Counted from the whole stretch's first letter, positions 1-63,719 are shown. The stretch is DNA of 63,719 nt, filler included, from Choristocarpus tenellus KU-1152 (GCA_964200185.2; 11 parts of 11 records of this genome joined end to end with filler, not necessarily neighbours in it), one strand, 5' to 3'. Numbers and translations: made by a program. Notes: a model not told the origin generated them from the sequence alone.

Positions 1-59
1 CACCCCCCCCCCAAGATACTTTGACCCTGGAAGTCGTCACTCGAATGGGGAAAAGGGAG

Positions 60-425
60 TATAGATGTGGAGTCATATTCCCTAGATGATAAAGAGTTAC
101 TTTGGTACACTCCTGGAGAATATGCACCTAGGCTGGCCGTTCCTCGTTCACTAGTGTCAGGCATCATAGCACTAGTTCGCCTGCAGACTAGTCATCAGAG
201 AGTAGGACGCACAGTAGCCCTAACCCGTCGATACTTCTTTTGACCCTCACTCCACAAAAACACGCAGGATTATGTATTATCCTGTGGATGTCGCAGACGA
301 AAGAGGACCAGGAGCGCACAAGTGGCAATGCTGTCAGCTAAGTTCCTGGAACCATGGGATGTACTCGAGATGGATCTACAAGATGTAGGACATATCTCAG
401 CCAAAGGCAACAAGTATCTATTCAT
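60..425 (+). mobile_element. Ty3/gypsy LTR retrotransposon integrase remnant
   Basis: Manual translation: LLWYTPGEYAPRLAVPRSLVSGIIALV..HQRVGRTVALTRRYFF*PSLHKNTQDYVLSCGCRRRKR..EPWDVLEMDLQD..SAKGNKYL. This is a degenerate integrase Zn-finger and the start of the core. It has an in-frame stop and is cut by a MITE at 426. Confidence 0.8.
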
Positions 426-684
426 GAGTCAAAGTATCTTAGAGGGTAGAGCCTCGTCCATTTGGGGACCAAAATCCAAGGTTGCGATTTTGATGTAATT
501 TTGGCTATCGTGTTTGTTAGTAAGTGTCAATATCCATGTTCCGGACACACCTTTTCATAACATGTACATGTTACCTACTCGGAAACATTTTGGAGTAGGA
601 AAATGTCATTAAAAAAGCCTTGAGAAACCAAGCCCCAAATGGACAAACAGGGCAAAACTCGTACCCTCTAAGATACTTTCACTC
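426..684 (-). mobile_element. MITE family A (~260 bp)
   Basis: TIRs GAGTCAAAGTATCTTAGAGGGTA ... TACCCTCTAAGATACTTTCACTC. The body is the reverse complement of the copies at 3780, 46169 and 47891. Confidence 0.9.
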
Positions 685-1858
685 AAAAGTTAACCAAAAT
701 ATAACAATGTAAGGGATAAAGCCCGTCGACAACAACAGTACACAATATAGCAGTATTTTATCTCTCAGTACTGCACAGTAGAATGCATACATTAAGTGGC
801 CAATGCGACACTATGAGGACATGAAAGACCAGCTGCTCGAGAAATTCTTGTACCAGTCAGACAATGAAAACTCGGGTGACAAGGATGACGTCCCCACTGC
901 TACCCACTGCATGGACGATTGGACACCTTCCAGGATCATCCCATCCAGGTATGGACTCCGATTCCATGTCCGGCACCTCCCTCATGTCTTCCTCGTCATC
1001 CTTCTCTGAAGATGACAAAGCACTAGAACCAGACCGGTCCCTATCGCCAATAGAGTCGTGTTCCGAGGTTGGGGTTGCCAAGCTGCCCCCATAGTCTGAC
1101 CTGCTCCTCCCACCTTCTGTTGGGTTAGGCGATGGCATCTCCTGTTCCTCTTCATCAGCATCGGGGTCGAGTCCTCCATTATCTTCAGGCGTAGAGACAT
1201 CACCCTCTACCGGTGTCTTGCAGAGTGTTAATTATTATATATGGAGGGATTATCCATCAGGAGTTGGATACGATCCGAATCGGTGATTGTCGCCGAGGAC
1301 AGTGCATGTAATAACGATGCCTCCTGGTTGAGTCTGCAGATTCGCGACGGCGTTCTTGTGGGCCGTGGGTGTTTCTTCCTTGAAGTCACGTAAGTCGTGT
1401 TCTGACTTGACGTTACTGTCCAGCGTAATCATCATGCGTGTTACACGACTGACCTCTGCTATAGTAGACGGGCAGTCAAAGAAAGAGGCAAAGGACAAGG
1501 CGAAGGAGGAGGCAAAGGATGAGGCAAAGGAGGGGGGAAAGGAGTTAGAGTGGTTTGAGAAAATTAAGTGGTTTTTTGGAGTCCATAGCTTCGGAAGACA
1601 AGCAATGCAAGCATGTCACACGGATAAAACGCAGGCAGGGCAAGACGATATGAAGTGAACCATGACATATAATCTGGCGATATGTGCTGTCTTGTGGCAA
1701 TGGACACAAGAAAATTGAAAGGAGGAATATATCTATTCGATGAGTATTAACGGAACATGCGAGACACAATAACCCTATATAATTTGTGCGTGTGAAAATG
1801 TCCAAGCTTTATGAAACGTGCGAGAGATGAGGGCGTGTGATTGGGGTAGGGAAGGATG

Positions 1859-2581
1859 TGTTGAAACCTGAATCGAATGCATTGTACATGTAAGCAAAAT
1901 GCGTAGACTACGAGCGATGAGGAATTATGGTGTTGCAAAGCACTGATGAGTGATATTCGTTGTCTACGTTATGGATAGGTGTGATTGTGCTGCAAAGCAC
2001 TGACGTGTTTATTCTGTTGTAACTGAGGTCATTGATCTCTCAGTCAAGAATGATGCGATGTGATGCAGTATTCTTGGTTGCTCAATCCAGAATGATGCGA
2101 TTTGAATTCAGTGTTCTGTCATGAGATACTCAACGAAAGAAGTCCATGCTCTGTGGAGAGGCTTGTTGCCTTGACTGGCAAGGGTTTCCGCGGATAGTTT
2201 TAACTCCAATTATATTACATCCATGTGTGCGTTTGGTACACAGTTTGCAGAGTGAGCTTGGTGCATTGCGAGAGATCAATGGCAGCCATGAAATAAATAG
2301 CAATCAACAATCAACGTACAACTGTCATCTTCTGCTGATAAGAAGAAGAAAGAGTGAAGAAAAAACAAACAAGGGAACAACAGAACAAACTTGAACCAAT
2401 GTGTGATGCAACTCAATTAACGTATACTACTCTTGCGTGTGGAACAAAGAGCGACTGTTCTGTACTACGGTAATCTGGTGGTAATTGATATGGTGATGAT
2501 GAACTTGTGGCAGTAACGTCCAGAGTGCAACAGACCAATCAACAGTCAGTGTTCACTGGAACTGTATCCTATCAGTCAACA
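1859..2581 (+). mobile_element. Putative LTR
   Basis: Begins TGTTGAAACCTGAATCGAATGCATTG directly after a polypurine tract (GGGGTAGGGAAGGA) and can end in TCAACA (terminal inverted repeat). The same start recurs at 3200. The right boundary is uncertain. Confidence 0.55.
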
Positions 2582-2620
2582 AACAGATGAGTAGCCTATG
2601 TTTTAACATGATGTACAACA

Positions 2621-3160
2621 ATGGGGGCGCAGGAGGTTTGGGTGAGCGATACAGCAAGCCCCTTCAAGAACCAGGTACAGCGGCGGATACAGGAGCTGTC
2701 TGGGGTGGATTACCTCGTCACAATAGCCAACTCCCCCTGGACTAATGGGACGGGGAAGAGAATGATGCGTGAGGTGATGAGGACTCTAAAGGCGATGCTA
2801 AGCGACTGGCAAATTATTTTCCTGCTGTGCAATGGACGTGGAACATAGGGTATTGGGAACGGTATAAAACTATGCCAAACCACATCATGTATAGTCGGGA
2901 ACCTTGTACTGCTCTATCAGCTATGAGTAACTCGCAGGAAGGGACATGTTCGCCTGTGCCATTGAATGAAGTGCTGATGCAGGCCTTTACTGGGGAGCTA
3001 CAGGTTACCCAGGAACAGCTGCACAAGAGGGTTCTGGGGCGGACCCACCACGCACACGGCAACGGAGGGAAGGTAGTCAAGGGTGTAATGCCAACCTTTG
3101 CCGTAGGCGACTTTGTAATGGTGGCACGAGTACGTAAGAAGGGCAGCACGAGAGGCTATG
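2621..3160 (+). mobile_element. Ty3/gypsy integrase core remnant
   Basis: VWVSDTASPFKN...ANSPWTNGTGKRMMREVMRTLKAML and TFAVGDFVMVAR match the integrase core and C-terminus. Frameshifted. Confidence 0.75.
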
Positions 3161-3199
3161 TCCAAGGGGTTGGATGGTTTAATGGACACAGGTACCTTT

Positions 3200-3260
3200 T
3201 GTTGAAACCTGAATCGAATGCATTGTATATGATACATAGACTACGAAGGAAGAGGAATCA
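3200..3260 (+). mobile_element. Start of second LTR copy (truncated by contig end)
   Basis: Direct repeat of 1859-1927 (TGTTGAAACCTGAATCGAATGCATTGTA...TAGACTACGA). Confidence 0.6.
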
Positions 3261-3360
3261 NNNNNNNNNNNNNNNNNNNNNNNNNNNNNNNNNNNNNNNN
3301 NNNNTTAATTAATTAANNNNNNNNNNNNNNNNNNNNNNNNNNNNNNNNNNNNNNNNNNNN
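3261..3360. other. Artificial contig linker N44-TTAATTAATTAA-N44
   Basis: Identical 100-nt linkers at 3261, 9387, 14216, 22545, 25185, 29221, 48718, 53091, 58120 and 61041. The core gives stops in all six frames. Confidence 0.97.
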
Positions 3361-3380
3361 TGTGTTTTTTGTGTGTGGGT

Positions 3381-3430
<50 letters not shown>

Positions 3431-3779
3431 GGGGGCATGTGCTTTTTTCTGTTCTTAATTCTGATAGAAAAAATGTGTGTTGATGTCAGTGTCACCGATG
3501 ATATAAGTTGTGTCGTGCATGTCCTGACAAGATTGCAGACAGTAGGCCAGGGCATTAATGCTTCTGATGAGGTGTAAGGCAGAATGCGTATGTACTGACA
3601 AGAAAAGATGTATCTGTAGGCGACTGACTCCTTACAAGAACGATACATTATGTATCTACTGAAAGATGAAAGATGGTATATGTGTGTTGACAATGTGAGA
3701 TACAATGTTCACGTACTGACAAGATAAGATATATAAAGTGCCTACAAACAAGATAGTATACTGTACAAGTATCATACAT

Positions 3780-4054
3780 GAGTGAAAGTATCTTAGAGGG
3801 TACGAGTTTTGCCCTGTTTGTCTGTTTGGGGCTTGGCTTCCCACGGGTTTTTTTGTGAGATTTTCCTAACTCTGAAGTGTTTTGGAGTAGGTAAAATGTA
3901 TACGTTATGAATAAGGTGTGTCCGGAACAAGGATATTGACACTTCCTAACAAACACGATATAGCCAAAACGACACCAAAGTTACATCGAAATCGCAACAT
4001 TGGATTTTGGCCCCCAATTGGACGCAGCTCTACCCTCTAAGATACTTTTGGGTC
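3780..4054 (+). mobile_element. MITE family A with 4-bp TSD ACAT
   Basis: acat|GAGTGAAAGTATCTTAGAGGGTA ... TACCCTCTAAGATACTTTTGGGTC|acat. Confidence 0.9.
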
Positions 4055-4258
4055 ACATACTACCGCCTACTATTTTTTGTTTTTGCTACCCATGGGGATT
4101 TGTCCAATGTACCCATCGATTGTTTTGTTTTGATGCATCACCAAAGGGGAACCTGCAATCTTTTTGTCGAGAGTGCCTGGTACATGGATGGCTCCTTCTG
4201 TGTGATCTACCTATGTTAGATGGTTTTCTAATGTTGTGTTGCGTGTGTGTCTTGTGCT

Positions 4259-4416
4259 GTGTTGTGCTACTGCTGAACTATGTTTGTACTACTGCTGAAC
4301 TATGTTGTGCTACTGCTGAACTATGTTTGTACTACTGCTGGACTATGTTGTGCTACTGCTGAACTATGTTTGTACTACTGCTGGACTATGTTGTGCTACT
4401 GCTGAACTATGTTGTG
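4259..4416. repeat. Minisatellite, alternating 22/21-bp units (~7 monomers)
   Basis: ACTGCTGAACTATGTTTGTACT alternates with ACTGCTG(G/A)ACTATGTTGTGCT. Confidence 0.92.
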
Positions 4417-5278
4417 TTACACTTGTGTTGTGTTGCGTGTGTTCATGCGTTCACACCTGTCCTTGAGCAGAGGAAGAAGTACTGACACACTTCAAGTACA
4501 CCTCTGGAAGGGTAATGGCGTATCAACCCAAGCGCTACTCGCAGCAGGGAGTGGACCGCCCAAAATCACGCTACCCAGGTATTTGGAAACTAGTATTTCC
4601 TTACTGCTTCTTTCAATGCATCTTGCCAAGCTAACAGCACCCGCCACCCACAATGCTCTGCCTCCTACCATTGGAGCGTTAGCTTTCAATTTCTTTGTGG
4701 AATTTAAGGGGGATGGAAAGAGCTTCGAGCCGACCCCATGTGATTATTGCTAACTTAAGACGCCAGTGTCCAGTGTCAATCTGGAACATACTTCTCTAGG
4801 TCTTCTGCTTCCTTTCAGGGGATATCTATCTGGATGCGTATAAATTCACAAAGTGGTATCAGATTTTTTCATGTCTTTTTGTGAGGCTCTGTCAAAAGCC
4901 CATTTTGTGGTTACCCTAGAAACTCAGCAAAGTCTGACTTGATCTAACCTCTTCTACGCTGTGCAGTGCGAAGCTGTGAGGAACGCCTTTCAGATGTAGC
5001 AAATTTTTCAATTTTTTTCTCATCTGCCCCCCACGAAACTGTTTAAACTGATGTTGAACAGGGGAATTTTTAGTCGTCGCTCTTGCATGTAGGATACAAA
5101 TTATTATTATTTTTGTTATTATTGTTATTATTGCTAGTTTTATTATTATTTGTTGCACGTACTGGTTGGTGCGCTGTGAATCAACCTTTTTGTGTAAGCC
5201 GGACTTGACAGAGGTTTTGTGTATTCCTCTCTTTTTTTTTTCTTTTCTTTTTTTTAAAAACTTTCGTCAAAACTCTAA

Positions 5279-5531
5279 TCGAGAGACATTTTCGGGTATA
5301 CCTTTTTTTGTGTGAGTCGAGAGACATTTTCGGGTACACCTTTTTATGCGAGTTGAGAGACATTTTCGGGTACACCTTTTTTATGCGAGTCGAGAGACAT
5401 TTTGGGTACACCTTTTTGTGTGAGTCGAGAGACATTTTCGGGTACACCTTTTTTATGCGAGTCGAGAGACATTTTCGGGTACACCTTTTTGTGTGAGTAG
5501 AGAGACATTTTCGGGTACACCTTTTTTGTGT
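5279..5531. repeat. Minisatellite, ~36-bp unit x7
   Basis: GAGTCGAGAGACATTTTCGGGTACACCTTTTT(ATGC/GTGT) repeated head-to-tail. Confidence 0.95.
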
Positions 5532-5809
5532 GGAGGTTGCAAATTTTGTTCAGGTTTTTGGTATAGGTGAGTATTAGAAGGAATAACCTTGGCAGCGCTT
5601 TAAAAAGAAGGAAAAGAAGTAAGTTCGTTTTGGAAAAAATATGTACGTAAAAGGTGATTGTGTTCTAGTTTTTGGAATCCTAAGAAGATGGTAGTTCTAG
5701 GTGTTCGACATGTAGGGTATAATTGGTTTGTTTACTGGTCTATTGGTAGGATTTGATGCAGCTTGCATTTGAAGACTTGTTTTAGAGAGAGGGAGGGGGG
5801 GAGAGTGGT

Positions 5810-5845
5810 TGGGTTAGGGTCAGGGTTAGGGTTAGGGTTAGGGTA
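5810..5845 (+). repeat. Interstitial telomere-like (TTAGGG)n
   Basis: GGGTTAGGGTCAGGGTTAGGGTTAGGGTTAGGGT. Shorter or degenerate arrays occur near 8815, 9326, 23275-23340 and 53027. Confidence 0.8.
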
Positions 5846-6303
5846 GGATTTAACGAGTGGAACATGTATAATATGGAGCACATATAACTACATTTATAAT
5901 AAGATTGTGTACTCCAGAGGGCTGCTGACTGATGAGAAATTGCAGGCTTACCCCCTACTTGGAAATTGACACTACTAGGCAGATCGGTATGTGATGCTAT
6001 TTATTATATTATACCCCCGAACGGTATCTTACATGTAAGAATTACGCACATACCATTAATTTTTTATTATTCATACTGTTCTCATATTAACTGAGGGTTT
6101 CTTCTGGCAGCGAATCCCTCCCTCATGGCTAAACCGAAACCCTGTTTGTATAGTGGTAACGTGTGTTTTTATCAATTTAAAGGAAGATAAGAGGGATTGA
6201 AAAGTCTTTTTGAGTAAGAGGAGCTTTTTTATTAGTTTTTGACTCTGATAGGTTTTTGACGCCCCTGATTCTACCTACTTCCATTACTATTTGAATGTTT
6301 CAG

Positions 6304-8086
6304 GGAAAGTTTTGGATCCAGAACCTCTGGGGAGGTGGATCTTCAAGGCGACCACGCCTACTGTGGGTTTCCTCAACCACGCCTCAGCGAGGAGATACAG
6401 TAGTCTCTCTCTTCCCCAAGTGGTTGCATTCACTGAGGTGAGGTGGGAGATCAGGAAAGGTGGCCTACGAGAATGACTTGTTTGAAGGGAATTACCACTG
6501 TTGCATGCCGTGTTTAAAAAAAATAAATAGATTATTATGATGAGTATGTATGTATGTATGTATGTATCTGTATGTGGTGTGTTTGTATCAATTTATGATA
6601 CTTGTGCAGTCAGCGCAAGTACCTGACGGTTATAGGGTACAGGTTTTGCCCTGTTAGTCCATTTGGGGCTTGGGTTGCCACGGGTTTTTTTTTAATGACA
6701 TTTTTGCTGCTCTGAAATGGTTCAGAGTAGGTAAATATGTGTACGTTATGAAAAGGTGTATCTGGAACAAGGATATATTTACACTTCCTAACAAACACGA
6801 TATTAGCCAAAATGACATCGAAATCGCAACGTTGGATTTTGGCCCCCGAATGAACGCGGCTCCACCCTCTAAAGATACTTGGACTCATGTGGTGTACATG
6901 TGTACCCCTCCCTCCCCGGATGTATGTAGCTGCTGATGGTAGTACGATCTTGGCGTTGCGAATTGAACCTTCAAGTAATTCTATGAGTGTATGTCTTAAA
7001 TTGGTTAGTTAGAACAATTTCAGTGTGTGTGGCCCCATTATTATCGATATCTATTTCAGTGTGTGCCTCATTATTATCGGTATCTAGATGCAATGGATCA
7101 ACAGAGGCATGCATGTGAATGTCGTCGAGCTCCACGGGCATTGCACCCAGCACGCACACTCCTGAAATAATTGTTTATTTGTCACTGTGAGTGACCCTAG
7201 CGCTAACCTCTGATCACAAGGAATGCTAGTCTCAAATTGATTTGTGATGGTTCCCATGCTAGTCCCAGTGTGATACATGTAGCCCCATCCCTAAGCTCGT
7301 CTCTCTCCCCAAAGTTCACCATAACTCAAATCTCAAAATGGGACTACATAGAAGTAGGTAGTGCAGAGGGATCTCCCCCCAATAATATGGCCTGAGTTTG
7401 TTGCTCTATTTGGTGCTGTGTGTAAATAAATGTTGCACTGGGTCCGTGAATGTCTCGTGTACTTAGCGGTGTACTTGGACATGCGGTTGATTGGCACTGT
7501 TTGTACCTAACAAGTACCTTCCTACTTTCCTACTTTCTTGTCTGTGTATACTTTTTTTTCACAAGGATCTTTGGTAGTAATATTCTGTGTTCGAATGTGT
7601 GTCAAGATGGTACATTTAAAGTGTGGGAGAATGAAGTTTCAAGCGACGGAAATGGACACTTGAGTGCACTTAGTGACCGGCAGCGATACATGCTTCTGAC
7701 TCTTCCGGGCCAACATCAGTAGTTGATGCACTAAACAGAGGACGCACACTCTGTTGTCTGGTAGGGCAATAGAGTTTTTTATTTTTTTATTTTAATGTTT
7801 AAGATTATAAATGTATTGTTGATGTTGATATTGTAAGAACATATTTACCATTACTATTATGTTTTATTATTTTATGTATCAATAAAAAATGTAAACTCGT
7901 TTTCGATAGTTCTATTTGATCAACGTTTCGTAACTGTCTTTTTTTTTTTAGGTGGATGTGGAGAAAGATCCGGAAAGCTATGACTCTCTTGCAAAGAGCC
8001 TGACCAAGGCAGTGGATGCCCACAAAAAATATGTATCCGTGAGTGTTGGGGACTTGTTTGACAAGTTCCTGGTGAAGCCTTTCAAG
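6304..8086 (+). CDS. Two exons (6304-6437, 7952-8086) of a probable protein disulfide isomerase-like gene (non-catalytic b' domain region); partial
   Basis: Both exons have canonical AG/GT borders and join in frame: LGRWIFKATTPTVGFLNHASARRYSSLSLPQVVAFTE|VDVEKDPESYDSLAKSLTKAVDAHKKYVSVSVGDLFDKFL. This resembles the ERp57-type b' segment (DVDYEKN). The family call is by eye and no CxxC is seen. Confidence 0.55.
6611..6886 (+). mobile_element. MITE family A (degenerate left end), intronic
   Basis: Body matches the 3780 copy; right TIR CCCTCTAAAGATACTTGGACTC. Confidence 0.85.
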
Positions 8087-9916
8087 GTGAGATAAAATGA
8101 AACAGCGAAGGGCTTTTTTGTTATCATTTCAGTACTTATCTGTGTCCATTGCAGAGTTGTGATACCATGATGAAGTGTAGTGCAGGATGGTATCATATGG
8201 GTTTGGTACAGTACACTACAGTATGTTTTGTGACATGTATGGTATGGTAAACGTGCAATACTGGGGGATAGCAAGGTATTATCTGATACTGTACTGTATA
8301 GTGCAGTACAGTTCAGTACAGAGTAGAAACGTGCGGTGATTTGCTTTAGTGTGGCACCTTATGGTATTATATGCAAATATTTGAATTATGTCAATTAGGT
8401 ATGGCGTTGTGCAGTGAGCATTTGGTGCTCTTACTGTTTAGGTGTGACACGTGTATATATGTTTGTACTGTCCAGAACAGGCATGGTTCACTGTATGTAT
8501 GATGTGTTATTGTGTTGATTGGTTCTTCTTTGGGTAAACACTTTCATATTTATGTGCTACCAAATGACTCACAAATACTGATATTATTTTTTATGTTAAC
8601 ATTATATAGTTTTTTATAATTTTTAATATCAATAGAATGTACCCATCGACTCCAGACTCCAGCGGCCTATGTATCTATGTATGATTTTTTTTTCACATAG
8701 TGATACAATCGATGGAATTGATGTATTTTGACCCTTGGCCTCTCCCAACTCCTTGATTTCTGAAGCATGCATGCAATGTAACACTTGTGTTTCCTTCCTC
8801 ATCTACCCCTCTCCCTAACCCTAACCCTCCTCTACTGTTCCGGATGGTGACTGTGGGGTAAGATTGAGGTGGAAGAAGGGTCTGATAAGATATGGGTGGG
8901 TATTCGTAAGGAGAACGCCTTCTATCGGATGGATGGTGACTTTTCTGAGGGTGCTGTCAACAACTTTATTGCCGCCTTCTTGGCAGGGTCTATTGAGGTA
9001 CGATGATTGTATGAAAATTAGTTTGAAAATTAGTCAAAACATGAAGATAGAAATATAGTGTTGGAGTTTGTTATGTATTCATGGCATTTAAAAGAAAACA
9101 ATCGCAGACCTTTAGTTCTAAAGAGGAGCATCAATTGGTGTTTTAAAAAAACAACAGATTGTACTATTTTTGACTAAATTGGCATTTTCTATTGAGGTAC
9201 ATATCTTTTCTAATCTTTGTTTTCTAATCTTTGTTTGACATCGTATAAATATTTATGTATTTTTCTTGTTCATATTTTCATATCACACCATGGGAGTTTC
9301 ATACATGCCCAATGGTATCATAACTTAGGGTTAGGGTATGGGCTAGTGGGGATGGGGTCATCGAAAGGTCTACAGTTATCGTGAGGNNNNNNNNNNNNNN
9401 NNNNNNNNNNNNNNNNNNNNNNNNNNNNNNTTAATTAATTAANNNNNNNNNNNNNNNNNNNNNNNNNNNNNNNNNNNNNNNNNNNNCCACACCCCCCCCC
9501 CACACACACTCCCTTGCATTGCATTCTTGTTGTTATAAGCTGGGCGCGTGGTTGATTGCGACGGAAGCATCCTGCTGGTGTAATCATAGTCATCATAATA
9601 TTCCGTTTCACCTGTATTACCGTGGTCCGGTACTCTTTTTTTTCTTTTTTGGGATGCGGTGGAGGAACAAAGATGATGTGTCTGTGCGATTTCTGAGCAT
9701 TCTATTTTGTGTACATTCGATACTTCAATGTAGCAGTGCCTGCCCAACATTTGCACAAGATGTCAAGATTGGGTGCTAGGTATCATGCTATTCGGTAGGG
9801 GAATATTTTCACACTTTTGTTGTTTTTATATATCACTACGCTAGATTTGGGGCATTGCTCCTCTCCTCTATTTCCCTACCTCTTATGTATGAATTTGATG
9901 AAGTTAGTCTTTCATA

Positions 9917-9970
<54 letters not shown>

Positions 9971-12399
9971 CCGGGCGGGCGGGAGGCGCGGCCGGGCGGC
10001 CGCGCAAGCGANNNTCATCCTTTTATTTTTTTTTTTTTTTTTTTTTTCCCCCCCCCCCCCCCCCCCCCCCCCACCTCTTCCCCCCCCTTGGCCCCAGTCA
10101 CAGAGATATCTGAATTGATTCGATGGGTTTTCTTGGGATACCAATTGGGTGCATGTGTTGGTGATGCAAGTTGAGGCTGTCAAGGTGATAATGAGTCACA
10201 TGATAGGATAACCTCTTTTCTGATGCAGGGTCTTCTGACTCCCGATGTATGTGCCAATGTTTTGGTTCATTGGCAGTGAAGGATATGGAGTTTTTTGAGG
10301 GTATGCTGTCTCTCCCGACTGTGAATCATGTGACTTACTGATAGAAGAATGATGCGAGTGTATGCTATCTATCCCAATGTGAAGCTTGTGAGCTATTGAT
10401 AGAAAAGCACTTGATACTTGATTTAACTGGTTCCTAATACGATTGACTGGTGGGTTGTTACCAAGAGGTAATTTGTTGATGCAAGATGAATGGAAGTGTA
10501 TTTGACTGTGTTGGTAATGCTTGTTTTCCATCCCTCCAGTCCTCCCCTTTACCCCCCCCTAACCCGTATGAGGTGGATCAAGGACATAGTAAGCCAACAG
10601 ATTGATAGAATCTCTTGATAAAGTGCGTTGATGTCTTATTGGATGTAAGCAGGGATGTGAGTCCGCCTCCTCCCCTTGTGGGGAATAGGGGATGCGATCA
10701 GTGTAACCGAGGAGGAGCTGAAGGAAATATATGGTACTTTGAAGTATTCTATTGGACACTGACCTGAATGAATAGTGAGGTTTACTAGTGTATGTGTGTT
10801 CTGTTGTAAAAATACTGTGTTGTGTCGACAGTTGAAGCATGTGTTGCTTGTTTTCTGAGCGTATTTGGCCTTTGGGTTGTTTAGCTGTGTATGTTTTGTC
10901 GTGTTGCATGCAGGGTGATTTCCCACCTTCCCCCTTAGCTTAACACTCCCTACAATTGTCATTGTGGTCTTTGGATTTGGCCCCCCCTTGCGATAGTTTC
11001 AGGGTCGCACACACTCGCCCTTCACTGCCTTTCAGTCACAGTTTATCTATTGTGTACTAGGTATTCTAGTGATATTGAGGGGTAGGTGATAAAGTTTGAA
11101 ATATCCTAGCCACCAATCAAATGGAAACTGCCTTGTTGGAAATAGTCTTCAACCAACAAACTGTGTGGTTCCCCTCCCCATAATATGTATGTAATGCATT
11201 ATTTATACCACATACTAAGTACTTTGTTGTCAATCTTTTTTACATCCTCTGGAAGCCAGAATGGGAGGGTTGTATCACAACTGCATGCCATGCCGGCATC
11301 TCCTTCGCTTGGTTGAGATCATTCAACCAGTGATGAGCGGGACTGGATATTTTGTGTTGCTGGTGGGGCATGTTCTCTATTGACAGACATGACTGATGAG
11401 CACAACTAGCAACATCCACTCTTCATTGCTAGAGTTGCCTGTGGTGAGAAGAATCAATGGTCATTTGGTCATAATTGATAACTTTGATCTTTTTGTGTAT
11501 TTCTATGGTGTTGAGCATAGTGCTCATGCTGTCGGATGATAGGCATACATGTTATGTACAATGGTGTGGTGGTTGACGGAAGAGGGAGGAATGGGGCGGA
11601 TCAGGCGCCAAGCAAGTTTAAATTGAGTTGACAATGATTGCTTTGGTGTTTGTGTGCAAGAATAGGCGAAACAGTCACCCAATAGACAGCAGGGGACGAG
11701 TGGTGAATGTTCATGTCAATAGCTATGTACTATTGTGTTCATTTCACCCCTCCTCCTTCAGTGCAGTCTTCCATACTTACGAATGTGCACTTGTTATCTC
11801 AATGGGACATGAGTACATCTGTGTACTGGTGCTGTATTTGTAAGGAGTTCAAAGCGAAGTTCGTTGAATTTCATCTATGCCGGAACATTTTCATCGTACC
11901 TTTGGGTTTTTATGAAGTTGTGCTCAATCATGCACAGTTGTCTGTGGTAGGTATTTGCTAATTCCTATATTATTATTATTATTTTAAAGCACCTGACACT
12001 ACAAGTCCACCTTTCTACATGATGCCAATACATACATGTTATTATGCCCTTTGACATTTTGCAGATGTGTTAGGGGAAATACCAATTCAATATCATAAGA
12101 ACCCCTGTAAAAGTATCAGCTGCCGTAAATGTGAAAGGTATCTCTCCAAAATCTATATTCAATTTGACTACCAGTTATTTTACACTGCTCCCCTTCTATG
12201 CCTCCAACCTAGCTTTGTCCTAAAGCACAGGGTGAGGAGCTAGGGAAGCATCTCAAGAATCTGACAGCCCCCTCCTCGCACATCTCCCTCGTGTCTCCAG
12301 CTTAAAACACATGAAGTATCTAGATAGAGTCAGTTGTGTTGTGACAGACACTATCTGTCGTAAACGGGACTTGACAGCTCCTTTCCTGTTGCAGCCTTC

Positions 12400-13300
12400 C
12401 ACCCCTCTCCCTCCTACCATGTGCATTGCAAACTCATCCAGAAAACTTTCTGCTTGCTTACCGAGGTGCCAAAACTTTCCACTGCGAAGGTGTTGAGGTT
12501 AAAACTACAAGGGTCAAAAGAGCCCTTGTAGTGGGCGGTCTTTTGCGCTTCAGCTCCAACAGTACCTATACAATGCTGGTGGATGAGTGGGGTAGATGGG
12601 AGGTTGCTTGCACTTATGCAAAGTGACATCTAGGAGGCCTTTGTCCTGGTAGGGAGCTGATCCGGCGACCGCAAGTGCCCCAGCATGGAAGACCACATCC
12701 ACGCGGAAATTCCTGTCTACTGTGAATGGGCTACCGTCCTTGATAGTGCAACGGATGCCCATTCCTTTGAAGAGTTAACCTAGACGCCCCATCAGTATGT
12801 ATTGACGGACCTGTCCCCCTGCCCTAGGGCAGGTACGGGCATGTCTGGTGTCCACATTATGCCTCCACCCAGCCACGGGGCACCTGTTGGATAGAACCTC
12901 CTCCCTCCCTAGGGATCTGCTGGCAGTAAATCTAAACTCTATGGGAGGGATCTGGCGTGCTGGTTCCAGGGGTTGTGCGAAGGCTCATGCATTTGCCCTT
13001 GTCCACACTCCAGTACCGGGCCAGGGCTAGTGAGGAACTTCCCCTCCCTTGTTCTGCATCATCTGGTAGGTTGGCCAATTGTATTCGGAAAAAGTGGAAC
13101 TGGATCCTGTTCAGGAGGCAGGTAATCTCGTGTTGTGCCCTCCTTGTGATCTTCGCATCATGAGCTACCAGAGTGTGGACCCCATCGGGGCCTGGACCGG
13201 AGTTGCTGTTCGCTCTCATGAAGGCTGTCTGCAGGGGGGAAGTATCATTGTTCCCTAGACCCTGTATCCCCTTGCACCCTATCCTTTGCTTCCATTATGG
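12400..13300 (-). mobile_element. Decayed non-LTR retrotransposon with C-terminal restriction-like endonuclease (CRE-like)
   Basis: Minus-strand pieces, frameshifted: SGPGPDGV; RVDVVFHAGAL..DKGLLDVTL; GAEAQKTAHYKGSFDPCSFNLNTFAVESFG; KQAESFLDE. The D..DVT / AE..K..Y / AVESFG pattern is typical of RLE non-LTR elements. Confidence 0.7.
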
Positions 13301-13930
13301 TTTGCCTAACATCGTATGGATTCTCCTTTAGGTGTTTGGGAACCAGTATCCTGAAAGTCTCTTCGGTCCTTGGCGGGGGCGCGTGGGCAAAGAGGTAAAG
13401 GGCCGAGGCACAGCCCAGGTCGAGGGTGTATGAAAAGGTTAAGGTAGGAAATACTGGCAATAGTATCTGGGAGATACAGATAGGGCAAGGTTTCTTGTGT
13501 GAGGTGACGTGGTTGCTGAGGTGAGCGTGGGTTAGGGTCATTGGTGGGAGAGGCTGGTTATAAGGTCTCAATCCTCTCAGCAACTCTCCTCTCTCCTCTT
13601 CATTCCGGTTGGGGGGGGCGATCTGCTCTCTGTAAGACCTTCGCCATCCCGTGAAAGCTGTCCGTCTATTCTCGGAGAGGCCGTGTGTCCTCTATCATCG
13701 TTCGTTCCTCTTCTTTCCCAATATATTGTCACAAAGAGATATCCAGAAAGGGTTCGTCTGCACACAATGCTTAATATTGACTGTAGAAAATAATAAAAAG
13801 TAGTATGCATTTGTAGTGACCAGTTTCAATTCCCAACATACAGTACCTACCCCGATTTTGTTCACCCATGGGCATGCCCGAAAGAAGCGGCACAGAATTG
13901 ATATGGTACAATATCGTTTTAGTAGTACTT

Positions 13931-14121
13931 TAATTGTGGTTAGCTGGGAAATCAATCGTCGAAGCGACCGATTAATCTTGGTGAGCTGGGAAATCAATCG
14001 TCCAAGCGACTAATTAATCGTGGTGAGCTGGAAAATCAATCGTCAAAGCGACTAATTAATCGCGGTGAGCTGGGAAATCAATATTTGAAGCGACTAATCG
14101 TGGTGAGCTGGGAAATCAATC
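13931..14121. repeat. Minisatellite, 42-bp unit x~4.5
   Basis: GGTGAGCTGGGAAATCAATCGTCCAAGCGACTAATTAATCGT in tandem. Confidence 0.93.
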
Positions 14122-14500
14122 ATAAGCTTCATGGATAGGATGGAAACGATTACGAGCGTTTTTTTTAATTATGTTTATGTATTAATGCGCATCTCCCGCC
14201 TCGCCATAAGGAAGTNNNNNNNNNNNNNNNNNNNNNNNNNNNNNNNNNNNNNNNNNNNNTTAATTAATTAANNNNNNNNNNNNNNNNNNNNNNNNNNNNN
14301 NNNNNNNNNNNNNNNGGTGGTGTTTAGGTCATCCACCACCACACTATTATAGAACAGAAATAATTGGGTATGGTAACAAGGGGAGAAAACTGGACGTGTC
14401 TCACAAAGTTTTTCCACTAAACACGTTTCAAATCAAACATCAGATAAGTAGAGTGGATAGGACTTAGGACACTGACATGATTTATTATCGTGTCATTTAC

Positions 14501-14935
14501 CTGCTTACAGCTGGCTCTAGCCGCATAGTACAGCGAGCAGTCCCTCCTCAAAGCGATCGCCTTATCGAGTAGCTGATGATGGATTGACGGAGTTAGACAG
14601 GGAGCTGGGAGTGCGGACTTCGGGCAGGCGTAGACTCAATGAGAACGATATCTTTGAGAGCAGAGTACTGCTCCAGCCGGAAAGGATACACGATTGAGAG
14701 AGGATTTTTGTGCCGACATCGGCAACCCCCCTCTGTAGACAGAGCTTCAATGAAACACAGTGCATGGGATGGCATCAGCTAACCACCTGGTCGGCACTTG
14801 TCGACCTACCGGAATGGCTTTCGCATAGTCGCCGTTCTCTTCACATAGCCGTAAGCCTTGCTTGTAAGCATTCTGTGCATCGGTAGCACGCAAGCGCTCC
14901 GCCTTTTGGAGCTTCCTTCGTTCGTAGTCGTCCAT
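14501..14935 (-). CDS. TPR-repeat protein, first two exons (14935-14810, 14572-14501); rest off-contig
   Basis: Splice sites CCG|GTAGGT, CAG|CTA and CAG|GTAAAT join in frame to give AQNAYKQGLRLCEENGDYAKAIP|LLDKAIALRRDCSLYYAARASCKQ, a canonical TPR motif. Confidence 0.8.
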
Positions 14936-15194
14936 ATGTCAAAACCACAACAACAGTGCACCATCATCCGGGATAATTATCCCAAAGAATAATGGGGTTT
15001 CACAGTTACATTTTAGGATATCTTTGAGAAATAGGTAATATTATTAATACGTGCCTATAATAGCCATCTTCCATCTAAGGTATACCTTTAAGGTGATCTT
15101 CCTTGAGAAGATACACCTCAAGGTCTGTTGCTTCGTTAGACATCTGCATCTACTTGTTAAAGTAAATATCGGGTGGTTTGAGTGGACCTTACAA

Positions 15195-15351
15195 CCCCCC
15201 CTCATTCACTTTTGTCTGTTCACTCTTCCCTGACTGGCCTTCTGAGGGATTGCTCACCCTCTTGCCTTTCCTCTCCCCACTCCCTCCCTCCTGTGGGTCT
15301 TCCAGATCCCCTTCAGTCTGAAGAACCTGTCGGCCTGTTTCTAACTGTTTC
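15195..15351 (+). repeat. Dispersed ~155-bp pyrimidine-rich repeat, copy 1
   Basis: Similar to 53670-53827 (CCCCCTCATTCAC...CTTCTGAGGGATTG...GAAGAACCTGTCGGC..TGTTTCA). Confidence 0.75.
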
Positions 15352-17667
15352 ATGCTACTATTTTGTATTATATGATACAAACTATACATTACTACTTTGG
15401 ACTACATAAAATATTAATGTAATTATTGTGGAGTAGTATTTTAACGCCAAAGTACGAAATTAATGAGTAGGCGAGACAATCAGTCTTGGACACTCTTTTT
15501 CTATGTAATGTAGAACATAATTATTTTACCCAATGCGACAAACTGTCACACTCGATAACAAATACCAATAGTACTTTTTTGAGGCTGTACATTAGGAACA
15601 GTGATGGTTGACTGATTGGTACCATTGAGATGTCCAACAAGGCCTACTCATCACCAGGAACCCGATGGTGACCACCCCCACCACTCTGATTTGCTTTGTG
15701 GGAGGATGTCATTTGACCAAGTGTACACCTCATCATGGTTGGTAATAGTGTATTTTGCATGGAATGCAGCACATCGTCACTATTGCTCTGAACGGTGTTA
15801 GTAGTATATTTTATTGAGATCTCTGAAGAATTTTACGATTGAAATATGCACACAGGTCGTTAAGGGTTTAACACGAATGGACTCTAAGCGAAAAGGTCAT
15901 CTATAGGCCCCCTTGAGAAATATACTTAGGTTTTTTGGACACCAAACCTTTTCATCATACAGACGAATTTCAAATTTAACCAATCTCTTGCTCAGAACAA
16001 GCGTCAAGAATATTTTGTGTGTGTGATGAGATATTATTGTATTTCCTGTGGCAGATTGCCTGAGATCGTGCTGCTCATGTCTAGGAAATTACCTCCCAAA
16101 AGAATATTCTTCCAGTTCGAAGGCACACTCGCATTGTCAGATGGTTCATCGTGCTTGAATATGAGAGGCCCACAACAACCTGCAGTAAGTCCAAAATAGA
16201 AAAAGATCATTGGTTGGGCTAACTTTTTCCATTGCTACTAAAATATCCCCACTGATTCAACTAGATAAAAACAATGCGCAATACAACAAATAGTCTTGCA
16301 TTCTTATTCAAGATCCTAAGATAACATATATTACAACCGCAACAAGCTGCAATATGTGTTATTTCTCTCAGCCAATCGTTAACAATTAAGTAATACAAAA
16401 AAGAAGAAAGTGAGGCATGCAAAAATATTTGGGACTAGTGCAACAACAACAGTAGTAGCATTAACGAAATGAAGTCATATCAACTAATATATACGCTGTA
16501 GTAACTCATGATGACGAATCTACTCTGATATTGCTTCGGTGGTTGCGTGCGAAAATTTCATCAGACATTTGATGACTTTTAGACAGGCTACAACATACCA
16601 TCAACAATAATCTTTGTCCTACCATATCATCATGCCGTCCCCACTCTGATCCCCTCTTTTTGTAGGTGCAATAAAATGTCCTGTATTAGTCGGCAGATGG
16701 ACCAAATGATGTCCCTATATCCCTATGTAAGCGGGGTATAATGGTGGACACTACATGGAGTGCAGTGCAGTAGTCGGGTATAATTTTGATATTGGCACTT
16801 ACGCTATACAATAATAAACTATATGAAATAAATAATCAGCTTACCTGAGCCCAATCACTCCTACTTCTGTACAATAGTTCAAACAGTAGCGTACTATAGA
16901 GGCGAAACACTGACTTGGTAAATATGTCAGCTCTAGACACTACTTGGGACACAACCATGGTAGGCCACAAGTTTCCACCACAACTCACGACAAAGGCAAT
17001 ATGCTACTACTACGTTATGCACTCTTGAATGTTCATGACTTAGGACTCTATCCCTTACTACTTTACGATGAAATGCTCTGAGTAATATTACTATATACAC
17101 ACAATAACCAAAATAATAGTAGTAACAATCAATTACAGAACTTAAAAAATATTGGCACAATAATAACACTAACAGGAATATATTACTTTGATGTGCTATG
17201 GAGTGATACCTACATAATATTATTATTTTTTATCCTTTTGAGCTGTCTCCCTAACTTCACAACCACGTATCCAGTGTAGCTCCATGAATAAAATACTGTA
17301 TTGCTTGCTTCATTGTAGGATGTGGATACCCCTTCAGGTGTCCAAGGGTAGGCCCACCAGGTTTGTTCCGTGTCCTGGAGCAGATGGTGTCCCATCCGCT
17401 GACTGGATCCACCTCGTGAAAGGCCCCACAAAGTCGCCCTCTTCATCTCAAGGGAAAGAAGATGATGATGAGGCCTTGCTCGCTGGACTTCATCCCAGCG
17501 GCCCATTTGTCGCCTTGGTACAACAGCAGAAGGATCGCGACACAACCCTCAGCATTACTGTCGCATCGAGATCCATTGCTGCTGACATTAACAAGGTGTT
17601 TGGAAATCTAAGGAAGCTCGTGGCTGAGCCTGATGTGACCGGTGCAGCCTTTGAGGTAACATCTAGC

Positions 17668-17798
17668 AGCCTTGCAAAAGGTTCTCCTTCTGTGCCCAAA
17701 TCACCGTCTGGAGACTCAACTGGCGCCCTGGGCCTTGCAAAAGGTTCCCCTTCTGTCCCGCACCACTGTCTGGAGACTCAACTGGTGCCCTGGGCCCT
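17668..17798. repeat. Tandem duplication, ~64 bp x2
   Basis: GCCTTGCAAAAGGTTC..CTTCTGT...GTCTGGAGACTCAACTGG.GCCCTGGGCC occurs twice. Confidence 0.85.
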
Positions 17799-20563
17799 GA
17801 GGTAGGCAGGACAGTCACTTTCATCTGGACTGGAGATGTGCACACCAATGTGGAAAGCCATCGGCCTGGGAATATTGCCCCCTTAACCCCGCACTGAATC
17901 TGCACTATGAGGAATACGCCCTTGCACTTGAAGAGATGGAGCAACTGCACAAATATAATGGTGACATACATGGCTCCACTGCAGCCAGCGGCCAAAATTT
18001 GCATTCCCTTGTTACCATGAATAAACCTGCATTCCAGAGCCAGCCACACCACAGCAGCTTGCCGTGCAATCCCACTTCTTCGACTGGCATTATGTTGCCT
18101 TGATTGAGGTGTGCACCACTTCTCTCTTTGATCTTTTGAACACCATTGGAAACCCCGTACTGCTGGTGCCCATCCCATCAACACGCTACATATGCAAGGG
18201 CTGAGCATGGCTGTGAATTGATCGCACTACTGTACACTCCAACCATGATGTATCCACATACAGTGGCCCCACAACTCAATTTACACCGTGCAACACAAAT
18301 TAAACTCTGAGCCGGTCGCACATTGTACAACGGATCGCATTATTAGATAGTAATATGCGATGGAGAAGTTGAGTGCAGTCGGTCGGACCGTATCCTGCAC
18401 GGTACAAGAGTCCAAGGAAAAGGCGACTGATGACGAAGACGCCCTGTACCTTATCCACAAAAAGAGCAGCCATTCTGCTGTCCACATCTTGTGTTGAAAC
18501 ATAGATTTACTTCCGCTGTGATTCCTAGCTGCAGTTCAGTACCATCAACTAATGTCGACCATTGGCCCGTCTACTACTAATGGTTCCTAAGTGTACAATT
18601 ACCACCACTGCATTATACCGATATACACGGTATATGTTCACGACTTACCGTTGCACTCTGCATTGTTACAGAGTTAAGACATAGACTGCTTCCTCCACGA
18701 CTTATTATGCGATATTTAGCATAGCTGATAGTCAAACAGTAAATTGATTATAGAGATATCTTTCATATTTACGACAAGTGTTACTTTTATAGGGGTTCTT
18801 ACGATATTGAATTGACTTTTCCCCTGACACATCCCCAAAATGTCAGAGGGCGTAACACAAAAATATATTTATAGGTGCATTCCAGTGTGTAACGATTCTC
18901 TGGATAACCACATCGCATGCATACTGCCTTGAGCGGTATATGATCATGATTCACCGTTGGCACTTCGCATGATTTATAGAGAGTTATGACGCATTTGGTA
19001 CGTGTTCCACAAACATCCAAACTCAGCATATGATACATGAATTGACTCGGAATTTGACTCTGGGCTTTCAAAAAAAAAATTCGGAAGGAATAGTAGATGT
19101 CTCTCGTATTATGTTTTCTTTGCTTGGTATCGCACCCACTTTGACTTTGAGCTCACTTTGCAATAAATGTACTTCGACAAACCATCTGGATGGGATATAT
19201 TCAGAGTTGATATATCCACAAACCTCTACTCAGAGCATGCATCACTATCCTAGACCACAGCACTAAACAGTGCTGTACTTTACCATATCCAATTAGCTTT
19301 TTCACAGAGCATATCACGAGATCATCGCATTGAATTCCACCATTGCTTCAGTGCACTAGGTCACCGCTTCGCCTCATAAGACTCCAAGCCTCTATGCACA
19401 GACTTCACAAGAACCAACGATTCGTGCAATTCAAGGTTTAACATCATCTTGTGCAGTAAGTCTTACTCAGCCGATGCACCGTGATGCGTCGCCCATTGAC
19501 TGCCGATGATCGGCTACAGATGATCATTGAGTTGCAGGGGCTGGTGTGGAGGGAGGAGCAATCATTGATATCAAGAATACACCAGATCACATGATCCATT
19601 TCTTGCATACATATTAAAGAAAGAAATACTATTCGCAATACTGGTTTTGAATCCGTATTATTAGTAGGTGTAGTAGTATTTGAAAGTTGCGAAATGCAAA
19701 ATGCGGAAAGCACACCAAACTATTGTGGGCAAATTCCTTTTCAGTTTAGGAAAAGGTCGCACGTCCAGCTCGAACGTATACTTACCTGACGGGGGCTTGC
19801 CAGTGGTCAAGATGACTGGTGACCGCAGGGGGAGCAGGCTCTTGCACTTGGCTTGAAAACCATGGAGTGCTGTAATCCCTGCAGAAAGTTTCTTCGGAAG
19901 CTTCTCTACCGTATAATTTTTTACCGGGGAGGTTGCCCTTGCGCTCCTCCCAACGAACGAACGCGACGAACGGACATAGCAACAACAGTACCAACTCACT
20001 TGCCAACGCAACGCGCACAGCACACCTAAGACCGTACTTTTTTGCTGCACCTATTATCTCGAACTTCTTGCGATCAACTTGCTTATGTGTACGCGGTCTC
20101 AGCGCACCGGTTGGCCTCAATCGACAACCTGGTTGAATATTGCTGCTGTGCAAAATAGGACAATAGTGAGGTGTACCTTATAGCTGCAACCCTCTTATCC
20201 CGGGGCATTGACTGACTGACCAAGCTCACCTGTGCTATCCATCCCACCGACTGATGCGCGTCTTTGTCGCCACCCTGCTAGTATTCATTGTAAATCTCTA
20301 GGGAGATGCCATTTCCTCACCCCTCTCCACTGCCCCCTGCAGGTAGCTGCAGCTTTTACCCTCCTTGCAGAGGTGAACCTTGTTCCACCTCCGAGCGAGT
20401 GGGTGCTCTCCCTTTGCCCAGCCATTGCAACAACTATAGTGAGTGATGATAGAGGATACTAACTGGGGTGGCTGCCTCCCTGCTGACAAGCGGTGGATCC
20501 TCCCTCTCCCTTGCTCGTACTGTCAATCCCGGTCAATCCCAGTCAATTGAACCTTCGCATGCG

Positions 20564-20677
20564 TGGCGCTGGTCTACCAGCTACCATACCCTTGCAGGCA
20601 AGAGGAAACACCTTGGATACTTTGATGAGTACAAGGGCGGAGCCAAGAAGGTAGAGGAGGCTGCTGAGAAGTACTAG
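20564..20677 (+). pseudogene. Degenerate AP2 DNA-binding domain remnant
   Basis: WRWSTSYHTLAGKRKHLGYFDEYKGGAKKVEEAAEKY*G resembles the AP2 pattern W.A.I...GK.KHLG.F....AA..Y..AA..Y.G. Confidence 0.5.
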
Positions 20678-21676
20678 GGGTCCGAGGAAGTGGCTTTCGG
20701 GGTCTTGTCTCTGACTTAACTGACCCCCTCGTTTGTTATCTAACAGTAAGAACTAGTCTGTTGGCGCACACTCTCTTGAGCCCTGGGATACCGTTACTGG
20801 GGCTTGTCACCACTGGCATGGAGAAACCCAGACGGGAAGCTGCTGTTTTTGTTGTGGATACAACAACAATAAACTTAGGTATTTGATCATATTGCAATAA
20901 TCGTAGGGATATACCACAGAGTCACGGATAACTGAGGAAATACTATTATTCATAGTTTGGTTTGGTCGCCTGTACTGTTGTGATCTACAAACCACAGAGT
21001 ATATTTTCCCCAAAAATATCTCCTTTGGAGGATCCACTTACTCCCACTGAAGTTCTTTCGACTCCCAGTGACATTCCTACCACAGATCTTGGTTCCAAGT
21101 CCCAGAAAGTCCTAATCTGTTATTTCGACAAATTTTCGTGCTCAATGTCGGCCCCCTTTTAGGGCACAAGATACGTTTTTGCACAGAGCACGAGAATCAG
21201 TCCCAAGAGTTCGTAGAGATGTAGCTTTGCAGGGGGATGTCGTCAGTCCGTTCTATTTATTTCGTCGTGGTATTGCCCAGTTACCACTTGATTGACATTT
21301 TCTCAGACAAATTACCATCTGCTCATGAAAGGACTCCTGTGCGCTAGACTTTTGCGAAGTAAATATGACACCATTGGAGTTTTTCTTATCTCAGGGTACT
21401 GCTAGAAGCACTCTACTTATGTCCACGTTGAGATTGCTGGGAATCATGTGATGGACCAACTAGGAACTAGCTGCAGTACCTAGCCATCTCTACCGCGATC
21501 CAATGTGCTTTCGAAGTATTTCCACATGCGCCTTTCAGCGGTATGCCCTCAGAGCACTCCGTAAGACAATTTACAATATAATATACGAAGCAGATGCGTC
21601 CACCATTAACTGTGCATGTTTATACTTCCAAGTATTTTCTACATATCATAATGGGTTAGCTTAAATATCATGTGCT

Positions 21677-21855
21677 GACCCAAAGTATCTGGAGGAGGGG
21701 GGGGTCTACACCATGGTGTCCATTTGGGTCATAACCAGGAAAAGTGCACATACATTATCCATCCGGCATATGCAACCAAATCACCAAAAAATCGCGACAT
21801 TAATAAAATGGCACCAAATGGACAGCCACCACCCCTTCCGAGATACATTAAGTTC
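21677..21855 (+). mobile_element. MITE family B1 (~180 bp)
   Basis: GACCCAAAGTATCTGG(G-run)...CAGCCACCACCCC..AGATAC; similar to 30781-30959. Confidence 0.8.
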
Positions 21856-22644
21856 ACTGTGTAAGGGAGCATGGAGTGAGCATGCAAGAGGGTCAACAGG
21901 CACAGAGCTCGCTGCGGGGCTCAGCAACGCAGAGCTGTTATGAATACCTCACACCCCCCACTGACATGTTCAGTCATCTACCCCTATCAACTTCTCAAAG
22001 GCGGTAGAGACGTCTGATCCTATTTTCTTTAGCGGAATGAGAGATCTACAGGTAGGAGGTGTTGGATGGGACGTAGGCGGTGTGTATCAGGACTCTAGAT
22101 ACATGTCAGTTTCTGTTCTTCACTGTTGTCTCGTGCAAGCACTGCTGTAGTGTTTCGTACTATGCGAGGTTCCCATAACTAGTTGACCCGTTTTTCTCAT
22201 CCATGGGGAGGGAGCATCTTTTCTCGTTCTCTTGGGAAAGAGGGAAGCACTGTCGGCGCGGTGAAAACAACCCATTAGTTGAATCTATGCGCAGGGAATG
22301 ACATCACCTCTCCTAGCACCCTGGCAATCCTATGCCCCCCCACAATTATGGCATATACAGCAGTTTACTTGTAGCACTGTATATTTATGTGCATCCAACG
22401 AACAAAACAAAGCGTGAATGGGCTGCTCCATTCATACTCTACTGAAGCACATCACTAGAGAGCAGAAACATTTAACTTCAAGCACCAGAGCTCTACCGTA
22501 GAACAAAAACTGCAAATTGGGGCTTCATCATCAGTCAATACGTGNNNNNNNNNNNNNNNNNNNNNNNNNNNNNNNNNNNNNNNNNNNNTTAATTAATTAA
22601 NNNNNNNNNNNNNNNNNNNNNNNNNNNNNNNNNNNNNNNNNNNN

Positions 22645-22688
22645 GTGAAAAACGGACGCCGACACCCCCCCCCCAGATACTTTGATCC
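22645..22688 (+). mobile_element. MITE family B2 right end (contig start)
   Basis: GAAAAACGGACGCCGACACCCCCCCCCAGATACTTTGATCC matches the end of the 29963-30143 copy. Another partial copy lies at ~27683-27728. Confidence 0.75.
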
Positions 22689-23906
22689 ATTTCCACATTT
22701 GAAGGATTATATTATAGTGTATAACAAAAGAACTTTCGCCAAACCACATATGCGACAAACCTCACACTCGCTCACTCACTCAACAACAAACCAACGGGCC
22801 TGGACAATATACCGGAATCGTTGTCACAGTTATTGGAGAGGATCACACCCATCGCACTGCAGATGTAGGATGGCCACCCGTCAGCCATTAGGGGATCTGC
22901 CTAGCACAGGGGGAATGAACTCGTGGACTCCGGAGGGGTAGACCCCAGGACATCTCAAGGGTAAGGCCAGGCCTCCATCACAGCTAGACACACTCCAATG
23001 TAGCCAGTGCGTTCTGTAATTACCCCGGAACGAGGGATTAGCGCTTGAAGACTAGGCATAGTGAAAGATATGGTCACCATATCAAATCACACATTTGGAT
23101 CGAAATCAGAGACACGTGGTGTTCACCAATTACACCGTAACGCTCGGACTGGTGGCGCACACATCCTCCCATCAATAGCAGGACGAAACCTAACGACGAA
23201 GTTCGTGTCCTCCGATGTGTCGTTTCCGATCCGTGTCGGAAATAAACGATGTTCCTTTCTGTTTCTGTTTCCAATCCCAACCCTAACACCTGTCTCAACC
23301 CTAATCCTGTGCCTTAACCCCAAGACCATTCCCTAACCCTTACAATACCGAAATTATGCCAACACATGTTTCGCTCTTCCTTCATCCACTCACCTCATGT
23401 CACTTTTCCATACTTTACCGTACGACAACAAACTATGGCAAAAGTTGCAGCGGTCCACATAACAACTTACTTGAAGGCACACTCCTCCAATCCATCAACC
23501 TCGATTTTCCAACAACTCAAGCACAATCTCATATCCCCCGTAGAGAAGGAGGCCCCAAAAGTATATGTATAGACCTACACCACATGAAACGTTGGGCATC
23601 CCTTCCACCAAAAAACTCATATGATGGATCCTACACAATAGTTTACCGTACGACAGAACACGTCAATTGTAGTACATACATACACCAATATTTTGGGGGA
23701 TGACATACACCCAAGCTTTTGTCAATTGTTTCCAAAAATTCAGATCAAGGCACACACTCTACCCTACGACATACTACCTCAATTCACTTCACGCTACGTG
23801 CTTCTTGGGATGTATTCATAACCTTTTTGACATCGCTCGCGAGTGCCCGCATACGCGAGCCACACCTTTTCAGGATATTCTAACCGGGGCGGTTTCGGAT
23901 GAGAAC

Positions 23907-24627
23907 AGGTAGCACATATACGACTTGTGCAGTCCCCCCCACCCACAATGATCGACCTCTATTTCCCACTGGCGACAGACTCACCCTTCCCACCCCTTGC
24001 CAACGCATACACTAAACAAGCAAAAAATAACATTGACCCATTACGTCAAATCCACGCCTACCCTTCTCATCAACACCATGCACAACGTGCTAATCGCGTA
24101 TCGCACTTCTCAATCAACCGCACACCGTCCGTGCACACTTGCAGTCATCGCCCTCTATTTTGAATAAGTCCACCGATCGGTAAACTCGCGCAAAACTCCA
24201 AGTTATTGTTTTCTTTCATGTATCAACGTTGGCCATGTACCCATCGCTTGTTGTAGGAATACATAGCACATGTACTACATACATGATTCCCCCCACTCAC
24301 AATAATCGATCCCTGTTTGCCACTGGCGACAGACTGCCCCCTCCCGCCCCTTGCGAATGCATACACTAAACACGCAATAGATATTGTTGATCCATTATGT
24401 TACATCCGTGCCTTCCCTTCATGTCGACACCACGTGCGACATGATACTCACACATACACAATTCTTAATCGACCGCTCACTGTCCATGCACACTTACAAT
24501 CATCTCGCCCTCTATTCTCCAGAAGTCTGCCAAACGTCAAACTAACCCAAAACTCCAAGTTTTCGTTTTCATCACATAATGACATTCTGTCATTTACCAA
24601 ACACTTGTTCCAGGAATAGGTAGCACA
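23907..24627. repeat. Diverged tandem direct repeat, ~355 bp x2
   Basis: TAGCACA anchors at 23910, 24264 and 24621. Shared blocks CCACTGGCGACAGACT, GCATACACTAAACA, TCGCCCTCTATT and CAAAACTCCAAGTT. Confidence 0.85.
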
Positions 24628-25284
24628 GAAGATCACTCCAAAGAAAATGCCATCACATCGAATCAGTCACAGGACGCCACAACAGCGCCAACACTGACTC
24701 CAACACGTACCACCCCTCCCCTTATACACACAATCACCACAACCTTTAGGAATGAACGGACAGGGACGGCAGACAGCACAGTAACACGTATACGAAACTG
24801 TTTCAGGAGAATAGCGCAAGCATTTCTTTCTGCGTGCCAAAATGCGCTAACAATAAACATACGTAAGAATTCATGTAGGAGGAACTTTGAATTGATAGAA
24901 GATGCAGAGTAAGATTTGAAATGCAAACATAATCTTACTGAATAGATGTCAATTCCTGAAGGTTGCAGAATAAAGGTTTATGATTGAAGTATCTACTTAG
25001 CAGTTTGCAGACTTCATTTAACTCTTTCGCTGTAGAAAAATGGTGAATTATGTTAATAAAAGGCTGATGCGGACTACCACACCCTCAGATATTTTTGATA
25101 TACCTCTTTTGATAAAGCGAAAAGTGAGACATTGACTGAGCTAAGCATCAAGCTGACACCGTACGTGGTCATCATTTGTGGACCNNNNNNNNNNNNNNNN
25201 NNNNNNNNNNNNNNNNNNNNNNNNNNNNTTAATTAATTAANNNNNNNNNNNNNNNNNNNNNNNNNNNNNNNNNNNNNNNNNNNN

Positions 25285-25342
25285 CATCATTGGATTTTGA
25301 CCCCCAAATGGACGCGGCTCTACCCTCTAAGATAATTTGGGT
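25285..25342 (+). mobile_element. MITE family A right end (contig start)
   Basis: CAAATGGACGCGGCTCTACCCTCTAAGATAATTTGGGTC. Confidence 0.85.
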
Positions 25343-25522
25343 CATTGGATACATGAACATTCTTGGGATACCCAGATAATTTTTCTTTTCTCCCACGGGA
25401 CAGTCTGCCATGATGTGCTGGTCTGCCATTTCTTTTCCTGTGTGTAGACGGAGCCCACACTGCGGGGGTTTGATGTGATGGACAAGTCTCATTCGGAGCT
25501 GATCTCACTCAAATCCATTCTG

Positions 25523-25524
<2 letters not shown>

Positions 25525-25572
<48 letters not shown>
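25525..25572. repeat. (CA)n microsatellite
   Basis: Perfect dinucleotide run. Others: (TG)n ~35302-35328, (TA)n ~48608-48633 and ~58913-58937. Confidence 0.95.
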
Positions 25573-25573
<1 letters not shown>

Positions 25574-25778
25574 GTGTATTTCACGCACATTTCTTCGTCG
25601 TTGATGATGTTCGCATAAACATCAACCACAAGTATCTCCTGAGAATTCCAGTACCAGTTTTTGTTGACAGTCACAACAATGTGACGTCAACCATTGAATC
25701 CGAGATTCAGCTCAGATTCATCCCAAGATTTTATGGTTGTGAGGCCTTTGGGGTTTGCTCAATACCCCCTTTGACATA

Positions 25779-26127
25779 GAGTCAAAAGTGATGAGAGGTA
25801 CGAGACTTACATTTTAAGGACGATAACAAATACGTCCAAATTTCGGTCTTTTGTACGAATGCGCGTAGAGAATTTTCTGAATCCTATCAAAATTTCAAAC
25901 AATGAGCCAAATCAATTGAGAGGTAGGCAGGGCAATTTAAGGATCCTGAGAAAGGGAAGAAGGCAACATTTTGTAAAATTGCATAAAGAGCCTTTGCTGA
26001 ATTGTGGTGTCATTTTGTGTAGAAGAAGAGGGAATATCAAAAATATATAGTGTATTGTACGAGGTAAGAAAGACAGCTTAGAATGCAAAAGGCTCCAAAC
26101 CTGTCTACCTCTCAATTGGTTTGACTC
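25779..26127. mobile_element. MITE family C
   Basis: cata|GAGTCAAAAGTGATGAGAGGTA ... TACCTCTCAATTGGTTTGACTC|aata (imperfect TIR, near-identical 4-bp flanks). Confidence 0.7.
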
Positions 26128-29100
26128 AATACATAAATCAACGCTCTGAAGTCAATCTTAGTACATTATCCATAGAAACATGGGTGAATAGCAAAATATG
26201 GAAATGTGGCTTAAAATGCAAAACGACCAAAACCTGGGTACCTCAAGTATATATATGTGGTTCACAAATGGTGGTTTTGAACCCCTCCTCAATAACGAAT
26301 TGGACCCTGCCACATCACACAGTGTTGTATCTACAGTAGTCTATGTATTGCAGTTTTGGTTTTTGGTTTTCTTGGACAAATGCGTAAAATGCCAGAGGGC
26401 ATATCAATGTACTAAGTATATATATGTGACAATAGTAGGGAGTGAGAGAGTACAAAAAAAAAAGACGATCAATAAATAAATATTAAATATAATAGTGGTA
26501 ACAATATCAATAATAATGATCGATAGCACGTTTTTTTAATTCACACCTACTTCTCTCTAAATAATAGATACATAATGACTTAATGTTGCCTGCATTTTCC
26601 ATAAAACATGTGTGTAACGACTGTTGTTGTTGTTGTATGTAAGTTTGATGCACTAAATACTACAAAAAATATCAACAATAACTAGATATATCATCCACCC
26701 ATCGTGCATCATACCACGTACTAACACAATTAAAATACCTTCATCGCTATTGCTCACATAACAAAAAATGTTTGGTTTGGTGCATGGTAGATTAGATGAT
26801 GTAATTAATACACGTGAGGAAGGAGAGTGAGAGGCTTCTCCAACGCATTAGCAATACTTTTCAAAGTTATATACTATATGCTGTTACCAGGATGAGTACA
26901 ATCAATGATGTCCTCTGCCTATACCCTCTCTCTGCGTCCTCTATCCACTAGTTATGGTAGACTGCATAATACACATTATTTTACAGCTCTGGTCGTACGG
27001 CTCCACATCTCTGTGATACATACAGTATGAAGTAATAAAATGTCCTTTTAGAAATGTATGTGATTTCCTACTTGTTTCACCTATTTTCAATGTGTACTAA
27101 ACCAAAGTAAACGAGACATACCTAGGTTTTGGTGGTTTTACATTTTGTGCCACTTTTTTCATCTCTTCCAATTCACTTTTTTGGACAGGATTCCGAAAAT
27201 TCCTAAACTTGCACACATTTTTCAGCATCCTTATAATGCAACTCTAACTACCCCTTGTTTACTATGACTTTGTGGAGTATTTTTTCCTGATGTACAATCA
27301 AGTATGACTAATATCCTTTGTGTTTTATTGTGGGGATATATACCTTTAGCACAGAAATAAATTACTCCATTCAGTAGCACGCGAAAAAATAGTTCTTACT
27401 TAACACATTTACAATCCTTTAGGGAAAACAGCTATACAAATCGTAAGAATGCATCAATCAGTTTGATGCTGATTGAAGGTGTATGGTAAGCCCGCTTCCC
27501 TTGGTCCTTGTGAAAGGAGGTTATTTCCATCCTATTAAAAGGAGCCCTTCATCTCGCACACCAACAGGCGGGGAACCAGTACTTAAGTAATATGGTACCA
27601 CAATGTATGTACATCTACCTACAGTATCCCATGGTTTCAGCACACTTAACAGAACAAAGAAAATATCACTACGAAAAACAGGAGGGTCAAAAACGGACGC
27701 CGGCACCCCCCCCCAGATATTTTGACCCATGTACATACTATGAGTGAAGAGTTCTCTACACAAAAGAAGTCAACAAACAGGAGGACAAAACTAGAAGTGT
27801 GTGACAGCTTTCCCTTCCCATCAGCTAACCTCAAAAGAACGCGTAACACACAAAAAAAACATTTTCGGAGGAATATTCACAAATAAATAATGTCTTGCAT
27901 GAAGGCGGGACCGAAAAACTGCTCGCTAGAGACCACAACTACAATACCAAGAGAGCACTTTACTGTTGAACGTAGATGTTTATTATCCTTCTTTTTACCA
28001 CAAGTACTGAATGGTTCGATTGAATAAGGGGTCACCCTTAGTGGCCTTAACGCCACACATAAAATGGATAATAAAACTAAGCATTCTGAAGATCAACTTG
28101 GCTTTACACTGCAAGGCATACAGTGACTAGCGCAGTTTCAAAGTGCTGACATCATCAGAAAACAATGATACGCTCCATAGTTTTCAAAGTGGTTTGTCAT
28201 TCACACACCAAGGTACACCACATTTCAGTGTGTAAGCAAACCTTTTTCTCTTTTCAGGTGGCGTCAGAGTGAGCTTATTTTCCATGACCCCCCCTATCAG
28301 ATCAAACAACTCACTGGAGACAATGTGATTTTCTATACCATCCTCTTCCTGATATATATATATGTATAAATGTGCAATCTTCCAGAACCCTCAATACATC
28401 CTCCACTTTCTCCTCCAGATCCTTCCGGTCTTGTCCTTGGTATACGGTTACCTCACCCCCTCTCCATCCACAGTATCCACATCAATCTCTCCCCCCCTCC
28501 CAATCCACACGTCCCAACAAACCAAATCTAAGCACAATTCCATGACAATACCGATCTCCCCCGCAGCTAAAGGGCATGCATGACAGGAGTCCCAACATAA
28601 AAAAAAACATGAAAAGGTAAGTAACTTCCCCCCAAAGCCCTTCCCGACTCTCCCTTCAGGCTAAACGGTTCCTAGCTATTGGCCTATCGTATCTTTCCTT
28701 TCAAGTCCTTCCTCCTTACTCCGAATCCGTTCTATCGTCTCCACACTCCCACTCATTACAACAGCTGGTCCTGCTTCCTTTGGGCTTGAAATCTCTCCAT
28801 TAATAACATGGAGGCACTCTACCATCGTGTCAGCAGCTGTGTCATTCCAATCTTCCCTATACACTTCCTGCCAAAACCGTACAAGGAGAAAAATAAGAAT
28901 AGCGTGCGGTGTGCATTTGTCAGGTACCGCTGTGAGGATGATTTGGGATGGGGAATCAGTTCCTCTTGGAATGCACAAGCTTGAACAAGGAAACGGCACC
29001 TGTCTGGTCTCAGTGATCACTGAGAGGGTATGACAGGGAGATCCGGAACTACACCAGAACATACATTACAGATCTAATATGTAAAAAAACCCTTGGACAC

Positions 29101-29196
29101 ATAATGGACTGTTTCGCAGGAGAGATCACATTGCATAATCCATGGTACACAATAGCAGTGCCATGGCAACAGTAGTTGTAGAAGTTGAATTGGTTT

Positions 29197-29452
29197 GACT
29201 CAAAGTATCTGGGAGGGGGGNNNNNNNNNNNNNNNNNNNNNNNNNNNNNNNNNNNNNNNNNNNNTTAATTAATTAANNNNNNNNNNNNNNNNNNNNNNNN
29301 NNNNNNNNNNNNNNNNNNNNCCCTTTGGTACATAACCACGAAAAGTGTATTTACATTATCCATCCGACGTATGCAACCAAATCACCCAAAAATCGCGACA
29401 TGAAAAAATTGACCCCAAATGGACAGCCGCCACCCCCCAGATACTTTGATCC
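29197..29452 (+). mobile_element. MITE family B1 left end and right part on either side of a linker
   Basis: GACTCAAAGTATCTGGGAGGGGG before the gap. The body and CCCCCCAGATACTTTGATCC follow it, collinear with 30781-30959. Confidence 0.75.
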
Positions 29453-29717
29453 TCAGCGGTGCCATAACGCTCCGCCGAAATCCTGCTCTTCAGAGATGCA
29501 ATAAACCTCAAATCACTGATGTTGAGATCTAGTTACTGCGCTGGCTGTGCCACAAGCTTAATGTTCTATCCCTCCTCCATCCCTGCTGTGTTCGGCTTCT
29601 GCACCTTACCCTTGCCCGTATATGGGGTTGCACTGTCGTGCTGTATGGCCTCCCCCGATTCCAGCCACGGCATTATTTCCTTGATCACTGGTAACAGCTG
29701 CTCCGTGTACCACTCCA

Positions 29718-30161
29718 GAGTGAAAGTACCTTAGAGGGCGTGAGTTTTGCCCTGTTTGTCCATTTGGGGCTTGGCTTCCCACGGGTTTCTTACGACATTT
29801 TTCCTACTTATTAATTTTTCGGAGTAGGAAAAATGTATACGCTATGAAAAGGTGTGTCCGGAATAAGGATATTGACACTTCCTAACAACCACGGTAGACA
29901 AAATTACATCAAAATCGAAACATTGGATTTTGGCCCCCAAATGGACGCGGCTCTAACCTCTAGGGACAAAGTATCTGGGGGGGGGAGTGGTTTGTGAGGG
30001 GTGCGTCCGTTTCAGCTAAAATACTTTTTTTTTGCTGACATTTCAAATCCGGCACGTGCGACCAAATCACACCAAAAAAGTGAAAATCGAAAAAAGGGTG
30101 AAAAACCGACGCCGACAGAACCCCCCCCCAGATACGTTGACTCTCTAAGATACTTTGCCTC
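29718..30161 (+). mobile_element. MITE family A (flanks TCCA/TGCA) carrying a nested B2 MITE
   Basis: GAGTGAAAGTACCTTAGAGGG ... TCTAAGATACTTTGCCTC. Confidence 0.9.
29963..30143 (+). mobile_element. MITE family B2 with perfect 4-bp TSD TCTA
   Basis: tcta|GGGACAAAGTATCTGGGGGGGG ... CCCCCCCCAGATACGTTGACTC|tcta. Confidence 0.9.
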
Positions 30162-30780
30162 TGCAGGTACAACTCAGCATTGATGGCGAGGTCGACCTCG
30201 TAATCCTCGCCCTTCATGTGCTGCGCTGTAGTCCCTTGCATCTCCTTCGTGATCCAAACCGGTGAGATCCCGATCATGCCATCGAAATCATGGGAGGATC
30301 CGGGTGCGAAATGGCGGAGATGAACATTACTTTGGGAATGTGACTCTTGTGTTGCACCTTCGTCAAGCCCACCTTTTCCTCCCCTGGGAATATGCACAAC
30401 ATCTCTCGTTTGTGGATAACGTAGAACCACGGCTCGTTGATATGAATGGTATGGAGATCAGTCCTGTAGGTTTCGGTTGCTGGAGATCTAGTCGAGGATG
30501 AAGTCCACCCTGTACTTCTTGCGAGAAACCTAAAGGCTAGAAGTGATGCACCGCTGAACCCTTATTGCCCCCATGGCTTCGAGTCAGTGATGAAGCTTTG
30601 AGCTGCTGACTGCGAAGTCCGCTTTGATGAGCTTGGCGGAAAGTTGGTTGATAGTCAACGTGCGATTACTGGCATTGATTTCCGGATCTTCGCTTGTTTT
30701 GTTGCTGTAAAGTCTGACTGCTGTCCAGATCATGTTTATGATTTCAGGGAGAAGGTATTATCCCTAAGTGTTCTTTGACT

Positions 30781-30959
30781 GACCCAAAGTATCTGGGGGG
30801 AGGGGGGGGGTCTACGCCAGAGTATCCATTTGAACCAATAGCAGGAAAAGTGTGCTTTCGTTATCCATCCAACGTATGGAACCAAATCACCCAAACATCG
30901 CGACATTAAAAAATTGACCCCAAATGGACAGCCGCCACCCCCCTTAGATACTTTGAGCC
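30781..30959 (+). mobile_element. MITE family B1
   Basis: GACCCAAAGTATCTGGGGGG ... CCCCCTTAGATACTTTGAGCC. Confidence 0.85.
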
Positions 30960-33832
30960 ACATGCACCCACACCCGTCTAGGGTGTCTCTCTGCCACTCC
31001 AAACCCTTTCGCCAATTTTGACCCCACGCCCCTCTGGAGTCTCTCGTGACCTGGAGGAAGAGTCAATGTGTAACGTAGAGCAAGTAGTGTAGAGCGACCT
31101 TCCTCGGTCAGGTCACAGTTCTTTATCCGAGACGGTGGGCTTAGTGCCGGGGACGACAGGCTGTGGGGGCTCGTCATGGGGGTTGTGAGAGTGTTGTACA
31201 GCTCTACACTGCAACCCCATTCTGTTTCGTAAATTTCAGAACAGAATAATTTGTCGGAATCTTTGTCGAATTCTTTGAAATTTAGTTTTGATTGTGAAAT
31301 ATTCCAAGCAATCCGATGCAGAATTCCGTTTTGTAATCGGAGGTCATCCTAAATACCTACAACTTTATGGGCCAGACCTATGGGACAGAGGGAGTACATA
31401 AATACATACATTACCGAGCTAATGCCGAGATGTGCACGATATATTCCAGAGTAGAAGTTTGTTCGTATTTTGCTATTCCACGCTTTGCATTACTGCATGT
31501 ACTGGAGTTCATCATACGCAGCTAGTGAACTCTCCATAGTTCAGGCATGAGGTACGTACATTTTTCTCATGTGTTGCAATAAAGCAGCCATATGAACATG
31601 GGGGTCTGCCAGACGTGATAAACGGGGCCCTACATAATATTAGTGTAAGTGGGTCACAGTCTTTTCCCGCCTTCTGCAGACAAGAAATCAGCAGTCGGCA
31701 CAGCGCCAGTATGACATTGTGCACTTAACATGGACTGTACAAGCAATTCCATACGTACCTTTGACGGTCTCTTTCCTTAGTCGAACTGTACCGTCAACTA
31801 AACCGAAACTCTTTATTTTGACTATTAAGGTCTATTTATATCAATATAGTAGAAGTCCGTTCAACTTCATAAATTAATAGTACAACCTGTTTCAATAGCC
31901 CCAAAACGTACTTCTTTGAGGTGCAACGTGATCATGTAGCAATAATTTCTTTCAAGTGCACGTTTTAAAAGAAACTAGTTTTTGCACCTTGAATTCTTTT
32001 TCAAGATGGCATCCCTAGGTAGAGATGAAACTCCAACTTGTGTCACCAGTCCCCACTCTACCCTTATTCCTTTCTGGAAAAAACAAGATCAATATGATCA
32101 GTAATGAGGTCCAGCGTCATGATCGCACAAAATAAGTTTACCAAGGCCAGAGGTGTTCAATATACCAGTTTGCCATATATGCCACCATGGTGGCTGCCAT
32201 GACAAGTTGACAATGATTCTGCAATCCATCATCGCAACAGAGCAGCTTCAATGCCATAGTCTATAGGTTGGCAGGGACAGCAATCCCCCTCTTAGGTATT
32301 GGAGGACACGATTTGTCTGACACAAAATCGTATCTACCTTCTTCAAATGTTGTATTCTTTTGTTCAGGTTAACATTTTGCATGAGATGCAAGCCCTGAAC
32401 CGGTAGCTTCACACTTCCACATTTAATCAAGTTTATGAGTTCCGTGCCCACATCCTGGCACACTTGACCAAAATATTACATCTGAGAACTGATACCACCT
32501 GTCGGCTCTGCTGTGTTGGGGATGAGACGTGTAACTAGTTGACAATGATATTAATTGAAAAAGTCGATGTCACCCTCGTGCAGTTTTTCGAGGTTCAAAA
32601 GCACAGTCAATTGAAGAGATATCCAGGGCAGAAGACTTCTGCCGATGTTGACAAGGGGCAGAGAAAGGAGATGGGGGCAGTGGTAGAGAATGGAGTAACA
32701 CGGTGTAGACTACTTCAGCTCTCAACCAGTAGATTGCCCTTGTATTGCTTATCCATCCTCAATGCCTTAGCCCTGATCCACTATTTCCCATGACCACAAA
32801 ACCACAAGGAAATGGTATATGTGGGAATGTGTGTTTGTGTACTATTGCATAGGATTTACAGATTCATGCTACTGACAAGGTTGAATCCCTTTTTTCCCTT
32901 GTGCATCACCATCTCCTCGCATATTGTGAAGAACCCCCCTGACAGGAACAATCACCACCACCACACACCCCGACAAGTTCCAGATGTAACACTCTGAAGT
33001 TGGCACGTGTGTTAGTACTTACTGTATGTTGCTTTGTTGTGTGTGTCCTACCACCGACAACTCTAGCAATGCTTGCCTTAAAGCACGGAACTCTTCTCTT
33101 CACTAGATTTTGACGGCACAACTCATACACCAATGCAGATACACTCAGTGATATTGTTGCCTGGCTAGACCCTGACCAAGCAAAACACATACAAACAACA
33201 ATATAGCAGCACACCACACTACCCACAATCAATCCTTGCCCAGACAAGGGGGTACTGGCTTGTAGAATCACCTTTTTCACATCAAGGCTGAAGGAGCTCA
33301 GAGCCGGAATCAGAGGCAGCACAAGGGGAGGTTGTAGGAAGGGAATAAAAATAATACGAATTAAAACGAACCAAGGTGCAAGGAACAAGAACACAAGGGC
33401 AATAAATGCAGAGGAACCTAGGGAAAAAATCAAGAACTCACTGAACAACCTACAAAAAGCTCTTTAGGCCATCCCTCATCTTCTACTTGCCACGTTTGCT
33501 CCTGCGGAATAGGAGCATGCAGACCACGTTGTTGTGAAGGGTTCAAAGAGTAGCACTAGCTATTGTCTAGAAGAAACCTGATCTTGACCTCTCTCTTGAA
33601 GAGCATTCGCAGCAGCCGCCCATTTGTTTCGGTAAGCGAACAACACTGCAACCAGCACAAAACCGCCTTCCTCTTTTCAGTACGACAGCAACTATTACAA
33701 GTTTCAAACAAACGCTATCACTCACACCACCATTGTATCCAAAAATAGCCCCCACCAACCACCAAATTCATTACCTCTCTTCTTTTCCCGCTAAACCTCA
33801 AAAGCAATCATTCCCATCCCTACCCTTTAACC

Positions 33833-36800
33833 CTAAACCTCCCCATTAGCCTTCCTTTCTGCCAACCACACAGAGAACGTCCCTGTTTCCTCATCTACAT
33901 CATACATGCGCTTCCTGTACTCATCCGTACCCCCTGGAAATTCAGGAACGTGACATTTGCTATCTTCATAGATTGCCTGCCTCAGGCGTATTCCATAAAG
34001 AATTTTCCTTTGTTCTTCTTGAGAGAGAGAACAGGGTCCTCTATCCTCATCCTTTCCCCTCAGGTTCATTGTCTCTTCACCCCCTGAGCTTCCTTCCTTG
34101 GTTACAACCTCCTTACCAACGCCCTCCTCCCAGCCCCAGGCATGCACTGCTAGGTCCTCACAGTATGCCCACTGGAGACTCCCAAGGACATGGGTAGCCC
34201 GTCCCCCTGTAACTCCACGTGCCTGCAACCGCCCCAACTCCTCCTGAGACCACCGTTCCCGACCAGCCCTGTCTGGTAATTGTGCCGTCCCTGAAACCAC
34301 AGCTGCAAACAGCTGGGCTTGCATCTCAAAAAGGGGAAAAGGGACAACGCTGCCCAGAGTCCAGAATGGTAGGGGTGAGGCATGGTCAGGTGGGAGCGAC
34401 AATATATCACTAACAATAAGGTTAGGAGGTAGGAGGGGTAAATTAATCCGATTTTTTCGAATGTGACATTAAGGAAATAAAAAACGGGCAGTTTTGATGT
34501 CTTGAAATTCTGTGCTTCGCACCATGTTCCCTACCTTCAATCTTGACAAGATTCTGAGGTCAGTAGGTAGGGTGGGGTGGTTCCAATGTTTAGGGTGGGG
34601 GGGAGGGAAGGGCAGGATGAAGCCATCAGGTGGTTGTGGAGTAGAAGAGTGGTGGGGGTAGTGTGGGATGTATGTATATATATATACATACAGTATGGGA
34701 CAGCAGGGCAGGAAAGATAGATAATGAGTTGACGACATAATGTTTCACACAATTCAGCACTTGTGAGTCAGGAGTACGACTAGCAGTGGCCAAGGAATAA
34801 AAAAAATAGTTGGGTGTTGCATACATAGCCGTATCCTTTGCAACTCAAGGAACCATCAATCACATGCAAGGATCAAACTGGCACCTCCATCATGAAAAAT
34901 AGAACAGATTCCAGGGAGAAGCAGGCACATCTCATCTTTTGGGAAAAGTGGATTACCTTGATAAATGCTGACCAAATCCAATTCCACCCTTAGGAGGGGG
35001 TTCGTATCGACCAAACTAATTCTCAACCCCATAATACAAACATGCAAGTAGGATGTACTGGGGGGTAGGGAAGGGGTGGGGGAATAGTGTTCTTCGAGGG
35101 AAGAGGAAAGGAATATGATAGATGATCTCTGCTTGTGCCTTTTGAATGTATGAGCTGAGCAAGTGAACACTGGCATTCTTACCAGCTGTTTCATCCAGTT
35201 AAGAGGCATCAAGCTCTATCAAACAGAAAGTCTTGTAAATGACACTGAGGAAAATTATCCTCGAGCAATCTGGGTGCCCAGGAAACTCAATGGCAGGCAG
35301 ATGTGTGTGTGTGTGTGTGTGTGTGTGTACAAACATATTTTCTCCCAATATTCTATTAAATAAACACAATTTCATCAAGCCGAATTTTAGATCTCCATAA
35401 GCTCACAAACTGTGTATTTTTTAAATGTCTTCTCTGTTGCTCTTCACACTCAACAGCCCAGAAAGCAATTTCATAATTAGAAAAAAAAACAAGCACGAGA
35501 AAAAGGCACATAGCTGTCACCACATTTATTATTTATTGGGCTGATGATGAAACTACTTGATCCACGAACTTATGCTACTGCAACGCAAATGTAACCCTCT
35601 GGAACTGCTTCAAATATATATTCACCTCTGTGGGAGCCCTATGAAGCCCAGGCTAGGATGTCTTGTATGAAATATCTGCTTGTAGAGTGGACTAACACAT
35701 TCTGAAACCGGGTTGTCCATCAGTCCAGACCCTTCCAGGAAGGGAAAACTGTAGTCATACCCTGTGCACCAAATAACTGTATCCACCTTTGTCGACAAAC
35801 CGAGCACATGATGTTGCACAGTCATTCATCATGTTATGTCTGTGTTTGTGTCTGCTCACATAGAGGACACAATGAAGTGGAACATGATAGTGTGTGACCT
35901 CCTCTCCAAGCTAATCTGAAGTATCACGGATAGATCTGCTTCTGCAACCCACGTTCTCCCCTCCCCAATACTTTCTCATCCAAGAAAATCAAAGTTATGT
36001 AATGGATTAGAGTTGCTATCTGTTGGTTATAGGTAATAGCACTCACCTCAGCAAAAGTGCCATCCTCAAACTTCACACCATGACTTCCCTCAAAAGCCTT
36101 CAATGCTGGTCGCCACCACACGTTTCCATGTCCACCACCACCCCCAACACTTTTCTGTGCATTCCTATCGCACACATGTACCATTGAAGCTGGTAGCAGA
36201 AATTTGAGAGACATTGGATGGAGCCTACAACAATCATTAGGAAGAGGATTTGGGGCATTCTCATATAATAGCCGATTAATATATCAGCAAACTTTTCTAT
36301 ATCTTGCTGCCTTGAGCAGTCACTCCAGAAGTCCCAATCCTTACCCCTAGAGTCAAACGGATTAAAGATGATATCCCCTCGTTTTGGGTCATAGTATTTT
36401 GCTATCATCTCCCCAGTATTGTCTATGACAATAGCAGGCTCACCTCGCCTCTCTATTTGAGGCAGCATATTATGCATTAAGTTGGTTTTACCAGAACCTG
36501 TAGGTAATTCTATGCCCATGCTTGCTCTTGATTGCTAGGAAACGCGTGAGAAGGGCGGGCCAGAATTCCTGCAGAAAACAAAAGAAAAAAAGCGCACCCA
36601 TCATTCCATTTCCTGGGCCTTCCTGCATCTCAGCACGCTCGCCAGAGAACTGGAAGTACGAGAGTGCACCTAAATCGGCTTCGACTTGCATAGGATATAG
36701 AATGAGAAACCAGTATGACACACGGGGGAGGTCGCACCTGTTGAAGATATCTCACGAGCCAAGTCCGTACCGCTGGAACGTGACCCAACGCACAAGACCC

Positions 36801-37488
36801 TTTCGTTGCGGAAAGGCTCAGGATTGTCGTAGTCTTTTGAGTGCATGACACGACCTTGAAAACTATCCAAGCCATCAACTGTCGGGTACGTAGGCTCATC
36901 GAAATGACCATTGCAGATAGCAACTGCGTCGAAGGACTCTACGACAGCTCCATTGGCACCATCCTGGTAGGTCACGTCCCAGCCGACCTCCAACTCCCCA
37001 AAGGCTGCATTGTTACCTTGCACGGAGGGCCGGACTGACAAGACTGGGCAAGACAACTTAATATCTGGCCACAAGTCATAGACTTCTGCATAATCCCGCA
37101 GGTAATCAAGCACTTGTGCATGAGTTGGGTAGGAGCTGATTTCTGGCGGAAAAGGATGTCCAAAGAATGCCATACACTCCTTTGGCAAGTTTGTCACTAG
37201 CGAGCTATACATAGGCGCGTCAGGTCTGTAGCGCCACACGCCACCAATGTCAGAGTCCTTTTCTAGCAATGTAACACGCAATCCTTTCCGTCTCAAGAGT
37301 CTACACGTCACTAGTCCCGCACCCCCTGCCCCAATGACAGCAACATTGGGTGCATGGTGCTCTAGTGGTGACTTCACTAGGTCTACCCCAACTGTTCCCA
37401 AACTACGAGACACCACTGCCTTCCCCATTGATGACAATAAACTCCAGCGATTCACTCCTCCAGGTGATAGGGAAAGGGGATTGAGCAT
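33833..37488 (-). CDS. Flavin-containing monooxygenase (class B FMO); exons 37488-36738, 36189-36047, 35786-35626, 34349-33833
   Basis: Motifs: FAD-binding VAVIGAGGAG, GGVWRY, MYSSLVTNLPKE, FMO fingerprint FQGRVMHSKDY, NADPH motif VGSRSSG, VIWCTGY, GFIGLP and PFPLFEMQA. All three introns are GT-AG and phase-compatible. The start ATG could be 37488 or the next Met. Confidence 0.93.
36270..36501 (-). pseudogene. traD: Fragment of bacterial conjugative type IV coupling protein gene (TraD/TrwB family) inside FMO intron 1
   Basis: TGSGKTNLMHNMLPQIERRGEPAIVIDNTGEMIAKYYDPKRGDIIFNPFDSRGKDWDFWSDC: Walker A followed by the I.D..G..YY...DII.NP.D.R...WD.W pattern of F-type TraD. Confidence 0.85.
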
Positions 37489-37632
37489 GTTTAGATGGGT
37501 ATACAACAGTACAGGTGTAACTCCATAAAACCTACACTTACAAATTGGATAATCAATCGTAGACGGACGGATGGCGAAAACAATAATTTGAGACATCCAG
37601 AAGTCTCTTCAGTCCTATTACTTCCTATATTC
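37489..37632. promoter_or_regulatory. Putative bidirectional promoter/5' UTRs
   Basis: Only 144 bp separate the divergent ATGs of FMO (37488) and NDUFAF6 (37633). Confidence 0.55.
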
Positions 37633-39032
37633 ATGAGACCACAGTCGATACCACGGTCTACCATCGGTCGTGCGCTGAGTTCAAGGAGCGGAGCAGCGCC
37701 CAGTCCAACAGAGCACTGCGCGAAACTGGTTCGCCAAGGCGATTATGATGGCTATATCTTCAGTTATCTTGATAAGGTTCCCCAACGAAGGTGCTCTATT
37801 TTGCATGTTGAGACCACGTCCATATGCAGCGTTTGGAAATTTAATCATCGAAAAATGTGGTCCATTGTACTTCTTGCGTACTTGAGACTTCCTGTGCCCG
37901 AAGAGCTTAAGTGCCCGCACAATACACTATAGTCGCAGGTGGCAAGATGACCGTCCATGGTATATGTGTACTGACTCCTCTGTCAAATCTGACCTATCAA
38001 CTCCCTTGAGCCATCTAGATCGGCGGCACTGGCGGTGAGGGCCTTCAACATCGAGACAGCTTCAGTGAGGGACGCTGTGAGGGGCAATGCAATGGCGGGG
38101 GAGCTCAGAATGCAGTGGTGGAAGGATTCGTTGGCGGCTATATTTGATGGTAACCCCCCACCTCAACCCATCGCGATTGCCTTATCACAAGCAGTGGAGC
38201 GCCACAAGTTGACAAAACGCTGGTTCGATCGTTTATTGGACGCAAGAATTGCCGACCTGCATAACCCGCAGTTGTCGTCCATCAAGGCCATGGAAACGTG
38301 AGTGCATCTTCAGTTGGGGAGAAGGATTGAATCCGCAGCACGCTTGTTCACCTCCTTACATTTAATCTATCATCTCACCAACTGTTGACCTTTCTGCAGC
38401 AAGCGTGCCAACCAAACTTTAGTGGGTTCAGATTGCTGCAAAGACTAATCGACATGCTTACGTGTAAGACAACGACCTGATGCATTCACACCACACCTCT
38501 ACAACCCCTTCCATACCCCACACTCGCTCTTGCACCCCAAAGCTACGCAGAAAACACTGCATCCTCCCTGCTGTACTTGATGCTCGAGATTGCAGGCGTG
38601 AAGGGCAAGGATTTAGACCACGCGGCTGCGCACGTGGGCAAGGCTGTTGGCATAGTGACCCTCCTGAGAGGGGCGCCGCACCAACTTGGCCAGGAGCACT
38701 CAGTGATTCCGTCTGAAGTCCTCTGGAAGCACCGCTTGTATTCCTCTGTGTTGCGGAAAGGCCCTAAGACGCCAGAGGAGGCGCACGGCATCGCAGAGTG
38801 CTTTTATGACGTGAGTGCAGTGAGCAAGGGCCACCTGGATGCTGCACAAGAGGTGGTTCAGGGTTTATCCGCTGATGCTTTTCATGCTCTCTTACCTGGA
38901 GTGCGGGCTGCATGGTATCTGGAAAAGCTTGAGGCCTGCCGATTTGACGCATTCGATGAAAGGCTCCAACCACATAGCCCACTTGGGTTTCACCTGCGTC
39001 TAGCAAAGTCCATTTTTACCCAAAAATTTTAA
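37633..39032 (+). CDS. NDUFAF6: Mitochondrial complex I assembly factor 6 (squalene/phytoene synthase fold); exons 37633-37790, 38019-38297, 38543-39032
   Basis: HCAKLVRQGDYDGY..AVRAFNIETASVRD..LRMQWWKDSL..WFDRLLDAR..YAENTASSLLYLMLE..DHAAAHVGKAVGIVTLLRG. The N-terminus is R/S-rich and presequence-like. Introns are GT-AG and phase-compatible. Confidence 0.92.
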
Positions 39033-39824
39033 AGTCTGATTCATGGGTCCTCAGTCAGAGGCACGTAACAGCAGCAATGTGTGATTTTCCTCAGCAATAG
39101 ATTATTAAATGTGTATGATAATACTCAATTGTGAATAATGTACAAGTCTTGTGGGAGAGCTTATGGTGGTGAGTAGGATACACCTCTGGGTGTTGTATGG
39201 ATCAAGTTACAACGTGATAAACGTGAGTACCCAACCAACAATATGCACATATCTTGTGATGATATTCAATGGGTTTTTAAAACCCCTCCCAAAATGTTGT
39301 TTGTGCTACTATAGGGTGGGTAAGTAGATTGCCTTTATAGATGGAAGAACCCTTGACCAAGATTTCTCGTCTGAAGATAAAGCGCATCACTGTCATTAAC
39401 AAGGTATTATGGTTGGGGCAAACATTGCTCACACAGAGCATCAGTGTCCATAACAGAGGTTGCGATGGAAATATGTCTCCATTTGTGTGCTGGGACTCTC
39501 AAAAATAATTTTCATCACTGCCCAAGTAGAGGAATGGTGAACAAAAAGGATCCTTTTTCGTAAGATCAAAATATCCAGGATTTTTTAGAAAGTTGGTACT
39601 ATTTTAGTTGAAGTTTTAAGACATTGGTGGGATCATACATACATTGCTTTGCCTGCATGTTTGTTGCAGATGTTGTCATGGAAAGAATAAAAATAATTGT
39701 GAGGCAAAGAATACAACAATTATGACAACAGTGGGGTCGATATTTCTGACAGGGAATCTCTTTGGTTACACTAACAAGAGTTATGTATTTGTGCAGTGCC
39801 TGAAAGAATTTGTTGCAGGTAAGT

Positions 39825-39960
39825 TGCCATTGCTCCCTACCACCCACTACATGTGTCACCAGCTCATTCAGGAATTGCCCTGACTGTGTGCCTAGACGAT
39901 TGAAGCTATCCATCAACAATGGCATTGACGTTATATTATTCCCCCTTTGAGCTCTTGTCT
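39825..39960 (-). mobile_element. Short CRE-like RLE retrotransposon 3' remnant
   Basis: MPLLMDSFNRLGTQSGQFLNELVTHVVGG parallels the AVESFG.LG.QA..FLDE segment near 12450. Confidence 0.5.
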
Positions 39961-40394
39961 GTGTGTACTCACTGCTCAGTGGTAGTAAAGGCTGTTCCCT
40001 GCATTCCCCGTTTCCTGGATTTTGATGGTTTGAAACCCATCAGTGCCAGACTTCTCTTTGCAGAAATTTGGTTCAATTCCACCTGCCAGGTGTAAGGGTT
40101 TATACACCATTACTATCCCGTCTGTATTTATGTTGTTACAAAAATGCTGAACCAAGATCAAGGTGGCAATGTCAAGGCAGGTCCAGCACAAGATTTGAGG
40201 GAGGAAATAGACTGATGAGTGGTACAAGTGCTGAACCCAACGTTCGAGAAGCAAGGCAGGAATAGAGGCAGTTCAATTAGTCGTAATGCTACAGTTATTT
40301 ACAGTAGTTACTGTGGGTAGTGCCTCCAACCTTGAGTGAGGATAATTCCCAGACTGAGGTGAATACAAATACTACTACTACTACTACTACTACT

Positions 40395-40643
40395 GAGTCA
40401 AAGTAAAAGAGTTACATTTTAACATCGCCACAAAAGATGTGCAAAATTAATATATTTCTACAAATTCACACAGAATACTTTCTGAATAGTTTCGAAATTT
40501 TTCAAACAATAGAGAAATAATCTTTCTTAAGTCAAACTTAGAATTTCGTCCATGAATAGCATGGGCGAATTGTGAAAGACTATCAAAACTGGCTTAAAAT
40601 ACAAAACGGTCAAAACCTGGGTACCTCTCGCTTACTTTGTCTC
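40395..40643. mobile_element. MITE family C
   Basis: GAGTCAAAGTAAAAGAG ... CTCTCGCTTACTTTGTCTC. Confidence 0.75.
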
Positions 40644-40672
40644 ACTGCTAATATTAATATTATAATGATACA

Positions 40673-40932
40673 GAGTCAACGTAGACGGGAACTTACCTAG
40701 AGAGGTGCATTTTAAGGGTACTGACAAATACACACAGAATTCGTCTTTTTTGACCCAAGCATAAAGAGTATTTTCTGAATTCTATCGAAAAGTCTTAGAT
40801 AATAGAGAAATCAACTGCCCCAAGTCAAACTTAGCAATCCATCCATAGAAATAAAGGTATAGCAAAAGATCGAAAAACTGGACTAATATGAAAAACGACC
40901 AAAACCTGGGTACCTCTCGTTTACTTTGGCTA
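40673..40932. mobile_element. MITE family C, tandem second copy
   Basis: GAGTCAACGTAGACG ... AAAACCTGGGTACCTCTCGTTTACTTTGGCT; shares AAGTCAAACTTAG and AAAACCTGGGTACCTC with the 40395 copy. Confidence 0.75.
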
Positions 40933-43900
40933 ATAAATTTGTCGCATACCAATCATCATACATATATTTTCACATAATTTCTCCTCTATACTCTGCCCCT
41001 CTTATCTAGTTCAACAACACCTAAATTGTGTTAACAGGTAATATCACATTGATCAACACTTCAATTGACATATTTGACTCATATTTTAAATGCATTATTT
41101 AAAAAAATAAAAAAGCAGGAAACGATACCTAAGGATATAGCATTGCTTTTCACAACCAATCTCCCCTTACGAAACAGGATTTCAATTTTGCTAGGGTTCC
41201 AATCTGAAGTTTCCTTTCCTCCAGAGTCTAGTCACGACCTGCCCTTGTGAAATCTGTCCTCTTTTCAACCTATAGGTTGCCAAGAGACGCCATGAGTGTG
41301 TCGACAGGGGAAGAAACTTCGTTGGAAAGGGTGAGTAATATAGATGAGTCACGTCAGGTGCAACATGGACTATCAAATCCGTACTATCAAGTGATAGAGG
41401 GAAAGGGTGATGGACATGTGTATGACGAAGAGTTCGGCTGTATTCATACAGGTAGACAATCGGTGTAATGATGCGATGACACAACGCCCAAGCTTAGATA
41501 CCGAGGATGACAATAGACCCTCGACACCTCTCGATAGTGGACAAACCAGACTTTCCCTTTGGTTCGCCAGCTTGCCTGGGTTTTGTGTCACGCTTCGAGA
41601 TATCGAAGCTGTATGAAGAAATCTAACACCCTCCGCCCCATAATGCCCTTCGTCCTAGTTTCCACCACCGGTTCCTTCACCGCAGGATACTCAAGCTTTC
41701 TATTGGTGGAAAAAATTCATAGCATCAAGCAAGTGTGAAGAGACAATTTCAAGAGAGGTCAGACTGAGCTATTTGCTGGACTCAATATTATTCCTGCCTT
41801 CCTTGTTTATTTCTTCACTTTTAGCCCTCATTGTGAAAAACAACTTCATCAGGCCGTGAAAAAATCTAATAACACCCTCTCCCAAATATAGGCTACTCTA
41901 ACTGACTCGTGGATATAGTCCAGGATACTAATCTGATTACGACTGCCCTGCCTCATGATCCTGTCTACTCAGAGCGTGACTATGAGGACACTCCAACACC
42001 TGACATATGCGGATCCGTAGCGTACGTACATACTCGTCCATTTGTTTCCTTTTGCAGTTCGCTGTTCCTGAAGTAGAAAGATAAACCTAGAGATGGGCAG
42101 TTCCTGTTCGTTACATCAACCACAAGTCCAATTAGCCAATGGCCACTTTGCCTATAACCTTTGCCCTAGATATGAGATTTAGTTCCAAAGAAAAATACTT
42201 GGATTTTTTTTCATAGATATGAGAGCTGGTTACGTGATCCGAGAACACGAAGCAGACACCCTGCTTGCTCCCTTGAGTTCACTCTTTTCGTGTGTACCAC
42301 AACACAACTGGATGCTATCTATCCTGAGTTCAAGCACCCACTACCTTGTAGCCACAAGGTAACATCCCTCTCCCCAGAGCATCTCATCAGGAGTGATCCA
42401 TGCTTCATTGCATTCAGTCAATCAAGTCTCCCGTCAGTGACTATCACTTCATTCACCATATTGGAATTATTTCGTGCTGGATTGCACTTGGTCAACCTTT
42501 TCCCTTCATAGTTACTTCATAGAGCACCCCACCTGAACTACTACAGCACCATTGATCTATACTTCAGGGTGCACTGCATCATCAATCAATGGTTTCGACA
42601 GATTATGGGTCTCACACGATTACCTTTCTTGTTCCCTTCTTGTCTTTCCGCCGACACCCAATACCCTTTGACTAAATGCCCACAGTTGCACTCCCAATTC
42701 CAGACTGCATGCTTCCTTCTGCCCTCAATTGTGCATAAAAATATATTATGATCAAACTAATACTTCTGCTCTGAAGTATCTGGTTGGCCTCTTTTTAGCA
42801 AGAAGCTCTGTAGCCTAGCAAAAGATCATGTGCATAGGAAAAAATCATACCATGCCACTATTTTCATGTAGAGTTCATTTTTTTTTTCTTCCTTCAGTGC
42901 CTGTTTCAGGAGGATCTACAGGCATCCCCCCTCCCTTTCTGGGTTAGGAATATTGGAGGTGTATCAATACTGTAGTGAGGGCTACATAATTGTTTTGCAA
43001 CAGTATTAACACAACTCTTGTATTTACACCTCAAAGTCAATGCCTGATCGTATAGATTTTAGCAACTGCTTCTTCCATGGGATACACAACCATAATATGC
43101 TCTCTCACAATTTTTGACTCCCCACTAGAGCTCTATCTGTCAATTTGCCTACTACACCACAAATCAGTGATGGAGGAGTGCAATAAAGCACTTCACAAAT
43201 CGCATGAAAGGATGCAATCTCGGATAGATATCTGCTAATAGGGTACTTGTGGTAGGAGGTTAATGGTAACCATTTGTACTCTGGTTGTAATTCTCTCATG
43301 TTATGCTATGAAACACTCTATATGTATTTTCATCACCCATCAGCACCAATCTTGCTGTCTGGTCCTTTGTGAGTTGTTGTCTTGTGCCACAAATGTATGT
43401 GCATTCCACAACTCACTCACCCTTTCCCGCCTCTCCTCCTGTTATCACAATCCCCACCACTTACATTTGGGTTTATGTTGACTGATCTTTTCACTTCAAA
43501 TATCGCTCATTTTTTGCATGGTTTCACACTTGCAGGATGAACACCCACGCAAACAGATTGTCCATGCCGATGATATGTGTCATAAGAACGTATCAGTTGA
43601 CCATGTTGTTGGATCTGGGGTTGCACATGACAAGAGACTGGTGCATTCAGAAACACAGGTAAGGTCAAGGTGACCTCTTACATAGGATGAGGATGTGAGC
43701 TGCAGAGGATGGGAGAGGGTGATGAGAGTCAGACTTGGGTCCAAGTTAATGATGGATGGCACAACACTTTACAAATCCAGTGCTCTTCATTCTTGCGTAC
43801 ATTTCAGCTGCAGATTGTCCTATACACAATCACCTCGGAATGTTCTTTTCCCTTTGTTTCCTATTGATATTTGTTTTGTCAAACTAGAAGCCACAACCAC

Positions 43901-45789
43901 TGTTCTGGAAGTTCAAACTTGAAAAAATATAGCTGGCCATGGAAATCTTGCTCTTGATTCAGTCATGACCTTCTTCCCCAATCTAACCCTTCCACTTCTT
44001 GCTATGTATCGAGACTGATGCCATCAATGGCGTGAATCAGGATCAAGTCCTGTTGAAGCTGGAAGCAGAGATCAAAGTTCTACGGGAAAGAGATGTAGCT
44101 TCCAAGAAAGAGGTCAGTTCAACTATGTTTTCCCCCCTTGCCTTTCTCTTCTACTCTTGCATATGATCTCCTTCCCTGAGGAATTTGTCAACTAAAAAAA
44201 AAATTGACCTGGGTTTTCTTTCACCTGTTTGTTGTTGCAATTTTCTCCCAAGCATGCACTCACAAATAATGTGCGCTTTGTAGTACATACATCCTCCAAG
44301 ACAAGACCAAAGAGAGGAACTGATCATTAACTCAAGCAGCTTTAGCCACTACCAAGTTCATCGCAAGCTGTCAAACCTAAAAGAAATAATCCAGATGAGA
44401 CGTTCGGATGGCATGATTAGTGCAGAATAGGAAAATGCTGTCCAAGTGTACCACTGTATATTGTGTTGTGAATGGAGTGATTGAATTGCTGTGATTCAAC
44501 AAACAAATTGAGATAGTAGATATAGTTGAGGGGTTAGGCTCAATTGGTTTTCTTCTCATGCATGCATGTACTGCTTCCTCTGCTTGCGACACCCCATGGT
44601 GCACAGTACTTCATGTGTCTTGCTTCATGCAGTGCGTGGGTGTCTGGATTCTAACTGAGTACCCCAGGGTACATCGAAAGCTTTCGAGTCAATTTCACTT
44701 AAGCTCGCCTAACTTCCGATTCACATGTCCAGTTGTATCCATGAGTAGCCTCCTTTTTGGTATGGGGTAGGACAGGCATACCTTAAGCGATGTTGTTTTC
44801 CTTCTTTGACAGCTATGCTCTTTGTCTCATGTCCATCACAAACATCTATACTCTCTAAAATCTGTTCAGTGCACAATGATATTGAGTGCACCTATCCTAT
44901 CCTGCTACCACCTTCCAATCAATTTGAGGAAGCCTTACAGATTTCCCCTCCCCTGATTAGTACATGTCACATTGATCCTGCTGCTATCAGGTTGTTGCTT
45001 GTAGTGCAAGGATTCTGAAGCAGACCTGCAGTTAGACACCCAACTTGTTTGTGACATGGTTGGTGACCTGTCTTTTGCTGTGAAAGTGCACACAACAAGA
45101 CCACTTCAATACTACAAAGCACCTTGTACTTCCTCCATTTGGAATGTAATGTAGCATAACTTTTGCATGCTCAATTCTCGTCTAGAAAAGACCCACGTGA
45201 TAAATCCTCGGAACCAGGCTTAGTTCTTATATAGGTTGGGAGGCGTGTAAAGTTTGAGATGGTGTCCTGTCATGCCTGTGGAGGATCAACAGTGCAAAGT
45301 CGACCAACTTGCATTTGATGGATTTCAAAAACCTCCTGAAACTGTCAAAGTGAGTGATTATTAGAATACCTAGGACGAAGGGCCCTCGTCGTTCGAGCAG
45401 CTACCTCATCCCGTTGTCGCCTGTTGATCCCAATTCTTTGGCCAAGAAGTCCGTCCAGGATCAGGACTCAAACACCCCAACGAAGAACAGCGTGATGGTG
45501 CAATGCCTTCAAGCGAGAGAGTGTGAGACTCGGACGCCTCCAGGGATGGTGGCGGCAATAGCGGTGGACTTCCGAATTTCCCACCGTGTTCCATCACCTG
45601 AAGAAGTATGACAGCCATATTGCATGGGGTAATATATATAAGAACCTTGTATGACATTGCAAGGGGCGATTTGGCCGCTATACAAGTATCCTCGACTTTT
45701 GGGATGGCCCATCACTACACTACGAATCCTTCCACAAATGGGTGACCAAAGTCAGGGTCTCCCTTGCCTCGTTGTGGGATCTGTGCAAG

Positions 45790-46705
45790 CTTGAGAAGGT
45801 CAAGAAGGTCAAGCAGTGAATTGATCCAGTCCTTTCAGACCAGTAGAAAGTCAACAAGGTGGGTTTCATCATCAGCCACAAGCACAGGAGGGGGGGAAGT
45901 GGGGTATTAGTGGATGATCTATGAGACTGTGTGGAAGAGAAGTGGTCCCACATCCTCAAAGATGAGCAAGGTGAGAATTTGCACCCCACTGAGTATCCCT
46001 CCAAATGCCCACGAGCATAGAATGAGTGTTACATTATGAAGGTGATGTTCCTTGCCGCTGTGGCCTCCCCTAGGAAGCTCTCCAACAGGGTGTGGTTTGG
46101 GGGGAAAACAATCATAGACACAAAGGTTCAAGCTCACCTGACCTCAACGTCAACGACCTGGAACTGAAGAGTGAGAGTATCTTAGAGGGTACTAGTTTTT
46201 CCCTGTTTGTCCATTTGGGGCTTGACTGCCCGCGGGTTTTTAATGATATTTTCCCTACTCCAAAATATTTTGGAGTAGGTAAAATGTATTCGATATGAAA
46301 ACGATTGTTCAGAACAAGGATCTTGACATCTCCTAACAAAAATGATGGCAAAAATTACATCAAAATTGCGACATCGGATTTTGACCCCCAAATGGACACG
46401 GCTCTACCCTCTAAGACACTTTGATTCTGAAGGAAGATGTGGGGGTGACAAACAGAGAGGAGGTGGTGGCGGTCACAATGGAGGCATTGGATGTGTGCCC
46501 CTGGGAGACACTAGAGCGCGTCTGGCAGAGCCTCTATGCAGTCTACGGTGAAGTGCTAGTGTCCAAGAGTGACAGCGTCTTCAAAATTTCCCATCTCAAC
46601 AAGGAAAAGGTTGAGAAGGCGGGTAAGTTCCCCCCAACTGCCCCTGTGGATACAGCGAAATATTGTGCTGGAATGGAGTTGCAGAGGGCTTCTGGGGTGG
46701 AATGA
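45790..46705 (+). mobile_element. Tc1/mariner transposase pseudogene (DD39D-like), internally deleted and MITE-interrupted
   Basis: CVEEKWS..YIMKVMFLAAVASPR..WFGGK..SSPDLNVNDL[MITE]LKEDV..LERVWQSLYAVYGEVL..FKISHLNKEKVEKAGKFP. Confidence 0.8.
46169..46427 (+). mobile_element. MITE family A with perfect 4-bp TSD TGAA
   Basis: tgaa|GAGTGAGAGTATCTTAGAGGGTA ... TACCCTCTAAGACACTTTGATTC|tgaa. Confidence 0.92.
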
Positions 46706-47890
46706 TAGATAGGTGTAGGCTGCCCCACTTTGCTTGAGATTTTGGTGGGCAACCTTTTAGTGTCTGCACAAATCACCCTTAAAATATGAGCATACGAAAA
46801 AATCCCTTCCTTCTTTGTCGGGGCTGCAAAAGTTATGTTACATTTAATTCCGAACGGTGGAAGTATTGTGGTATATTTCAATTTTTGTCCGTAATTTGTG
46901 TTTCTTTTACGGTCTGGTTCGGATATCATAATTACCACCGACAAACACGAGATCAGACTGGTATTATATTATTATGCACTCTGACATTTTGCAGATGCGT
47001 CAGGAGAAAAAATCAAGGAAAAACTGTTCATATGACAGACTTCAACACCATTCGTTCAGACAGAAGGGTCAGATCAGGTTCAGGCTCAGGTCTGGAATGA
47101 AGAACGGGATCAGGGCCAGACCCTGACTGTGCAGCAGAATTTTGGTGAGGGTTGGCTTCAGGGTCAGACACAACACCAGGTACAGACTGAATTTTACACA
47201 CAGGTTACAACAACTAAGAATCTAGGCTTAAGGCCAGGCTTCTGGGCACTCACTGTCAGCTCAGAGCAAGACTCAAGTTTGGACCCAAGCCCTGATCCAA
47301 TATCTGGTGCAGAATATGGACCAGGGTTGGCCTCGAGTTGGGATTCAGGGTCGGGTGCAGGGCCATGCCCAGGGCCACACATTGATGCTCAAGAAGGTTG
47401 TTGGAGGTGGCGTGGACCATTTCCATGCCCATATCCAGACTCATTCCTTGACTCCAAGACCTTGTCAAGTCCAGTTCAGGGCAGGGTAGATGTTCAAGGT
47501 TTGGCTACATGGTATTAGAGAGGGATCTATGGAGGGGTGGGCAAGGGTACAGGGCACCCTGCAGGACTAGGCTGACACCCGGGCATGTAGGTCCATGATT
47601 CATGCACAGACTCAGAGGGTGATTGCAGCGTGTGGATGAGACAGAGCAATTGATAAGGCCAAAGGTAGGCACGATTAGAGGTCCAAGCAGGGAGAAGCTT
47701 GCTAGAGTCAAGCCTTGGTACAGTGCCAGAAGGAGGGTTTCCACCAGGGATGGGGAAGGATATGGTTGAGGACGAGGCAGGAGAGGAGGCAGGCAAGGGG
47801 GGTTGAGAAAGAGACGGCTTTGAGGGACAGAGTTACAAGAACAGAGGTAGGGCTGGTGGGTGGGAGGGGGTGGACCTAGATTTAGGTACG

Positions 47891-48148
47891 GAGTAAAAGT
47901 ATCTTATAGGGTTCGAGTTTTGCCACGTTTTTCCGTTTGGGGCTTGGCTTCCCATGGGTTTTTTTCTGACATTTTCCTACTCCAAAATATTTCGGAGTAG
48001 GAAAAATGAATACATTATGAAAAGGTGTGTCCAGAACAACGATATTGTCACTTCCTAACAAACATGATAGCTAAAAATTCATCGAAATAACGACAATGGA
48101 TTTTAGCCCCAAATGGACGCGGCTCTAACCTCTAAGATACTTTGACTC
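47891..48148 (+). mobile_element. MITE family A
   Basis: acg|GAGTAAAAGTATCTTATAGGG ... CCTCTAAGATACTTTGACTC|acg. Confidence 0.9.
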
Positions 48149-48602
48149 ACGTAGTGCTGAGAATCCAAGAGAAGAGAGGCAATAGATAAGGTGAAGCCGC
48201 ATAATTCATACAAATACAGGAGTAGTCTGTTGCGTTTTGGAAATGCTTTGGATTTGTGTGCATCCCATGCTCTACTTTCAACACCACACAAAATTTCACA
48301 TGCTGGTGAGATTATCTACATCCCATCCATGATCCTTGAACAACAAAAACATATTTTTCTTTTTGATTTACTCTTGTTTGGTTGGGTTGAGTCCCCTGCC
48401 CGATCAACCGTACATGCATGTCTGTAACACAACTTTTCACCCTTGGCAAGACACCAAGACCACCCCCCAAATAGTGCTGTACTACTGCATCCTATGCAGG
48501 GGCATACATTACTATTGTTTTACAAGGCACACAGTAAATAGAAGGACGGTTTCCTTGTTGGATCAGGTTATTTTCAACTTCACAGAACATTCAAAAGCAG
48601 GG

Positions 48603-48633
<31 letters not shown>

Positions 48634-49328
48634 CAATAGTAGCAAAACAGTTTCCGTCTGGTATGGAAGATGTGTTAACAACCCCACTTGTTCCCTGCAG
48701 GGGGTCCTTAATGGACCNNNNNNNNNNNNNNNNNNNNNNNNNNNNNNNNNNNNNNNNNNNNTTAATTAATTAANNNNNNNNNNNNNNNNNNNNNNNNNNN
48801 NNNNNNNNNNNNNNNNNGGTCCCTCTTGACCTGTTACTGGATAATTCCCAAATGATGGTTATAGATTTGCGTCATGAACATAGCACATAAATTCAAGATT
48901 TGTTCTGAAAACTATTATTGAAGAACTTCTTTGGAATGGGTGCAGGCCAGCTCCTCGTATGTCTTGAGTCCTCAATATTGAAGCACCCTTTCCACTTTTT
49001 TTATTTGAAGGGTGAGTTTATCTTTTTAATTACAGCATTAATAATTTAACATGATATTTTAACGCAAGTACAAATCTTGTTGTGTGGGAGTGTTATCATT
49101 CCTAGATGTAGCTTAGGATTGCCTAACAGAATGAATTCTTTTTCCCTTACACTATATCATCTTATTTGACACCATCATGCTTGTTGGTTCTTGTGTGCCT
49201 CACTTGATTTTACTCTTCTCACCCATGCTTCCTCCTTACAGTGTTGTAACAGATATAATGATGTCACTATCTTGCCCTGGCTGAGAAACCTTCCACCTTA
49301 ATGCTTTGCTGGATCTTGTGCTTTGCAG

Positions 49329-52300
49329 TTGATTCAATACTACCACAGGACAGTCAATTGGGATAAGATGGAGGCATTCAACCTGTGGTCATTGAGACTT
49401 CATCAAGTAGAATCTGCTGCAGAGCGTATTGTTCGTGGACTGCAGGAGGTGGGTCAAGTCCTGACCGTAAACACTTCTCAGAGTGACTTTAATACTCTGT
49501 GGAAAAGGTTTCATGAATGGAACACCATTGCCTGGACTCCCTGCAGCTTGAGTAACGAGTTTATGCCTCCAGAAGATCAGTCTTCTTCCATGGCTATTGG
49601 GAAATACTCTCCTTGCCTTGGACGTGTCCCTGAACTGTGTATCTAACTTGTTTGTTACCTAATGCTGATGTGTAAGTATTGTTGACCAATGTGGTGCATC
49701 ACCTTTCCTCTCTACCTGCCAGGAGAAAGAAGCAGTGTCAGGTGCAAGGGCTACTACCTCTACTATGAGTGCAGAGCATTGGAAGCATAGTGAGCACCGG
49801 ATTGGAAAAGGTGCCTTCGGAGAGGTATGGTACATGCATGTCCATGCAAAGGAGTTGATTAGATAGCTCTGCAACACAAGGCAGCTCTGACGGAGAGTGA
49901 AGATGTGTCTAATTGCCAAACACAATTCGTGCCCGTCGCAGGTGTATCTTATAGATCACCTTGGTGTTAATGCTGCTGCAAAGATAATCGATTTGGGTTA
50001 CCCGGACGACAAGGAGTTTGACAAACAGCACAAGCTCATATCTGAGGAGTACGGCACCATGAGAAAATTGCAGGGATCACCTCATGTGGTTACTCTTGTT
50101 GGTGATATTTTTCATGATAAAATGCATGTGAGAAGTGTATGGTGTGATTACTGACATGTGATTGCTGATCTTGTTGTATGGCAATGTGGACATTTATATC
50201 GGATATTTTTTATGTCGAATGTTTTTTATCTAGCGTCTTGTCTTCTAACATACGATTAATTCTTCACTTTATTGTATGTACTCTTGAACAATCTTTTGTG
50301 TAAGACTATGGAACTAACGAGAGTTGAGCAATAATGAATTCAGAGTTATTCACAGTTACCTGCCTTCCAATCGTTGTCAATGGTAGTTCATCATATTCAC
50401 GGAGTTTTTGCCTGGTGGAGACTTGAGGACTTTGCTGAATGGTGCTAAAGCAGCTGGGTTCTTGGATGAAGAACTACAGAAAAAAATCATCACGGATGTT
50501 GTGGCTGGTTTGAAGTACATACATGCCAATAATATTGTACATGGAGATATAAAGTCTATGAACGTAATCATGGATGGTGATGGTAGGGCCAAGGTGGGTG
50601 ACAAAGCGAATTCCTGAATGGAAAGTGTTTATTGTCCTCGTCCTCGTCTTTTCATTTTGTAAGGGTTGATTTCCTACACGGATGGTGAAATAAGAGCGTA
50701 GCTCTATTGTTGTACTATTCTATAAATGTAAACATGGTGTTTGTTGTTCTTGGTATTGAGAGGATTTAATGGAACATCAGAAGCTGAACATGAGGGGCTC
50801 TGATGGTGTATTGGACTTTGTAGTGTATCTGTTCTATCTGAATCTAAATCTGATGTTGTTGGTGTTCTCTCCAAAATACTGGAGACTTTTGACAGGCTGT
50901 TATTCAAACACAACAGCAAAGAAATGTCTCATTCAAGAAGGAACTCATTCTGTAGTACTGGGTAGAACAATGAAAATAAGAACATCCCACAACAGACCCC
51001 AATTAATTAACCTTGATTATTTTCTCTCTTATTGGTTGCTGATATTGGTTTACCGCATGGTGTATAACACTCGTAGGCCCTCTAAAAGTGGATCTTTTCC
51101 TGTGCTCATTGTGTGTTGTGTGACAAGAATTCTCTGGGTACACCTGTACACGTTGAGAATCTCTCATCTTAAGATCCTAATATTCCATGGTACCCTTTGA
51201 AAACCAAGAAAAAATAAAAGTAATGTTTGTGATTAAGGAACAGTAACCCAATAGAACCATGCGAAAGGTGTCCTCACATTAGTTTTTTTTTGCGCACTGT
51301 TGTGGTTTTGACACCTTCAAAACTGATCATCCCACCACCTTTCCCAGTGTTTGTACATACATGACTTATTGATGATTCCACTCTTACGGTGCACAAACCT
51401 CCCTGCATGTCATGGGATACTTGAATATTCTAGAGCTATCGTGTGGAGTGTTCTATAGTATGCTCTTGGAAATTTCGAAACCGGAACTTCTGGATACTCT
51501 TGATAGTTGCTCTGTTATGTTTTGTTGTTGAGGCCCTCTTCCTCTTCCCCAGCACCTCTCTCTGTGTACGGCCTCTTTCTTTTCCTTATGAAGTCCTCTA
51601 TTTCAAATACATCTACCTTGCACTAGTGTCACCTGCTCATCCATTTGTTAGATGCATGATTTACTTACTTACGTATTGTGTCTGTCCTGGACACGTATCT
51701 CACAGATTGCGGATTTTGGACTCTCACGAGTGGTGACAGTGTTGACTTCAGGTGGCAGTGTCCAGGGCAAGGCATTGGGAAAAACCATTGCTTGGACTGC
51801 TCCTGAAGTGTTTCAAAAGGACAAGAGTAGCAGAGCTAGTGATGTTTACAGGTAGGAGAAGTACTAATACAGCAATCATTATTATTTTTCTTATGTTTTA
51901 AACAGAAAATTCGCAGGTGAAACTGAAATGGGTTAGATGTTGAACTAACTTGATATATTGAGACTCAAACTAACCTGAAGGCAACGTGGATAGTGAGTTT
52001 CTATGCCATAGGGGCAAATATTTGGCTTCTCCTGCATCTCCAGAATCATAGTAGTAGTTGATGTTGACCATTGTTCTATGTTTTGCTCAGGAATCGCTAA
52101 AGAAGAGTTACCAATATCTATTAGATTGGCTGTATAGTGGAAATATACAATTATCACAGTTTTGGTTAGAACTTAAAATACATAGAATCTTTGAGGTGTA
52201 TACGTACAAGGACAATAAAGCACCCCCCACCTAAAAGACCTGTGTTGCCTCTAACGTCCCAGCACAATCATGTAATAAGGAATAAAAATGGGAAAATGAC

Positions 52301-52676
52301 TGAACTGCCGATTTTCCAATTAGATATGGTGCGGATAATTTCATAATTTGTTGAACTGAGGTTATTACACTGTTACAGTTTGTAACACTCTTTCCACAAT
52401 AGTGTGATGGATCCTAGATCTGTGGTCAAGAGATAATATATTTTTGCCTTGTTTTGTTCTGGTGAATCCAGCTTTGCTATTGTGTATTGGGAGGTGCTCA
52501 CGCTTGAAGTTCCTTGGAGGAGTAAACGCGATGGCGCAATCATACACAATGTGTACATTAGGAAGGAGCGCCCACAGCTGCCTCCGGACACACCTACCAA
52601 AATCAAGACGATCATCACCAAGTGCTGGGATACAGATCAAAGGAAGTGACCAACTTTTGAGGATGTGGAGGAGATG
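49329..52676 (+). pseudogene. TKL-type protein kinase gene with one in-frame stop; exons 49329-49448 (tentative), 49723-49824, 49942-50127, 50387-50593, 51706-51851, 52472-52676; partial
   Basis: IGKGAFGE|VY, AAAKII, FTEFLPGGDL, IVHGDIKSMNV, |IADFGLSR, TIAWTAPEVF, SDVYS|FAIVYWEV, CWDTDQRK*PTFEDV. All borders are GT-AG and in phase. TGA at 52647-52649. Confidence 0.85.
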
Positions 52677-53669
52677 GTAAGGATCTCATAACATATGAAG
52701 TATAACATGTTTGGGGTCTATTATACTGTGCATCTCTACTTCACCAGTTTGTTCCTACTCTCCCTTAAATTTGTAGCTGTGGGGATTATGAACCTTATCT
52801 CAAGCTGGTGGTAGTTAGGTTCTGTTGTCACTGTTGACTGTTCATAACGGTAGAGTTGTCCCTATTGCAGTGCACCATGTGGTTTAGTTTTTTGCTGGTG
52901 GCTCCTTGTTCATGCATAAGAGCTGGAACCTGACTGACTCCTGAATTTCCTTTGTTTCCATACAGCCCTCCTCATCATGGGGTCAATCTAACTGTACCTC
53001 TTTTTTATCTCCTGTTTTTTGTTGATCCTAACCCTAACCCTCAGATATTCGTTTATATTACAATTGCATAGGAATGTCTACGATTTTCATNNNNNNNNNN
53101 NNNNNNNNNNNNNNNNNNNNNNNNNNNNNNNNNNTTAATTAATTAANNNNNNNNNNNNNNNNNNNNNNNNNNNNNNNNNNNNNNNNNNNNGGGGGTGATG
53201 CGGAAAGCATGTTTGTCTGTCGTTATACCGTTATTTCCGTATGTATATCTATACGTTTATACCGTCGTACCGACTGAGGTTCCTTGTCAAGCATCCATGA
53301 TTCCACTGGCAGACCTTCCGTCAGAATGAAACCATGGAATCTCTTCACCAGACTAATCCCACGGACTTGGGACAGCTCGTCATTCATAGTTATTACACAT
53401 GAAAAATCCACTTTGTTCTCACTTCTTGACTTGTAGTCATGAGACCCTTCTTTGAAATGCGGAGTAGATAAAACTTTCCGATAGTGAATTTCATTATCCA
53501 CACTCTACTACACCATGTCCTGTATATGTGAGAGCCATCTTCCAATGAAGGTGTACGTTGAAGGTAACCTATCTTGAAGAATCTGATATTCAGATGACAT
53601 TTGTTCTTGCATGTTGAAGGTAACATCTGCTTGAAGTAAATTGCGGGTGGTTTGAGGGAACGTTGCAAG

Positions 53670-53827
53670 CCCCCTCATTCACTTCCCACTTGTTCACTCC
53701 TTTCCTGAGTGATCTTCTGAGGGATTGGTCTCCCTCTTGACTTGTCTCTTTCCTTTTCCTTGCCTCTTATGGGTCTTCCCCGTCCCCTTCACTACGAAGA
53801 ACCTGTCGGCTTGTTCCATCTGTTTCA
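53670..53827 (+). repeat. Dispersed ~155-bp pyrimidine-rich repeat, copy 2
   Basis: Similar to 15195-15351. Confidence 0.75.
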
Positions 53828-55151
53828 CATATATAAAATATATAGAGCGGAAAACGTTTTTAAATCAATCACTTTACTCTTTTCTGGTTTTCGAAAAGCG
53901 GAACAGCACCTTCAAGTTACAGATGAGGGTTTTGAAAATTTATTTCTTCACTATGTCCCTTTTATCAATAGGTGTTTCACCGAAATTCTCTTTCATGTTG
54001 AAGTCCAGACCCCACACTTTCCACAAATATTTTACATATTGCCTTCAACATCTATCCCCCATTTCTACAATCATATTTGTATTGTTCAACCAACCCTCAT
54101 TCATCTAATAAGTCAGTCACCTTCATCACGAACCGATGTTTGTAACACCCATTAAATTATATTATTGGCGGAACAGTTTCTACCGAAACATCACGTCGCA
54201 CTTCATCGGTCCATTCGAACAGGCCGATATCTTCTGTATAGAGGGGCGATTTAATGTCCTTGTCAAGTAAGGGTGGGTTCAATTGATAGTGGTATTGTCT
54301 TGACACTGCATTTTCGACCCCGTTGCCCCGTTCTGCGTGTGGGGGTGTCTGTATCGTGATTTAGTCGGCTGTAAGAGGTTGCCTCACCTCCCTACTTGCA
54401 ACTTAGACCTAACACGTGGTGGATGCTGCCTACAACTTATCCCAATCATAGTAGATGGCATGGTTATTGATTTCAATTTTGTCGGCAATTCACCTTTTAC
54501 CCTTCTACACCAAAATATCCCAGAAATTCGCTATATTCTCTTGGAAACCAACGAACCATTCTTGCTATTTTGAACCAAGGTTCAATATCGCTACCCTTAT
54601 ATTTATCAACAACAGAATCATTCTTATGACAATTTGAGGTATGCATTGACCTTTTGTTTTGTAATGGAAGCATTTCAATGGAGGATTTTGGACTGACATG
54701 TCGGCAACCTCATTCCACAATATCCTTGACCTTCCCCGTTAATAAAACTCATAAATTAGAATCTCGTGTATAAATTGTCCAATTAAAATGCGATCTTAGT
54801 CATATCAGTTTGGAAACTTCATTTATGGGAGTGGATCCTAAGGAATATAGTCCAAATAATGTCAAAGTTTTCGCCAAAAATATGTTGATACTAAAGAGAA
54901 AAAAAAACTATTATTGTAAGTATATAGTATATTCCTCCAACAAATCAACCGAATATATTCTGAATCCTTGGAACTGTTACTTGCACAAATATATGACAAC
55001 ATTCCACATATCTCACATATTCTAACCCTAACCCATTTTTATGATCTTGTAAGATGCAACCTACTGTTGTTGATGATAGACGAAAACACAAACCATAACT
55101 TAAGCCCCACTCTAAAAAAACGAGCAGATCACCATCACCTAATACGAAAAA

Positions 55152-55889
55152 ATGAAACTCCCCAACCTCATCAGCTTAGCCCTCGCCATCTTCGCTCTGC
55201 TCGCTTCGTCGTCCGCAAGAGGCAAGAACTGTGATGGAACATATGACGGCATGATCGTCTACGGGTTTGATCAGACCTATACCTTCCCACCTTCAGAGTT
55301 CCTAGTGCCCATGGCCGACTCTGTCAACACTGAGGCATTTCGTTCCGCCGCCGTCGCCCACTACAATTATGTGTATGGCTTTAATTTCGACCCATCCGTC
55401 AAAACTGTACAATCCAACGACGGCTTTCTCTTTCTTCCGTTGATGACTAACGAGGAACTCAAGTACTACGTTCTAGGATATGACATGCGGATAGAGGTGC
55501 CAGGACTGCCGAAGAAGAAGAGCAAACTCCAAGTCGGAAATGCGTACTTTGAGGATTACGTGTATATGGTCAGATCGGCTTCCGCCATGGAAATGGATAC
55601 ACCGAGTGGCTTCACGGTACCAGTAGGAGATTTCTTGGTGTATGGCAAGTATGAGTTGGTGACGGACGGGTCGGTAGTAGGGGTGCTGCAGTACAGCCAG
55701 CCAACAAACACCACGGTGGTATCAGATGGTCGTCTTAATTGCGACATTTTCCATGAGAGTGGGCTAACTGGCAAGGCATTGGGATTCGCCTACGCAACTT
55801 CGGACGGGCAGACTAACAGGATTCAGAGCAAGAACACGATTGCATTTGGGACCAATTCGGCACGGGGTACGAGATGTGACAAAATTTGA
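55152..55889 (+). CDS. Intronless secreted protein of unknown function (245 aa)
   Basis: Uninterrupted ATG-TGA ORF, more GC-rich than its flanks. Signal-peptide-like N-terminus MKLPNLISLALAIFALLASSSARG. The mature part is rich in aromatic and beta-strand residues and has 3 Cys. Confidence 0.8.
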   Translation: MKLPNLISLALAIFALLASSSARGKNCDGTYDGMIVYGFDQTYTFPPSEFLVPMADSVNTEAFRSAAVAHYNYVYGFNFDPSVKTVQSNDGFLFLPLMTNEELKYYVLGYDMRIEVPGLPKKKSKLQVGNAYFEDYVYMVRSASAMEMDTPSGFTVPVGDFLVYGKYELVTDGSVVGVLQYSQPTNTTVVSDGRLNCDIFHESGLTGKALGFAYATSDGQTNRIQSKNTIAFGTNSARGTRCDKI

Positions 55890-58063
55890 AAAGGCAAAAC
55901 TGGTGAGGAACGAAAGGTTGGGAGGAAGCTCGACCTTTGATACCCCACTCTACGACTTCAATAGACTTGGAACCTACCCCCTATCCACTAATTTTCAATA
56001 TATGTGGGTCCTGTAGGGTAGCATGATCCACGCTACCTGCAGCATAGTAAACAAGCCCACCTCATAACCTCACTCATGGCCCAACATCACGCGAATATGG
56101 TCATGTTCACCAGACATTTCCGTTGGACTTTGCGTTGGGAAAGGGGTCTGGCCTAGAATAGACTCATTGGTACTGGTGGTGGTGTCTCTGTATTGCTGGT
56201 AGGTGTACAGGCGCTGACATATTTTCTGATATATGATCAAATTGATATATGGCCCTCCTCGCAGGATGTGAATTTTTTTATGCTGGACCCAACAACTGTA
56301 CTTTATGTTGACTCTCCTAGTCTTAATGTCTCCTGTATTTTTGTTGCTTCTGTTTTATTTCGGTGTTTTCTGCTCTTCGTAGCATTTTTTTGTATCTCTA
56401 AGTCTTGTCATCTATATCAGAATTTCTGTTATCTTTTGTATTTCCTCCCTGAACTCGAATTTGAGCATACTGATGTTCCCCCCTTCTCCATTACAACATA
56501 TGCCAAAGGTTTGAGCATTATTGCATCCATCCACTGAATTGATGTAAGATAGTCAACCAATCAATTTCTTTGACGTGCTTCCTGATCTCATCTTTGACCG
56601 GTCACTTCTCCACAACATTCTTCTGAACCCAATGTTCCTGGCCTTTTCCGCCAAATACCTGTTCGCCCTCAAATTAATTACAGAGGAATAATAACTGGAA
56701 AGTTCGACCAGAGCAGGTGCTCGAAGAAGACGAATAAGGAGAGTAAGTCACAAGGAAGACATGGTGGCGAGCATAGCTAGGTGGTGTTGTGGTGGCAGTA
56801 GAGAGTATCTCAAATCTCATTCTGTGGATTATGAGGAGATGATGAGGAACTCTAGGGGGGAACCATAGTAACAGGAGGGCAACTTCAAGCATTTATAAAT
56901 GATTTCGTCAAGGGTATATTACTCTAATCCATGAGCAGAACATCATGCTCATCTTTGGAATCGTCTTACTTATAGGTTGAGGAGCTTTCCGTTTTGCATG
57001 GGATGTGGTCTGTCAAGTTTGTGCAGTCAAATGGACCAGGTCATTCAGGAACAGGAACAAAACGTGGAGAGCATCTGTCACTTGCTTCCTTCATTCTTTC
57101 TACTTCATCGATCAAGAGTTTAGAGGTCACAACATTGAAATCTGTGACACAGGGAGGCGCAAAACTGACAACAAGGATGTTTTATCAACCCAATAATGTT
57201 GTAGGAGCACTGAATTAATTCATCCTAGACTCACTGGAGTATATATCGGTAGAAAGAGGTGGTTTCAAGGGGGGAGGAAACGAGAAAACAGATCGTACGC
57301 AAGCAACTCTATCCGTCAATAGAAGTGTAAAATTTTAAGCAAGACTCGGGATTGGTCTGAGGCAGACAAGCCTTATTTTTTCCTTGGTACTGGGTACTTC
57401 TCTTGGTGAGGGAGGATTTTTCTGTTTTTATGCTTGAACTCATAGTACCCTCACTTCTACGTTGTAAGAAATCACAAACGAAAATATTAGATACAATTGA
57501 ACATTTGATACGAGATTTCTGCCAACTGTTGTGTATTGATATCTCTGAAACAAAGCCCGTTCTATCCCCTAGAGATATGGATAAAAAGTGTGTGTGGATT
57601 CACTTATCTAACCAATGCCTACGCTCTTTTAAAGCACTTACAGTCTACCTAGAGCCTTCACATAGGCAAGATACATATATCCAGGGGGACTGATAAATAA
57701 CCCACTTAAATTGTGAAATTCCGAGTTCCTCTATTACGAAGATCATTAAAGTTCGATCTCGTCCTATCAAATCACATCGAAAATCTTCGATCGTAGTTAT
57801 CTCCTGATATATTCTGACCCCATGAACTCTCAACATGTCCACGTGTTGGTGGCAACATCAGGAGCATATTGGTTATTATTATTCTTATTACAAACATTCC
57901 TATCGTTTTAGATGTCATTATGAATCTTCACATTAGTCTGGGGGATCCAGACCCACAATTAAAAGGTAGTCAAGAAGGGAATGATCCTCGAGTAGGACTT
58001 GGAAGGACTTAACATGTTAATTTGGTCTTTTGGAACATACGTGGGAATCGTCAACTTGGAAAA

Positions 58064-58119
58064 GGGTCAAAGTATCTGGGAGGGGGTAGCGGCTGTCCAT
58101 TTGGGGTCAATTTTTTCAT
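58064..58119 (-). mobile_element. MITE family B1 end (contig end)
   Basis: GGGTCAAAGTATCTGGGAGGGGGTAGCGGCTGTCCATTTGGGGTCAATTTTT is the reverse complement of the B1 right end. Confidence 0.8.
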
Positions 58120-58791
58120 NNNNNNNNNNNNNNNNNNNNNNNNNNNNNNNNNNNNNNNNNNNNTTAATTAATTAANNNNNNNNNNNNNNNNNNNNNNNNN
58201 NNNNNNNNNNNNNNNNNNNTTAAATTAAGGGGGGGGGGGGGGGTTTCACGTCCAAAGAGTCTCCTCCATATGGTGTCTGTGGATGTTGAAGAACAAACCC
58301 AGTGGATAGGTGTTTTGGCACTCGATTGAAAGGTGTTGGTTGGGACTACTTAAGTAATCGCCTCAGAAAACAGTCACAGAGAATCCTACACAAGGACAAC
58401 ACCCCCCTTCTATTAGTTGAACACTTTGGCTCAGAGCATGGGGCTGTGGGACAGGGGCTGGAAAATTCGGTTCGAGAGCAAGTACAAGAACTTTCTATTA
58501 CCTACAAGGCGGTTAGAGCCACCAAGGGCCTGCAATGCTCAACGAAAGCTTGGTACACGGGTAAGATTGGCCGGCGTTCTGTGATGACTTTCCAACAGTA
58601 ACAGACTACAGCATCTGAATGAAGGACACGGGTGAACAGGAGGTTGAGTCATTGAAAGCAAAAATTGTGGACAATTTGCTATACATATATAGTATATATA
58701 TCCATACTTGGCGCTTAACTCAGTCTCGCTCTTTGTTCAAACTGGAATTGCAACCCTCAAGGCACCAAAAGGCAAAATAGGGTTCTGACAG

Positions 58792-58909
58792 GAAGTGAAA
58801 GTATGTTAGGGTTAGGGTACGAGTTTTGTCCTGTTTGTCCGTTTGGGACTTGACTTCCAACAGGCTTTTTACGACATTTTACCTACTCCAAAATGTTTCG
58901 GAGTAGGTG

Positions 58910-58940
<31 letters not shown>

Positions 58941-59093
58941 CGTTTTTGCAGTAGGCATCCCATGTATATGTCTAGGAAAAGGATATTGACACTTCCTAAC
59001 AAACACGATAGCCAAAATCACATCAAAATCGCAACATCAGATATTGGCTCCCAAACGGATGGGGCTCTCTACCCTCTAAAGATACTTTGACTC
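58792..59093 (+). mobile_element. MITE family A with TTAGGG in the left TIR and internal (TA)n
   Basis: GAAGTGAAAGTATGTTAGGGTTAGGGTACGAG ... ACCCTCTAAAGATACTTTGACTC. Confidence 0.88.
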
Positions 59094-59376
59094 ACAAAGA
59101 GGGGGTGGGCGTTAAGAAGCTGTCGTCCGCGAGGGGGCGGAAGTGTCTGGCATCACTCGAACTTGTTGACACCATCCTCTTATTGCCACGGTAAAAAAAG
59201 AATAAAAAGAAAAAAGGAAAGACAAACGCGACCAATCGTAAGTGATCAAACGCACCAAAGAAGAAGCGAGAAGAAGGGACCGTGAACTAGCTGGTTTGAG
59301 ACTCTGACAGAATCAGAAGCTGGGACAGTTTCGCCACGGAGCAGGGGTACTGGTGTGGGCAGGGATGACAGAGGAG

Positions 59377-59656
59377 GAGCCGAAGTGCCTTAGAGGGTAG
59401 AGCCAAAGTCCATTTTGGGGAAAAAAATCCAATGTTGTGATTTTGATGTAATTATGGCTATCGTGTTTTTGTTAGGAAGTGTTAATATCCTTGTTCCGGA
59501 CACACACCTTTTCATATAACGTATACATTTCAACCTGCTCCAAAACATTTCGGGTTTGGAAAATGTAATTTAAAAAAAAACCCTGTGGGGAAGCCAAGCC
59601 CCAAACGGACAAACAGGGCAAAACTCGTGTTAACAACCTCTAAGATGCTTTCACTC
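59377..59656 (-). mobile_element. MITE family A
   Basis: GAGCCGAAGTGCCTTAGAGGGTAGAGCC ... CCTCTAAGATGCTTTCACTC. Confidence 0.88.
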
Positions 59657-59833
59657 AAGGATACTCTGCGTTAACAATATTTTACTGAGTAGACCAATCT
59701 ATAATGGCTCCACTTGTGCGAACGCCTCGCTGCATATGTGGCATAGTCCACCCCCTAATATCCGTGGAAGGAACCCTTGTGAACATAACGCAGTCTTAGT
59801 GCCCTATGAAGTACACTTTCCGCCAAGGCTGGA

Positions 59834-60102
59834 GAGTTAAAGTATCTTAGAGGGTACTATGGGTTTTGCCCTGTTTGTCCGTTTGAGGCTTGGCATCCCA
59901 CAGGGGGGGGGTTTTTTGCTACATTTTCCAAATCCGAAAAGTTTCAGAGTAGGTCAAGTGTATGCGTTATTGAAAGTTGTGCCCGGAACAAGGATATTGA
60001 CACTTCCTAACAAACACGATACCCAAAACTACATCAAAATCTGAACATTGGATTTCTTTTCCCCAAACGGACACGGCTCTACCCTTAAAGATAGTTCGAC
60101 TC
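59834..60102 (+). mobile_element. MITE family A
   Basis: GAGTTAAAGTATCTTAGAGGGTAC ... TACCCTTAAAGATAGTTCGACTC. Confidence 0.88.
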
Positions 60103-60295
60103 CTGAGTGGGGCAACTGCGCAAGGCTTGAGAAACAACTTGCATCCGGACTGTCTCATAACAATAATAGAGCCGGCCCAGCTCGCAGTGATTTCAGGAGT
60201 TTCCATTGATCAACTGACTTGAAGAGCCCTACCATGTACCACCTGGACCTTCACCCCTTCACATCATGGACACAGCGCAATACTTGACAGCACTA

Positions 60296-60588
60296 GACCC
60301 GAAGCATTTAAGAGGGTTAGGGTTAGGGTTAGGGCCGTGTCCGTTCAGGGTCATAAATCCGATGTTGAAATTTTGATGAATTTTGGCTATCGTGTTTGTT
60401 AGCGAGTGTCACTATCCTCGTTCCGGACGCACCTTCTCATAATGTATACATTTCATCTACTCAGAAATGTTTCTGTGTTCACACAGAAAACCGAAAAAAG
60501 GGCATAAAAAAAAAAAAACTGCGGGAAGCCAAGCTCCGAATTGACAAAGAGGGCGAAAGACTCCTACCCTCTTAAATATTTGTGCTTT
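60296..60588 (-). mobile_element. MITE family A (diverged) with (TTAGGG)3 at the TIR
   Basis: GAAGCATTTAAGAGGGTTAGGGTTAGGGTTAGGGCCGTGTCC ... CTACCCTCTTAAATATTT. Confidence 0.8.
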
Positions 60589-60714
60589 GGGTTACCATGC
60601 TATGCCCGGCACTCTCCAGTCCAGGGAAAATACTGGTACACATTTGCCGATGTTGTTTTCTGTCACCATCGGGTTCACAACATACCCCAGATCAAAACGC
60701 ATCAAACCTTAAGA

Positions 60715-61016
60715 GAGTCAAAGTAAACGAGAGATATCCCCAGTTGTTTTGTTTTGTTTTGTTTTGGGGGGGGAGGCGTTTTTCATTTTAAGCCACCTTT
60801 TTTTTGCTCGTCTTTGGCAATTTCAGCCGCATTTCCATTTTATTTTTAAGTACTAGAATTGATTTGAGAGTGTTGACTTCTCTCTACTGTTTAAAAAAAT
60901 ATATATACTACAGTATATGTGGAAGATCGATTTCCAAACGCGCATTTTTACGAGGACTCCCTAGTGTAGACCTCCCCCCCCCCCCCACCCCCCACCCCCC
61001 TCAGATACTTTAGGCC
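60715..61016. mobile_element. MITE with a family-C-type left end and a family-B-type right end
   Basis: GAGTCAAAGTAAACGAGAG ... CCCCCCTCAGATACTTTAGGCC. Confidence 0.6.
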
Positions 61017-61140
61017 GTTGATTTCTTATTTTGTCAGCCCNNNNNNNNNNNNNNNNNNNNNNNNNNNNNNNNNNNNNNNNNNNNTTAATTAATTAANNNN
61101 NNNNNNNNNNNNNNNNNNNNNNNNNNNNNNNNNNNNNNNN

Positions 61141-61200
61141 ACAACATTGTATTTTCACCACCAAATGGACGCGGCTCTACCCTCTAAGATACTTTGGCTC
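61141..61200 (+). mobile_element. MITE family A right end (contig start)
   Basis: CAAATGGACGCGGCTCTACCCTCTAAGATACTTTGGCTC. Confidence 0.85.
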
Positions 61201-63230
61201 AACCCTGAATTTTGCAATACACATGCCGAATTGTCGTTGTTTCAATTTTCATCAATTCAGTACTCATGTCCCCATATCTGGAGAATAGCGGCCCCATACA
61301 TATGGACAAGATTTTAAAGTTTAGGAAAGCCAGAGAACAAGGTATTTACACTCTCACCAGTGAGAGTTTGAAACCTTGGGTGAGGCCAAAGGGTTGAAAC
61401 AGTCGTGATTGGTTTTGGTCAGCAGAATGTCGTGTCTGCACAAGAACTTCCATATGATATACTCATTGTGGGATATACCTTGCACCATCATCGATTGACT
61501 TTAAGTTGTCCTACCTCCTGAAGATGCTGCAAAGATATACCCTGTACTTGGAGTATTTTGTGTTTCCTGCTCTACTATACGGACTTGAGGCAATATTCTT
61601 TTTGGAGATTTTGTTGTGTTCTGCAGGTCATCCCACACCCTCATCAACTCCATTTTGTTATGCATGAACCAACCCTTGATTGGCCTATTGTTTCACGTGG
61701 CAACTTCCAGATGCGTATCAGAGGCCACTCCAGAGTGGGGGGGGCAGGAACGCCCAACTTGCATGTAGCAAGAAATTCTAGGTCAAGACAGAGGTGTGAG
61801 GTTGGCGCAGGTGGAGACGTTTTGTGGGTGATGCCAAGGCAAGGAGGCAGGCCATGGGAAGTCCACTGCAGCGTGCTGGTGGTGTGGGCATCACAGCGCT
61901 CAACATGCGCCGTAACGACGTATTGGCTCTCCTTTGTGAAGAGCCGGAGAAAGCTCAGGTGGGTACAACGGGGCTTGAGAGTGCAAAATCATTTAGCAGG
62001 TGAGGATGCTCTCAGCATGCATGTTGTAGTAATGAAATATTACTGATACGTAGTGTAGCATACTGCCAGTTAAGAGTAGCACCCGAGGATTGGAAAATGA
62101 AGTGCTTCTCAGTAATCGTACGAAAAGTTTTTGCATTTTTGGAGTGCAACCAGAGGTACTCTGTTCATTTGTGAGTTTCCTTCGATGTTATTGTGTGCCA
62201 TGGATGCCGGTCCTGCAATCCCACAGGAGTGGATGGATGGAGGGAAGGGGAAGAAGAGTGCTTTGTTCAGTAAATGCTTTTTCCATGCTGTCAATCACTC
62301 TCCATCCAGCCTGTATTCCTCACCAGGAGCGCGTTAGCCAACGAAGATGTTTTTCACAGAGAGGGGTAGCGTTAAACTGCACCGCTCTTCTTTCCTAAAC
62401 CCACCCCTGGTTGGCTCTTTTCTCCTGCATTTTCACCCATTCCCTTTGTGTTACCAACACCTTCCTCGTGATTCTGGAGTCATGTCGGTTTCTGTTTGAT
62501 TGTATATTTGCAGTACCTCTTAGCCATTGGTACTCTTGAACGATTATGTTACAGCAGTTGACTTTGACAGAAGCAATATCTCCATTTGGTCTTATTCAAG
62601 GGTGCTGCATACCACTGTGGTGTTTGAAGGGTGTGTGTAAAAGTACGAGATGTGCAGCGCCATGCAGTCCTGGTTGTATTCCTGCGTTCAGTACCATTGA
62701 AGAGGAAGATAAGTTCGGTGCAGTGCAGAGGCTCATTCTGGCTTGGGCAATGTCACTCACGCCATGAGCCAGGCCGTGTATGTCATACTGAATGAACAGA
62801 GGCCAGTGCTACTTGTGTCCAAAAGAAATAAGAATGGGGCTTTTATTCAGCAGGGGGTCTCGTGTGGGTTTACAGACGATGGACAGAGGACCAAATATAG
62901 ATCACAGAGGCTGAAAATGGAAGAGGGACCTCTACGTTAAAGCCACTATAACAATTGATTTTGTTAATGATCTTAGGACTAATCTGTATTACTACTTGAC
63001 TGAGATTTAATCAAATGCATATTTCTTTATTAGAAAACATTTTTTTTCTTTAGATTTTTTAATGTATTGAATTTTATTATAAGCCTTTATCTGAAATTCC
63101 CGAGGTTACAAAGATGATTAATCAAAATATATACTCTCCTTAGAAATTATTGTAACTTTTTTCTGCTATATTACTGTTTTTAGTACTTCCTTATGATCTT
63201 TTTTATATACTACTGAGTGAATATGTGTTG

Positions 63231-63357
63231 GTGAGTACGAGTTTTGCTCTGTTTACCCGTTCGAGGCTTGACTTCCACGGATTTTAAAATACATTTTACC
63301 TACTCCAACGTGTTCCGGGTAGGTAAAATGTATATGTTGCCAAAAGGTGTGTCCAGA
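63231..63357 (+). mobile_element. Truncated MITE family A
   Basis: GTACGAGTTTTGCTCTGTTT..GGCTTGACTTCC..GTAGGTAAAATGTAT..AAGGTGTGTCC matches the first half of family A. Confidence 0.75.
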
Positions 63358-63719
63358 AGTAGCATACCTCCACTGGATGTATAGCTCCAATCTACAGGCC
63401 TATAGATGATACTGATGCACATATAGGACTCCTGATGCACAAGTCATCAAGTATGCTCGATCTCTCACTTGGATTATCATCAACATCATCGTATAAAAAG
63501 GAACTGGTCTACGATATCTTATCACAATCGGGGACCAAAATGACCAAAAAATAAATAAATAATCAAGAATAAATATATCAAATCTTGAACTTTAATGTCA
63601 TAATGGTGTTCATGAAACCGCCACCAAGACATATCGCCTGTAACATGCCCCCCTAGCATGAAGCATAACTGCTTCAATGCGATAAACAGGCGATTGTACA
63701 AGGAAATATAATGTCACTC

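Follow-up and report, generated by a model that had tools for sequence, protein, structure and literature searches.

A short rickettsial traD fragment within an intron of an expressed FMO gene of the brown-alga lineage

We describe a short piece of a bacterial conjugation gene in the first intron of an algal nuclear FMO gene. It is best explained, at a probability of roughly 0.85 for the explanation as a whole, as ~235-246 bp of a Rickettsiaceae traD (the gene of a type IV coupling protein, from an F-type cluster) pasted into an intron that was already ancient. The most likely route would be end-joining repair of a chromosome break with stray DNA from an intracellular bacterium, and we infer that this donor lived, or still lives, inside the alga. 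Once in place, the piece would be transcribed passively in the FMO pre-mRNA. It would then either be spliced out with intron 1, which yields the productive mRNA, or stay in when splicing uses another 3' site, upstream of it.

The window, i.e., the whole stretch of 63,719 nucleotides, had previously been read from its sequence alone. That sequence-only reading placed a TraD fragment at 36270-36501, starting abruptly inside a Walker A motif, in an intron (36190-36737) with eukaryotic FMO exons on both sides; it took the fragment for a genuine and recent insertion, proposed a likeness to the TraD of Rickettsiales, and named as checks the two junctions, the orthologous FMO intron, and a phylogeny of the donor. 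Here, the stretch was found in three public sequencing runs (X1 and X2, which are DNA, and X3); a single study produced all three, and the assembly may itself derive from X1. The host gene and the insert comprise the following features, with the evidence for each in brackets.

36738..37428, minus strand: FMO exon 1, with a provisional 5' limit, from the FAD-binding GAGGAG motif to ..REISST (PF00743, E 1.9e-39; 59% to the Discosporangium FMO; X3 contig over 36738-37700)
36190..36737, minus strand: FMO intron 1, 548 nt, GT..AG, phase 1 (RNA-like joint 36189/36738 in X3)
36258..36503, minus strand: traD-derived insert (Pfam and NCBIfam matches; 88.9% nucleotide identity over 36270-36503 to L003, the traD locus of Rickettsiaceae bacterium AH-545-L11)
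36044..36189, minus strand: FMO exon 2, A-SMVHVCDRNAQ...FEDGTFAE (joints 36189/36738 and 35783/36044; tblastn to the Discosporangium and Ectocarpus fasciculatus loci, L043 and L044; frame check)
35626..35783, minus strand: FMO exon 3, VDTVIWCTGYDYSFPFLE...GLPQR (PF00743, E 6e-6; joint at 35783 and a loose X3 end at 35626; tblastn to orthologues)

FMO-like open reading frames thus flank the insert, with the two PF00743 matches and the tblastn alignments given above, and the eukaryotic exons and the intron limits proposed earlier both hold, the latter to the base. The best matches for exon 1 are an FMO from Discosporangium mesarthrocarpum (59%) and one from Ectocarpus fasciculatus (57%), which are themselves 51% identical to each other, and these identities make the host either a brown alga or a close neighbour of that group. 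The canonical join of exons 1 and 2 reads ..REISST-A-SMVHVCDR.. and matches Discosporangium REISSTARVVHVCDR. Discosporangium (~130 nt) and Ectocarpus (~360 nt) both have a phase-1 intron after ..REISST, just as the window does, and comparison of the orthologous introns, one of the checks named earlier, revealed no TraD similarity in that of Discosporangium (L043) or of E. fasciculatus (L044). Because the position and phase of intron 1 are common to both relatives and both are without TraD, the intron is old and the insert came later. Minus its insert, intron 1 of the window would measure ~300 nt, which is within the range of the orthologous introns. Orthology of the locus is further supported by micro-synteny kept with Discosporangium, where an SQS_PSY-family (NDUFAF6-like) gene stands head-to-head with FMO (L043 4246-5512) as it does in the window (ORF 38577-39032, plus strand). 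Within the 19.4-kb piece of the window that carries the gene, the intron sequence flanking the insert has no repeat copies elsewhere, and an Rfam search of 35500-37700 returned no RNA family, hence no intronic snoRNA or similar.

The traD-derived stretch itself occupies 36258 or 36270 to 36503 on the minus strand (77-81 codons without a stop, ~235-246 bp) and is contained in a minus-strand ORF, 36100-36519, of 139 open codons. Residues 7-84 of this ORF match positions 24-100 of the 387 in the Pfam profile PF10412, TrwB_AAD_bind (E 7.1e-25; 88 bits, against a cut-off of 20.5 bits), and the peptide also matches positions 184-259 of the 566 in NCBIfam TIGR02759, TraD_Ftype (E 6.8e-24), where its 84.5 bits, over that part of the profile, fall short of the equivalog cut-off of 521 for a whole TraD protein. 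With bacterial TraDs as its top relatives, the fragment is what the sequence-only reading took it to be. At the DNA level, homology runs without gaps from 36503 to 36270 with L003, and to 36258 with two other TraD loci (L046 and L001), so the coordinates first given are right to within a few bases. The abrupt start inside Walker A is likewise plain in the alignment, where the relative reads GSIGSGKT and the window ..TGSGKT, with unrelated window sequence preceding it. At the other end, 77 well-conserved codons (36501-36271) are followed by ~4 poorly conserved ones: in the last four codons (36258-36269), five of 12 bases are unlike all relatives, all of them non-synonymous (GYYMR vs. GFNSR). 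This diverged end may be damage associated with the junction, or the insert may really end at 36270, and the exact 3' junction is uncertain to that extent.

The insert thus amounts to ~14% of a TraD, comprising part of Walker A and the strands that follow. The L003 TraD has Walker A in full, together with Walker B, an N-terminal membrane anchor, and a TraG-D_C domain; in the comparison of the 19.4-kb piece with tra loci, homology ends after ~80 codons, and Walker B, the membrane anchor, and the C-terminal TraG-D_C domain are absent. Compared by blastn and tblastx with ~120 tra loci, the 19.4-kb piece showed no tra or other bacterial segment outside the insert. The GC content of the fragment, at 41.8%, is nearly that of its bacterial homologue (40.1%) and lower than that of the host piece (45.0%).

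A bacterial sequence this short could in principle have been misjoined into an algal contig from a contaminant Rickettsiaceae read or contig, and rickettsial DNA besides the insert is indeed present in the libraries, since a second TraD-like contig, nearer to L003, occurs in the same DNA samples. We nevertheless give such an artefact of assembly almost no credence. First, independently built contigs of the two DNA samples, spanning 35500-37700 in X1 and 35753-37505 in X2, each hold the piece with both of its algal flanks and cross both junctions at uniform depth. Second, both contigs carry a C>T change at 36040 (intron 2) relative to the window that X3 is without, so at least two haplotypes or strains are represented, all with the insert. 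Third, an X3 contig extends without a break over 36163-36567, reaching from exon 2 across all of the traD piece, and a GT..AG splice connects it to exon 1 (36737-36767). The piece is, moreover, only ~240 bp long with eukaryotic sequence on either side, and it is 11% divergent from the bacterial-like sequence present in the same samples. Bridged to exons in X1, X2, and X3, the piece belongs to the FMO gene both as DNA and as transcript, which makes a chimera very unlikely; the earlier claim of a genuine insertion is borne out by these contigs across both junctions.

That X3 represents RNA is taken from the data rather than from its record, namely from its GT..AG joints and from the contrast in depth between exons (~112-135) and introns (0-17). 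The joints number three, all on the minus strand: 36189/36738 (intron 1), 35783/36044 (intron 2), and 36567/36737. Intron 2 (35784-36043) is covered unspliced by an X3 contig at a depth of 17, and the part of intron 1 at 36610-36683 has a depth of 0; these intron depths suggest some retention of intron 2 and argue against DNA carry-over.

For the donor, a tblastn search of plasmids placed pRiCimp001, of the Rickettsia (Tisiphia) endosymbiont of Culicoides, at the top (75%), followed by four Megaira plasmids (71%); the Megaira plasmids matched include those from Mesostigma and Cryptomonas hosts. A scan of species-representative genomes then gave a closer relative, the single-cell genome of Rickettsiaceae bacterium AH-545-L11 (L003), at 92% in amino acids and 88.9% in nucleotides over 234 ungapped bases (36270-36503). 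Its traD encodes a full TraD of 698 aa in a TraH / TraG_N / SLT / TraD / PDDEXK_2 / relaxase-Toprim cluster, which has the composition of a typical rickettsial F-type conjugation module. A metagenome contig (L045) carries nearly the same sequence as L003, a further locus (L046) stands at 88% in amino acids, and nothing above 92% was found among the best 120 full-length relatives of the L003 TraD. A maximum-likelihood tree built on only 78 aligned columns makes the fragment the sister of L003 and L045 (support 97/72) and places it with these, L046, and the Megaira and Tisiphia plasmid TraDs in a clade of nine rows (99/96). The likeness to Rickettsiales that had been suggested, and the phylogeny proposed to identify the donor, thus converge on the Rickettsiaceae, in the clade of Megaira- and Tisiphia-type plasmid TraDs; since tra modules move between rickettsial genomes, the placement extends to no genus. 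The donor would be a relative of the marine lineage that AH-545-L11 represents. Members of the L003 TraD cluster in Logan and ENA carried no host information, no viral contig encoding a close relative of the insert was found in IMG/VR, and our search found no literature on AH-545-L11 or JAOMYS.

The survey also yielded two observations on the relatives themselves. TraD contigs from metagenome-assembled genomes (MAGs) labelled Sphingobacteriaceae, Flavobacteriaceae, Marinoscillum, and Albibeggiatoa (L005, L008, L016, L021, L022, and L023) fall among the Rickettsiaceae TraDs, at 65-73% to the fragment, and are probably mis-binned rickettsial plasmid contigs, if they do not reflect a wider spread of the tra module. 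Separately, one Rickettsiaceae MAG (CBDBTV01) holds at least five divergent TraD copies (L006, L017, L018, L024, and L030), which are 62-73% identical to the fragment.

The second TraD-like contig, present in both DNA samples, is 787 nt long in X1 and 561 nt long in X2. Its match to the window is confined to 36453-36503, with 3 mismatches in 51 nt, and three is also the exact number of positions in this overlap at which L003 and the window disagree. On the side upstream of Walker A, where homology is lost in the window, the contig opens with 29 bases that agree fully with L003 and L045 (29/29); past ..PQIE it continues into sequence unlike TraD and unlike any of the compared loci. This contig and the nuclear one have similar depths (19.2 vs. 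17.6 and 7.67 vs. 7.22). Judged by these matches, it is a distinct AH-545-L11-like traD fragment, which would represent a second insertion into the nucleus or else a broken gene from a bacterium in the cultures. Since a single rickettsial MAG (CBDBTV01) can hold at least five TraD copies, one donor could supply both TraD sequences.

These data bear on whether the piece may have arrived indirectly, by way of a host transposon, an insertion of a giant virus or phaeovirus, or a copy of an older and larger nuclear insert of rickettsial DNA. Such a history would suit the shortness of the piece, and the second contig, with its brief overlap, nuclear-like depth, and unrelated sequence beyond, suggests that several fragments are scattered in the genome. 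We nonetheless consider indirect arrival improbable, as the rest of the intron is unrepeated and no tra or bacterial segment lies nearby in the 19.4-kb piece, IMG/VR offered no viral vehicle among its contigs, and the two TraD sequences differ from each other in the overlap and upstream of it, and are thus not simple copies. Direct capture of stray bacterial DNA at a repaired break would remain the most likely route.

The age of the insertion can be judged from the kind of differences that separate it from its relatives. Relative to L003, the insert shows 20 synonymous and 6 non-synonymous differences (dS 0.67, dN 0.033, dN/dS 0.049), a ratio in agreement with the 0.04-0.15 found among the bacterial TraDs themselves. 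Fourteen changes are unique to the window lineage, and these are distributed 2/1/11 over codon positions 1/2/3; 11 or more of the 14 at the third position would be expected with P ~7e-4 (binomial, against equal thirds). Because the divergence is so biased toward synonymous change, nearly all of it accumulated in a working bacterial gene, that of an unsampled AH-545-L11 relative, before insertion. Assigning the three changes at positions 1 and 2 wholly to the time after insertion would imply ~4-5 substitutions in 231 nt, i.e., ~2% decay at most, and a value of zero fits equally well. The insertion is therefore estimated to be young, with nuclear decay of at most ~2%. The recency claimed in the sequence-only reading thus stands on the pattern of substitution (dN/dS of 0.05 and the 2/1/11 distribution) and not on the reasoning originally given for it, which was that the fragment has no stops. 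Simulated neutral decay leaves all 77 codons open with a probability of 0.82 at 2%, 0.36 at 11%, and 0.13 at 25% decay; with no stop expected at P 0.36 even after 11% neutral decay, the open frame was dropped as the main argument for youth.

Though removed with intron 1 in the productive mRNA, the piece is also found in an alternative transcript, for which the X3 contig described above gives the following features.

36569..36570, minus strand: alternative 3' splice site (AG) following a long polypyrimidine tract (X3 joint 36567/36737, which skips 169 nt, GT..AG)
36190..36568, minus strand: exon-2 extension of the alternative isoform, 379 nt, with the whole traD piece inside (X3 contig contiguous over 36163-36567)
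36510..36512, minus strand: premature stop TAG of the alternative isoform (translation of the join; 20 codons past the joint and upstream of the traD piece)

Transcription reaches the alternative acceptor 65 nt before the insert, in intron sequence that is not bacterial. The alternative join, from exon 1 to 36568, reads ..REISST-GILARPSHAFPSNQEQAWA-stop in a frame that differs from that of TraD; with a stop upstream of the insert and a different frame, the traD codons are never read from the FMO start. This isoform is probably unproductive. Both ingredients of a poison-exon-like arrangement, an alternative form and a premature stop, were found in X3, the RNA status of which is taken from its joints and depths.

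The question is then whether the insert has acquired a role, either as a poison-exon-like tuner of FMO or as the source of a small protein starting at the ATG at 36519. The isoform that retains the piece has a contig depth near that of the canonical joint in X3 (48.8 vs. 39.5), although contig depth is a poor measure and gives no isoform proportions, and the frame is open over 139 codons, both of which would accord with such exaptation. However, the alternative acceptor and the premature stop are both upstream of the insert, and the traD sequence is unneeded for their effect; the open frame is accounted for by youth; the ATG at 36519 sits deep within the mRNA, after a long upstream ORF; and a 77-residue P-loop slice without Walker B cannot form an ATPase fold. 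We thus hold exaptation to be very improbable, and the insert is most likely a dead relic without a function of its own.

Transfers of endosymbiont DNA to host nuclei are well known in animals, where Wolbachia inserts are mostly dead and sometimes transcribed; Dunning Hotopp and colleagues are said to have reported in 2007 such Wolbachia-to-host nuclear transfers in arthropods and nematodes. The present case resembles these in that fragments of the genome of a Rickettsiales endosymbiont lie in host chromosomes, and differs from them in that the hosts there are animals and the Wolbachia reside in the germline, whereas here the donor, placed through the inserted DNA, belongs to the Rickettsiaceae. 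Among F-type TraDs of Rickettsiales (RAGE, pRiCimp001, and the Megaira plasmids), the fragment is 71-92% identical in amino acids to the part proximal to Walker A, yet unlike them it is not a gene and cannot work as a coupling ATPase.

To our knowledge, neither brown algae nor the lineages nearest to them have been recognised as hosts that regularly harbour Rickettsiales. The closest algal parallel is the green alga Volvox carteri, in which a ~9 kb nuclear insert with four rickettsial gene-like sequences, including 16S, was described in 2015 (PMC4324946). In both algae, non-functional Rickettsiaceae DNA lies in the nucleus as the footprint of a symbiont that is possibly gone (PMC4324946), but the Volvox insert holds chromosomal-type genes over ~9 kb, whereas in the present host, of the brown-alga lineage, ~240 bp of a conjugation gene sit in an intron whose gene is expressed, and are partly exonised. 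The only published hint of Rickettsiales in brown algae that we found is MegNdeciBESST, a Megaira-related MAG that came out of the genome project on Nemacystus decipiens, a brown alga (Davison et al. 2023, PMC10132079). It ties Megaira-group Rickettsiaceae to brown algae and so makes a rickettsial donor plausible here, with the difference that it is a bacterial genome binned from algal reads and the present case is a chromosomal insertion. Nuclear insertion of endosymbiont DNA is thus already known, and its occurrence in the brown-alga lineage is new among the reports found, as a limited literature search returned no report of rickettsial DNA in a nucleus of that lineage.

A more far-reaching reading would combine three propositions: that the alga carries, or very recently carried, intracellular Rickettsiaceae of the marine AH-545-L11 lineage; that conjugative-element DNA entered its nucleus more than once, the second TraD-like contig being another such entry; and that the insert, in lengthening intron 1, sends a sizeable fraction of FMO transcripts into a truncated isoform. 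We offer this combination tentatively and think it, as a whole, rather unlikely; if true, it would mean that a scrap of traD measurably affects the expression of a host gene.

Together, these results describe a single dead fragment of 240 bp, the biological weight of which is modest, and which is at the same time a clean and small instance of foreign DNA that came to lie in the intron of an expressed gene and then appeared in an alternative transcript. The insert adds a case from a stramenopile macroalgal lineage to the few known Rickettsiaceae-to-alga nuclear transfers (e.g., Volvox) and names a concrete marine donor lineage to search for. Finally, a young traD scrap in a nuclear intron would be a lasting and contamination-proof sign that a bacterium has had access to the germ line in this lineage.
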